A stretch of 64,000 nucleotides of DNA from Glaucostegus cemiculus (taxonomy: Eukaryota), in NCBI GenBank assembly GCA_976551045.1, contig CDPCPM010000063.1, positions 7,192,001 to 7,256,000 of the forward strand. The letters run 5' to 3'. Positions 1 to 64,000 of this stretch are shown piece by piece. Made by a program: the position numbers and the translations under genes. Below the pieces are notes generated by a model, which was not told the DNA's origin, did not search any database, and was given only the letters and a program-made list of their open reading frames with translations. The stretch's first letter is position 1, and each line of letters begins with the position of its first letter.

Positions 1-147
1 GTTTGGGAGAGATATGCCATCCAACAAGGTCCACGTTATGTTGCCAAGGACTTTAAACTTAACATTGGGGTAGAGCAAAGAGACTGAAGGCTCCCTTCCA
101 ACTGTTACTCTTTTACCTGACAAGTCTTTCCCCTCCTCTCTCTGCAG

Positions 148-230
148 GACAAAGTTCTAGTCCTGACTGAAAGCAATTTTGAGCAGACCATAGGCACGGG
201 TGTGACCTTTGTGAAATTTTACGCCCCCTG
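148..230 (+). CDS. TXNDC5: TXNDC5 (ERp46) third-from-last coding exon, start of the last thioredoxin domain
   Basis: Pyrimidine tract then ctgcag|GAC; reads [28 protein letters not shown](split codon); donor TG|gtaagt. Joins 3995 in frame to give FYAPWCGHC. Confidence 0.95.
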
Positions 231-329
231 GTAAGTCGGTTGTTCACCTGCATTGGTTCAGTAAATGACTACAGACCAGTTCACACCAGCATGTTATTCA
301 GAGAATTCCCAGCTGTACTACTGTGCTGG

Positions 330-1090
330 AGACAACCTAGTCTTAGCCAGAAGAAAGATCTCGTTTAGGGAAGAGTGTTCTCGCCTTGATATGGTTGATG
401 ATCCTCCACTAATGATACACCTCTGTTGAGAAAAGTGTGACATTAGGATGATGTTAGGTGAAGAGTTTGCATCAGCGAAGGTGGGCATGTCTTCTGGTCT
501 TGGATACAATGCACCACTTCCTTGGAAATGTCTCCTGATTCATGATTGCTAACCCAGTTGACCTCTGCATCCCTCAAAAAAAAAAAAAAAAAAACCTGGG
601 GCCCCAAAATCAAGGTAAGGTGGCCTCCCCAACTTCTGACTCCTACTGTGGAAGGAATGCTGTCAGGAAAATCCCAAGCAAGGCTGTCCAAGGAAGTTAG
701 TTGCCATTACGTTACCTTGGGGGGGATGTTGGTGTCACTGTGTTTGAAATTCTTTAGAATGCTATGAGGCACCACCTTGTTGGGCCAAGAATGAATCTTC
801 GTCATGTGGCAAAGTACTTAGTCATTTGAAGACCCAGGTCAAACAGTATTAACCTTCTCCCTTTTCATAGATGTTCTCCGAATTATCTTTTATTCAGCTT
901 CAAGTGTGAAGGACCTTGCTAGGGATCTTGGCCTTATCAGGAGGCAGCAACACTGTCATGGTTCTTCTGGTGTCTGACCCAGCCAGGCTTCCCAGGAACT
1001 AGTTAATTGTCTTGGAGTTTGAAGTCCTGACACTGTGAATTCCCATCATACAAGGGCAAAGAATAAATCTTCATCATGTAGCCTTGCTGA
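330..1090 (-). mobile_element. Old, highly decayed L1/Tx1-clade ORF2 C-terminal fragment
   Basis: Minus-strand remnants WQLTSLDSLAW and WRIINHIK occur in the same order as WQNASS..DFAW and WKVINSVK of the element at 57120-57740. Confidence 0.4.
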
Positions 1091-1349
1091 AGTAGTCTGC
1101 TCCAGGTTGGAAACACCAGAGACTGCAGATGCTGGAATCTGGAACAACACAGTCTGTTGCAGGAACTCCTAAATATTCACCACTTGACTACCTGGTCTAC
1201 CTAGACCCTCAGTGGGATGGGCAGCCTCATAACTGAAAGTCACCTGTAGTCGGGAGCAGTGAGGAGAGAAGGAAAAGCCTGATGCATGTGTTTGGTTGTG
1301 CTGCTCAAGGTGGCACATGAATCAGGATCTTCTTATGAGACAATGACCT

Positions 1350-1550
1350 GGTTACAAACAATCTGCTGGAGGAACTCAGTGGGTTGAGCAGCATCTGTAG
1401 AGGGGAAAGAAATTGTCAATGGTTCAGGTTGAAACCGATGCAGGTGAATCCTGATGCAGGATCTCAACCTGAATCGTCAACCATTCCTTCCACAGATGCC
1501 GCTCGATATGCTGAGTTCCTCCAGCAGATCGCAGTCTCTGGTGTTTTCCA
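1350..1550. mobile_element. Palindromic Penelope-derived mini-element with degenerate hammerhead motif
   Basis: Inverted arms atctgctggaggaactcag / ctgagttcctccagcagat; ctgatgc-a-ggatctcaacct-gaatcgtc at 1451-1478. Confidence 0.7.
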
Positions 1551-1904
1551 ACCTGGATCAGACTACCTCAGCAAGGTTACATGATGAATATTTATGGCGT
1601 TGACTCGATGGGCCGAAAGGCCTGCTTCCATGCTGTACCTCTTGTAGCTCCAGCAGACTGGAGGGGCTAAGTCACCTAGACTTGGTATTAGAAATGTCAA
1701 CCACCAGTGAGCAGTGGCTCTGGGTTTGTACTCACGGAGCGAAGGCAGGATTGAATGAAGAAGCACCATACAACAGACACCTCCTCCTGGGCTAAGCTCT
1801 GACAGCTTCTGTAGAGAGGATGTCCGCACTGGGCAAGAGATTTGGGTTGCCAACAAACATTGTGTTAACTTTAGCTTTGGCTACTTAAAAACAAACTGAC
1901 GTTT

Positions 1905-2215
1905 GTGCAGTGATTAGTACAGCTGCCTCACAGCTCCAGAGACCTGTGTTCAATCCCCACCTCGGTCACTGTCTGTGTGGAGTGTGCATGTTTTCCTTGT
2001 GACCATGCAGGGCTACTGCCAGCTAAAGTCATGTTGGTTAGCTAATTGGCCGTTGTAAATTGCCCTACCGTCTAGGTGAGTGGCAGCAGAATTGGGGAGA
2101 GGGACAATTGACAGGGACGCGAGAAGATAAAATGGGGCTTGGTGTAGTTGGGGGTGAGATGGTCAGTGTGGATATGGTGGGTTGAAGGGGGTTATTTCTG
2201 TGCTGTACAACCCCA
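1905..2215 (+). mobile_element. tRNA-derived V-SINE (HE1-like) with CR1-type tail
   Basis: B-box gttcaatcc, V-domain ctgtctgtgtggagt..g, tail gggttgaagggg..tttctgtgctgta. Confidence 0.7.
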
Positions 2216-2504
2216 TATAATGTGTGCAGTTGGATCTGAAGTGTCTGGAAACTGCTGGGGCAACTGTTGGATGGCCATCCTCAGAGCAGTGTCAGCAGTT
2301 ATACTCAATGAAAGTGAACACTGTGAGGGACCCTGTGGCCTACGAGGGTTCTCGGGGTTATTGAGGTTTCGAAATAAGACCAGGAATTGGCTACACTTTC
2401 CCTTGCTCCTGCTCCGCCTTTTCATTGATTCATGGCTGATCTGACTTTGGCCTCAGCTCCACTTTCCAATCCCTGTAACCACTGATTCCTGTGTTGGTCT
2501 AAGT

Positions 2505-3365
2505 ATCAAAGTCAAAGTTGAGTTGATCGTCATATGCACAAGTACATGTATGCACAGGTGCAATGAAAAACTTACTTGCAGCAGCATCACAGGCACATAG
2601 CATAATTTAAGCAGCATTCACAAAAAAACATAAATAGTGCATAATTTATTCTTAATTTTCACAAGAAAGAACACAGAACAAAAAAATCCATTTTAATGCA
2701 AAGTGGTCATAGTGTTGCTAAATTGTAGTGATCAGTTGGTTCAAGAACTGAATGGCTGAAGGGAAGTAGCTGTTCTTGAACCTGGTGGTGTAAGACTTCA
2801 GGCTGTCAGACTTCAGGTAGCTCTGAGAAGATGGCGTGGCCCAGATGGTGAGGATCTTTGATGAAAGGTGTTGCCTTCCTGAGGCAGCGCCTCCTGTAGA
2901 TTCTACTGATGCTGGGGAGGGATGTGCCTGTGATGTATTGGGCTGAGTCCACTACTCTCTGCAGCTTCATACATTCCTGCGCATTCAAATTGCTGTACCA
3001 GGCACATGACTCAGCCAGTCAGGATACTTTCAACAATACATTTGCAGAAGTTTGTTAAGAGTTCACCAAACTTTCTTCACCTCCTAAGAAAGTAAACATG
3101 TTGACGTACCTTCCTTGTGATTGTATCTGTGTGCTGGGCCCAGGGCAGGTCATCTGATAAGTTAGCACTCAGGAATTTAAAGCTGCTGACTTTAAACCGC
3201 TGTTCCCCCAATGTAGATTGTTGTCTACAATGTAAATGCTTTTTCCCCAATGTAGACAACGTCCCTCCTTCCCCTTTCTGAAGTCAACAATTAGCTCGTT
3301 AGTGACATTTAGCGAGAGGTTGTTGTTGCAGCACCACTCACCCAGGTGTCCAGTCTCACTCCATC
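2505..3365 (-). mobile_element. Rex1/Babar-type LINE 3' fragment
   Basis: Remnants WCCNNNLSLNV, SFKFL, VYFLRR, KLQRVVDSAQYITG, FIKDPHHLGH; (ctttga)n-type tail. Confidence 0.75.
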
Positions 3366-3994
3366 TTGGCATTGACTAAGAGTCACAACCCTTTTAGATG
3401 TTCCTTCTGCTTTCTTCCTGATACAAATCTTCCTGATTCCAGACTCCCCAGAAGGGAAACATTGTCAGGTCCCCTCGAAATTTCATTGAATTTCTCAATT
3501 TCCTCCTCTGCTGTGTGAGTTTTTCTTCAAAAAAAGTTTCACACACAAGGCCGAGAGATGTGCCCGGATTTGCAGAGGTTCCTGCAAAGTTGAAAAGTCA
3601 TAGACTTCAGACACTCTCACTCTGCAGATTTTTTTTTGCCTTATTCAGAGAATTCTCTCCACCAGGTATTTCTGAACAGCACCTAGAAGAGACTTTTATC
3701 TGCTGGAGCCTTTCAGCAGGTTGAGCTGCATGTGTGAGGGGAAAAAGAATTTTCGATGTTTTGGGTTGAAACCCGCTGACTTCCGGCAGTTTGTTTGTTA
3801 CTCCAGATTCCAGCATCTGCAATCTTTTGAGTCTCTAGAGAAACTTTGATTTGAACTCTTAAGGGTCAGTGGTTGTAACCTTTTCGCATATGATTGGCAT
3901 CATAGTTAACGCAGACATTATGGGCTGAAGGCCCTGTTCTTGTGCTGTACTGTGTTCTGTATACGTTGTGTATTCAAACTCTCTCTGCTCACAG

Positions 3995-4124
3995 GTGTGG
4001 TCATTGTAAGAGTCTAGCACCAACCTGGGAGGAACTTGCCAAACAAGTGTTTCCTGGATTAAGTGATATTAAGATTGCCAAAGTGGACTGCACGGCCCAA
4101 CGCTCCCTCTGTAATCAGTATTCG
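3995..4124 (+). CDS. TXNDC5: TXNDC5 penultimate coding exon with CGHC active site
   Basis: Acceptor cacag|G; reads (W)[43 protein letters not shown]; donor TCG|gtaagt. Phase is consistent with both neighbouring exons. Confidence 0.96.
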
Positions 4125-4275
4125 GTAAGTTTAAAAGAAACATTAATTGGACATGCTTGAAAGAAGCAGATCACTTTTCCAATGTGCCATTTATTTATAT
4201 TTCAGTTTTCATTTTTTTACATTCAAAGTTGCATTGTTGTTGAAACTTGTGTTTTTGGAGATTGCAAGGTATTTA

Positions 4276-4600
4276 GGGCAGCTCAGTGGTGCAGCTAATG
4301 GGGCCACTGGCTCACAGCTCCATTGACCCCCGTTCAATCCCAATGTCTGTCACTGTCTGTGTGGAGTTTGTATATTCTCCCTGTGACTGTGTGGGTTTCC
4401 TCCAGGTGCTCTCGTTTATTTCCACATCCCAAAGGTGTGTGGGTTGATGTGTTAATTGGCGGCTGTGTGTAGGTGAGTGGTAGAATCTGGGGAGCCCTGA
4501 GGGGAATTTGGGGAGAATAAAATGGGATTGGTGTAAATGGGTGTTTGATGATCGGCACAGACTTGGTGGGCTGAAGGGCCTGTTTCTATACTGTGTGACT
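4276..4600 (+). mobile_element. V-SINE (HE1-like), near full length
   Basis: A-box-like tggtgcagctaatgg, B-box gttcaatcc, V-domain gtgtggagtttg..gggtttcctcc, CR1 tail gggctgaagggcctgtttc. Confidence 0.8.
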
Positions 4601-5249
4601 TCAAAGTTTTGTGAATATGGATGAATTTCAGATGCTAATTGTGAAATGAGTGAGATACAGGCTAGTTATCTTGCTGTGGTTGGGACGCTGTACAGTGGTA
4701 GGCAAATGGCCTGCTCCCACAGCAAGAACAGTCCATAGACAGACTGTTGTACCTTGTTTGTCAAGTCCACCAGGAGCTGGCACCAAGCAGCATATATCAG
4801 GGTCCTTTCCCATGGAGCTGACCCAGTGACCCAGTGACTGCAGGCTCATTGGATACAGATGCACCAATCAAAGCCTTAGGGTTTGATTGTCCCCATGTAG
4901 GCTTGAGCTTGGATGACCCAAGGGAGATCCTGGAGCCCTGGTGATTATTAATATCCAGTGTTCCTGGGTTTTACAAGCCGCATGTTAGCTTATTTCCGTT
5001 GCTGGGCTGGGTAAGGTGTTCCTTCTGGTATTTCTAGTTCTTAATTTATTTTTTAAAACTGCTAAACCTAATGCAACAGAACACAGAGGGTGCCAGTAAT
5101 AACTAACTTGTTCAAAGGAATGATGAGATGTATTGTGTTTCTGTCAGTTGATTACATTTTGGCAGGACTGTGGTTACCATGGTGATGTTTGCTGCATTTT
5201 GGTAGTTACCATAGTAACTACTACTGCTGCATTCTGGTTGGAAATATAT

Positions 5250-5950
5250 ATTTGCATTATATAGCATCGTTCTTTGACGCCCTGGTGTTCTGCAATGAAA
5301 TCCATGTAAATGTTTGTTTTGAAGTGTAATCATCGTTAACAACTTCACAGAGGCAGCAGTCACTTGTGCACAGCAAGATCCCACAAACAGCAGTGTGAGC
5401 TGATACGCTGATGTCAAGGGGAGGATGAATGTTGGCCTGAACACCGGGGCTTACACCCCTGACCGTCTTTGGGGGAAAGTGCCACATCACCTTTTTTAAG
5501 ATTTAAGATATCTTTGTTAGTCACATGTACATCGAAACACAGAGTGAAATGCATCTTTTGCGTAGAGTGTTCTCGGGGCAGCCTGCAAGTGTCGCCACAC
5601 TTCTGACACCATCCTAGCATGCCAACAAATTCCTAACCTGTACGTCTTTGGAATGTGGGAGGAAACCGGAGCACCGGGAGGAAACCCACGCAGACATGGG
5701 GAAAACGTACAAACTCCTTACAGGCAGCGGCGGGAATTGAACCCAGGTCACTGGCGCTGTAATAGTGTTACGCTAACCGCTACACTACCGTGCCTGCCCA
5801 CTTTACATCCACTTGAGGGAGCAGTTGGTTTGGCGTCTCACCTGAAAACCATCTATTGTCACGATGACACTCCCTTGGTACTGCACAGGGGCAGCATCAG
5901 TGATTTCTGTGCTGCAAGTCCATGCAGTGGGTCTTGTACCTGTGAACATT
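5250..5950 (-). mobile_element. DeuSINE (AmnSINE1/SacSINE1-like), interrupted by a younger SINE
   Basis: Minus-strand motif ctgctgtttgtgggatcttgctgtgcacaagt..gctgc, recurring at about 13025-13260, 27310-27680 and 31520-31735. Family name from recall. Confidence 0.6.
5497..5799 (-). mobile_element. Young V-SINE variant with Rex/Babar-like tail
   Basis: tRNA head ggcacggtagtgtagcggttagcg..gggttcaattcc, V-domain, tail gcatttcactctgtgtttcgatgtacatgtgactaacaaagatatc. CpG-rich. Sister copies at 30233-30530, 54100-54235 and 55164-55460. Confidence 0.75.
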
Positions 5951-7115
5951 GACTTGAGGCAAGTTCCTCTGTTTGGAGGAGGGTGAAGGAAAAACCAGAG
6001 GTGGGGGGGTGTATTATAATTCCAAGCTACGTGTTAATAGAATGCTTAAGAATACAAATGTCTACATTTGGGGGCAGGTGGAGGTCAGTGGTGATGGCAT
6101 GAAATTGCAGAATTCAGGTCCAGGTTGATAAATTAGGAAATAAGACAGATGGTTCTCAGCAACCCCAGAATGGACTTGATGGGCTGAATGGCCTCAATCT
6201 GTGTCATAAAGAAATATGACATTATACCAAAGATAGGACTTTGTGCAAGGCTTGAAGATTTTGTGCTTGAGTTCAGTAGGGCAGAAGTTTTAAAGGGAGT
6301 CTAAACTGTGCAACAGTAGGAGTTGGTCAACAGCATAACATTATTTCTGCTCTTTGACTAGGACCAAAGAACTAAAGATTTAACGTTGGCGTGAAAAGTA
6401 CGCCTGTTCATTAGATTAGAACTAATGTCTCTACCTTGATTGGCTACATAGCTCCATAATAAATCAGAGCATTCAAATTTGCAGTCAACTTGAGACATCT
6501 CCACTGCGGGTGGGATGAGATTTTCACCATTGTGCCTCCATGTGTAGGTAAAAGCAAAGGGCAGGATACTGGCTGGTCCATCACAGACTAAAAATTAAAA
6601 AATAAATACTACTTCAAATGCACTTCCAACACAATGTCCTGGATGTGGCAAGGGAGGGAAAATGCATGGGTTTACCCCCAATTTTTCACACAGGGTAGTA
6701 TGTATATGGATTGAGTGGCTAAAGGAAATGGTTGATGGAGGTGCACTAACACTTAAAAGACATTTGGATAAAATGCATGGATAGGAAAGGTTTAGAGGGA
6801 TACGGGTCAAACGTGGGCAGATGGGCACCTTGCTCAGCATGGATGAGCTGGGCCGAAGGGCCTGTTTCCGTCCTGTATGACTCATGCAACAGAAACTAAT
6901 CCAGGTCCCTGCACAACTTGAGAGAAAATCTGAATATTTTAAACAGGGTTTTAAAAATATATAAACACTCTATTCAGTTTGAAGGGGGGATCAAAAAAGT
7001 GCTGATATTTCACTCAAATTGTTTTTTTTCAATTTGATCCCACTTTCCACAACTTGCAGCTTTTTCTAATGTCTAAGTTTTAAAGCTTTGAATTGATTTG
7101 CAAATTTACTTGCAG

Positions 7116-7238
7116 GTTCGTGGTTATCCAACATTGCTGCTATTCCGTGGAGGTCAGAAGTTAAGTGAGCACAATGGAGCCAGGGATCTGGACACTCTTC
7201 ACAGCTTCATCCTCCAGCAAGCCAAGGATGAGCTGTAG
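7116..7238 (+). CDS. TXNDC5: TXNDC5 last coding exon ending in KDEL ER-retention signal
   Basis: Acceptor ttgcag|GTT; reads [40 protein letters not shown]. Has the thioredoxin GYPTL motif and KDEL. Adjacency to BMP6 matches known vertebrate synteny. Confidence 0.96.
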
Positions 7239-7424
7239 GATGCATACCTCCTGCACAGCCGCCACCTCATGTCACTAATGTACAATTGTGTCCAAACTTG
7301 TAATTGCCAGAAATGTGGTTGTATACTTTCTCCTCCGTCAAGGTTTGTACTTAAGGGTTAACAGCAACCTCCAGCATTCAGATTAGTTAAATTGGCTGTG
7401 GTTTTTAATCAGAGTGGTGCCTTC

Positions 7425-7452
7425 TGTGTGTGTGTGTGTGTGTGTATGTGTG
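7425..7452. repeat. (TG)n microsatellite in TXNDC5 3' UTR
   Basis: tgtgtg run with one interruption. Confidence 0.9.
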
Positions 7453-8157
7453 CATAGAAAGGAGAGAGTTTGCTTCCTGTGCCTGCCAGCATAACACTTC
7501 TATGTGAATGTGGTTCATACGTAGTTAACAGACAATCATCCATACCTGATTAGCAATTGCAGTACTGTGGGCATAAAACAGAATACCTCAGCGTATCTTC
7601 AGGCCACATTCACCTGCGTGAGTTATGGTAAGGAGGAATTGCCAGTCTGTGCAGTGAGTGACTTAGATTTGTAGAGCTTGATTAATTTGTGTTGCTTAAA
7701 AAGAAAATCAGATCACTTGTGAAACCAAGCAAGATTGTTTGCTGAGATTCAAGTGAACTGTTTGACCACTTTAACAATTCATTGGGGGGGGGGGGGGGCA
7801 AATTGGACAATGCAGTAGTTACCATGTAACATTTGCACCCCCTTTTAGATAAGTTATGGGTTGAACAACCCTGCAGTTTATTGAGATTAATTAACTTGAG
7901 GCATTTTTTTTAAAGTGACTGTAAAGTGTATTAGAGAAAGTGGCTAAAATAACCATGTTTCCAAAATACATTTTAAAACTACTTCCAAAGCAGCAAACGT
8001 TACAGTCTATTGCAGTGGTGGTTATGGTCAGAGACACTTCAAACATTGTGAGTTACTGGGAACACCAGACCCAAGATGTAGATCTGTTCACTATTCATAC
8101 ATGTTACTGCAAATGAGTTAGCAAATTGCACAGGAAAACCACTTAATTTTAACATCC

Positions 8158-8163
8158 TTTATT
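8158..8163 (-). terminator. BMP6: Candidate BMP6 polyadenylation signal
   Basis: TTTATT on + (AATAAA on -); first canonical hexamer I find after the BMP6 stop, about 580 nt into the UTR. Confidence 0.55.
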
Positions 8164-8254
8164 GTTAGCATGTGTGTTAGAATGAATTGTATGTTTCCAG
8201 GTGGGAGGTGGATAGCAGTAAAACTTGTGTGTGGTTGGCACTTAATTTTTGTAC

Positions 8255-8323
8255 AATAAAATCATTAAACAAAATGTGAGATGCAACATCAAAAGTTTAC
8301 ATTACTTGGCAATTTCTAATAAA
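8255..8323 (+). terminator. TXNDC5: Candidate TXNDC5 polyadenylation signals (AATAAA at 8255-8260 and 8318-8323)
   Basis: First canonical AATAAA hexamers I find downstream of the 7238 stop, in AT-rich UTR-like sequence. Confidence 0.6.
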
Positions 8324-8418
8324 AAAATGTAAATGATTGTCCAGAGTGCGTTTTATAAACATAATGTGCAGTTTCTGTCCAAACTAGGGCTGTGATAAGT
8401 GGCCTTGGAGTTTTTCAT

Positions 8419-9096
<678 letters not shown>

Positions 9097-9405
9097 GGGT
9101 GGCACAATCAGTGGAGCTGCTGTCTTGCAGAGCTAGAGATCCAGGTTCAATGCTGACTCCGGGTTTCATCTGTGTGGCGTTTCCCTGTGAATGCATAGGT
9201 CTGCTCCGATTTCCCAATACATGCCAAAGATGTATGGGTTGGCAGATTAATTGGCCATTGTAAATTGCCCCTGGAGCGTAGGTAAGTGGTAGAATGTGGA
9301 GAGAAATTAATGGGATTGTGAGGAGAATAAAAAATGAGATTAATGCAGGATTAGTGTAAATGACTAATCGGTGGTCATTGTGGGCTGTGCTATATGCATC
9401 TATGA
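9097..9405 (+). mobile_element. V-SINE
   Basis: gggtggcaca head, B-box ggttcaatgc, ttaattggccattgtaaattgccc core. Confidence 0.7.
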
Positions 9406-10019
9406 CTTGTCACTCTGTGCAAACCTGTGTCTTACAAGTGCCCAGACATTGGCCTGTATGTACTGAAGGGAGAAATCAGCACTTCAGGAAGCAAGTTTGA
9501 TTCCATTGACTTCAATAGAACTGAATCTCCAGAGGTGCATCCAGATTGTGGTAGATGCTCTTAGCAGCTGTTGAACTAGTCCATTTCTCCCAATGGGAAT
9601 TTTTTTGAACAATGGCTGTTGGTACATTATAACTGCAGAGTACCGATTAAGGAACTTGTACAAGACTAAATGACATTGCCAGGTAGTCAATTCTACCTCC
9701 TCCCTCTATGTGATAAAACACACTTGGCAGTCAATTTTTCTCACCCTTCAATGTCTAGGAATGCCAGGAGGAGTGAAGCCAGCAGTGGTAGTGGTGGTCT
9801 ACCTACATAATCATTAGGACAGCTGTTCTAATGACAGCTCTCTGTGGTACAGACTATTGTAGGGAAATTACTGGAAGTCTTGACTCAGTTTCTCAGCTGT
9901 GACTTTGCAGTTGCTATTCCTATTTTTACTTGCTTCCTATTCATTAGAAAGTTTGTTTATTTCAGTAGAGATGTGGGGAACACTCAATGTGTTGAACAGT
10001 CTAAAAATATTCTGTGTGG

Positions 10020-10480
10020 GGAACAAAAATAGAATGCAAATGCTGGAAATACCCAGCAGGTCAGGCAGCATCTGAGGAGCGAGAGAAAAAGAGAGACAGA
10101 ATTAACGTTTCAGGTCAATGACCTGTAATCAGAACTGGGAAAGAGAGAGTGGAGGAAAAATCATGGTTAAGTTGCTGAAAAGGTTTTGGAGGGGATGAAA
10201 AGGATAAAAGGAATATCTGTAATAGGCTGAGACAAGTGGGTCAGTTAGAGGGTGATTATGCTTCTTTGGATAATGTGTTGCCAATAACAAGGCTGTCAGA
10301 TGTGTCCAGCAGGTCAGGCAGGGTATATTAATAGAGGAACAACTGAGCCAAAATTACAGGTGGATAACTGGCAGCAGAAAAGGCTGGTTCTGATACAAAC
10401 AATTTAGAATTTGATTTCGAGTATGGAAGTCTACAAATGTGCCGAGATGGAATATGAAGTGTTGTTCATCAAACTTACAC
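10020..10480 (-). mobile_element. Penelope-like element 3' fragment (GIY-YIG C-terminus and pLTR with hammerhead motif)
   Basis: Minus-strand KFDEQHFIFHLGT resembles the PLE endonuclease end (KLEEQHLIFRLGT); hammerhead-like motif at 10102-10137; terminal gatgctgcctgacctgctg. Confidence 0.7.
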
Positions 10481-11645
10481 GGCTTTGTCAAGGGCAGATC
10501 TTGTCTGGCCAACCTGATTGAATTTTTTTTTTTGAAGAGGTAACAAAGTGTATCAATGAAGACAGGGCAGTAGATGAGATTTACATGGACTCTAGTAGAC
10601 AAATTGGTTAGGGCCCATGGGATCCAGGGCAAATTGGCAAACTGGACCCAAAATTGCCTTGCCAATAGGATGTAGAGGGCTGTTTTTGTGACTACATGCT
10701 ATGTAGTCATTCGTAATATACATGAATGATTTGGATGTAGATGCATGAGTCATGGTTAGTGAGTTCACAGATGACACAAAGATTGGTGGAGTTGTTGACA
10801 GTATGGAGGGCAGATTTTAGCTACAGGGTGATATTGATGTGATGGTGAAATTGGTTGAGAAATAGCAGATGGAGTTTACATCTGGTAAAGGTGAGGTGAT
10901 GTATTTTGGGCGTAGCGATGAGACTAGGACATACACCATAAATGGTAGGGTCCTAGGGAGTACTGAAGAGCAGAGGGACAACAATACTGTCTGTAAAAGT
11001 TCAGAGTATTGAAGGTGGCAGTGCTGTTAATAACATGTTTAAGAAGGCATATGGGATACTCGCCTTTATTAGTTGGGGGGCATTGAATACAAGAGCAGGG
11101 AGCTTGTGCTCCAACTTTATAAAACATTGGTCAGACCTCAGCTGGAGTACTGTGTGCAGTTCTGGTCACCACACTAGAGGAAGGATGTGATAGTGCTGGA
11201 GAGGGTGCAGAGGAGATTCCCCAGGATGGTGCCAGGGATGGAGCATTTCAGTCATGAGGAGAGGCTAGATCTGTTTTCCCTGGAGCAGAGGAAGTTAAGA
11301 GAGGACGTGATGTGTATAAAATTATGAGGGCTATAGATAGGATAGTCTGCAGGAAACTTTTCTCCATGTCAGAGCTGGATAAGGCTAGGGGCCATAGATT
11401 TAGGGTAAGAGGTAAAAGATTTAGAGGGGATCTGAGGGGGACTTTTTCATCAAGAGAGTGGTGAATACCTGGAATACACTGCCTGAGAGAGTGGTGGAAG
11501 CAGAGTCACTGTCTCATTTTAAGAAGTGTCGAAATGACCACTTAAATCGTCAAGGCGCAGAAGGCTATAGGCTGGAGGAGGGGATAAACAGAGACGGGTC
11601 TCCACTGGTTGGCATGGACATGGTGGGCCACATAGCTCTGACTTC
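10481..11645 (+). mobile_element. CR1 (HER1-like) LINE 3' fragment
   Basis: RT remnants [52 protein letters not shown]. Confidence 0.85.
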
Positions 11646-12268
11646 ATGACATCCCCTTTGGCAAAATATCGGATGGCCTTCCATCCTTTGGAAATACCTC
11701 GGACTGATCAACTTCACTGAAGGTCAAAGTTTCATGCGTGGGTGTTGACGTGTGGTACAAGATGGTAACAAGTGGGAAGGGTTAGGGTTACCCGAACCCT
11801 AAAGCATACTGAACTCATTCCATTCCAAGGAGTGGGTGGAAACCTGAAACTATTCCACGCCGCAGCCACAGTTGAATGCTGGACGCAGGAGGAAAGGGGA
11901 CAAATGGAGGTAGACTCATCACAGCCTCACTGCTCTCATTTCTCCAAAGGTACAGTGTTGGCACTAATCCCAGCTCCTGTAGAACAAGCTGAAAATCTGC
12001 TCCTGTGCAAAAATGTACATTAGCAACATAGTCACTTAGGTTAGTATTTAAATGCTCATTTCCTTGGTATTTTTGAGTAAAACTAAATTTGATGTAATAT
12101 GAAATTCATAATGGCATTCAAAGTCTTAGCCAACCCAAGCCCCACTAATGCACCATTTAATAATTGGTTTTAAATCTGATTCAGTGAGCACCACTTTAAG
12201 GTTGAAATGACCCCAAAACCAATAAAACAAAGCACCCTGGATCCAAATTTAAAAGAAAGTCAGAATTA

Positions 12269-12475
<207 letters not shown>

Positions 12476-13267
12476 TTAGCCTTGTTGACTGTGCCACTGT
12501 CAATTTCTTCCCCATGGTTTACTCTCTCTCTCTCCTGGGTTATTCTCATGGGTTGCCTCTCCAGCTACATTCTGCAAAGGAGGATTCTGCAGTCTCCCAG
12601 TATTTGGAATAGTGCAGCGTTTCCAAGAGTTGGAAGCAATATTCCAACACCAGATACTTCACCTCTTCCAAAAAAAAAATCAAAATTAAATGATTAGGAA
12701 CCCAAGTTCCAATTCATAGCTCCCTCTGAGTATGAAGGTCACCTGGTGGGGGTTAGAGGGGTACTCATACTTATTCCTTCAGAGAAAGAACACTTTTATT
12801 TAAGGGAAGCTAACTGCATTAAAATGTGGATGTGCCAGTGATGTAAAAATCAGCTGGTGGATTTGGCTGGGACTGAAGAACAGCTCTCTGGGACTTTAAT
12901 CAATGGGGTCCAAGTGGAGTCTTTCTCTGTGCCTCACTCCTGTCTGCACAGCCAAGGAGGTCAGACTCAGGCATGAGTGGATCATGGCAATGGCTCTGGC
13001 CAATCTCCGGCCCTTCTTATCTCAAAGAAGGACTTGCATTTATATAGAATCTTTCAGGATATTGTGCAATTTAGTGCAAATTACACACCTTCAGAAGTGG
13101 AGTCACTAACAATGTAGGAAACAAGGCTGCTGGTAAATTGCCACAAGCACCAGTATGATAGTTACTAGATGATCTGGTTCAGTAATAACTTCCTTTTTAA
13201 ATATTAAATATTAACTATATAAATCCCACCCACCTCTGCTTTTTAAAATAATGCAGATTATACAGAG

Positions 13268-14130
13268 GGTGGCGTGGAGGTGCAGCAGTTAGTGCTGCTG
13301 TCCAACAGCTCCAGTAACCTGGGTTCAATCCTGATAGCTTGAATATTGAATTCTCCAATTTCAGGTAAACCGCTCCCTCTCTGTCCCTTTTCTCTCTCCT
13401 CCTGATCTACTCTACCCAGTTCTTCCTACAATCACCTCAGGCCCCCATCCTCTTTCCCCTCCCCCACTCACACCATCTGCCCATCACCCATGCATCCTCC
13501 TACTGGGTCCACTCCCCCAACTGTTCCCACCTGCCCACCCCACCCTCCTTTCCTATTGGATTCCATCATCTGCAGCCCTTTGTTGCCTCCACCAATCACC
13601 TCCCAGCTTCTGTCACTAGTTCCACTCTCCCCTCCTCCATTTGCCTTTCACCCCTCCTCACCTAGATCCACTTATCACTTGCCGGCTCTTCCTCCATCCC
13701 TTCCCCTCACCTCATTACACTGGCTATCTCCCCTCTTTCAGTCCAGATGAAGGGTCTCAACCTGAAACTTGGACTGTCCATTTCCCTCCACAGATGCTGC
13801 CTGACCCACCGAGTTACTACAGCTTCTTGTTTGTTGCTCTCAACCCTGACCTTGGGTGCTGTCTGTGTGGAGTTTGTACATTCTCCCTGTGACCCTGTGG
13901 GTTTCTCCCAGGCACACCAGTTTCCTCCCACATCCCAAAGACATGCAGTGAGTCATTAGACCACTGCAAATTGCTCCTCAGGGTTAGTGAGTGGCAAAAG
14001 AATCAAACAAAGGGGACAGCTGTTGGGCATGCAAGAGTGAATCCGTTGCAGGAGTGTGGAGAAATAAGTCAAGGGGAATGTGATTGCTCACCTGGGAGAT
14101 AGCATGCTCCCAATAGTCTCCTGTGTCAGA
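13268..14130 (+). mobile_element. V-SINE split by a Penelope insertion
   Basis: Head 13268-13334 ends in B-box gggttcaatcctga; the body resumes at about 13840 with tcaaccctgaccttgggtgctgtctgtgtggagtttg. Confidence 0.8.
13335..13839 (+). mobile_element. Penelope-like element 3' end with hammerhead motif and 10-bp TSD
   Basis: Starts with ORF end LNIEFSNFR*, then pyrimidine-rich UTR, hammerhead motif at 13739-13776; TSD tcaatcctga / tcaaccctga. Confidence 0.75.
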
Positions 14131-14269
14131 ATACACGAGAGCAAGCAATGCCTTAAATTAATATGCCATCCAAAGACAGCACTTGTCCTTTCTCCTGACC
14201 TCTTTTGGGTACTCAGCCAATTTACACTGAAAAGCCAAGATTTTTCTGCTCTGGAGCAGCATTTGAACC

Positions 14270-14705
14270 CACACCTTCTGACTGGTTGCATCATGGTCTG
14301 GCAGTTCGAATGCACAGGAACATAAGCTGTAGAAAGTAGTGGACTGTGCCCAATACATTACTGTCACATCCATCCCCACCATTGGTAGTATCTACATCAG
14401 GCACCACCTCAAGAAGGCAACCTCTATCATCAAAGATCCCCACCATTTGGGCTATGCCTGTACAAACCTAATCACTACCTCAGTATAGCAACACTATGAC
14501 CACTTTGACTAAAGTGGACCCCATGCAGTCACAACTCAGGTTTTGTTCTAATTTTCTTTCTTGTAAAAATCGTATATATGTTTAATTCATGCTTTTCTTG
14601 TGAATGCTGCTGATATGTTGCTATGTGCCTGTGATTCTGCTGCAAGTAAGTTTTTCCTTACACCTGTACATGTACTTGTGCATATGACAATAATCTTGAC
14701 TTTGA
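14270..14705 (+). mobile_element. Rex1/Babar-type LINE 3' fragment
   Basis: LTGCIMVW, KVVDCAQYIT, IIKDPHHLG remnants; tail gtgcatatgacaataatcttgactttga. Confidence 0.75.
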
Positions 14706-15352
14706 TTTAGAATCTGAAATGCTCCCCATGCAGTCACAACCCAGGCCTTGTCCAAAACCCGTCCTAGAGGTCTGGGCAGTTCTCTTCTGCAAGTGGTCAC
14801 CACATGCCCACATACTCTTCAGAGAGAGTGGGTAGTTCAGAGGATGGACAAGCAAGCAAACCTTTACAGGAATGAATACAGGAATGCTGTTAAAGAATAA
14901 AGGAAATTGGGTGCGTGGGGCTCTGAAGAGAGGAGGCGCAAAGGAGGGCAAGGACGAGAGAAAGGAGTGTGTCAAGGAAAAGATCTGAGAAGCCCAAAGG
15001 TACTTGGGTCGGTAGGTTATTTGGCCACTGTAAATTGACCCTGGTGTGTGGGTGAGTGGTGGAATATGGGTAAGTTGATGGGAATGTGGGAGAAGAAAAT
15101 GGGAGAGTAAATGTGTCACTGATGGTTGGCGCAGTTTCAGTGTGCCAAAGGGCCTGTTTCTGTGCTGTTATAACTCTATAAAAGTTGAAGGAATCAATGA
15201 GGCTAATGGAAGGTAGGAACTCAAGACACCCTTACCACCCACAAGAATTCAATAAGGGGAAGAGATGTACAGAAGGGGAAGGGACACACTGAGACATTGA
15301 GGAATGGAGGGGAGGCAGGAGAAGATGTGATACATTCAATCCCAATGTGTTT

Positions 15353-15481
15353 NNNNNNNNNNNNNNNNNNNNNNNNNNNNNNNNNNNNNNNNNNNNNNNN
15401 NNNNNNNNNNNNNNNNNNNNNNNNNNNNNNNNNNNNNNNNNNNNNNNNNNNNNNNNNNNNNNNNNNNNNNNNNNNNNNNNN
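15353..15481. other. Assembly gap (129 N) in BMP6 intron 5
   Basis: Run of N. Confidence 1.
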
Positions 15482-16499
15482 ATAGCAGGGAGTTAGACGT
15501 GCTCCATAGTGAATAGTGTGAGCACACAAATCAGGGTCAACTTTCCAAGTACTATAAACAGCTCAGATGTTAACTACTCGCAATCCCTGGGGTAATTGAT
15601 GTCTGGACTTGGGACAGAGCCATCAAGGGGCCGAACCACCCCCATCTAGTGCCATAAGTTACAAAGCTGCACAAGGGCTGAAATGTTTCATCCCCTCGGA
15701 TACTGGGCAGTGAGAACGGGATAGATTTACACTTGGCCAGGTCAGCTGGAAATATTCCAATTTGCCTAGTGTCGAGGAAGATACACTTTATGAACCAGGT
15801 ACATGGTAAATGCTTAAAATAATTTCCAATACACTAAATTACAATCTAGACTGCACTGCATGGAAGGCCTGTGGAAGCACATTCAACGGTTGGTTTCAAA
15901 GGAAAAAGTATTGGAGTTCTGAGGAAAGAGTGGAGGAGCGGGACAGATCTAGCAAAGAGCTAGCACAGTGATTTTAGGTCAAAGGGCCTCCTGTGTTGTA
16001 TTACAGCACACTTCCATATACAAAACTCATCTGACACCAAGATTATCTCTCCGTGCCCATCCTAGATCTTGGACCAACCAGGCCGGTCAATGCTGATCTC
16101 AGGAAATAACATTGCTGGCCACATGCCTCTTCCATACAATTGAGACAATATCTCCAATCACTCTCTCCGAATGTTGGCTTCAGTCAGTATGCTGAAGATT
16201 TTACATCCAATACTCTCAGCCACAGGCTCCCGGTTGGAAGATTCTGTTCCCGTGCTGAGACTTGAACACAGTAGTCCAGGCTGACATCCCAGAGCAGTGC
16301 AGTGCCGTACAGAGGGCTTGGCGGTGCTGGCTTTCAGATGAGGTACTAAACCAAGTTTCTGGCTGCTCTCTCAGGCGAGCGATCCTACAGCGGTGATGTG
16401 AAGCTGGGCAGGGGCGTGCAAGTCGATACATTAAGTCCTTGTTATTTATGAGGGACAAGGGAGTGGGCTTCCTAGGGATAAATGTGGATACCACCAAGG

Positions 16500-17135
16500 T
16501 CGCTGGCAATGACACAGTGAACAGTAGGGCCTGGGGAGTGTTGTAGAACAGAAGGACCTAGGAGTCCAAGCACATGGTTCACTGAAAGTGGCGTCGCAGA
16601 TAGACAGGGTGATGAAGGCGGCTTTTGGCACGCTGGCCTCCATCAGTCAGGGCACTGAGTACAGAAGTTGGGATGTTATGTTGCAGTTGTACAAGACGTT
16701 GGTGAGGCTGCATTTGGAATATTGTGTTCAGTTTTGGTCACCCTGCTACAGGAAGGATGCCAATAAGCTGGAAAGAGTGCAGAGGACATTTACAAGGATG
16801 TTGCCAGGATATGGGGGGCTGAGTTATGGAGAGAGACTGAGCAGGTTAGGACTTTATTCATTAGAGCATAGGAGAATGAGGGGTGACATTATAGAGGTGT
16901 ATAAAATCAAGAGGGGCATAGATAGGGTCAATATGCACAGTCTTTTTCTCAGGACTGAGGAATCAAGAACTGAGGGCAAAGGTTTAAGGTGACAGGGGAG
17001 GCATTTAATAGGAGCCCAAGGGACAAATTTTTCACCCAGAGGGTGGTCAGTATATGGAACGAGCTGCCAGGGGAAGTGGCTGAGGCAGCTACATTAGCAA
17101 CATTTAAAAAGGTACTTGGACAGGTACATGGATAC
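16500..17135 (+). mobile_element. CR1 LINE RT 3' fragment (preceded by a DeuSINE head at about 16215-16435)
   Basis: ORF 16588-16992: [42 protein letters not shown]. Confidence 0.88.
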
Positions 17136-17489
17136 TCTTCAAATTGCCTGGGCAGAGAAAACAGCAAACAGGAAAAGACGCACATTGCAAATCGTGTGAC
17201 AACATAGCCAAGCTGTTGAGAGGAGGATGTAAACTGTAAATGTGAGGGAACGTGAATGGTCAGAGAATAAGCTGGCAGCATGAGATAGCAACTTTTTAAA
17301 CGGAAAGCCTAAGATCAGATCACACAACAGCAGCAATAGGCAGAGACAAGAACCTGACCTCTGTATGTCAGTGGTTAACTACTGAGGCTGATCAAATAGC
17401 AGTAACTAAGTAAATCAGCTTATAAAATCCTCCATTCCCTCACAAGTATGTCACACCTCTTATACAGTATTCTGTATCTCCTTATGACA

Positions 17490-17770
17490 CGGGAGATGGC
17501 CATTTGGCTCATCGAGTCTATGCCAGCTCACAGAGCAATCCCATTCATTTTTGCTGTAACCTATTCTCCCCACTTTCCCATCAATTCCACCAGCTACTTA
17601 TGACAGGGGCATTGTACAGTGGTCAATTAACCTAGCACCTCTTAAGAACATGGGAGGAAACCCACACGGTCACAGGGAGTACGTGCAAACTCCACACAGA
17701 CAGCACCAGAGGTCAGGATTGAACTAAGGTTACTGAAGCTCTGGGACAACAGCTCTACCAGAGTGCCGTC
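17490..17770 (-). mobile_element. V-SINE
   Basis: Reverse complement of V-domain (gcaaactccacacagacagcac) and B-box (ggattgaac). Confidence 0.7.
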
Positions 17771-18664
17771 CGCAGTAAGCACAAATACACTCTTTCAGCA
17801 CCATCCAAGAGATTATTGACTTGCCAAGTGTTTCCAGCATTTTCTGCTTCTATCTCAAGATTTCCAGCTTCAACTGGAATATTTTTGATTTTCAGAAAAT
17901 TGACCATTTTAGGATTGATTGAGGGGGAAAAATGTTAGCCGGGGAATTGAGAGGATTTGTGATTCCAAGAGATTGTTGAGGACTGTAAGACCCAGACAGA
18001 AAAGCAGGCAAGTGGGATCCTTGGTTTAGCACCTCTGTCGGGGACCAACATTCCTGACGATATTGGTGTTGAGCAGACTGGATGTTCCTGGAATGCATCA
18101 ATGTCCACTTTTGTCCTTCTGTTACTTGACAACAAACTGCATCAGTTTCCAGCAGGAGCTGCTCAACACAGCATGACAAGCTTAGAGCTCAAGGTGACTC
18201 CCACCCTCCCCCCTATCTCCCAGATCCACAGGTACAGAGGTCGATCACAGCAACTCCCATCTCCTGCTCCTGCATGGAATCACTCAGTGCAGGTCAGAGT
18301 TAAAAGTTAAGGACATTCCCTTTTTACATTGCTCAGTAACAAACCCAGCAGTGCAATACCCACCAGACAATGTTATCTGGATGGGGTGGGGAGGTTTCTG
18401 AGGAACTATTAACATAACCACTTTAGCAAAACAGCATGTGGTATATTGCAACACTACTGCTAAGTACAGCAGCTCTGAAGTATTCATGCTTTCCAGCAGA
18501 AGTAGATAGTTTAAATTCTTCCAAAAAGCAACCTGCAGGTAGTTCTGAAAAATGTGTCCTGAAGCTGCTTACCTACATTACCATGGAGATGGAAAATAAC
18601 TTACCACTCACACTGAGAAGCACAGCCAACCATGTTTTTTTAGTATGAAAATCTTAAAAGAAAA

Positions 18665-19535
18665 TAGAAACGTGAAATAAAAATAGAAAATGCTGGAAAT
18701 GCTCAGCAGGTCAGGTGACATCTGTGGATAGAGAAACCCAACTGGAAAAGAGAGAAAACACGTTAACTTTAAGTTGTAGAGAGGATGGTGGAGGGATGGG
18801 TAGGACAAAGGGAATATCTGTGATAGGGTGAGGTCAGGGTTGCAGCGAGGATAAATTGCAGCGACCATCTGGGGGAAGCAGTCAGAGAGAAAGAAAATTA
18901 ACAAAAGCTATGAAACAAAGTGGCTTAGAGAATGAGAATACAAACAAAGGTGCAAAATGCAGTGCTGTATGCTCCTCTGCATACTTTGTATGTATGTGGT
19001 TGTGACAATAAAACTGATTCTGATTCTGACTTGCCTGGTAAGTCAGACTGTGCTAATGGGGAAAGAAAATGTAGCTGATGCCACAGATGAATAACCTACA
19101 GCAGAAGGAACCAGTTCTAAGGTAGAGAGAGTAAGTGAGCTCCCTCAAGTTGTAGAATTCACTGTCAAGTCCGGAAAGCTGAATGTGCCCACGAAGAAAT
19201 GAGGTGCTTTTCCTCATTGTAACAGTATCGAAGGCCAGAGAAAGATAGTGAGGGAGTGCAATGGAGAATTAAAATGGCAGGCAACAGACAGCTGAATCAC
19301 CCTAACTGAATGAACACAGTCCCCCATCTGCATTTGGTTTCGGGAGACTACACTGAACACAGTGCACTGGAGTGGAAGGAAACAATCCCTTCCTCACCTT
19401 CTCTGCAAGTTAAAATGAGCTAGTTTTCTCTCATTCCTACTTCTGATGAAGAGTCTTGGACCCGCCATGTTAACTCAGTTTCTCTTTCCACAGATGCTGC
19501 CTGACCTGCTGAGTGTTTCCAACATTTTGTTTTCT
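18665..19535 (-). mobile_element. Penelope-like element with GIY-YIG remnant and inverted terminal pLTR
   Basis: Minus-strand VACHFNSPLHS..EEKHLI at about 19200-19290; the pLTR at 18665-18770 is mirrored by an inverted copy at about 19400-19535 carrying ctgatgaa-gagtcttggaccc. Confidence 0.7.
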
Positions 19536-19719
19536 AACGTTTGGTTACACTGCTCCAGAAAGAATTCCACCTAAGGCAGCAGGCAATTCCACCAGAATCT
19601 AGCACGTTGTTTCCTATGACCCCTATGGATACAACACCATGATGAAATACAGTAGCTGTGGGGGGCAAAACTCAGTATACTCCATGGTACCAGATAGGAT
19701 ACCATGCTATCAGAATAAG

Positions 19720-20105
19720 GTGGGTTCATTTCTTTGGAGCAGAAAAGATTGAGTAGACCCAATTAAATTATATAAAATTATGAGGGGAATATATTGGGTA
19801 AACAGTGAGAAACCTATCCCCATAGCAGAGGTTTCTCCGACCCGAGGGCATAGGTGAGGGGGGAGGAGATTCAGAGGGGATTTGAGGAAGAATATTTTCA
19901 CCCAGAGGGTGATTGGGAACTGGAACTCACTGTCAGAGAGTGGTGGAGGCAGGTAATCTCTGAGCATTTAACATTTGTTTGAGGATTTGAAATTCTATGG
20001 CGTGGAAGGAATAGGTTGAGTGTAGGAATTCGGATTAATATAGATAGGTGCATGATAGCTGGACAGACATGATGGGCTGAAGGGCCTGTTTCCGTGCTGA
20101 ATGAC
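19720..20105 (+). mobile_element. CR1 LINE 3' end
   Basis: YKIMRGI, FTQRVIGNWNSL, tail gggctgaagggcctgtttccgtgctg. Confidence 0.8.
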
Positions 20106-20377
20106 AACAGGAATTCAGGGCTAACTGCGCTTGTCTGATCTTGTTGCCATTACCATGGCTTCTCTGTCACTAGACATCAAGAAACAGCCATGATTGAATG
20201 GTGGAGCAGACTCAATGGGCCAAATGGCCTAATTCAGCTCCTATATCTTATCTTATGATCAGACATTCAAGAGACAGGAGCCTACATTTTACTGAGTGGA
20301 AGTGGCTGGGTGGGGTTAGGTGGCTGCAGAGGAGAGAAAGAAAAGTCACTGTATTTTGAGAAGGAATATTCTCCAAA

Positions 20378-20670
20378 GGGCTGCGAGGTGGAGCAGTGGG
20401 TAGTGGCTGCTGCCAAACAGCTCCAGTAACCCAGCTTCAATCCTGACTTCCGGTGCTGTCTGTGCGGAGTTTGCACGTTCTCCCTGTGACCGGTTGTGAT
20501 TCCAACCCCCACCCCCCCACCCCACAACTCCACCCCGGTGCTTCAACTTTCTCCCAAATCCCAAAGAGGTGGTAAGTTATTTGCCAATACAACTTACACC
20601 TTGGAGTAGCATAATGGCAAAAAGTAGTAACAGGGAGTTGGTGGACATGTGTGAGGGAGAACACAGGGTA
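20378..20670 (+). mobile_element. V-SINE
   Basis: tRNA head, cttcaatcctgac, gtgctgtctgtgcggagtttgcacgttctccctgtgacc. Confidence 0.7.
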
Positions 20671-22219
20671 CAGCTTCAAACACTCTTTTCCTCAATCGAC
20701 CAAAGCTTGTGCTGGTGCATTAAGAGCAGGGTGGATTTCATTGTGGATGTCTGCCTTCACCAGGAGGTGGCTCCAGAATGTCCAGGGTCTTACCCTGAAC
20801 CTTTATTGTTGGGAGGGCAATGTGGTGCAGTGAAGGAAGGTTAGTGGAATCCTTACCCCGAGTAAATGTCCACTTATCCTCAACCCTCTCAAAGGAAAGG
20901 AAACCGCTTTCAGCATCTACTTCCAATCCCACTCAGAATCTTGTTAGCCTCCATATCAACTGCCTCCCCCTTCCAGTATAATATCTGCAAATTGGAGCTG
21001 TTTACATTGGTCTTTAAAGTCAATTGATATTATAAGAAAGTTGGGGCTACTGTAGATGGAGAAATCTAGCTTTGGAAGAGGGACATTCGAAACAGACACA
21101 AAGTTGGAAGCGTTATTTACAATGCATCAAGAGTGGCAGGATGAGTGGAAATGCTCACAGAATAAGTAGGAAAAAGTATTTGTTAAAGGGCAAATATTTG
21201 TTTCTAGAGTGATCATTTTGTGACACAGGTTCTTCACAGTCACAGTGAAAGTGCATTCACCGCAGGCCTTCAAAAAGGAGACAAGTGCTTGCTTGACGGG
21301 GCAGGACACCAAGTTTATGGATAACTTTCTCATGTAAATATATGGGCAAAAGCCAGAGATCAAAAGTGAGGATATGTAGAACAACTAAACATATTGATGA
21401 CAGACAACACTGGCATGAGGACAGTATGTAACTGTACATTCCCAATAACATAGTACAGTAGGTTGACCCTAGCAGAACAAAGTATGTGATCCAGACACCA
21501 AGAACTCTAAATAAAAGAAGCTTGGTCACTTGTTCTATAATTAGACTTAACAAGCCAGGGTCTAATTACCTATATTCTGGACTCAACCAGTTAACCATCT
21601 GTTATCTGTGAATGTTCCTGCAAGTGTAACCTCTGCCAGTATGCTACAGGGATAACTTAAGCAGAACTTAAACCAGGAACGACCACCTTCCTCATGTATT
21701 AATTGCCCACACAGTGTCCTGAGAGAAGTGTTCACCGAGAACTCTCTACAGGCTGCTTAGACTCTTTCCTCGCTTCTCCCAAATACTTAGTGACTCAGAA
21801 GTGGGGAAGGTGGAGTGAGGAGACAAAAGGCCCTCTCAGCCCCCTGCCCACAGATCTGGATGACACTCACCTTGAGCAACTTCTGTCCTCTCGGCCAATT
21901 TAGACTTCCTCTTGGATTACTAATACATCTAACCTGGAGCCTCTGTGTGAGCTCTGCCTCAATCATGGATCTCTCAAGGCATTCCCAAAGTTGGATGTGG
22001 AATGGCAAGTGATTAAATTTTTCACCTCTCTCTTTCAGGTCCTCCAACTTAGTTGGATACAGTCGCAGGGCAGCCCCTGACCAACACAGCTAAACCTATT
22101 TTTGTAACCTTTTATCAGCTTTCTGCTTGATTCAGTTAATCTCATTACCTTGCCCTCACACACACCTCACATACAATCCTGATACAGAAAAATCAAAGAC
22201 AGCTGGCCTTGATTTATAA

Positions 22220-22560
22220 AGTTGCACAGCATGGAAACAGGCCCTTCGGCTCACTGAGTCCATGCTGACCATCAACCATCCATTTACACTGACTCTACAT
22301 TATTCATCATACAATTATCATTCCCCTCACATTCTCATCAACTCTCGCCAGATTCTACCACTCACCTACAGTCCAGGGGTGATTTACAGTAGCCAATCTA
22401 CAAACCCACAGCTCTTTGGGATGTGGAAGGAGACCCGTCCACCCAGAGGAAACCCACACAATCACAGGGAGAATGTACAAACTCCAAACAGCATCTGAGG
22501 TCAAGATTTAACCCAAGTCCCTGGCATTGTGAGGCAGTGGCTCTACTGGCTGTACCACCA
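22220..22560 (-). mobile_element. V-SINE with CR1 tail
   Basis: cagcatggaaacaggcccttcggc tail; reverse V-domain. Confidence 0.75.
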
Positions 22561-22789
22561 GGTTAGGGCCTTCACATTAGGTTGGTTGAGATTTAGGGTT
22601 GGGTCAATTTATAGGGGGGCTTATCTTGTTGGTTAAGGTGATGGTGGATGCCACTTATCTCAAAGGCATCTTGTTGATGCTCTGAGAGAAAAAGATTTTG
22701 AGTTTACGTAGAACATACAGCCACTTCTGCAATCACTGTTATGATGTGCTAAGCAGAGTAACCAAATGACAGACTGCAAGATCCCATAT

Positions 22790-23470
22790 AACATTTTATA
22801 ATCGCTTTGGTATATCCATCTACCACAGCCTGGTATAGATATAATGACGCAATATCCAGCGTCCTTGGGTACAGAATTCCAAAGAGTCATAACCCAAAGA
22901 GAAGAAATTCCTCATTTCCTTCTTAATAGAACAGTACAACACAGGAATAGGCCCTTCAGCCCACAATGTTGTGTCAAACTAATTAAACTAGTAATTAAAT
23001 GCTTAACTACACCAATTCCTTCTGCCTATAAATTGTCCATATCCCTCCATCCTCTGCACATTCATGTGCCTATCTAGGAGCTTCTTAAACACCTCTATCA
23101 TATTTGCCTCCACTACCACCATGGCAGTGCATTCCAGGCACCCACCATTCTCTGTGGAAAAGAAAAACTTGTTCTGCACATCTCCTTTGAACTTACCCTC
23201 TCTCACCTTAAATGCATGCCCCCTAGTATTAGACATTTTGACCCTGGGAAAAAGACACCAGCTGCCTCCCCTGTCTATGCCTCTCATAATCTTATAAACT
23301 TCTACTAGGAAATGAATGACCCTTTATCCTAACACTGCTCCTGGTTCTAGATTCCCCTCCAGAGGAAATATTTTCACAGCATCCACCCTGGCAAGCACTT
23401 TTAGGATATACAGGCTTCAATAAAGTCACCTCTCATTGGCTCAAGCCCCAAAGAGCACAGGACCAGTGTA
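22790..23470 (-). mobile_element. Nested CR1 3' fragments (younger copy at about 22928-23310)
   Basis: MRGIDRG..LFPRVKMSNTRGHAFKVR; tail ctgtgttgtactgttcta. Confidence 0.8.
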
Positions 23471-23984
23471 CTCAAAGGCCAATGCACACAATGTGTTTAA
23501 TATCTGAGGTGAGATGGTTTCTTCATGCAGTCTTCAGTCCATTTATAGAAATGGACCACTTGGGTTTAGTAAAATGGGAAAGGGGATTGTGCTGTTGAAG
23601 GCACTGTCTGGGTAAGAGAGGACTACCAAGTGTGATTTAAATCCCAAACACGAATTGGCATCTAAAAGCCAGCACTGAGACTTTTACCCATTCTCTTTGA
23701 TTGCACCAACCTCAGTCTACACTTTTCCATCCTACTTCCTAACCTCTTGAGCCATGGATGCCAGATAGGGATAACTAGCATGTCACATTAGAGGTATTTG
23801 CAATGAACACCCTGTTAAAAATCAGATTTAGCACAACTATCTAGGCTGTAATAAATACACCTGAAGTCTATTTTGTTTGTGGGAAGGCATGTTCCCTGTT
23901 TCCTAGGAAATCTTTTGGCTGCAATGAGATTTAAGGAAACTAAAGAAAAGATAAACTAAAGATTCTTGAAAGATAATCCTCTTC

Positions 23985-24310
23985 CAATCAGAAAATACAA
24001 AAGCTTGAAAAAAAACACACCACCAGGCTCAAAGACAGCTTTTATCCCAATGTTATAAGACTCTTGAATGGACCTCTTGTACAATAAAGATGAACTTTTG
24101 ATCTCACAATCTACCTTGTTGTGGCTCTTGCACCTTATTGTCTACCTGCACTGCACTTTCTCTGTAACATTATATTCCGCATTCTGCTATTGGTTTTCCC
24201 TTTGTACTACCTCGATGTACTTATGTTTTGAAATGATCTGTATGGATGGCATGCAAAACAAAGTTTTTCACTGTATCTTGGTCTATGTGACAATAATAAA
24301 CCTATTACTA
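23985..24310 (+). mobile_element. Rex1/Babar LINE 3' tail
   Basis: TTRLKDSFYPNVIRLLNG followed by the UTR ctgcactgcactttctctgtaac..gtgacaataataaac. Confidence 0.75.
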
Positions 24311-24589
24311 ATTTATTAGATGTCCTTAATATGGATACTGGAGAAGTGAAACACAAATGGATTCCAGGAACTTGCTACTCTCTGCAACCTAATCCTTGTG
24401 GACAACCCAGCACTAGAGACTCATGTTTGCCCCTGTGAAGGGATCAATTTGGTGGGGGAGAGGGCCCTTCACCTGTTTCATGAAAGGGTATGTACATTAA
24501 TTATGCATGAATTTAAGAGACTGAATGTTGGCTGAACAATCTCCAAGAACACCTCAATTCTAATCCCATCCAGTCTTAACACTTGTGGA

Positions 24590-26350
24590 GGTATTAGAGG
24601 GCTTAAAGGTGGATAAATCCTCAAGACCTGATGAGATATATCCCAGTTTGCTATGGGAGGCGAGGGAAGAGATTGCTGGGGCCCTCATGGTGATTTTCAA
24701 TCTTTGCTGGCCACAGGTGAGGTAACAGGTGACTGGACAGCAGCAAACGTGGTACCTTTATTCAAGAAGGGCAGCAGTGATAAGCCAAGTATTAACAGTA
24801 TCTAATGTCAGTGATAAGGAAGTAATTGGAAAGATATCTTAGGGATAAGATTGATCCACACTTGGAAAGGCAACAATTAATCAAAGATATTCAGCACAGC
24901 TTTCTTTGGGGGAGATCCTCTCTGACCAATGGGTGAATTTTTCAAAGAGCTAACAAAATGTATTGGTGTGGGCAACTCAGTTGATGTGGTCTATATGGAC
25001 TTCAGTAAAGCCTTTGACAAAGCTCCACGTGAGAGACTGGTCTAAGAGGTTACAGCCAATGGAATCCAAGGCAAATTGATAATAGGAAGTAGAGGATGAT
25101 TTTTTTTGTAATTGGAAGCCAGTGAACAGCAGTGTACTAGGATCCTTATATACATTAATGATTTGGATATGAATGTAGGAGGTATGGAGTTGCTGAATCG
25201 GGTGGGGAAGCCCCTCAAACACTGAAAGGATGCATCACCCCAGGGGGCCACAAGTGACAACGGTTTCATCATTTAAAAAAAATGTTAACACTCGTGAAAG
25301 GAGATGTCAGGGGTAAGTTTTTTTACTCAGAGAGTGGTGAGTGCGTGGAATGGGCTGCCAGAAGCAGCTGTGGAGGCGGATACGATAGGGTCTTTTAAGA
25401 GACTGTTAGATAGGTACATGGAGATAAGTAAAATAGAGGGCTATGGGAATGCCCAGTAATTTCTAGTGCAGGGATATGTTCGGCACAGCTTTGTGGGCCG
25501 AAGGGCCTGAATTGGGCCTGTTTTTCTATGTTCTATGATTGGCAAATTTGCAGATTACAAAATATGGTGTTGCTGGTAGTGAAAAATTTGGTCAGCTGGT
25601 AAGATGGACACAGTCAAATGGAATTTAATCATGATTAATGTGAGGAAAACTAATTACACAATGAATGGGAGGGCTCCAGGGAGACTTGAGGAATAGAACG
25701 ACCTTAGTGTACAAATCCATTGATCACTAAAAGTGGTAGCACATGTAGATGGGGTGGTGAAGGCAGCAAGTGGGATGCTTGCCTTCATTACTTGAATAGA
25801 ATACAAATGCCAGGAAGTGATAATACACCTTTATAGAACATTTGTTTGGCCACAGATGGAGTACTGTATGCAGTTCTGGTCAGCATACTATGTGAAGGAC
25901 ATAAGAGGGTACTGAGGAGATTCACCAGGATGTATCCTGGGATGGAGCATTTCAATTACGAGGAGAGAATGGATAAGCTGGGTTTCCTTCCAACTGAGGA
26001 AACTTTATAGTGGTACACAAAATTATGAGGCAGACAGATAGGGCAGATAGTAGGAAACCTTTACCCATAGCAGCTAAAACTAGCGGGCATAGGTGTAAGA
26101 GGTTCTGAGATGATCTGAGGAAGAACGTTTTCCCCAGAGGGTGGCTGGAATCTAGAACACACAGTCCAAGGGTGGGGGAGGCAGACACTCTCAACATTTA
26201 AGAAGTATTTGTGCAAACACTTGAATCGCTAAAGCATAGGAGGCTGCAGATCAAATCCTGGCAAACAGGATTACTATAGATGGTTACTTGATGGTTGGCA
26301 ATGGACATGTTAGGACAAAGGGCCTGTATCTGTGCTGTATGACACTATGA
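24590..26350 (+). mobile_element. CR1 LINE ORF2 fragment, interrupted at 25187-25537
   Basis: LKVDKSSRPDEIYP, ANVVPLFKKG, DVVYMDFSKAFDK, EYCMQFWS; CR1 tail at about 26320-26350. Confidence 0.85.
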
Positions 26351-26609
26351 CTTGGGTAGCTGGCAGCAGAGGGCAGTCACTAAACAGAGACCAAAAAGTC
26401 TGGGCTGATTCTCCACTTGCCCCACTTCAAAAGGCACTGGATAGTAGTGTGGCTCAGCAATGCCAGCTAGTGACCAGGACCAAAGTGGGCCAGACATGTT
26501 GTCCCGAGTTCTCTGTCACACATGGTTGGGTTCATGTTCAAAGGCAGAACCTCAATGATCCCTGCCCAGCCACAACAAATACCCTTCCTTTACTCATTGG
26601 CAGGTGCCA

Positions 26610-27135
26610 CTGAGGAGGCAGGAGTTATTAGCCATCCCTACTTGCTCTGGAATGGAGAAAGTCAAAGTTGAGTTTATTGTCATGTACAGAAGTACATGTA
26701 TGCACAAGTGCAATGAGAAACTGACTTGCAGCAACATCACAGACACATAGCTTCATATAAGCAGCATTCACAAGGAAAACATAAATTACACACAATTTTT
26801 ACAAAGAAAAGTGCATTTTAGTGCAAAGTGATCTAAACTGTAGTGGTGATTAGGGTTTTGCCGGTACCATCTGTATTTGTGTGTCTGGAGTCACAATTTG
26901 ATTGGACGAGAACAGCAGACTTCCTTCCCGAACAACACCAGTCAAGCAGCCGGGTTTTTAGTGACAATCCAGTATCACCCCATTAGTCATGCCACCGAGA
27001 CTAGCCTCTTATTCCAGGTTTAGGTAACTGATTTAATTTAAATTCCCCAGAGCCTGGGTGGAATTCATACACTTGTCTTTGACCCAGGTCTCCAAATGCT
27101 AGTCCAGTAATTTAAGCACCATGTCACTGTACCCA
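26610..27135 (-). mobile_element. Non-V tRNA-headed SINE with nested Rex-type tail (about 26660-26865)
   Basis: Shares ttccttccc..gggtttt..gacaatccag..tttaaattcccc..gtggaattc with 56510-56830. Confidence 0.55.
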
Positions 27136-27309
27136 CCAAATACAAAAATTAAATGGATTGCCTTAGAAATGGAACTTGAAAGCTTTCTAAATCCATGATT
27201 CCTTATTAAGAGGAGAATCCTTGGAACTGACAAGGATAATACAGGCTGGATAAGCAAGCAAATCAGATCATGGGGATCTGGAAAGGATTAACATTCTGCG
27301 CATTCAAGT

Positions 27310-27680
27310 GAGTGCTCACGTCTCAAGCCCAACTCCAGCGATTCGAGTGCAGAAACCTAGGCTGACCCCAGAGGGAGCACTCCTCTACCAGAGGTCTGTT
27401 GCTTAGAGGAGATCTTAACCAGAGTTCTGTCAGGTGGATGCAGAAGACCCTGTGGGGTGTCATTTCAAAGGGGAGCCCTCGTTGATATTCTGGCCAAAGT
27501 TTAGCATTCAAGAAAACATCACTGGAACCGATTATCCACTTGTGTCTACGAGATTGTCCATGGGAGCTTTCTGTGTAAAAACTGTTACTGTGATTGCTAT
27601 GTTAAAACTGGGCCAATATTTCATTGGTTGCAAATAGCTTCAGGAAGACCCACGAACTAATAAAAGGCAAGTCGTCATTT
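27310..27680 (+). mobile_element. DeuSINE, diverged
   Basis: Core tctggccaaa..catcact..tgggagctt..ttcattggttgcaaatagctt. Confidence 0.5.
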
Positions 27681-28309
27681 TTCTTCAGAAAGTAACGTTG
27701 ATGGTTTAAAGGCACAGTACATGCTACATTGCAGTACATGCATATTAAACTTTCCTCCCCAATCCCTGGTGATACTCCACTCTTCCTTTAGGTGTTGGAC
27801 TCCTGGAATGTGATTACATATATGCAAATGACCTTCAGCTTTTCCACTCATGTTACCCTAACTCAATTACCGCTGGCAAGGAAGAGAGTGGGGACCCCGA
27901 GTCACTGCCGAGAATACATGTGCTCGGTCAACAGTCCTTCCAGCAGCTATTCCCACTTATCCCAATTAGATGCAGGAGCAGTGACTGCATCTTCCTCTAC
28001 AGGAGGGCCCAGGTCAATTATAGCCTTTTAACCCCACCCAGTAACACACAGAGTATTTATGTGTACACATACAAATATCAGGGGGATCAGCATGGTCAAC
28101 ATATCTGGGAAAGGTCAGGATCACAAGCCAAGTGTTCACCATTGCTGTTTTATGCTCAATGAATTTCCATTGAAACATGAGACGAGAAACTGAAAACTTT
28201 AGGGGTTTGACTCTCAATTTTGGAGTTGCCCCTTTACCAGGGGTGCATCTATGCAAAATTTAACAGGGCTGCTCAAAATGTCCCAAAAGCAACTCTGCAA
28301 AATATCTTG

Positions 28310-28930
28310 TTGGCCTTCATAAATCAGTGCATTGAGTATAAAAGTTGGGAGGTCGTGGTGAGTTTGTACAGGACATTGATGAGGCCGCACTTGGAGTATT
28401 GTGTTCAGATTTGGTTGCCCTGCTATAGAAAAGATGTTATTAAACTGGAGTGAGTGCAGAAAAGATTTACAAGGATGTTGTCTGGACTTGAGGGACAGAG
28501 TTACAGGGAGAGGTGGCACAGGAAAGGGCTTTTTTCTCTTGGAGCGTAGGGGGCCGAGAGGTCATCTTATAGAGGTGTACAAAATCATGAGGGGCACAGA
28601 CAGGATGAATGCACTCAGTCTTTTTCCCCAGGGTTGGGAAATCAAGAACTAGAGGGCATAGGTTTAAGGTGAAAGAGGAGAGATTAATAAGAACCTGAGG
28701 GGCAACATTTTGTTTTACACAAAGGATGGTACATATGTGGAATGAACAGCTAAAGGAAGTGGTTAAGGCAGGTACAATAACAACTTTGAAATGACAGTTG
28801 GACAGGTACATGAATTGGAAAGGTTTAGAAGATTATAGACCAAATGTTGGCAAATGGGATTAGCTTGGATGGGAAATCTTGGTCAGCATGGATCAGTTGG
28901 GCTGAAGGGCCTGGTTTTGTGCTGAACAAT
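28310..28930 (+). mobile_element. CR1 LINE 3' fragment
   Basis: IEYKSWEVVVSLYRTLMRPHLEYCVQIW, RGHLIEVYKIMRG, CR1 tail. Confidence 0.88.
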
Positions 28931-30232
28931 TCCATAACCTGCAATTATTCAACTATTCCTCCAGCAGGGGCAAGACTGTGTTGCTGGACAGGGGCACAAA
29001 GCTGAACTTTGGATCAAAGCAACTGGATAGGTGCCTGGAAATCCAGAAGCAGCAGAGAATAGAGTGAGGCCCACGGAAACGGCTGGCATATCCTTTGGGA
29101 GTTGGGAAGGCAGGTCATGAAGTGAGAATGAAAACCAAGGCAACTGGATCAAAGCCAGTACTGGACTTGCAAGAACGTTGGACCTCTGGGACTTTGTAGG
29201 CAGATGACCCCCAGAATTCTGAGCTCTTGAAACTCTCTTGTCCTGGGACTTGGATGTAGAAACTTTTGCTTGAACAGGCCAGCCCAAGATCACCAAATAT
29301 TGGACCAGCACATCACTTGATTGAGATGGGTGAGCATCAGACACTCATTGGGTGTACCAAAGTTACAAGGCATCAAGTTTCTGCTGTTTGCACTCAGGGA
29401 GTTGCCTCAGGGCAGGGTATTACATGAGGAGGGGCTGTGACCACAATAAGGGGAGCCTGTAGATCATTGGCAAGGATTAAGTAGGGAGTTGTCCTGAGGC
29501 AGTGATCAATTGGAAACCACCATTAACTAACAGGCCAATTGCTTCTCTTTTGACAGGGCTTTCCAACAAACAGCATTGGCGGCTTTCCAGCTAAAGCGGG
29601 TTCCTCTATCATCTGGGCAAAATAATCATTAGCAGGCAGCTGGCGGGTCTAGTGGCCAAATTGGCTTCAACATCTGGATCGCGTGTGCACGCCACACTCA
29701 CTGAGATCCACAGCCTCGGAGAGTTAACAGCCAGAATAGTTTCTCTTGGAAACCACTAGTGCTGTCATTTACATTCAGGATCTCTACTTTAACACAATGC
29801 AGGCCGAAAGAATTTGCACTTGTGACCTTAAAAGAACATCATGCCAGTAAGATCCTGCTTGCAGAGCTGCCATGTGTCATTATTTCCTTTGTAGAAACAA
29901 CACCCAGTTTCTAAATGTGCATCCAAAAACAACTTCCTCAGGCCAGCACAAATGTTAATTACAAATGAAGCAATTGGACACAACCAGATTTCAGCAGGTG
30001 GGCTCGCAAGGAGGTTCATTACAATGGAGTGGCCTCTCAGTTAGAACATGACATCCAAAAGCAGGGCAGATTTCAGTGGTGTGCTGAACAATATTTATCC
30101 CCACATCTGACACCACTGAAACAGGGCTGCACATGCGCTTGCTGTGTTTTTCTGTCCATTTTTGAAGGTACTGTTAGAAATAGAGTTCTAGGATTTAGAG
30201 CCTGTGCCAGAGGAAGTGGTAGAGATGGGTAG

Positions 30233-30530
30233 AATAAGATAAGATCGTTGTTAGTCACACGTACATTTGAAACACAGTGAAATACATCTTTTGCGTAGTG
30301 ATTTTGGGGGGGGGGGGGGGGGGGGGGAGCCCGCAAGTGTCGCCACCATAGCATGCCCATAACTTCCTAACCTGTACGTCTTTGGAATGTGGGAGGAAAC
30401 CGGAGCACCCGGAGGAAACCCACTCAGACACGGGGAGAACGTACAAACTCCTTACAGACAATGGCTGGATTTGAACCCGGGTTGCTGGCGCTGTAAACTA
30501 TTATGCTAACCACTATGCTACCGTACCTGC
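30233..30530 (-). mobile_element. V-SINE variant with Rex-like tail and a G22 run (30306-30327)
   Basis: Colinear with 5497-5799; the short g-run of the sister copies is expanded to 22 G. Confidence 0.75.
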
Positions 30531-30689
30531 AAATGCAATATTTAAAAGAAATTTGGACAGTACAAGGATAGGAAAAGTTCAGGAGGGATTTGGGCCAAAC
30601 GCAAGCAAATAGGACTAGCTTGGGTAGGCAACTTGGTTGGCGTAAGAGTTGGGCCAAAAGGAGTGTTTCCATGCTATGTAAATCTATGA

Positions 30690-31050
30690 CTCTATGATGA
30701 TGAAGGAATGACAATTTACTTCCAAGACCTGGTGGGGAACCTGCAAGTGGTGGTGTTCCCATGTGCCTGCTGATCTTGTCCCTCTTGGTAATAGAGACCA
30801 CTGTCGGAGTAGCCTGGGTGAGTAACTGCAATGCATTTTGCAGTCAGTACACACTGCAGCCACTGTGTGCCAGTGGTGGAGGGAAGGAATGTTTACGTTG
30901 GTGGTTGGGGTGGGTTTTATCCAGGGTGGTGTTGATCTTCTTGAGATTTGTTGGAGCTGCACTCACCCAGGCAAGTGCTCCTGACTTTTGCCTTGTTGAA
31001 GGGGTGCTAGGAGGTGAGTCACTTACTGCGAGATATGCGGCCTCTGTATA
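30690..31050 (-). mobile_element. LINE 3' fragment of a second CR1/L2-group family
   Basis: NIPSLHHWHTVAAVCTDCKMHCSYSPRLLRQ..WEHHHLQVP; a more decayed copy is on + at about 42545-42975. Confidence 0.6.
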
Positions 31051-31974
31051 TTGGTGTGTAAATAGGTGCCTGTGTTTCCAGTACTGCAGGAGTAACCATG
31101 CTTCAGAAGAATTTCATTGGTTAAAATGTTCCTGAAAGGTGCTATAGAAATACATATCCTTTCTTTCTTTAACATGCATTAAAGGGTCCGCCATGACAGT
31201 CTTCTGCCTTTCCTGAGCATTGCAGTCTATGAATTTTGCCCTTTACTAATGAGCATTTAAGGCAGTCAGGGATTTTGTTTTAGCAACATTTTTGCTCTGC
31301 AGCTTGCATTATACAACAACTTTTAATTATGAAGTCAGAAGAGTATGAAAATAATTAAGAGATAATACTACTGGACTGCATTAATATTGGCAAGCATTGA
31401 AATTGTTCAACATACTTGCATCTTCACAGAGTTGGACCAGGATTAAAGGAAATTGAAGATGCTGGATTTTAATCACAGGCCTGAAAGTTCTTTTGCTTTA
31501 CAATTAATGCCTCTAATTATAGAAGTGTATTTCTATAGCATCTTTCACATCCCTCACAGTAAATCCCTGTGTTTTGACACCAATGAAGTACCTCTGAACT
31601 GCAGTCACCAACTGTAATGCAAGAAACTCAGCAGCCAACTTGTGCATAGCAAGCTCCCGCAAACAGGAACACAATGACAACCAGATAATCTGCAGCGATA
31701 ATGTCAGCTGAGGGATAAGTACAGGCCAGGGTGGGGAGCAGTTTTTATTTTACACAGAGTGGTGATTGGCATGAATGTGCTGCCAGGGGTGGTGCTGCAG
31801 ACAAATACGATAGAAGTGTTTAAGAGGCTCTTAGATAAGCACATGAATGTGCAGAGAATGGAGGGATATGGACCGGGGTCAGCAGACAGGATTAGTTTAG
31901 TTAGGCCTCATTAGCCTAATTAGTTTGGTACCACATTGTGGCCCGAAGGGACTGTCCTGTGCTGTATTCATCTA

Positions 31975-32947
31975 TGGTCCAACTCCATTTACAAGTTCAC
32001 CGACATGGTGGTCCGAATCTGAAACAACGACAAGACAGAGTACAGGAAGGAGATAGAGAGCCTGGTGGCATGGTGTCAACGTCACCAAAGCAAAAGAGCT
32101 GGGCATTGACTTCAGGAAGCTGGGCAGAGTACATGCCCCTATATGTATCAATGGTGCTGAGGTGGAAACGATTGAGAGCTTTAAGTTCCTAGAAGTAAAT
32201 ATCACCAATAGCTTGTCCTGGACCAACCACATTGCTCTGGCCAAGAAAGTGCAGCAATGCCTCTATCTCCTCAGAAGGCTAAGAAAATTCAGCATGTCCC
32301 TGATGACCCACACCAATTTTTTTTATAGATGCACCATAGAGAGCATTATACTAATATGGCAACTGCTCTGCCCAAGATCGCAAGAAATTACAGAGGGTTG
32401 TGAACACAGCTCAGTGCATCATGAAAACCAGTCTCCCCTCCACTGACTCTGTCGATACTTCCCACTGCCTCAGGAAAGCAGCCAACATAATCAAGGACCT
32501 CTCCCACCCTGGTCATTCTCTCTGCTCCCCCTTTCCATTGAGCAGGCGATACAGAAGATGAACCCATGAACACATTATTATTCCTTTTTTTTTGCACTAT
32601 TTATTTTTGTAATTTATAGTAATTTTGTGTCTTTGCACTGTATTGCTGTTGTTAAACAACAAATTTCACGTCATATTAATCAGTGAAAATAAATCAGATT
32701 CTGAAGAGCTTGGGAACACGCACCACCAGGCTCAAGGACAGCATTGTTATCAGACTTTTGAATGGACCTCTTATATGATAAACGTGAACACTTGATCTCT
32801 CAATCTACCTCATTATTAACCCTTGCACCTTATTTGTCTACCTGCACTGCACTTTCTCTGTAACTGTACCACTATATTCTGCATTCTGTTATTGTTTTTC
32901 TCCTTTGTACAACCTCATTGTTGTTATGTTTGGAATGATCTGTATGG
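31975..32947 (+). mobile_element. Rex1/Babar LINE 3' fragment; its tail resumes at about 34115-34170
   Basis: NSIYKFTD, ESFKFLEVNITNSLSW, CLYLLRRLRKF, YRCTIESI. Confidence 0.8.
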
Positions 32948-32949
32948 AT

Positions 32950-34114
32950 TGGTAAATTGGTTTATTGTTTTGACATGTGAAAAAATTGTCTTGAATTCCG
33001 TTCATACAGATAATTTCATTACAACAGTGCATTGAGGTAGTACAAGGGAAAACAATAACAGAATGCAGAATAAAGTGCTACAGTTACAGAGAAAGTGCAG
33101 TGAAGGTAGACAATAAGGTGCGAGGTCAGAATGAGGAAGATAGTAAGGCCAAGAGTCCATCTTATCATACTAGGGAACCATTTAATAGTGTTATAACAGT
33201 AGGATGAAAGCTGTCTTTGAGGCTGGTGGTACCTGCTTTCAGGCTTTGTATCTTCTGCTCGATGGGAGAGGGGAGAAGAGAGGATGTCCGGGGTGGGTGG
33301 GGTCTTTGATTATGTTGGCTGCTCTACCCAGGCAGCGAGAAGTATAGACAGAATCCGTGGAGGGGAAGCTGATTTCCATGATGTGCTGAGCAGTGTCCAT
33401 GACTCTCTGCAGTTTCTTGCAGTCCTGGGCAGAGCAGCTGCCATACCAAGCCTTGATGCATCCAGGTAGGATGCTTTCTATGGTGCATTGATAAAAATTG
33501 GTGAGGGTCACAGGGGACATGCTATATTTCTTTAGCCTCCTGAGAAAGTAGAGGCGCTGGTGAGCTTTCTTGGCCTTGGCATCCACATGGTAGGACCAGG
33601 ATAGGCTACTGGTGACGTTCACTCCTAGAAACCTGAAGCTCCCAACCCTCTTGGCCTCAGCACTAATAATGTACACCGCCCGCTTTCCTGAAGCCAATGG
33701 CCAGCTCTTTTATTTTTCTGACATTGAGGGAAAGATTGTTGTCATGACACCATGTCACTAGGCTCTCTATCTCTTTCCTGTACTCCGATTCATCGTTACT
33801 TGAGATACCATCCACTACGGTGGTATCATCTGCAAACTTGTAGATGGAGTTAGAGCAGAATCTGGCCACACAGTCATGAGTGTATAGGGAGTAGAGGGCT
33901 GAGGACGCAGCCTTGTGGGGCACCAGTGTTGAGGATAATCGTGGTGGAGATGTTGCTGCCTATCCTTGCTGAATGTGGTGTGTTGGTCAGGAAGTCAAGG
34001 ATTCAGCTGCAAAGAGAGGTGCTGAGTTCCAGGTCTGAGTCTGGAGATAATTTACTTGGAATTATAGTATTGAAGGCAGAGCTGCAGTCAATAAACAACA
34101 GTCTAAGGTAGGTG
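32950..34114 (-). mobile_element. Rex1/Babar LINE inserted antisense into the tail of the same-family copy
   Basis: ORFs 33663-33923 ([19 protein letters not shown]) and 33239-33697 (QRLYFLRRL..CTIESIL..IIKDPTHPGH). Confidence 0.85.
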
Positions 34115-34389
34115 ATGGCACACAAAACAAAGTTTTTCACTGCATCTCAGTACATGTGACAATGATAAGCTAATTACTGGAGCAGGAGGCTGGATGCTTG
34201 TGCACAAATCTTTGTAATGGGACACAGAACCTCTGATACAGATGGGAAAGCAGTACCAACCGAACTATGGCTGGCATTCAAGACTGGCAAAAGTCAGAGC
34301 TTCCAGCTAAGCATTATTTCACTCTCGTCCCCAGCAATGCCAAGGTCATTAGCAACTTATAAAATGGAAAGTAAAAGTCCGTTTTATAC

Positions 34390-34466
34390 CTGCCATCCCA
34401 GGTCCCGAAAGCTGACATAGAGTTCATGCTTCTTGCAAGCCTGCCGCTGGTCACTGGTATTGTACT
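34390..34466 (-). CDS. BMP6: BMP6 exon 5 (77 nt)
   Basis: Acceptor caacag|AG; reads (E)[25 protein letters not shown]; donor CAG|gtataa; joins exons 4 and 6 in frame. Confidence 0.95.
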
Positions 34467-35054
34467 CTGTTGGAAGAAATAAAATTACATTTAAGAATAA
34501 AAACTCACATAGAGTAAGCACAGACAAGGGAAGGACCTCTGATCCTCTTGCTGCTTGTAAAGTGAAAACAATTTTCACAGCCACCAACCCACCCCCCCTT
34601 GAATTTTAATTTGTGCAATGATGCACAGAACGTTCAAAGTATTAATGATTCTGTTAAGTACGGTCTCAAAGTTGCCTTCTGCCACTCCATACCTACATCT
34701 TCCCTATCTGGTAGTCACAGTGCAATTTGATATGGTGTGCGGGATTAACCGTCTCCACTCCTTCTCACTGGCTTTACATAAAAGCAAGAGTCAAATCTCT
34801 CCTGACCCTTTCCTGTAACTTAGTCTCCTGACATTATGATTCAGTTTTGTGGCCTTTCTAGAACTAAGGAGGTTTCTCTTGTGTTTTTGTGACGGTAAAA
34901 GGTACAACCTTATATATAACATCATACAGCTCCCTCAAAGTGCACTGGCGGGGCAGAAAATTGAGCATACACTGTGTTAACTGCTGCAGTGCATTGACTG
35001 GACATGGTCAATACACCATCTACCCAGCCTCTCTCTCCAATACTATTCATTTCA

Positions 35055-35230
35055 TTGGAGACACACGAGACTGCAGATGCTAGAATCTGAAGCAAAACAC
35101 AAAGCACTAGAGGAACTCAGCAGGTCAGGCCAGTGAAGATGAAGGGTCTTGACCTGGAACATCAGCTGTCCATTTCCCTACATAGATGCTGCCTGACCCA
35201 CTGAGTTCCTCCAGCGCTTTGTGTGTTGCT
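35055..35230. mobile_element. Palindromic Penelope-derived mini-element
   Basis: gaggaactcagcaggtcaggc / gcctgacccactgagttcctc; centre gatgaagggtcttgacctggaacatc. Confidence 0.7.
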
Positions 35231-35569
35231 GTATCCATTTCATTCCCCATTTCTCACGCCATGTGAAAAACCTGGCACATACCTCTAACGAATATCATCA
35301 GTATACACCCTCTCCATTTGTCGGATATTGTGTAAAATTTTCTTGGGATTGCACAACTCTCTCCTTCCAACCCATTCCACGCACTGAGTGGCTCTTATTA
35401 GAGATCACTTCTGCAGATAAAGGACAGCAAGGGACCAGTCATGGTTCTGGGCCATCCTCCATTCTGCTGGGCTTGGTCTCATGGCCCTGACCACCACCTG
35501 TAGCTTCTTCAGAAGTTTCATCCAGTTTAGGCTTACATGACAACCTGCAGCTTTGTTACAGTATATGAA

Positions 35570-36030
35570 CATGCAAATTATAAGCTATAGGAGGCCCCTT
35601 AGCCCTGCTCCACCACTTAATAAGATCATGGCTGACCTGACTGTAAGACCGCCTGCATTCCCACCCACCCATGGTAACCTTTTACCCCAATGCTTATCAA
35701 GTTATGTATCAACTTTGGCCAAGAAAATATTCATGAAGACTTTGCTTCCACTGCCCTTTGAGGAAGAAAGTTCCAAAGACTCTCGACCCTCTGAAAAAAA
35801 TTTATCTCATCTGTCTTAAATGGACAACCCCCTTTTTTTTAAAAAAACAGTGACAGTCACTTTAGATTTTTCTAAGAGGAAACATCCTCCCCATATCCAC
35901 CTTGCCAAGACCCCACCAGGTCTTTCAATTAAGTCCCCTCTTACTCTTCTAAACTCTAGCGGGTACAAGTCCAACCTATGCAACTTTTCCTCATACGACA
36001 ACCTGCCCATTCTGACTATCAGTCCAGTAG
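35570..36030 (-). mobile_element. CR1 LINE 3' fragment
   Basis: LSYEEKLHRLDLYPLEFRRVRGDLIE. Confidence 0.75.
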
Positions 36031-36399
36031 ATCTATAAAGACAAATGGTAACCATATAGGTCACAGCATGTCACACCACTGAAGCGACACCAACAGAAAT
36101 AGAGTCCAAGGACAGGTATATTTGAGCTTTTATGTTGGGCTGGGTTGAAAAGGGTTTGTAATGGCTCCAGAACATTGGCCTTCAGCACCCCCCTCCCACC
36201 CCCCATTGTACCTCCCAGTCTCATGGGGAGATCTTCATCATGATGGTTCTAGGGGAGCTTGTCACCAACTTTGACTGCCAAGCCTATGAATGAATAAAAA
36301 CTGTGACCCAACTCCAGATATTTTGCCATTCAACCAGTCCAGAGTAAACAATGCCAACCATGGCAAATTCTCTGCCACTGGGAATAGCAAACAGGCAGT

Positions 36400-36895
36400 G
36401 TGAATTGCTCCCACTCTGCCCCTTTTCTCTCTCCTCCTGATCTACCCAGTTCTTCCTACATCCCCCCAGCCTCCCATCATCGTGTTTCTTTCCCCTCCTC
36501 CACCCACTCCCTGCCCATCAACTACACATTCCTGCCACTATCCCCATTTGCCCTCCCTTACTCAATTCCATGCTCCACATTCTTCTCCTGTCAACCATTA
36601 TCTGCAGCCCTTTGTTGCCTCCACCTATCACCTCTATGCCCCTGCTGCTAGTTCCACTCTCTCCTCCATCTGCCTATCATTCCTCCTCACCTGCATCCAT
36701 CTGCCGCTCTTGCTGCATCCCTTCCTCTCATCTCTTTACACTGGCTATCTCCCCTCTCTTTCAGTCCAGGTGAAGGGTGTCGACCCAAAACATCAACTGT
36801 TCATTCCCCTCCACAAAGACTGCCTGATCTGCTGAGTTCTTCCAGCAGCATGTTTGTTGCTCCAAATTCCAGCATCTGCTGACTCGTGTCTCCAG
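36400..36895 (+). mobile_element. Penelope 3' UTR/pLTR with hammerhead motif (36762-36799)
   Basis: Colinear with 13370-13839; terminal ttccagcatctgc. Confidence 0.7.
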
Positions 36896-37291
36896 TATCA
36901 AATAAACGATACAATTATCCCAATCCTCCCCACGAATGTTTCTCTTTCAATATTTCTCTAATTTCTCTCCTCTCAAGTTACTCCTGATTCTGCTTCCACT
37001 ATCCTTGAAAGGAACATGGGCCAATCATGAAACTCATTGGGTACGAACAATCTTCCTCTGGATCTTTAACCAACTGCTTCAAATCTGTATTAATCAGAAT
37101 CAGTTTATTGTCACTTTCAAGTACACACACACACAGCACACATGAAGGCGAGATATCGTACTCCACAGGCCAATGTGCAAAAGACATTAAAGACAATAAA
37201 AGACAACAGGACAAAAACATCAAAACATTGGAGCCGCATGGACTTCGGTCTGCTGGTACAACACGTCTCCCAGAACCTCAACATTACATCT

Positions 37292-37415
37292 CCCAGCCCC
37301 AGCCTCACCCCGCACCGACGACCACCTCCAGCCCCGCAGTCCTACAACCTCCGGGCCCACAGTCCAACAACCACCTCCAGCCCCGCAGTCCGATCCGATG
37401 ACCACCTCCGGCCAC
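37292..37415. repeat. C-rich minisatellite (about 24-bp unit accacctccagccccgcagtcc)
   Basis: Unit recurs 4-5 times imperfectly, beside a LINE-tail-like sequence at about 37095-37260. Confidence 0.65.
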
Positions 37416-37999
37416 CAAGCTTCAGCCATTGGGCACATGGTCATAGCTTAGTATCCCAAAACCACTTCCAATTCCAAACATCTCCAATCTCCCTTTAATC
37501 TTCACTGCTCCAATGGGAAACACCCAGCCTATCACCTCCCACCACATAACTTCCACAACCCAGGTCCCTGATCTGGGATCTTTCCCAGTGAACTGTCCCC
37601 AATACCTTTCTGGATCTGGCTCCACACTGCACAGTCAACTCCTTCACTGGGTATGAGGAGGTTAACAGGAGTCAGTGACCTAAGTCATCTGAGCTTGGGT
37701 ATACAGGTATCACCCTTAGGCGGGACTTTGGTCTGGTGACCGAGGGCTCACTCCCAAGTCTCTTGAGTTTCAGGAATCATCCAAGACCCCAGACCAAATC
37801 CGTAGAGGTTCCAAATGTGCCCATCCCATTCTGGTTAATCTGTCCCTCTCTAACACTTTCTTAAAATGCCTGGACCTCATACGTGCATTAATGGAACCGA
37901 AGGGTAGATCCTTAACAAAATGGTGGCAGGATGGTTGGTCACCGACTTCACTTGATTACTCCAACTGCTTTGATCTTTTCTGTGCAAGTCATCGCAAAC

Positions 38000-38210
38000 A
38001 CTGGAGACACAAGAGACTACAGACACTGGAATCTGGAGCAACACATAAGATGCTGGAGGAACTTGGTGGGTCAGGCAGCAACTATGGAGAGAAATGGACA
38101 GCTGACATTTCAGGTGGACACCCTTCATCAATCCAGATATTGACTGTTCATTTCCCTCTATAGATGCTGCCTGACGCACTGCGTTCCTCCAGCATCTTGT
38201 GTGTTGTCCC
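38000..38210. mobile_element. Palindromic Penelope-derived mini-element
   Basis: aagatgctggaggaac / gttcctccagcatctt arms; minus-strand ttgatga-a-gggtg-tc-cacct-gaaatgtc. Confidence 0.7.
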
Positions 38211-39289
38211 AAACATTGTACTCCTCACATCCACATGGATGGTGGGAGCTCACAACTCTGCTGGTTACCTCACTGGGCTCCAGGAGAAACCATGAACAAA
38301 TGCAGACACAGTTGCCTTGCTCTATGAATGAAAAGATCATGGAAAATTCATGAAGGTGAAAATCCACCACAGCCAAGACATTGGGCTTCTGTGATTAGAT
38401 GCAGAGCAGTGTTAGTGGTGCAAGAAAGCAAAGTTTGTATAAAAACCACAATGTACCACTATGGCCCCAAGTAGAAATAGTTACTGCTTCAATTGGAAGG
38501 AGTTGGGTCTGCAGGTTCAAGCACAATTTTGAAAGAACTGCTGCATTATTTCAAAAACTTCTTTGGAAATGATAAGCTGAACATGCCTGTACCTCAGTCA
38601 GGATATTTCTTTACCCCAAAGCATTGTCATGCATTGTTTCTGGAAAAGCCTTACTGCCTTGAATTTTAATTCTGCTGGAGACTTCTTTACTGAGCAGAGT
38701 GGAGTGTGTAATGGTTGAGTGCAGTTCCCCTCAATAATCAACTTGCAACCCCCAGTCCATGCAGAGAAGCTCTCTTGCTCTTACAGAGAAAATGCATTGA
38801 TCATACCTATTGCTCAGGAGAATTGCTTGACATGGCTGGAGCTGCCAAAATATTTAATGCTTTGTTTTAATTTAACTGTTATTGAAGACACTGTTGAAGT
38901 AGCTTAAAGTTCATTGCTTTGTTTTACAAAAAAATCCTTCTGTTCAAGTGACTTTACTAAATAAACAAGTACATAATTTGATGAAATATTTTACAACGCC
39001 AGCAACTTCAAAATGATCTTCAGCACGCATCCTGGGTGGGCAGCGGAAGGCAGCAATTGCTAAGTACACAGTATCTATTGACACAAACCTAAAAGGGAAA
39101 TACAAGGATCTGACTTGGAAGTTTAAGGGCTTTCCTGCCCTTTACACAGCAGCTGCAGTTTCAGATGATCCTTTCACTAAGAAAAAGACCAAAAAATAGT
39201 CCAAATCCACAACAATGTTGGCATAGAACCTCTCTGTTGATAAAGGGGGGAGAGGGGGGGAGACCAGTGTGAGTTTCCAAGTCAAACAC

Positions 39290-39680
39290 ATCAGAATCAG
39301 TTTTTATTGTCACAACCATATACACACATAGTATGCATAGGAGCGAGATACCGTCCTCCTCAGGTGCTCATCCCATAAAATAACATAACCAACAGAGACA
39401 CACATACACACTTGACAGAATAAACATTACAAAACATTAAACATTAAAAGCTACGGAAGTTAAAATTAAATTAGTACGCAGATTAAATTAAAAATGGCCG
39501 GTAAATAAATAAATAGTTATTAAAGTGAACGGGCTGGTGTCGGGCATTTAAAATGCTGGTGCATTTCTGTGCACCTAGCATCTCTTAGTGTTAACAAAGC
39601 AAGATGGAGGGATGAGAGAGTTTGCAGTTCTGATGGCTTGCGGAAAGAAGCTATTCTTCTGTGTTGTCTGGGATAATTAG
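39290..39680 (-). mobile_element. Rex1/Babar-type LINE 3' end of a different subfamily
   Basis: Minus-strand NSFFPQAIRTAN, aataaaaa and (ctgatt)n tail; the same tail is seen at 18960-19030 and 37095. Confidence 0.55.
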
Positions 39681-40644
39681 GAAAAGGCGTAAAAGTCCAC
39701 CAGGCTCCTGTTTACATTGCTAGACAGCAGTACTGTATCAGTATGAGAAAGACAGAGGACAGGGCAGCATCACATTAGGTCCAGAATCAAGTGCAACTGC
39801 CTGGACTGACTCCAGAAAACCTCAGCCACTGCAAGCACTGGGTATGGTGCTTCATGCTGGAAACACATCCCCAACACCAGGCACTGGAGCTGAGGTTTCT
39901 GCGATAAAGCAGCACAATATGTTACCTTAAAACAAGGCAATGGGGGCAGTCATCAGAATCATACTTGGGGCTTCTTCCTTGCTATTCGCAAGTCACCAGA
40001 ATAAACTGGTATTTGGTAGAAACTCACCCCCAGCTGGTAAAGGTAAGTGTGCTGTAGAGTGACGCATTCTGCCTCAGAAATCTCCCCCTACCTTCTCTGC
40101 TAACTTGTTTTCACTTTCTCAGTTCTGACAAAGGGTCTTTGACTTGAAACTCTGTTTCTCTCTCCACAGATGCTGCCTGACCTGAGTTTTTCCAAATTTT
40201 TCTGTTTTTGTCTTGTTTCACTGGCGTCTAGCTAATGCTTTATGAAGGTTTAATGCTACTCCTTACAATTGCAATCAATGCCTCTAATTATAAAACCAGC
40301 TCATCAACTTAACCTGCAATTTTCAAAGACGTGTTTGCGCCGATCTGGGGGAGAATTCATCTCTGATAGCACACATTAAACATACCCCGTTGTAGTTTTG
40401 TTCGTTGGACTCAGCTGGAGTCAATGGAAGCACATTTCAGAAGCAGAACTCACTTCTACAGCACGGAAACAGGCCCCTCGGCCCAACTTTTGCTGATAAT
40501 TGTCACAGTCAACACTCCCAAGGATGAATTTCTCTGCCCAAACCTGCCTCTTACTTAGTCCAGTTAAAGTACAAAGTGATGTGTTATGGGAGGACAGTGT
40601 CTGGCCACTTGACTTTGAATCCTTTTCATGCCTGGCTGCAGCAT

Positions 40645-41110
40645 GAACATCATGGGCACGTCCTTCCCACTACTGGTAATATCTTCACGAGGTACTGCCT
40701 CAAGAAGGTAACATCCATCATCAAAGATCCCCACCATCCAGGCCAGGCCATCTTCTCGCAGCTATCATTGGGCAGGAGGTACAGAAGCCTGAAGTCCCAC
40801 ACCACCAGGTTCAGGAACAGCTGCTTCCCTTCAACCACTCTGCTCTTGAACCAACCAGCACAACCCTAATCACTACCTCACTATAGTTATCTCACCACTT
40901 TGATCACTGCACTAAGACAGACTTATTTTTGTTCTAATTGTGTTCTCTCTTAAATTAAACATAAGTTATGCACAGTTTATACAAGTTTTTTTTGTGAATG
41001 CTGCTCATCTAATGCTGTGTGCCTGTGATGCTGCTGCAAGTTAAGTTTTTCATTGCACGTGTGCATACATATACTTGTGCGTATGACAATAAACTCAACT
41101 TTGACTTTGG
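40645..41110 (+). mobile_element. Rex1/Babar LINE 3' end
   Basis: CLKKVTSIIKDPHHPGQ..GRRYRSLKSHTTRFRNSCFP; (actttg)n tail. Confidence 0.8.
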
Positions 41111-41794
41111 TCATGGCTAGAGGATCATCATCAGCAAAAATTACGTCTGGGGTGCAGCAGCTGTCGGAGCCCGAGTCCCCCAGTGTGAAGACCAACCGGC
41201 CACCATCATTCTCTGCCCCCACCACCACCCCATGGACAGGCTACAGCCTCTTCCTTCACCACACCTCGTCCTGGAGTATCCAAGCTTCAGTCTTAGAACT
41301 TAGAAGTCACACAGCACAGAAACAGGCCCTTCAGCCCACCAAGTCTGTGGCGATCATCAAGCACCCATTTACACCAATCCTAATCCCATTTTATTCTCCC
41401 CAAATTCCCTTCAGCTCTCCCCAGATTCTACCTCTGATCAATATTTTGTTGCTCTTCTTCTCTACCTTCTCAAAATGTCCAGCATGGCATGAAATCAAGC
41501 AAGGCCCCCCTCATTCCTCCCTCCCCACACACCGCCTCCTGTGCAGCCACTCCTGACAAAGCTGGATATTCCCAGTGACGTCAGAATCAGGCTGAGCTCC
41601 CAAAACAATACTACCCCAGGCAGTTTACAGCATAACTGGTCCAAAACAATTTTTGGACTTGAGCCTTCTTTGCTCAAGTGAAGGTATACCAAAATAGATG
41701 CAGATTATAACCATTCATGGAAGCACAGCACCTGGAGTGGGTGAGAGGATGCTTTAGTCTCTGCACAACAACAAAGGACAGACTTCTAGCTTAG

Positions 41795-42260
41795 AGCCAT
41801 AGAGTAAAACAGTACGGAAACCAGTCCTTCAGCCCAGCTCATCCATGCTGACCAAGATGCCCATCTAAGCTAGTCCCATTTGCCCAGATTTGCTCCTCCT
41901 CAACCTTTCCTCTCCATGTACCTGTCCAAGTGTCGTTTAAATGTTGTTGCTATACCTGCCTCAACCACTTCTTCTGGCAGCTCGTTCCATACATTCGCCA
42001 CCATCTGCGCAAAGAAGTTGCCCCTCAGGTCCCTTTTAGATTCTCCCTTCTCACCTTAAACCTATGCCCTCCAGTTCTCGATTTCCCCAACCCTGGGAAA
42101 AATTGCATTCACTCTATCTATGCTCCTCATAGTGCTATACACCGCAGTCACCTACGCTCCAAGTCTCAGTCTCCTTCACTCCAAGTAATAAAGTCCTAGC
42201 CCGTGCTATCTCTCCCTATAACTCAGGCCCTTGAGTCCTGGCAACATCTTTGTGAACTAC
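41795..42260 (-). mobile_element. CR1 LINE 3' fragment
   Basis: Reverse CR1 tail acggaaaccagtccttcagccc; ctcaccttaaacctatgccctc. Confidence 0.75.
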
Positions 42261-42979
42261 TTTTATTAAATTCAGGCACAGGTTGCAGAGCTTGGAGTAT
42301 GGCTCACTGTCTGCACCCAGTCACTGCTCAGTGGCTCTGTCACAGCTCATAGTAACAAGCACAGCCCCCAATTTAGGCCCGTCTGTTGGTCCTGCTACAG
42401 GCAAAAACCCAGAGACGAGCTGATCAGATCACCTGCCAAATGGTTGCTGGGCAGAGATCCAATGGAACAGATTGTGGCTTTTAACACCCGGGTTCTTTGA
42501 TGAAACCCAGAGTGCGTGTGAGTGGGAAAATATCCTACTTTTGGACTCATCTGGATTGGGCACAAGATTGTAAAGAGAAGACTGGAACACTGCAATGGCT
42601 CCTCCTGCAATGCAGCCCATGTTATAGGCACTGCTATCCACACCCCTGATCGTTTGTTTCCTCCACAGCCAGCACACCACATCTGGAGTGTGTACTGTGT
42701 GTAGAGGTGCACTGCACCAACTCATCAAGGGTTTGTTGACAGCACCTCCCAAACCCGCGACCTCTACAAGGGACAGGGTGGCACGTGCATGGAAACGCTC
42801 CCACTTCCAAGTCCAACACCACCCCATCTCTTCTCAATTCCTCCACTGGCACCAAATCAAACAGGTGGACCCCCCACCCGTTGGCACCAATAGCACCTTC
42901 ACCACATAGATTGCAAGGGTTCAAGGTGGCATCCACCACCACCTTTGAGGGCAATTCAAATGGGCAATAGTAGTGAAAA

Positions 42980-43560
42980 AAAGCATTCATCAGGGCATTG
43001 AGTATAGGAGTTGGGACATTATGTTGCAGTTGTACAAGTCATTGGTGAGGCCGCACTTGGAGCACTGTGTACAGTTTTGGTTGCCCTGTTATAGCAAGGA
43101 TGTGGTTAAACTAGAAAGAGTGCAGAGAAGATTTATGAGGATGTTGCCAGGACTAGAGGGCCTGAGTTATAGGGAGAGGTTGGCCAGGCTAGGTCTTTAT
43201 TCCTTGGAATGTAGAAGAATGAGGGGCAACCTTATAGAAGTGTTTAAAATTATGAGAGGCATAGATAAGGTGAACAGTAACAGTCTTTTCCCCAGGGTAG
43301 AGAAATGCAAAACTAGGAGGCATACATCAAGGTTGAGAGGGACCCGAGGGTGGTGAGTATATGGAATGAGTTGCCAGAGGAAGTGGTCGAGGCAGGTACA
43401 ATAGTATCAGTTAAAAAGTACTTGGATAGGTACATGGAGGGGTGGGGCTTGGAGGGATATGGACCGAGAGGAAATTGGGACCAGCTGGGTGGGAATCATG
43501 GTCAGCATAGACTGGTTGGGCTGAAGGGCCTGTATTCGTGCTGAATAGCTCTGTGACTCT
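42980..43560 (+). mobile_element. CR1 LINE 3' fragment
   Basis: ORF 42973-43356 GIEYRSWDIMLQLYKSLVRPHLEHCVQFW..RGNLIEVFKIMRGIDKV. Confidence 0.88.
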
Positions 43561-44499
43561 AATAAACACTTGGGTTATCACATTCCAGGAATAAAAATAT
43601 CCATAAGACCACATGACATTAGACCATTCGGCCCATCAAGTCTACTCCACCATTGAATCATGGCTAATCATTTTTTAACCCCATTCTCCCCATAACCCTT
43701 AACCTCCTTACTAATCAAGAACCTATCAAGCTCTGCCTTAAATACACCCAATGACTTGGCCTCCGTGGCAATGAATTCCACAGACTCACCAGCCTCTGGC
43801 TGAAGGAATTCCTCCTCACCTCAGTTTTAAAGGGACTTCTCTTTATTCTGAGGCTGTGCCCTCAGATCCAAGACTCTCCTACTCATGGAAACATCCTCTC
43901 CACGTCTACTCTACCCAGGCCCTTCATCCACAGGTTTTCGAGAGCCAAAGCCAGAAGTCGCCACATTTTGATTTCGCTAGCCTTCTCTGCCCAGCCTTCA
44001 GAGCACTTCCGCATTTAATGAAGATTCTTTTGCCAAAATATGCACTTAAGAGGGGGTAAGTTTATGTGCAGGGTAAGTTCCTTCCGCCCCCGTCCCCCCA
44101 CACACACAGGCTACCAAGAGTAGCAATGGAAGCAGAAACGATAGTGATATTTAAGAGGCTGTTAGACAGACACATGAATATGCAGGCAGTGGAGGGATGT
44201 GGATCATGCGCAGGCAGAGGAGATTTAGTTTAATTTGGCACTGCGTTCGGCACAGATATTGTGGGCTGAAGGGCTTGTTCCTGTGCTGTACAGTGTTCCA
44301 AAGCTTTCAAATGTCTGTTGGCCGAGTGAACTACCTACTGAGCTAGCACACAGTATCAACATGTGTTTGTGTAGTGTTTATTACACAGTAAACATCTCCC
44401 AAGCACTTTACTGGTGAGCAATATCTTCAGCAACAGATAGCTGAAGACCCAGCCACCCACAGTGGTGAGAAGGACAGCAAGGTTACATGGGGCTGATTG

Positions 44500-45770
44500 C
44501 ACTGGACAGGGTACAGAGGAGATTCACCAGGATGACATAGAGCTTGGACACAGGCTGGTCCATGCCGACCAAGATTCCCATCTAAGCTAGTCCCATTTGC
44601 GATTGTTTGGCCTATATCCCTCTAAACCTTTCCTATCCATGTACCTGTTCAAGTGTCTTGTAAAAAGGGTGAAAAACTTGCCCCTCGGGTTCCCATTAAA
44701 TCTCTTCCTTCTCACCTTAAACCTATGCCCTCTAGTTCTTGATTGCCCAAAGCTGGGAATAAAACTGTGCACATTCACCTCATCTATGCCTCTCAATTTT
44801 ATACACCTCTATAAGATCACCCTTCATTCTCTTACACTCCAATGAAAAAAATCCCACAACCTGCTCAACCTCTCTCCATTATCTCAGTCCCTCAAGTTCT
44901 GACAACATCCTCGTAAATCTCTTCTGCACTCTTTCCAGCTTAATGGCATTTTTCCTAAAGCAGGGTGACCAAAACTGAACATGATGTTCCAAATGCAGCC
45001 TCACCAGTGCCCAAGATTCCCTGATGTTGCCTGGAATGCCTCATTTCAGTTACAAGGAGACACTTGACAACAACTTCTTCCTCACTGCTATCAGACTCCT
45101 GAACCAATCGCTTCTTTCACATCCCCTTCCTTGTGGCACTGTCACATTTTCTCATACTCTTAACTCCACCTCTCTGTCAGTCCACTATTCTCACTTTAGT
45201 ATTGGTTTTGCATTACTTCAGATTGCACTGCAATCTTTGCACCATTCTGCTGTTTTGCACTTGATGTATTTATTACTGTATTTATTATTACTACATATAC
45301 TGTTTACTCTGTGAGCTTCATGCAAACAAGGAATTTCATTGCATCCTGGTGTAAATGATAATAAACTAATTTAATCTAGACTGGATAGGCTAGGTTTGTT
45401 TTCCTTAGAGTGAGGGAGGCTGAGGGGGACCTGATAAAGGTATACAAAGGTATGAGGGGCATAGGTAGGAGAGACAGTAGGAAACTTTTCCCTAAAGCAG
45501 GTGTGTGCAGATCTAGAGGTTTAGGGTAAATGGAAGGAGATCTAGAGGGGGAGCCAAGGAAGAACTTGCCCACCCAGAGTGTGGCTGGAATCTGAAATAC
45601 ATTGATTGAGGGGATGGTCGATACAGAGACTCTCACAATACTTAATGTACTGAGACAAGCATTTGAACAGTCTAAGCGCTGGTTAACAGGATGAGCAATA
45701 CAGATAGGTAGTTGATGATAATCATGGACAAGGTGGGCTGAAGGGCCTGTTTGAGTGCTGGATCACTCTA
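44500..45770. mobile_element. Nested cluster: CR1 (+) interrupted by CR1 (-, about 44535-45010) and a Rex-type tail (about 45065-45375)
   Basis: Host reads RFTRM at about 44520, MLPGMPHFSYKETL at 45024 and resumes at 45375 (ctagactggataggctagg). Confidence 0.7.
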
Positions 45771-46214
45771 TGATAGTCACAGCTGGTCAGATGTGTGGCT
45801 ATGTTGGGTAACAGTTCTCATAAGACAGCTCCTGGCACGAGGTGATAAGGGAACATTCTCAAATAGCAGGGATCTGATCCTTGTAAAACAAACACAACAA
45901 CACTTGCAACATCACCTGGCAAAATGAGCAACTTCCAAGGAATGCCTGTAGCCAGAACCAGAATTGGCACTGCAGTACAAAATGTAACATCTGGTATTGT
46001 AACATGTGAACAATCAGTATTTCCTCTTATGTTCAGTAGTTCTAACTAAATGAAGATATTCCTCCAAGAGTTATCATCTATACTAGGAAGTCAAACCAAA
46101 AACAGACACTGCCTCTTACTCACTCGCACACTGCCCCAAAAGAATAGAATTTTCTTCAAATATTCAATTGCACACATCTCAGTTAGATCAAATTAAGGAA
46201 TCAGAATAGTGCAA

Positions 46215-46410
46215 ATCAAAAAGCCTAAATATGTTGGAAATCTAAAATAAAAATGCTGGCAATATCTGTGGGAATATCAGGCTGCATCTGTGGGAAGAGA
46301 AATAAGGTTAATGGTTCAGGTCAAAGACTTTTCTGATGAAGGGTTTTCAACATGAAAACATTAACTCTGTTTTTCTTCCCACAGTTGTGGCCTCACCTGA
46401 GTATTTTCAT
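46215..46410. mobile_element. Palindromic Penelope-derived mini-element
   Basis: ctgtgggaaga / tcttcccacag arms; ctgatgaagggttttcaacatgaaaacatta at 46333. Confidence 0.6.
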
Positions 46411-48009
46411 TAAGGAATCAGATTAAACTAGATTATTTAAATTAGTGTCAGCAATAATACAGCAAATGGTAAGGTGCATTGCCTGTGACCCGATCAACCC
46501 CACTTTTGATTCCTTTTGGCAGAGGCGATCTAAATGGCCTCTTGTGCCACAAGTGCTCTATACTTCAGTTGCATTAAACTGTGTCCAAGCTCATTTACAA
46601 CCTGCCTTGCTAGTAAAGAGAACACTCTTAACGGAGAGACCTTTTTCAGCAGTGCCATGATTTTAAACCTTCTCAAACCCTCCTTCAGTCTTGATTATTG
46701 CCATTTCTCTGACCCTCCCCAATACAGTCTTCCAAGATCTTAGTGCTCCTCTCATTTTTGCACATTTCCCATTTTAAAATCACTTCACTATTGACCACTG
46801 TACCTTCAGCTGTAGGCGCGCTGTGCTATGGAATTCCCTCCTTCAACCTCTCTGCCCTCCCGTCTCTCATTTAAGCAGCTCCCAAGACGTTGGCCAACTG
46901 CCTTGGTATCTCCAGATGTGGCTCAGTGTCAACTTTGCCACATTATAACTGTCACCATAAAGGCAGCTTGGGATGTCCTGAAAGGGCACTCAATATAACA
47001 CAACTCTTTTGTTAAATGACTCAAGACACTTTTCTACCTGAAAGCTGTCACATAAGTGGAAGCCTCCGTCATCTATACAAACTTCCACATCATTTCAAAT
47101 GTTAACCCACTGTTGCTTAACAGGGACAATTGGATAAAAGGATTTTGGTGCCCACAGGGATATTCCCATGAAGGGTTTTATTTGTGTTAACTCCGCCTGT
47201 TACCCTTCAAACAGATTGTTTTGTCTTCTTCACTTACTAATGAAACTTTAACTAGGATCACTACAAATGTATTCACCATCAATGTCAGTAATCGATAATC
47301 CATTACCTTGCGTGGCATTTCCACACACACCACTGGATGCCTCATTAAGCTAAACAAGAAGCTGTTGGCTTTGAGATTCCACTGATAGTAAATGCTACGA
47401 AAGTGGCAGCAATAAAAGTGTTTCTGGTTTGCTTCCTGCTCATAAAATTTTATGCTAGACATTAAATGGCCGGATCTGCTTCTAACAAGCTGCATGCTGC
47501 TCAACCCAAGCTCCTCAAACAGCTACAGTCATGTTCAAGGTATTTAAAAAATGTTAAGTGACAGCTCATCAACCCATAAAGGCGTTAACCCTTTCACCAA
47601 ACCATTTGTTTAGTACTGGCATCCTTGTTAAAACAGCAAAAAGTTGGCTATCCCACAAGTAGGTAACAATGGAGAGGATTGCATTGCGCTGGGGTTTAAC
47701 TCGAGAAATATTTTGAGCATGAGGTTCAGTTTTGGGCTGCAATTTTTTTTCTCTTTCAGAAAAAAAAGGTGACTTCCTTTTGCTCAGTGTCAGAGGGCCG
47801 GCATACAGCCAGTCAGATGTACAATTATGTCCATGTTTTTCTGCTTTACAAGTTGAGAAAAAGCAGGGCCCATGACAACTGGGTGGAAACCTGGGCTCAG
47901 CCACATGATTAATCACTTGCCGTTGCCTGCATCTTTTCTTTATATAACGGAGATATTTTGTTCCATATGGGGTTGACCAAGTCCTCCACACTGGGAGTGG
48001 TTATTGATC

Positions 48010-48905
48010 ATAGCGATATGCAGCACGGAAACAGGCCTTTCAGCCCACTGAGTCTGCGCCTAGCATTAACCATTCACTTACAATAAATTGGTCAATTGTT
48101 TGTTACAGCCACATGCACCGAGGTACAGTAAAACTTTTGTTTCTCATGCCATCCATACAGATCATTTCTTCACATCAGTACACTGAGGTAGTACAAGGGG
48201 AAAGCAGTAACGGAATGCAAAATAAAGTGTTACAGTTACAGAGAAAGTGCAGTGCAGGTAGGCAATAAGGTGCAAGGGTCATGGCGAGGTACATTGAGAG
48301 GTCAAGAGTCCATTTTATCATACTAGGGGACCGTTCAATGGACACAACTAATCCTCTATTAATCCCATTTTTTAAGTTCTCTTTACAACCTTATTAACTT
48401 TCCCCAGTTTCTACCACTCACCTGCAAACTAAGGGCAATTTACAGAGGTTAATTAACCTACCAATCCACAGGTGTCTGGGATTTGCAAGGAAACCTCGGG
48501 TGCTGTCTGTGTGGAGTTTGCATGTTCTCCCTGCAACCACATGTTTCTCCCAGGTGCTCCAGTTTCTTCCTAACATCCTAAAGACACGGGGGTTGGTACG
48601 TTAATTGGCCACTGTAAATAGCCTCTAGTGTGTAGGGGAGTGGTAGAATCAGGGGAGAGTTGATGGGAATGTGCAGACAATGGGATTAATGTACGATTTG
48701 TGTAAATGGGTGGTTGATCAGTGGACTCCTGGTGAGCAGGAGGGCCTGTTTCCGTGCTGTATCTCTCTATGAATCTATGACTCAGAGAGCTACGTGGTCA
48801 CAGGGAGAACTTGCAAACTACACACAGACAGCACCCAAGGTCAGGACTGAACCCAGGTTTCTGGTACTATGAGGCAGCGGTTCTACCAGCTCTGCAACTG
48901 GGCCA
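48010..48905. mobile_element. Nested SINE cluster: V-SINE (-) interrupted by a Rex tail (about 48085-48340) and a V-SINE (+, about 48495-48783)
   Basis: Host tail at 48020, middle at 48345-48495, head at 48790-48905. Confidence 0.7.
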
Positions 48906-51029
48906 CCCTTGTCAGCTACACATGGGATCCCTACCTTCAACCAGCAAAAGAGCAAGGCTTTGGCTTCTCACAGCAGTCACTTCATGGCTCAGGCCGTTTT
49001 CTGTGCAGTCCTGCTGGCTTAACTCATTTTAAGAAAAAGATCCAGAATTTCCAAGCTGATAATGCCCCTGGCTCTCAAATATAAGATTCTGCAGCAAGAC
49101 CTGATGTACATGATTTACAAGAGCGGCCAAAAAACTCTGGTTAAAGGACACTTCTACTTTGAGGCAGGCATAAACAACAAGATTTACTCAACACACAAAC
49201 ATTTCACAAGGGCACACAGAGAGCATTGCATGCCGAGCACATTTGGGGAATCAAAGCAGCTCAGCCTAATCACCAGCTCTTAAGTTTATCTCCCTCATAG
49301 AGTTACATGAAGGGTTCCTCTTGTTTATAGGGAATGGCGTTGGGATAAACGGTTCCTAGGATTGTTTACATTGCTTAAATGCTAAATAGCCTTAATTTAA
49401 ATTAAGACTATAGAGTTTCCCTTGGGATTACTGAAGAAAATATTTTCTCACATCTTACTCAAGAGCAGGGGCACAATTTCAGAAAGAGGTTAAAAGCAGT
49501 AAATATTTGTGTCATTTTTGAACATATTAACAAAAGACATAATTTTTAACAGCTTTCAAATGTCCTCTTGCAGTACGTGTCTGATTTAACTGCAATAATC
49601 CTTTTCTGCAGACATCTCACCATTTTCTCCAGTTTAATTTCATTTTTAAATGTGCAAATTACACTAAAATTAGATTTTAATGCACACTGCCCATATCTGA
49701 AGGATTATGCCTCATGGTTATCAAAAATAGGAAATTATGTTTCACAAACTAAAGGGCCAAAAGTCTTTGCTCAAGCAAAAAGTAATGGGAAATATGAGAA
49801 TTCTCCCATGCTACTGCTTTGAAAATACATCAGGGGTCTAGATAAAGTGCACACAGAGACATTGGGGGAAGGGTAGGGAACGAACAGACAGACTCAGAGA
49901 CTGAAAAAAGCCAGGTGTGACACGAGGTAAAACTTAGTCAAGCAGCAAGTTGCTGTGATCTGGAATTCACTGTCTGAAAGGCTGGTGGAGGCCAATTCAA
50001 ACAAGGGAATAGCTGAGGGAGGAAAATACTGCAGAGATACAAGAGGAGCAGATGGGAAATGAGATAGACTGGATTGCTGTATTTAGATGCAGAGATGGGC
50101 TAAATGGACTGAAAGCTCTCCTGTACTTTAATGATTCTATGATAGTAACTGAAAACAGGTTGGCAAAATCTGAAAGTGAGTGTAAACAGGGTGAATGGGA
50201 TTAGCCTAGATGGGCATCTAGGTCGGCATGGACCAGTTGGACTGAAAAGCCTGTTTCCGTGTTGCATGACTCTATGAATGGTTACACGGAGTATGAAACA
50301 TAGATCCTTTAGCTGCAGTGTTCTGCAAATGAAGTTTGATTTACAGAAAGCTTCAGTCCTACTAATGCAACTTAATAAAACTTCAAAGACATATACAAAA
50401 TTAGATGTTAGTCAAATACACAGATAGTGGCATTAAAGAGGCTTATAGATGGACACATGACTATGCAAGGAATGGAGGGATATGGATCATGTGCAGAAGG
50501 GATTAGTTTAACTTGCTCGGCACAGACATTGTGGGCCAAAGGGCCTGTTCCTGTGCTGTACTGTTCCATGTTAAATATGACAGCAGAAATAACATTAGCA
50601 CCAAAAGAAATATATTTTGGATGAAGGCTAGCCCAAAGCAACTGTCCTAATTAATTTCTGCAACGTGTTGGCAAAAGTTATCAAACTTCAGGTAATTTAA
50701 GATCTCAGTGGATCTTGGGTTCCACATGAGCACGTAAAGACAAACAATGAAGCTTGATCTCTTGGTAAACTCAATGCCACAGGCCTAGCTCTGTAGGCTT
50801 CCTATGTACTGGAACTGGCAGCCAAAAGCATAGAATAAAACACTACAGGAGGTCACCATTTGGCCCACCATGCCAGAGTCAAATGCCCAATTTCCATTTG
50901 GGTCTGTATGTTTTCATTTACATATTGATCCTGGACTCCTTTGAATGTTATCGCCAAATGTGTTTCCAAGTCTTATCAGGTGGCGCAGTCTTGGTTACAG
51001 GACTTGGACATAAACCCAAGTGCTTCCTG

Positions 51030-51495
51030 TTAGAACACAGAACAATACAGCACAGGAACAGGCCTTTTGGCCCAGTGTCCATGCCAACCATAATGCCAAA
51101 TTAAACTAATCCTGTCTACCTGCACATATACCCCTCAATACCCTGCCTCTTCAGGTGCCTGAATAAATGCCACTTAAATATTGCCATTGTATTCACTTCC
51201 ACAACCTTCCATGGCCCTCTTTCCAGGCACCTACCACTCTCTTGCCCCACACGTTTAAACTTTACCCCTCTCACCTTAAACTTATGCCCTCTAGTATTTG
51301 ACATTTCTGCCCTGGGAAAAAAGACTCCGACTATCTACTCTGTCTATGCCTCTCATAATTTTATACACTTCTATCAGGTCACCCCACGGCCTCTGATGCT
51401 CCAGAGAAAACAACTCAAGTTTGCCTAACCTTTCCTTATAGCTAATGCTCTCTAATCCAGGCAACATCCTGGTGAACCTCTTCTGCACCCCCTCA
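51030..51495 (-). mobile_element. CR1 LINE 3' fragment
   Basis: QKRFTRMLPGLESISYKERL..GDLIEVYKIMRGIDRVD. Confidence 0.85.
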
Positions 51496-53377
51496 ACTGA
51501 ACATGTCTACTCTATACCCCAACATCTCCTCTTTGGAAGACTCCCAATTAAACCATGAAGGACAAAACTATTCGTCTTCAAAACTAATATGTTATAATTT
51601 TATAATGCAATCTGATCCATAACTCATGGCATCTCGGGGAGTCATATTGCATGGAAACAGGCCCTTCGGCCCATCTGGTCCATGCCAACCAAGATTCCCG
51701 TCTAAGTTAGTCCCATTTGCCCACGTTGCTTGGGAGGTGGAAAGAATGTCAGGACTTTCAAGAGGTAATTGGTAAGTTGATTGAAAGGAAATCATTTTTT
51801 TTTAGGAGTATGGGGAAAGAGGAGGGAAGCAAAACTGATGGGATTGCTTAATGAACAACTGGAACAGAATAGATGGGAAGAACAGCCTCCTTCTGTGCCA
51901 TAATAATGCTATGGACAGTAAGAAGCTACAGAAACAGCAAAGAGGAGGGATTTCCAAGCAATCAATAGATGGCTCCAAGGCAGATCAGACTGCTCCTTCT
52001 AAACAGCCTGTGATCAGAGGTCAAATTGTGCCATCCCCAAATGCCAAGGTTCAGCTCTTTTGCCATGATGATCGAGGCAAAATTAGTCCAGAGATTAAGT
52101 AGTCTCTTTGACATTCAAAAACTCCAAATCATAGCAGAAATGCTTCCTCATTAATCGCAGGGGAGAAGTTGGTGGGAAACTTAAGGATTATGCTTCTGTA
52201 ACTAGGAAGGGGTTCATTCCCTGAAGGGCCTCTCACAGTCAGACAGAAACAGCTTAAAATATTGTTCCCCACAAAGAATTCTAGGCATTGCCCTCAAGTC
52301 CTGGAAGAAATCTCAAAAAGTTGCCAGAGTTTCTCCAGGCAATGCTTAAACGTGACAAATGCTTGCTAGGGAATGTCGCCTGAATGCTGTAATTCTACAA
52401 TTTTCTGCATGTAGTTCTGTTCAAAGCCTTTTAGGTGGAGTAATCCTTCAATGTGAAATACTAAGATAGAGTCTGGTTGAGGTCCAGAAAGAGAGGTGTG
52501 TGAACAACAGTCTCCCAGTTTTTCATAAAATGAACATGATCCAGTCAAAGATTTTAGACTGCAGAATTGTCCAGAGAAAAGCACCCCGTTCCATGAAGGA
52601 GACACCTACCTTGACATAGGAGTTGTGTACAATGCTACTGCTCGAGTACATCAAGGACATTCAATGGGGAAAGCAAAGAAGTCAATCATTAAGATGTTAC
52701 CGTTAAGAAAAATACAGAATTCACTTGAGAAAAACTTTGCGGATTCACCAGAATCCAAAATGACTAGCCAGGGATTAAAGCGACTCCAGTATTCAAGTTT
52801 TATCAGCCCCAGAGCTCCTTGCCATCATCCACCTGTGAACCACTGCCCGGTTCCAGTTTGGACTGTTGACCAGCTTATTCGCACCTTGAATACTCTCGAG
52901 GTCTGATCATCGCAATGTTCTCCTGAATGTCCTCCAACACAATCTCTCCTTATACCGAGCTAGGGCAATCTATGTGAAAATTACTCCACGCTTGCTGACC
53001 TGCACTGGTTCCCAGCCTTACCACACTTCAAATTTGACATGCTTGTTGTTGTCTTTAAAACCTTTCATTGCTCTATCATCAGCGACTCTGCCTTCAGCTG
53101 ACAATACCCTAAGCCTAGAAATTCTCTCCTTAAACCACTCTGCCTTCTTTTCCTCTTTTACAATGCTTCATTATTTCATCAAGCTTGAGTCCCTAAAGCT
53201 TAATGTCAAATTTTATGAGAACACTCCTGGGACTAAACAAATGCAAGATGTTTCTCTTATCATCATGGAGACAACTAGGAATAAGGTCATGTGTCAAAGC
53301 CACACTACACATTTCAAGAAAATCTCATTAAATATGACATTCTTGCTCATTGCATTAAAGTTGAGCATGGAAATCAA

Positions 53378-53555
53378 ACACCGCAGATACTGGAAATCTG
53401 AAATAAAAACAGAAAGTGCTGGAAACACTCAGGTAGCATCTGTGGAAAGAGAAAAAAAAGAGTTAAAGTTTCATGTCAAAGGGCCTTTGATCTGAAATGT
53501 TAACTTCATTTCTCCCTCCACAGATGCTGCCTGTGTTTCCTATATTTTCATTTTG
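53378..53555. mobile_element. Palindromic Penelope-derived mini-element
   Basis: gcatctgtgga / tccacagatgc arms; centre tcaaagggcctttga followed by tctgaaatgttaac. Confidence 0.65.
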
Positions 53556-54419
53556 ATACCAAAGCGTAGACAGAATTTTAATACAGCCAAATCTCTACTG
53601 CTATAAGATACCTCATATTAGATTCATAGAGCAATGCAGCATAGAAACAGGCCCTGTAGCCCATAGGTGTATGGTACCCATTGGGTTGAAGGGCCTGTTT
53701 CCATGGTGTATGGATCTATGGTACACAACTCACCCCAGTTCTGGGCGTACCCAGTCCGCTGTCAAATTGAAGGAGTGAGTTTATAGAATCTATATCTCGA
53801 TAAGTGCCCTAAATGTTGTGTAGAAACAGGTACTATGTCAGCAGTGTGTTTTCTCTGTTTTTATAGTTATTGTTTAAATGAACAATGGCACCAAAGCATA
53901 AATCTCTCATCTCCACAGTCCCTCCACTGGTGAGGACAGATATATGAAAAGAACAAATGTTTAACATTCCTTGCTTAAAAAAAGCTAAGAAAAGCATTGT
54001 TTTACCACTTGAGTGCTGTGAAACATAAACTTAGAATGACTTGGCTGGTGTTGGGTGGAGATGGGAAACGTGCCCTTTCCCACATCTAACTGGTACAATA
54101 GATAGATTTAAGATATCTTTATTAGTCACACAAACATCAAAACACACAGTGAAACACAACTTTTGTGTAGAGTGTTCTGGGGGCAGCCCGCAAGTGTCGC
54201 CATGCTTCTGGCACCAACATAGCATGCCCACAACTTTATAAGTAAAGGCAATGAGAACTACCAAAGTGAAGTTGTTAATTTAGAAGTCTGACAGAAGGTC
54301 CAACTACAGTTCATTTGGACACTGTGACCCTGTGTCCTTGGGAGGAAATGGATAATTGAAAAGAGCCAGGAATGGCTTCTGCTCTCTTACCAATGTTTAC
54401 AGATGCATCACAGATTAGT

Positions 54420-54900
54420 TTGGCAATTGTTCTGCCCAACACCACAAGGAATTACAGAAGGTTGTGAGCACAGCCCAGCCCTTCACGTAAAGCAGCTTCC
54501 TCTCTATTGACTCCATCTATACTTCTCACTGCCCTGGGAAAGCCACCAACATAATCAAAGACCCCACTCAGCCCAGTCATTCTCTCTTCTCCCATCGGGA
54601 GAGATACAAAAGCTTGAAAGCACATATCACTAGACTCGAGGACAGCTTCTTTCCCGCTGTTATGAGACTCTTGAACAGACCTTGCATATTCAGAGCCAAG
54701 ATGTTCTCTTGATCTCCCAATCTAGCTCATTATGGTCCTTGAACTTTGTTTACTGTACTGCACTTTCTCTGTAACTGCAACATTATATTCTTCATTCTGT
54801 TTTTCTTCTTACTACCTCAATGTGCTTATCTGTCTGGATGGAATGCAAACAAAAGCTTTTCACTATATCTCAGTACACACAACAATAATAAACAATAACA
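54420..54900 (+). mobile_element. Rex1/Babar LINE 3' fragment
   Basis: KELQKVVSTAQ, NIIKDPTQPSH, TRLEDSFFPAVMRLLN. Confidence 0.75.
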
Positions 54901-55163
54901 TCCAATTTTCTCTTGAAGGCCACAGTGCACCCACCACAACTGCAAACAGTGCATTCCAGATTCCGACCACACCCTGTGTTAAAAAGCTTTTCCTCATGGC
55001 AACCTTAATTCTTTCCCTTCTACTTTATACCTGTGACCTCAGGTCCTCAACCCCTCCATTAAAGGGAACACCCTTCCACTATCCTCTGTCCAGATCACTC
55101 TTCATTTTAAATACCTCCATCAATATCCCCTTTTCCTTCTCTCCTCAACAGCAAATAGTCCTA

Positions 55164-55460
55164 GCAGGCACAGTAGTGTGGTGGTTAGTGTAACGCTATT
55201 ACAGCACCAGCGACCCGGGTTCAATTCTGACCACTGCCTGCAAGAAGTTTGTACGTTTTCTCCGTGTCTGCTTAGGTTTCCTCTGGGTGCTCTGGTTTCC
55301 TCCCACATTCCAAAAGACGTACGGGTTAAGAAGTCGTGGACATGCTATGTTGGCACTGGAAGCGTGGTGACACTTGCAGGCTGCTCCCAGAAACTCTACG
55401 CAAAAGATGCATTTCACTGTGTTTTGATATACATGTGACTAGTAAAGATATCCTATCCTA
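55164..55460 (+). mobile_element. V-SINE variant with Rex-like tail, nested in an older CR1 (-)
   Basis: Head gcaggcacagtagtgtggtggttag..gggttcaattc; tail gcatttcactgtgttttgatatacatgtgactagtaaagatatc. Confidence 0.75.
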
Positions 55461-56096
55461 ACCTATCTTATAACTGCGGTCTCACAGCCTAGAAACCATT
55501 CTAGTAATTCTTTTCTGGGACCTCACTAATGCCTTCACAACCTTCCCATGATGTGGCGACCAGAATTGAGCACAATATCCCAGTTGAGGCTGGACCAGTG
55601 TTTTATAAAGGTTCAGCAGCACTTCCCTGTTCTTATAGTCTATTGATAATTGTGAACAGCCAAACCCCCTGCGTTACACCCATGCAGGTCATGGAACTTC
55701 CTCCTTACAGAATTCATCCCAAAATTTGAGACACAAAAAAAATTGTTCTCATGGAACTTTTGTGGGGAAAGAAGAGTAAATAAATCAATACATAGTTATT
55801 TTTTTCAACTCACATTTTTTGACATATGTGCAGACAACACAGCTTCGTGTTACAGAAAATCCAATATGTCCTGTTTTCTAGGAATGCAACTTTGACTTTT
55901 AAACTTCATCTGCTAATGCATCTGCCCATTCTACCAGCCCTTTTGTATCTTGCTGCAATCTGTCACTATCCTCTTCACTGTACATCCTTTTGCTGATATA
56001 ACAGCATTTCAATTGAACCAATCAAATCAAACCTTCCACCCCAAATGACTGGAAGACCAAACACCGAAACCTTATTCCCGAGTTGCTCCCACTTAC

Positions 56097-56294
56097 CAGT
56101 TAAACTTGTTGCCCTGGGCGACTCCTGAGCAGATGTAGGTTTGCCACGGCCTTGGTTCCTGCGCTTGCTTGCAGCTGAACGAGTTGTTCGAATGTGCACC
56201 TTGCTGACTTTGAAGAAGGCCACTAAGAAGGGCTGCTTCTCCTGGGGTCCGTGGAGTCCCGTCAAGCCGGAAAGTTTGGGGCTGACACCTTGCC
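56097..56294 (-). CDS. BMP6: BMP6 exon 4 (198 nt): end of prodomain, furin site, start of mature peptide
   Basis: Acceptor tcatag|GG; reads QGVSPKLSGLTGLHGPQEKQPFLVAFFKVSKVHIRTTR|SAASKRRNQGRGKPTSAQESPRATSLT; donor G|gtaagt. KQPFxVAFFK and RTTR-SA are BMP6-type. Confidence 0.94.
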
Positions 56295-56509
56295 CTATGA
56301 GAACACAGGAGCCACAGGTGAGATAAAATGAGGCTTCATGCATTAGTTGCAAACCTGCACAAGCATTTAAGCACAAGCCCTGGTTCCTGGCTCACATAAA
56401 TTCATCAGCAAATTCTGAAGAGAAAATGGAAACATTTTTTTTTCACCTGAGAGGCATGTCACTACAGCTGGGGTCTGGATCAGTATTTATTATTTATCTG
56501 TGAAATTGA

Positions 56510-56830
56510 TGTCACGGGCAAGTTTGGCATTTGTTATTCATCCCTAATTGCTACTTGACAGTTCAGAGTCAATCATATTGGTGAATTTGAAACCACATTT
56601 AGGCTACACTGGGTAAGGATGGCAAATTTCCTTCCCTGAAGCAAATCGGATGGGATTTTACACAAACCAGTGGTTTACCATTACTGACACCAGTGGTTCT
56701 TGGAAATTCTAGACTTATTTAATACTTGAGTTTAAATTCCCCAGCTGCCACGGTGGGATTCCAACTAAACCAGGGATCAATGCTCCTGACCTCTTACTGC
56801 TGGTACTGTAACATGACCACTTCTCTATCA
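56510..56830 (-). mobile_element. Non-V tRNA-headed SINE, same family as 26610-27135
   Basis: Shared blocks catccctaattgc, ttccttccctgaa, tttaaattccccagctgccacggtgggatt. Confidence 0.55.
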
Positions 56831-56880
56831 GATGGAAAGATATAAAGCAGTGTGCATTGCAGAATAAGTTAGTTATCACC

Positions 56881-57770
56881 TTTTTTTTATTAACAAAATA
56901 AACTTTATTCATAATAAAAACTATATACAATAATAAAACAGTTCAAACCTTTACATTCAATTACAGTTCCATTCTTAGTGTTACCTTTTTATATATACAA
57001 AACACAGCACCGATGCCACTCGTGTGGCTCCCTGGGGTGATACCCCCATCCCATATTTACAACATTTGAGGGGCTTCCTCGCCTAACCCCACCCCTCCCC
57101 TTTCTGTGGCAGCAGAACCCTAAACTGTGGCCCTTCCCCACCGCACCTTTGCATTAGCTGTACCTATCTTCAGTGCATCTCTCAGCACGTTCTCCTGCAA
57201 CTTGGAATGTGCCAGTCGGCAGCATTCTCCCACGGACATCTTACAGTGCTGTAAGATCAACAAGTTCCGGGCAGCCCAAAGGGCATCCTTCACGGAGTTG
57301 ATGACCTTCCAGCAGCAGTTGATGTCCGTCTGTGTGTCTCTCCCCGGGAACAGCCCATAGATCAGAGAATCCTCTGTTACGCAGCTTCTGGGGATGAACC
57401 GCGACAAGGACCTTTGCATCTTTTGCCACACCCTCCTCGCAAACCTACAGTCTACAAAGAGGTGGGTTACTGTCTCGTCCCCAGTATTGTCTTCCCAGGG
57501 GCAGTGCGCACTGAGACTGAGGTTCCACCTGTGCAGGAGGGATCTGACTGGGAAGGCCCCTCTCACCGCCAGCCAAGCGAAGTCTTGGTGCTTGTTGGCG
57601 AGTTCTGCTGATGAGGCATTCTGCCAGATGGTCTGGACAGTCTGCTCAAGAGAACCACCCCACCACGTCCACCGAGTCCTTCTCCCGCAGTGCCTGCAGG
57701 ATGTTCCATGCTGACCACTGCCTGATGGACTTGTGGTCAAAGGTGTTGGTCTGGAAGAACTTTTCCACCG
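56881..57770 (-). mobile_element. Tx1/L1-clade non-LTR retrotransposon, 5'-truncated, with zinc-knuckle region, 3' UTR, AATAAA and poly(A)
   Basis: WQNASSAELANKHQDFAWLAVRGAFPVRS..CPWEDNTGDETVTHLFVDC..WKVINSVKDALWAARN; stop at 57120; aataaa and A-tail at 56881-56910; one frameshift near 57650. Confidence 0.85.
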
Positions 57771-58859
57771 AGCTTCCAGATTCTTACTGAGTAAAAACTA
57801 GGGTTCGAGTCTGAGCAGTTTGGCTCAGTATCACTCCTGGAGGTACACTACTCACTAAGGGAGATCAAACGTCCTTTTTATAAGATTTAGCGAATGCCTT
57901 TGAAATAGGTCTTTTTGGAGGCTTTCCGTGAAACTCTTGTTGTAGCCACTAAACATTCAATGCAAGAACAGACAGGCATTCAACTTGGTTTCTGAAATTC
58001 TGAACTGACTTTCAATAGTACTGAATTTCAGAGTCGAGTTCAAAGCAAATTCACTGGCACATTGAGTTTAATGCGGAGGGTGAACCGAGATTTCTTAAGA
58101 CCAGCAGAATTAAGCCATTCGACCCATCGAGTCTGCTCCGCCTTTGATCATGGCTGATTTTTTTTTCCCCCCAACCCCATTCTTCTGCCTTCTCCCAGTA
58201 ATCCTTAACCCCCTTGACCAATCAAACCTCTTCCTGCTGTACTGCCCTTGACTGGATGCTCACTTGTACAGTGTTGTCTTGGTGAGATGGTGACCGATTC
58301 CAAGGCTAATCGCTGTTTTGCAATTACTTTCTTCAATGATCATGACCATGTTTCAATCAAAGCATGACAGCCTTTCAGTGATAGTATATGCATGTTACAG
58401 GTATCCATTACCAATTGCGAGTGGCAGCCAACATGTTGGCTTCACAAGATCAGGATTAGAATGTTCGCATTTACCAGGATTCTGATGCAAATCAAACCAT
58501 GTTCCATTAGTGTCAATCAAACATCATTGACCTAGGACATCAACTCTCCTGTCTCCACAGATGCATCCGGATGTGACAAATAATTCTGGAATGTTCCATT
58601 TTTATATTTGCTTTCCAACGTCCCTTGTAAACAAACATTCTTGGTTCCATATGGTACATAAATCCATGAATAACCTGGTGTGCAAACAAATACACAGCAG
58701 CTTCAACAAGGCCATCAGCATATCATTATGAGTCAGTTTTCTAGGTATTTTCTGAAGAGGCTAAAAATGGGGGCAGGGTATGAGGTATACTCTGGTGAGT
58801 AAAGCTGTAAGGCTTCCCAAACCATTGGACAGGAGCCACATTTGGTTTACCACTTTGTT

Positions 58860-59170
58860 TAAGAAGTCAAGGGGAGACCTGATAGAAGTTTATAAGATTA
58901 TGAGAGGCATAGATAGGGTAGACAGACAGAATCTTTTTCCCAGGGTTGGATTGTCAAGTACTAGAGGACACGCATTTAAGATGAGAGAGGGGCAAGTTTA
59001 AAAGAGATCTGCGGAGCAAACTTTTTTCTTTTACACACAGAGTGGTGGGTGCCTGGAATGGGATGCCAGGGGTAATGGTGGAAGCAGGTGTGATAGTGGC
59101 GTTTAAGAGGCTGTTAGACACATGAACATGCAGGATATGGAGAAATATGGATCATGTACAGGCAGAAGAG
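58860..59170 (+). mobile_element. CR1 LINE 3' end
   Basis: RGDLIEVYKIMRGIDRVDRQNLFPRV. Confidence 0.8.
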
Positions 59171-59399
59171 AATTTTCCGTGATGTGAAACTGCTTCATCT
59201 GTGCATGTATCAAGAAATGAGAGTTGAAAAATAAAATTGTGTTCATTTATTTTCCCTCCCCCCCCCCCCCCACTTACAAATTCTGAGGGAGCGAATCTTA
59301 TTCCATATCTCAGATTTTTGGGTAGTGATTTGTGAATTCTGTAAGGGTAAATTTCCCTAACCTGAATAACCGTATCACGGGCATTGTCTGTATGGAGAC

Positions 59400-60385
59400 T
59401 AAACCTGTACACAATACTCCAAGGTGTGGGCTCACACTCTTCTACTTTTATACTCCATACCCCTTGCGATAAAGGGCAACGTTCCATTAGCCTTTCTATT
59501 TACTGGCTGTACCTGCACTCTGAATGTTTGTGTTTCATGTGTTAGGTCCTTCAGATCCTGTGATCCAACATTTTGCCATCTCACTCCTTTTAAACAATAA
59601 TTTAGATTTTCTTATTCTTCTTTCCAAAGTGGATGAGCTCATAATTTCCCACATTATATTTCATCTGCCAAATTCTTGACCACTTACTTAATATGCATAC
59701 ATTCCTTTATGTCCTCCCCACAACTTGCTAATTCAACTGTCTTTGCATCACAAGTACATTTGACTACCGTATATATGGCCCCTTCACCCAAGTCATCTAC
59801 ACAGGAGTTTAGCTCCTGCACTGATCCCTGTGACACCACATTGGGTATTGATTGCCACTCAGAAAATGAACCATTTACCCCAACTCTCCTTTTACTGTTA
59901 GTTGGCCATCCCCTTTAAATGCCAATGTATTACCCCAAGCCCCGTGCTCTCTTGTGTAGTAACTTCTCAACAGCACCTTATCAAATACCTTTGGAAGTGC
60001 AAATATATAACATCTACTGGCTCTCCTTTATCCGCCACATTTGTTATATACTCCAAGAGTCCTAGCAAATTTGTCAAACATGATTTCCCTTATATAAAAA
60101 ATGCTGACTTTGCTGGATTGTCTTATAATTTTATAAATGCCTTGCTCTAACTGCTCAACAGCAGATTCCAGCTTTTTCTCATTGTGCTTTGTCTCCCTTC
60201 TTTCTTGAATGATGGTGTCACATTTGTGGTTCTCCAGTTCTCTAGGACCTCTCCAGAATCCAGGGGATTTTGGTAAATTACAACCAATGCATCCACTATC
60301 ACTGCAGCTCCATTTTTAAAATTTCTACAACACAGGCCATCAGGCCCAGGAGACCTGTCAGCCTCTACGCCCATTAGTTTGCCTT
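59400..60385 (-). mobile_element. Old CR1 LINE ORF2 fragment
   Basis: EADRSPGPDGL, WRTTNVTPSFKK and YLHFQ(K/R)xFDK remnants. Confidence 0.7.
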
Positions 60386-61295
60386 ATACTATTTCTCCAG
60401 CAATAGAGTGGTAAAGTAATTCAAACCTCCTATCGATTACAAACAAAGGTTAAGAAAGGTTTCATATTTTTGAGTTCTGCAGACTAACATGAGTTCGGGC
60501 ATCAGATTACAGTTGATTTTTTTTTAATAATAAAAACAAAAAGCTACATCAGGAAACAAATTATGGGGCAGGGTAGGTTTAAAGATTAAAGGAGATTTCC
60601 TCACTACATGGGTGTTCAACTTTTTCCAACCTTCTTTGAACTGGAATAAGTACATAGAATAAACGGGTCATACTTGTTTTCCACAGCGGGTGAAGGGACA
60701 GAACCCACAGTTAGTCACTGACACGACAGTCTGGTGGAATAACAATTTGTGGAAAATTATCTTTTCCCAGGACCTCGGCCTACACAGATTTTCCGAGCAG
60801 AGTTCATTTTACATCTAGCCCAAAAAAATAAAATTAGACATTAAATCCAAAGGCTTAATTATTATATTTCTGGCATGCTGGAGTTCCACAAGATAGTAAC
60901 AGGTTAAGTTCAAAAAGGTTTCCTTTCAATATTGGACTGTCTAGACATGGGTGACGTGGCAGAAAATAAGGAAAATATTTAACTTCAGTCAAACAGATCT
61001 GACTAACTCGTTACACATTGAACCAAAGACTAATCTTTGCTTGTATTCCAATATGTGACCTCAGTGAAGTGAGCAATCAGCTTCTGCAGAGGTAACTATT
61101 TCCACTGAGTGCTGCGGCCCCTGTGAGTGTGGGGCTGGTGAGTCCTTTACATCAATCAGATTGCAGAATTAGGATTTGGTACCCTTTGAGCCAATCAAGT
61201 CTCAGGAATAACAACTCATCAAGTCCAAGGCTATAGTTTTAAAATAAATACCCAAAGAACATGGCAGGTCATCTAATGGCCAATCATGTTCTTCT

Positions 61296-61425
61296 GGGGA
61301 GGAGAAAGGGGTTCCCAAGAGAGAAGGTTGGAGAAGAGGGGTCCCCAGAGAGAGGAGGATGGAGGAGGAGGCTCCAGAGAGAAGAGGAGGAAGAGGGGGG
61401 CCCCAAGAGAGCAGAGGAGGAAAAG
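61296..61425. repeat. Purine-rich minisatellite (about 25-30-bp unit, about 4 copies)
   Basis: Recurring gagggg..ccc(a)agagag(a)gaggagg. Confidence 0.6.
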
Positions 61426-61654
61426 ATGCACATTTATATGGCACCTTTTGAAAACTTTGGAATGTCCCATTGTGTTTTATAGCCAATTATATTTTTTTTA
61501 TGTGCTGTATCAATGGAAATGTTACGTACAGCAAGTTCCACAAACTGCAGTGGGCACGTTTTAATGATGTATGCTTATTTTACAGGTGACAAGAATCAAA
61601 AGATTTGTAATTTAATACATTAGATAAGTAATTAGCTTCCCAAGGTAAGATATT

Positions 61655-62300
61655 AGAGACACAAAAGACTGCAGATGCTGAAATCTGGAGCAGCAAATGA
61701 TCTGCTGGAGGAACTCAGCGGGTCAGGCAACATCTGTGGGAATTGTCAATGTTTTGGGTTGAAACCCTGCATCAGGACTGGGTGTGGAGAGGTGAGATGG
61801 CCAGTATAAAGAGGAGAGAGGGAGGGGTGAGATAGGTACTGCAAGGTGATTGGTGAACCAGGAAAGGGTAAAAGATGACAGGCAGATGGAGCTAGATAGG
61901 GGAGGGGGAAGAGGTGTAGTTGGGAGACTGAATGACAGGTGAAGGCAAACAAAACAAAAGGCAAGGAGCCAGGTGGAGGGAGGGGTGGGTGAAGGCAGAG
62001 ACAGCTGGTGGAGGATGGTAAGCGGGAACACAAAGGCTACCAGTGCTGGACAAGTGAGAAAGGTGATCATGGGAACCATTAGGGGAAAGGTGGAGGGCAG
62101 ATGGAACCGGACTGGGGAGTGAGAGGGATCCAGTGGATAAAATGTGTGAGTAGTAGGTGGGTAGAACCAGGAGGGGGATATGAGAAAGGGCACAGAAATG
62201 GGAGGATCGGAGGTGGGTTGGAAGGAGGGGGATGGGAGAAAACACAGGAGGGACGAGTTAGCTGAAATTAGAAAATTCAATGTTCAATACTAGGTTAGAT
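61655..62300 (-). mobile_element. Penelope 3' end (ORF end LNIEFSNFS*, UTR, pLTR with hammerhead motif at 61743-61780)
   Basis: Same ORF terminus as at 13335; minus-strand cagtc-ctgatgc-a-gggtt-tc-aaccc-aaaacatt-gacaa. Confidence 0.72.
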
Positions 62301-63109
62301 ATTACTGAGTACAGATCAAAGTTAACCTGACCTGAAGAACTAACATTTTTATAAATGGTTTGGCTTTTTAATGCTTTAAAATGTCCAATAAATAATCTTC
62401 CTTGTGTAATAACTTCACCATTATAGGTTACATCACTGATGACTGTATGTTCTCCCACTCAGCCTGATATGCTTTGATGCAAAAATGAATGGCTTTTATG
62501 CCATAAAATGTTAGCTCAAAACTTCTCTAAACTTATCACCCACTTTGCATTCCTGTCAAGCTGAGAAATAAATTGGCACCAGTGGAAACTGGGTGATAAA
62601 TCTGTAAACATAGCTGCTCACAATTTGACCTCTTCAAGGAGAAAATTGGACAACTTCGTTGTGAACAAACTGCCACAGGTTTTTGATGGTGCGGAAGGTG
62701 ACCGAAGATGTTTACATGCATCATGAGATAAACAGTTTGCAATTCGCCCACAGGGAAACTGTGTCTTTGCCTCTCAGAAGAGAGGTTTGTGGTAATGAAA
62801 GACGGCTTCAGACCTACTGGTGAATCAGGGAGTTTGCACAGGTTCTGTGTTGTGAGGACAATGTTCAGACAAGGAATCCAGACACCATCATATTTGGATA
62901 CAGCTGAGCACATACTCTTCTGGTTTTACAACAGATTCAGAGTTGTTCACTGATTTACACATAGCCTGTTTAAATGATCTTGCTGTAAATACCAGTCCCC
63001 TGCATTTCCCATTTCCACCTACCCAAGAGGCTCAAATGCATTAACTAGACAAATGTTCCAGTAATCAGGAAGTGAGGCTCTAGCAGAGTCCATTGCACAT
63101 GAGAAAAAA

Positions 63110-63298
63110 AAAGATGCAGATGCTGGAAATCTGAAGTAAAAACAGAAAATGCTGGAAACATCAGCAGGTCAGACAGCATCTATCCAAAGAGGTTTAACAT
63201 TTCTGGTCAAAAACACTTCTGTTGAAGCATTAGCTCAGTTTCTCTTTCCACTGCAGGTGCCTGGCCTGCTGAGTGTTTCCAGCATTTTCTGTTTTTAA
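63110..63298. mobile_element. Palindromic Penelope-derived mini-element with collapsed centre
   Basis: aaaaacagaaaatgctggaaaca / tgtttccagcattttctgttttt arms. Confidence 0.7.
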
Positions 63299-64000
63299 GA
63301 CAATTGCACATTTGTGCAATAAAACAAGTAACAATGTGCATTTAAATAGTGCCTTTAATGTAAAATGAACCCCCTCTCCCCCAGCAGTTCAGGGACATTA
63401 GAGCTAAAGGAAATATCAAAGGGACAAGAGGCAGGTTTTAGAGAGGACCTTAAGACAGGTGGAGATCGAGATGCCTGGAGAACTTCACAGTGGGCAATCG
63501 AGTCTGGAGCTGAATGACAGAAGAGGGAAAAAAGGAAAGAGGAATAGGGAATAAAAATTCAGTACGTAGGGAAGGGCCAAGGGGCAAGAGAGGGTGAAAC
63601 TGGTTGTGGGATTGGAAGTACAGGAACAGGAAGGGTACAGGCCACCAAAGGATGCAACACCGAGGATGAGTATTTTACATAGAAACAGGGGCAAGGGAGA
63701 CTATGAATGGGACCTTGGTCTCCCGTCAATTCGGCCTAAGCTGACGGAAGGTTTGATGGAGGTGGAATCAGTGTTGGGGTCCAAGGAGAAGTGCAAATCT
63801 GTTCCCCCATCTGGTATTGCTGATATTTATCCTTCCAACAACAATTGCTGTAACCTAGTCAGAATCTCTGATGCAGGAGCATGCTCTGTACAATTCTCCT
63901 CATGAATAAGATCAGGAGGGGCATAATCAGAGTAGACAGCCAGTATCTTTTTCCCCAGGGTTGAAATGTCTAATACTAGAAGGCTGCATTAAAGGTGAGA

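Follow-up and report, generated by a model that had tools for sequence, protein, structure and literature searches.

The site at positions 13739-13776 of the window, the whole 64,000-nucleotide stretch of Glaucostegus cemiculus DNA that was analysed, is best read as a mutated copy of a hammerhead motif within a 505-base repeat that is likely the 3' end of a Penelope-like element (PLE), and this copy is predicted to be inactive; the probability of this reading was put at about 0.85. The family is real and of an already known kind, as the first-pass annotation had said in placing it among the minimal type I hammerheads described from PLEs (PMC4209133). What is new is that the motif is now seen in a lineage absent from the 2014 survey, no cartilaginous fish being among the names in the available Table S1 and Fig. 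S3 of that work.

Structure of the focal insertion and its hammerhead

The complete focal insertion is about 505 nt long and 5'-truncated, occupies 13335-13839(+) and ends at +68 from the predicted cut site. Its layout is an ORF end, a pyrimidine-rich region, the hammerhead and a short tail. The last ORF codons, PDSLNIEFSNFR-stop, lie at 13330-13368(+) and resemble 62250-62300(-) and 19130-19300(-) at the DNA level; the pyrimidine-rich 3' region, the body of the pseudo-LTR, lies 5' of the hammerhead at 13369-13738(+), and the tail spans 13777-13839(+). The left target-site duplication (13325-13334(+)), located inside a common SINE-like repeat, is identical to the right one (13840-13849(+)) at 9/10 positions, and joints corresponding to the empty site, from 13331-35 to 13849-57, were present in all four public runs described below. 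Over 478 alignment columns the focal insertion is 75% identical to the copy at 36407-36862.

Re-reading of the window gave exactly the letters originally reported for 13739-13776. Direct reading together with the family letters indicates a decayed minimal type I hammerhead of subfamily A on the forward strand, with stem I at 13739-43/13772-76, core positions C3-A9 at 13744-50 (U4A at 13745), an extra A at 13751, stem II with a 4-nt loop at 13752-55/13760-63, GAAA at 13764-67, stem III at 13767-70 (G16.2U at 13769), N17 at 13771 (G here, C in the consensus) and a predicted cut between 13771 and 13772. Stem I is perfect, with 5 bp paired, and the core has three faults, namely U4A, G17 and the lost 15.2-16.2 pair. 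Against a minimal-hammerhead descriptor of 21 constraints, composed after Cervera and de la Pena, the site scored 3 violations; 12 Markov shuffles of the window yielded sites this good at an average of 0.67 per shuffle. Since three violations correspond to the chance level, the focal site alone proves nothing, whereas the family is beyond chance.

The predicted fold of the focal copy lengthens stem I to 8 bp across the core (-14.1 vs -8.3 kcal/mol for the hammerhead stems; z=-1.8). Because of G17, the missing 15.2-16.2 pair, U4A and this core-covering fold, the focal copy is likely a fossil, a dead ribozyme. The private changes at 13769-13771 are those that extend stem I from 5 to 8 bp, and either chance or quasi-palindrome template switching may apply to them.

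Copies and subfamilies in the window

The nine homologues listed by the first-pass annotation were all found on direct checking of the window, with ends that differ by a few bases. A profile built from the 10 listed copies recovered these and 12 further arms at E<=0.004, and the best match in the reversed-window control had E=2.2. With edges set by eye, the window holds 14 insertions, of which 8 are inverted pairs and 6 are solo copies, besides some stray tail pieces; the family takes up about 4.3 kb, or 6.7% (roughly 7%) of the window.

Majority consensuses of the window arms, built from hand-anchored rows, define three subfamilies: A, with the core CAGAUGA; B, with the core CUGAUGA and U17; and C, with the core CUGAUGC. 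The single consensus proposed earlier holds for the minimal type I form but merges these three subfamilies, and the core of A is CAGAUGA rather than the canonical CUGAUGA.

Subfamily A includes, besides the focal insertion, a solo copy with a long tail at 36400-36893(+) (hammerhead at 36762-36799, with U4A), an inverted pair at 35059-35231(+) whose forward arm runs from U4A at 35137 and which has a 13-nt target duplication, and an inverted pair at 38001-38211(-). Subfamily C comprises an inverted pair with A9C at 1354-1551(+), which has an extra tail piece at 1105-1168(-), an inverted pair at 3690-3840(-) found as a profile match, and a solo copy at 61656-62291(-) with an A9C hammerhead (61743-61780), an ORF end and a 13-nt target duplication. 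Within 1105-1551, two C tail ends, at 1105-1168 and about 1535-1551, point outward on the two sides of the inverted pair, and about 185 nt of the DNA between them is other sequence.

In subfamily B, the solo copy at 10033-10500(-) has the best-kept hammerhead in the window (10099-10137, changed only by G8U) and, by eye, an endonuclease-like peptide near 10440-10480(-). A long inverted pair at 18675-19540, with its junction outside the hammerhead, consists of a minus arm that contains a frameshifted endonuclease-like remnant at about 19140-19390 and has its hammerhead deleted, and a plus arm with a hammerhead at 19438-19476. The solo copy at 40085-40211(+) has lost stem III and the cut site to a 6-nt deletion, and the inverted pair at 46206-46412(+) has a 10-nt target duplication. 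Three B insertions are additional to the original list: an inverted pair centered on stem II at 53385-53560(-), a short solo copy that begins within stem II at 58525-58600(+), and an inverted pair with a 9-nt target duplication at 63101-63302(+).

Under the descriptor, the in-window consensus of B shows no violation, that of A one (U4A) and that of C, which was built from 2-4 arms only, three. The best single site, in the copy at 10137(-), has 1 violation, for which 8e-4 sites are expected per window; no shuffled window held a site below 3 violations, and a complete match is expected by chance 2e-5 times per window. No site in the window is free of violations, in agreement with the earlier statement that every copy is lesioned. 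The B consensus carries the CUGANGA...GAAA, NUH core A departs from it only by U4A and C by A9C, 10 of 11 arms have A as the extra base between positions 9 and 10.1 (position 9.1), and stems I and II can pair, with the motif closed by stem I (93 of 122 cells paired in decayed arms). The published PLE consensus has a U-rich flank, CUGANGAH, G10.1-C11.1 and GAAAN-palindrome-NUH (Cervera and de la Pena 2014, Fig. S3 as available in PMC4209133), and the B and A consensuses, with 0-1 violations, fit this form.

Hammerhead-region identity between subfamily consensuses is 0.71-0.82 and that of the adjoining tail 0.69-0.76, so the tail is barely less conserved. None of the 10 Rfam matches in the window at E<=10 was to a hammerhead family; the weak microRNA and plastid matches on inverted pairs were discarded as below threshold. 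A reading frame that stays open across the hammerhead in subfamily A was likewise set aside, as it is not retained in B and the search for homologues found none. DNA patterns of the family had no match in the viral contigs or metagenome contigs searched.

Stem pairing and covariation

Covariation of the stems between copies, as claimed in the first-pass annotation, did not exceed that in shuffles in either of two alignments. In the alignment of 19 arms, in which MAFFT displaces the B rows by one column, two-sided change was observed in 2 of 9 pairs compared with 1.9 in shuffles (328 of 500 as high), and the covariation score was equally high in 124 of 500 shuffles. Both permutation tests were also non-significant for the hand-anchored alignment of 18 rows, one of which was mis-anchored and contributed no pair cell and in which G-U pairs inflate the two-sided statistic; with 18-19 decayed arms, the power to detect covariation is low. 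Sliding the stem partners cut pairing from 63% to 23-54%.

Stem II reads GGGU/ACC(C/U) in all three subfamilies. The covariants cited for it turned out to be single-copy changes or CpG decay, with no compensatory difference between subfamilies in this stem, and the fifth stem II pair that had been drawn would close a 2-nt loop; it is better assigned to the loop, which then measures 4 nt (5 nt in B) on a stem of 4 bp. The sole compensatory pair is 2.1:1.1, which is C-G in A and C and U-A in B and represents one event. Differences between the copies are mostly decay, not covariation.

The non-significant covariation, the 8 inverted pairs among 14 insertions, the core changes in two of three subfamilies and the folding of the consensus, which for A is predicted to favor an inactive rod (-12.4 vs -10.2), would all suit a hairpin-type, MITE-like DNA repeat in which the likeness to a hammerhead is incidental and the near-palindrome acts at the DNA level only. 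This explanation is nevertheless very improbable, given the rarity of a full descriptor match by chance, the extra base 9.1, G10.1 and palindromic 15.2-16.2, which match the published PLE form, the variable target duplications of 9-13 nt, and junctions that differ in every inverted pair, which implies that there was no single MITE master.

Decay and inherited core variants

In eight arms of subfamilies A and C, 29 of 32 consensus-CpG positions were lost, 26 of them as TG or CA, which bears out the suggestion that many lesions lie at CpG; the loop CpG site in C is CA in 4 of 4 arms and may be fixed. Contigs were also compared from four public runs, representing four organisms and four studies, with 14,519 to 68,751 contigs per run, SINE-matching ones included. 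The best run contained 0.26 of the query words and none reached half, so the runs represent relatives or low-coverage data, and their summed depth does not equal copy number.

At 13769 the four runs had G at 0.48-0.57 and A at 0.39-0.51, and at 13771 they had C at 0.59-0.67 and T at 0.31-0.40; the splits at these two positions and at 13759 and 13763 follow the pattern expected of decayed CpGs. The run letters at the four positions restore stem II, ACGU and C17, and once they are substituted into the focal hammerhead, U4A is the only violation left. The loop-less ACGU stem III described at the outset is borne out in that its palindrome is regained in the contigs of the runs and in the window arms when the CpG pattern is undone.

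Against the CUGAUGA of the first-pass consensus, U4A would count as a private lesion of the focal copy; it is instead inherited and common to subfamily A, being present in 3 of 3 A arms that retain position 4. The consensus of loose contig ends upstream of 13772 likewise has U4A as its majority letter in runs X3, X5 and X12 (361-518 contigs, overall agreement 0.52-0.55); in X1 it has U. The loose contig parts are unaligned to the focal base, and therefore the reference did not impose U4A. A9C was present in 2 of 2 subfamily C copies. Published natural variants of the hammerhead core, in the sources as available, include U3-A8, A6C, U4C and U15.1-A16.1, and no relevant report of CAGAUGA, CAGANGA, CUGAUGC, A9C or U4A with hammerhead ribozymes was found among the open-literature matches listed. 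As the subfamilies with U4A and A9C spread all the same, their insertion likely did not depend on full-speed cleavage, and their multiplication likely did not require cutting.

There is only a slight chance that the focal copy, or the U4A subfamily generally, has remained catalytic and serves the host at this locus. The perfect stem I would be compatible with this, and U4C reportedly keeps enough activity in vivo for a viroid, according to the part of that literature available, so that position 4 may tolerate change. G17 and the loss of the ACGU palindrome, however, are private to the focal copy when it is compared with the contigs of the four runs, the predicted fold buries the core, the decay follows the CpG pattern, and no dimer partner lies nearby, as there were no tandem (same-strand, adjoining) copies among the profile matches in the window.

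Evidence for a probable Penelope-like origin

The insertion is likely the 3' end of a PLE, as judged from its sequence, because endonuclease-like ORF ends lie upstream, target duplications are 9-13 nt long, inverted pairs are present and a tail of about 30 nt is found on one side. The earlier designation of the repeat as PLE-derived agrees with this anatomy and with peptide remnants recognized by eye; it gained no RT domain and no database match.

Four ORF-end remnants were located upstream of hammerheads on the same strand: the focal one, those at 62290 and 19150 and, less clearly, that at 10470. DNA alignments of these ends scored above at least 96.8% of random window segments for 4 of 6 pairs, and for 2 of 6 they did not. 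Read by eye across frameshifts, the remnant at 19140-19390(-) contains PVHCVQCS, ETKCR, HSVR, VACHFNS and GLDSEFYNLR. This longest remnant has CxxC, R, H, H, E and N in the order of PLE endonucleases, an assignment made by eye and prompted by recall, with the YIG deleted; PLE endonucleases are described as having the CCHH and the R, H, E, N layout (PMC8557442, in the text available). The focal ORF end is accordingly likely, from its letters, to be the C-terminus of a PLE GIY-YIG endonuclease.

Database searches with the remnants were negative for PLEs. Pfam gave no PLE match, and neither homologue searches, whose negative outcome weighs little, nor a representative protein search returned a PLE protein; the single match in the latter was rejected as an unrelated repetitive protist protein. 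The best result of an atlas search (0.76) was not a PLE and is a lead at most, and a search of viral loci found none. Upstream of the copies examined there was no RT domain, RT remnant or intact ORF.

Target duplications scoring at least 7 were detected at 6 of 15 loci compared with 6% of 398 control pairs (p=1.5e-4); at these six loci, with edges set by eye, they are 9-13 nt long and of variable length. Truncation at the 5' end with an adjoining inverted copy is seen in the 8 inverted pairs among 14 insertions, and opposite-strand joints were seen in all four runs. The 3' ends are bimodal, about 30 nt apart (+67/+68/+70 vs +98/+99/+99 in subfamily A), with the long ends bounded by consensus length, and in 6 of 8 inverted pairs one arm is longer by at least 24 nt. 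The tails of the inverted pairs point outward. A tail of 30-40 nt at one end only is given as a PLE signature in the published descriptions available.

All three subfamilies retain a polypyrimidine-CAG followed by ATG (13783-13796; ATG at 13794), after which a short frame stays open; this is possibly the 3' splice site (acceptor) of a PLE 5' intron together with an ORF start. In subfamily B a branch-point-like UUAAC overlaps the predicted cut site.

It is also conceivable, at a low probability, that each copy is one monomer of a non-autonomous family, tandem retrozyme or SINE-like, which has its own hammerhead and no direct descent from PLE ORF ends. Short, non-coding copies are in the majority, and retrozymes averaging 363 bp and related to PLE pseudo-LTRs are described from one chondrichthyan genome in the available text of 10.64898/2026.07.22.740005. 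Against this explanation, the window is without tandem units, four copies extend upstream into ORF-end remnants, 5' ends are variable, and the one-sided tail and inverted pairs are marks of PLEs.

Inverted pairs and their junctions

Both arms end at or before the 5' edge of the hammerhead in 7 of 8 inverted pairs, and the same is true of 1 of 6 solo copies (p=0.016 for junction clustering, a post hoc test on 14 insertions). In these seven pairs even the longer arm breaks off at -20 to -34 relative to the cut site, within the 38-nt motif, and their junctions show overlap in three cases, filler in three and a flush joint in one. The counter-example is the pair at 18675-19540, with a junction about 85 nt upstream.

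Depth drops about fourfold immediately upstream of stem I in all four runs, which fits the clustering of junctions and could equally reflect subfamilies with other upstream sequence. Loose ends at 13739 were rejected as proof of a preferred truncation, as a short deletion lies immediately 5' of that point in the focal copy. Opposite-strand joints at 13772-75 were not accepted as proof that cleavage defines the ends: alignments stop at the private mismatches of 13769 and 13771, and 4 of 7 inverted arms continue well beyond the cut. Candidate causes of the junctions include joining of cDNAs through the stems of the motif, hairpin-induced stalling of the RT, and elimination of long inverted repeats. 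No report combining PLE, hammerhead and template switch was found in the open literature searched.

Comparison with known hammerhead elements

The motif resembles the minimal hammerheads of metazoan PLEs, as described in the available text of PMC4209133, in its short stem I, in CUGANGA with one extra base and G10.1, in GAAA-C-G-U-H without loop 3 and in the U-rich upstream flank, as well as in its position 3' of the ORF and its occurrence mostly as single truncated copies and opposite-strand pairs. Stem II, with 4-5 bp, is at the short end of the range in that source. The cores given there are CUGANGA or UUGANAA, with no U4A or A9C; the descriptor of that survey fixed the core, and searches with CUGANGA fixed would overlook the U4A and A9C subfamilies. 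The very short palindromic stem III and the PLE association are also features of the dimer-acting hammerheads of Lunse, Weinberg and Breaker 2017, as summarized in the review PMC6765202, and a palindromic stem III is considered to suggest dimer formation and low activity (PMC4209133 and PMC6765202, in their available text).

In the green anole Poseidon PLE (PAc), as far as described in the available text of Frangieh et al. 2024 (PMC11167929), the hammerhead likewise lies in a pseudo-LTR upstream of two tail-defining 3' ends. Cleavage there is protein-dependent and insertion is unaffected by core mutants, two RT start sites are used, and both strands are nicked and extended; the targets are AT-rich as here, and priming on both strands would yield inverted structures. 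The ORF of PAc begins in stem II, 26 nt before the cut, in contrast to the ATG shared by the present subfamilies, which follows a splice-acceptor-like signal and lies 17-22 nt downstream of the cut.

Vertebrate non-LTR retrozymes (Li, Clavereau and Pollet 2026, 10.64898/2026.07.22.740005, in the text available) are similar in having a type I hammerhead in PLE-related repeats, including one chondrichthyan, and differ in being tandem units, whereas the copies in the window are scattered, occur singly or as inverted pairs, and have ORF ends. According to the same text, 8 of 9 Xenopus retrozyme dimers tested did not cleave.

Proposed mechanism

Under the PLE reading, the loop-less ACGU stem III in the RNA of a master element would form only between two hammerhead copies, and the paired hammerheads would cleave weakly after C17 or U17, probably assisted by protein. 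The PLE protein would then nick AT-rich DNA, and reverse transcription would begin at one of two tail sites. Copying would usually end early, producing solo 3' fragments or inverted pairs, followed by neutral decay. The cleavage, nicking and copying steps are inferred from published PLE work. The near-palindromic 38-nt hammerhead hairpin is likely to be a site of stalling or a site at which two cDNAs primed on either side of a break are joined.

A further and speculative proposal, to which we would give perhaps one chance in a few, is that the Penelope hammerhead is in part no longer a ribozyme: the U4A and A9C subfamilies would have been amplified to very high numbers, and the motif may have been kept as a self-complementary pad for the joining of cDNA. 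The cDNAs from both strands of one break, one from each RT start site, would then form short palindromes with their tails outward. If true, this would explain why PLEs retain hammerhead-shaped sequence and how inverted insertions originate. The sister subfamilies with canonical, U4A and A9C cores represent a natural experiment on the purpose of the PLE hammerhead, and the numerous short hairpin insertions may be relevant as a source of double-stranded RNA within host transcripts.

Neighboring features

The SINE-like repeat split by the focal insertion, at 13268-13334 and 13840-14000(+), is presumably of the HE1 type; ARAGORN detected no tRNA in it, and further copies lie near 1959, 4343, 20446, 48493 and 55224. 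A 225-aa frame at 57123-57797(-) matches zf-RVT (Pfam E=3.9e-12), and we take it to be the 3' end of an L1/Tx1-type LINE. Fragments of a LINE 3' ORF at 33242-33709(-) and 32057-32446(+) are inverted relative to each other and 78% identical over 217 nt; the former matches Pfam ALKBH8_N (E=1.3e-12), a family known to match LINE remnants. Many other LINE 3' fragments, among them those at 16528-16992, 42949-43356, 11078-11526 and 28324-28930, are presumably CR1-like. A thioredoxin-like peptide at 130-234(+) (Pfam E=0.012, below the cut-off) reads, in our estimation, like a TXNDC5-type exon, so that the window may begin inside a host gene. A run of 129 N is located at 15353-15481.
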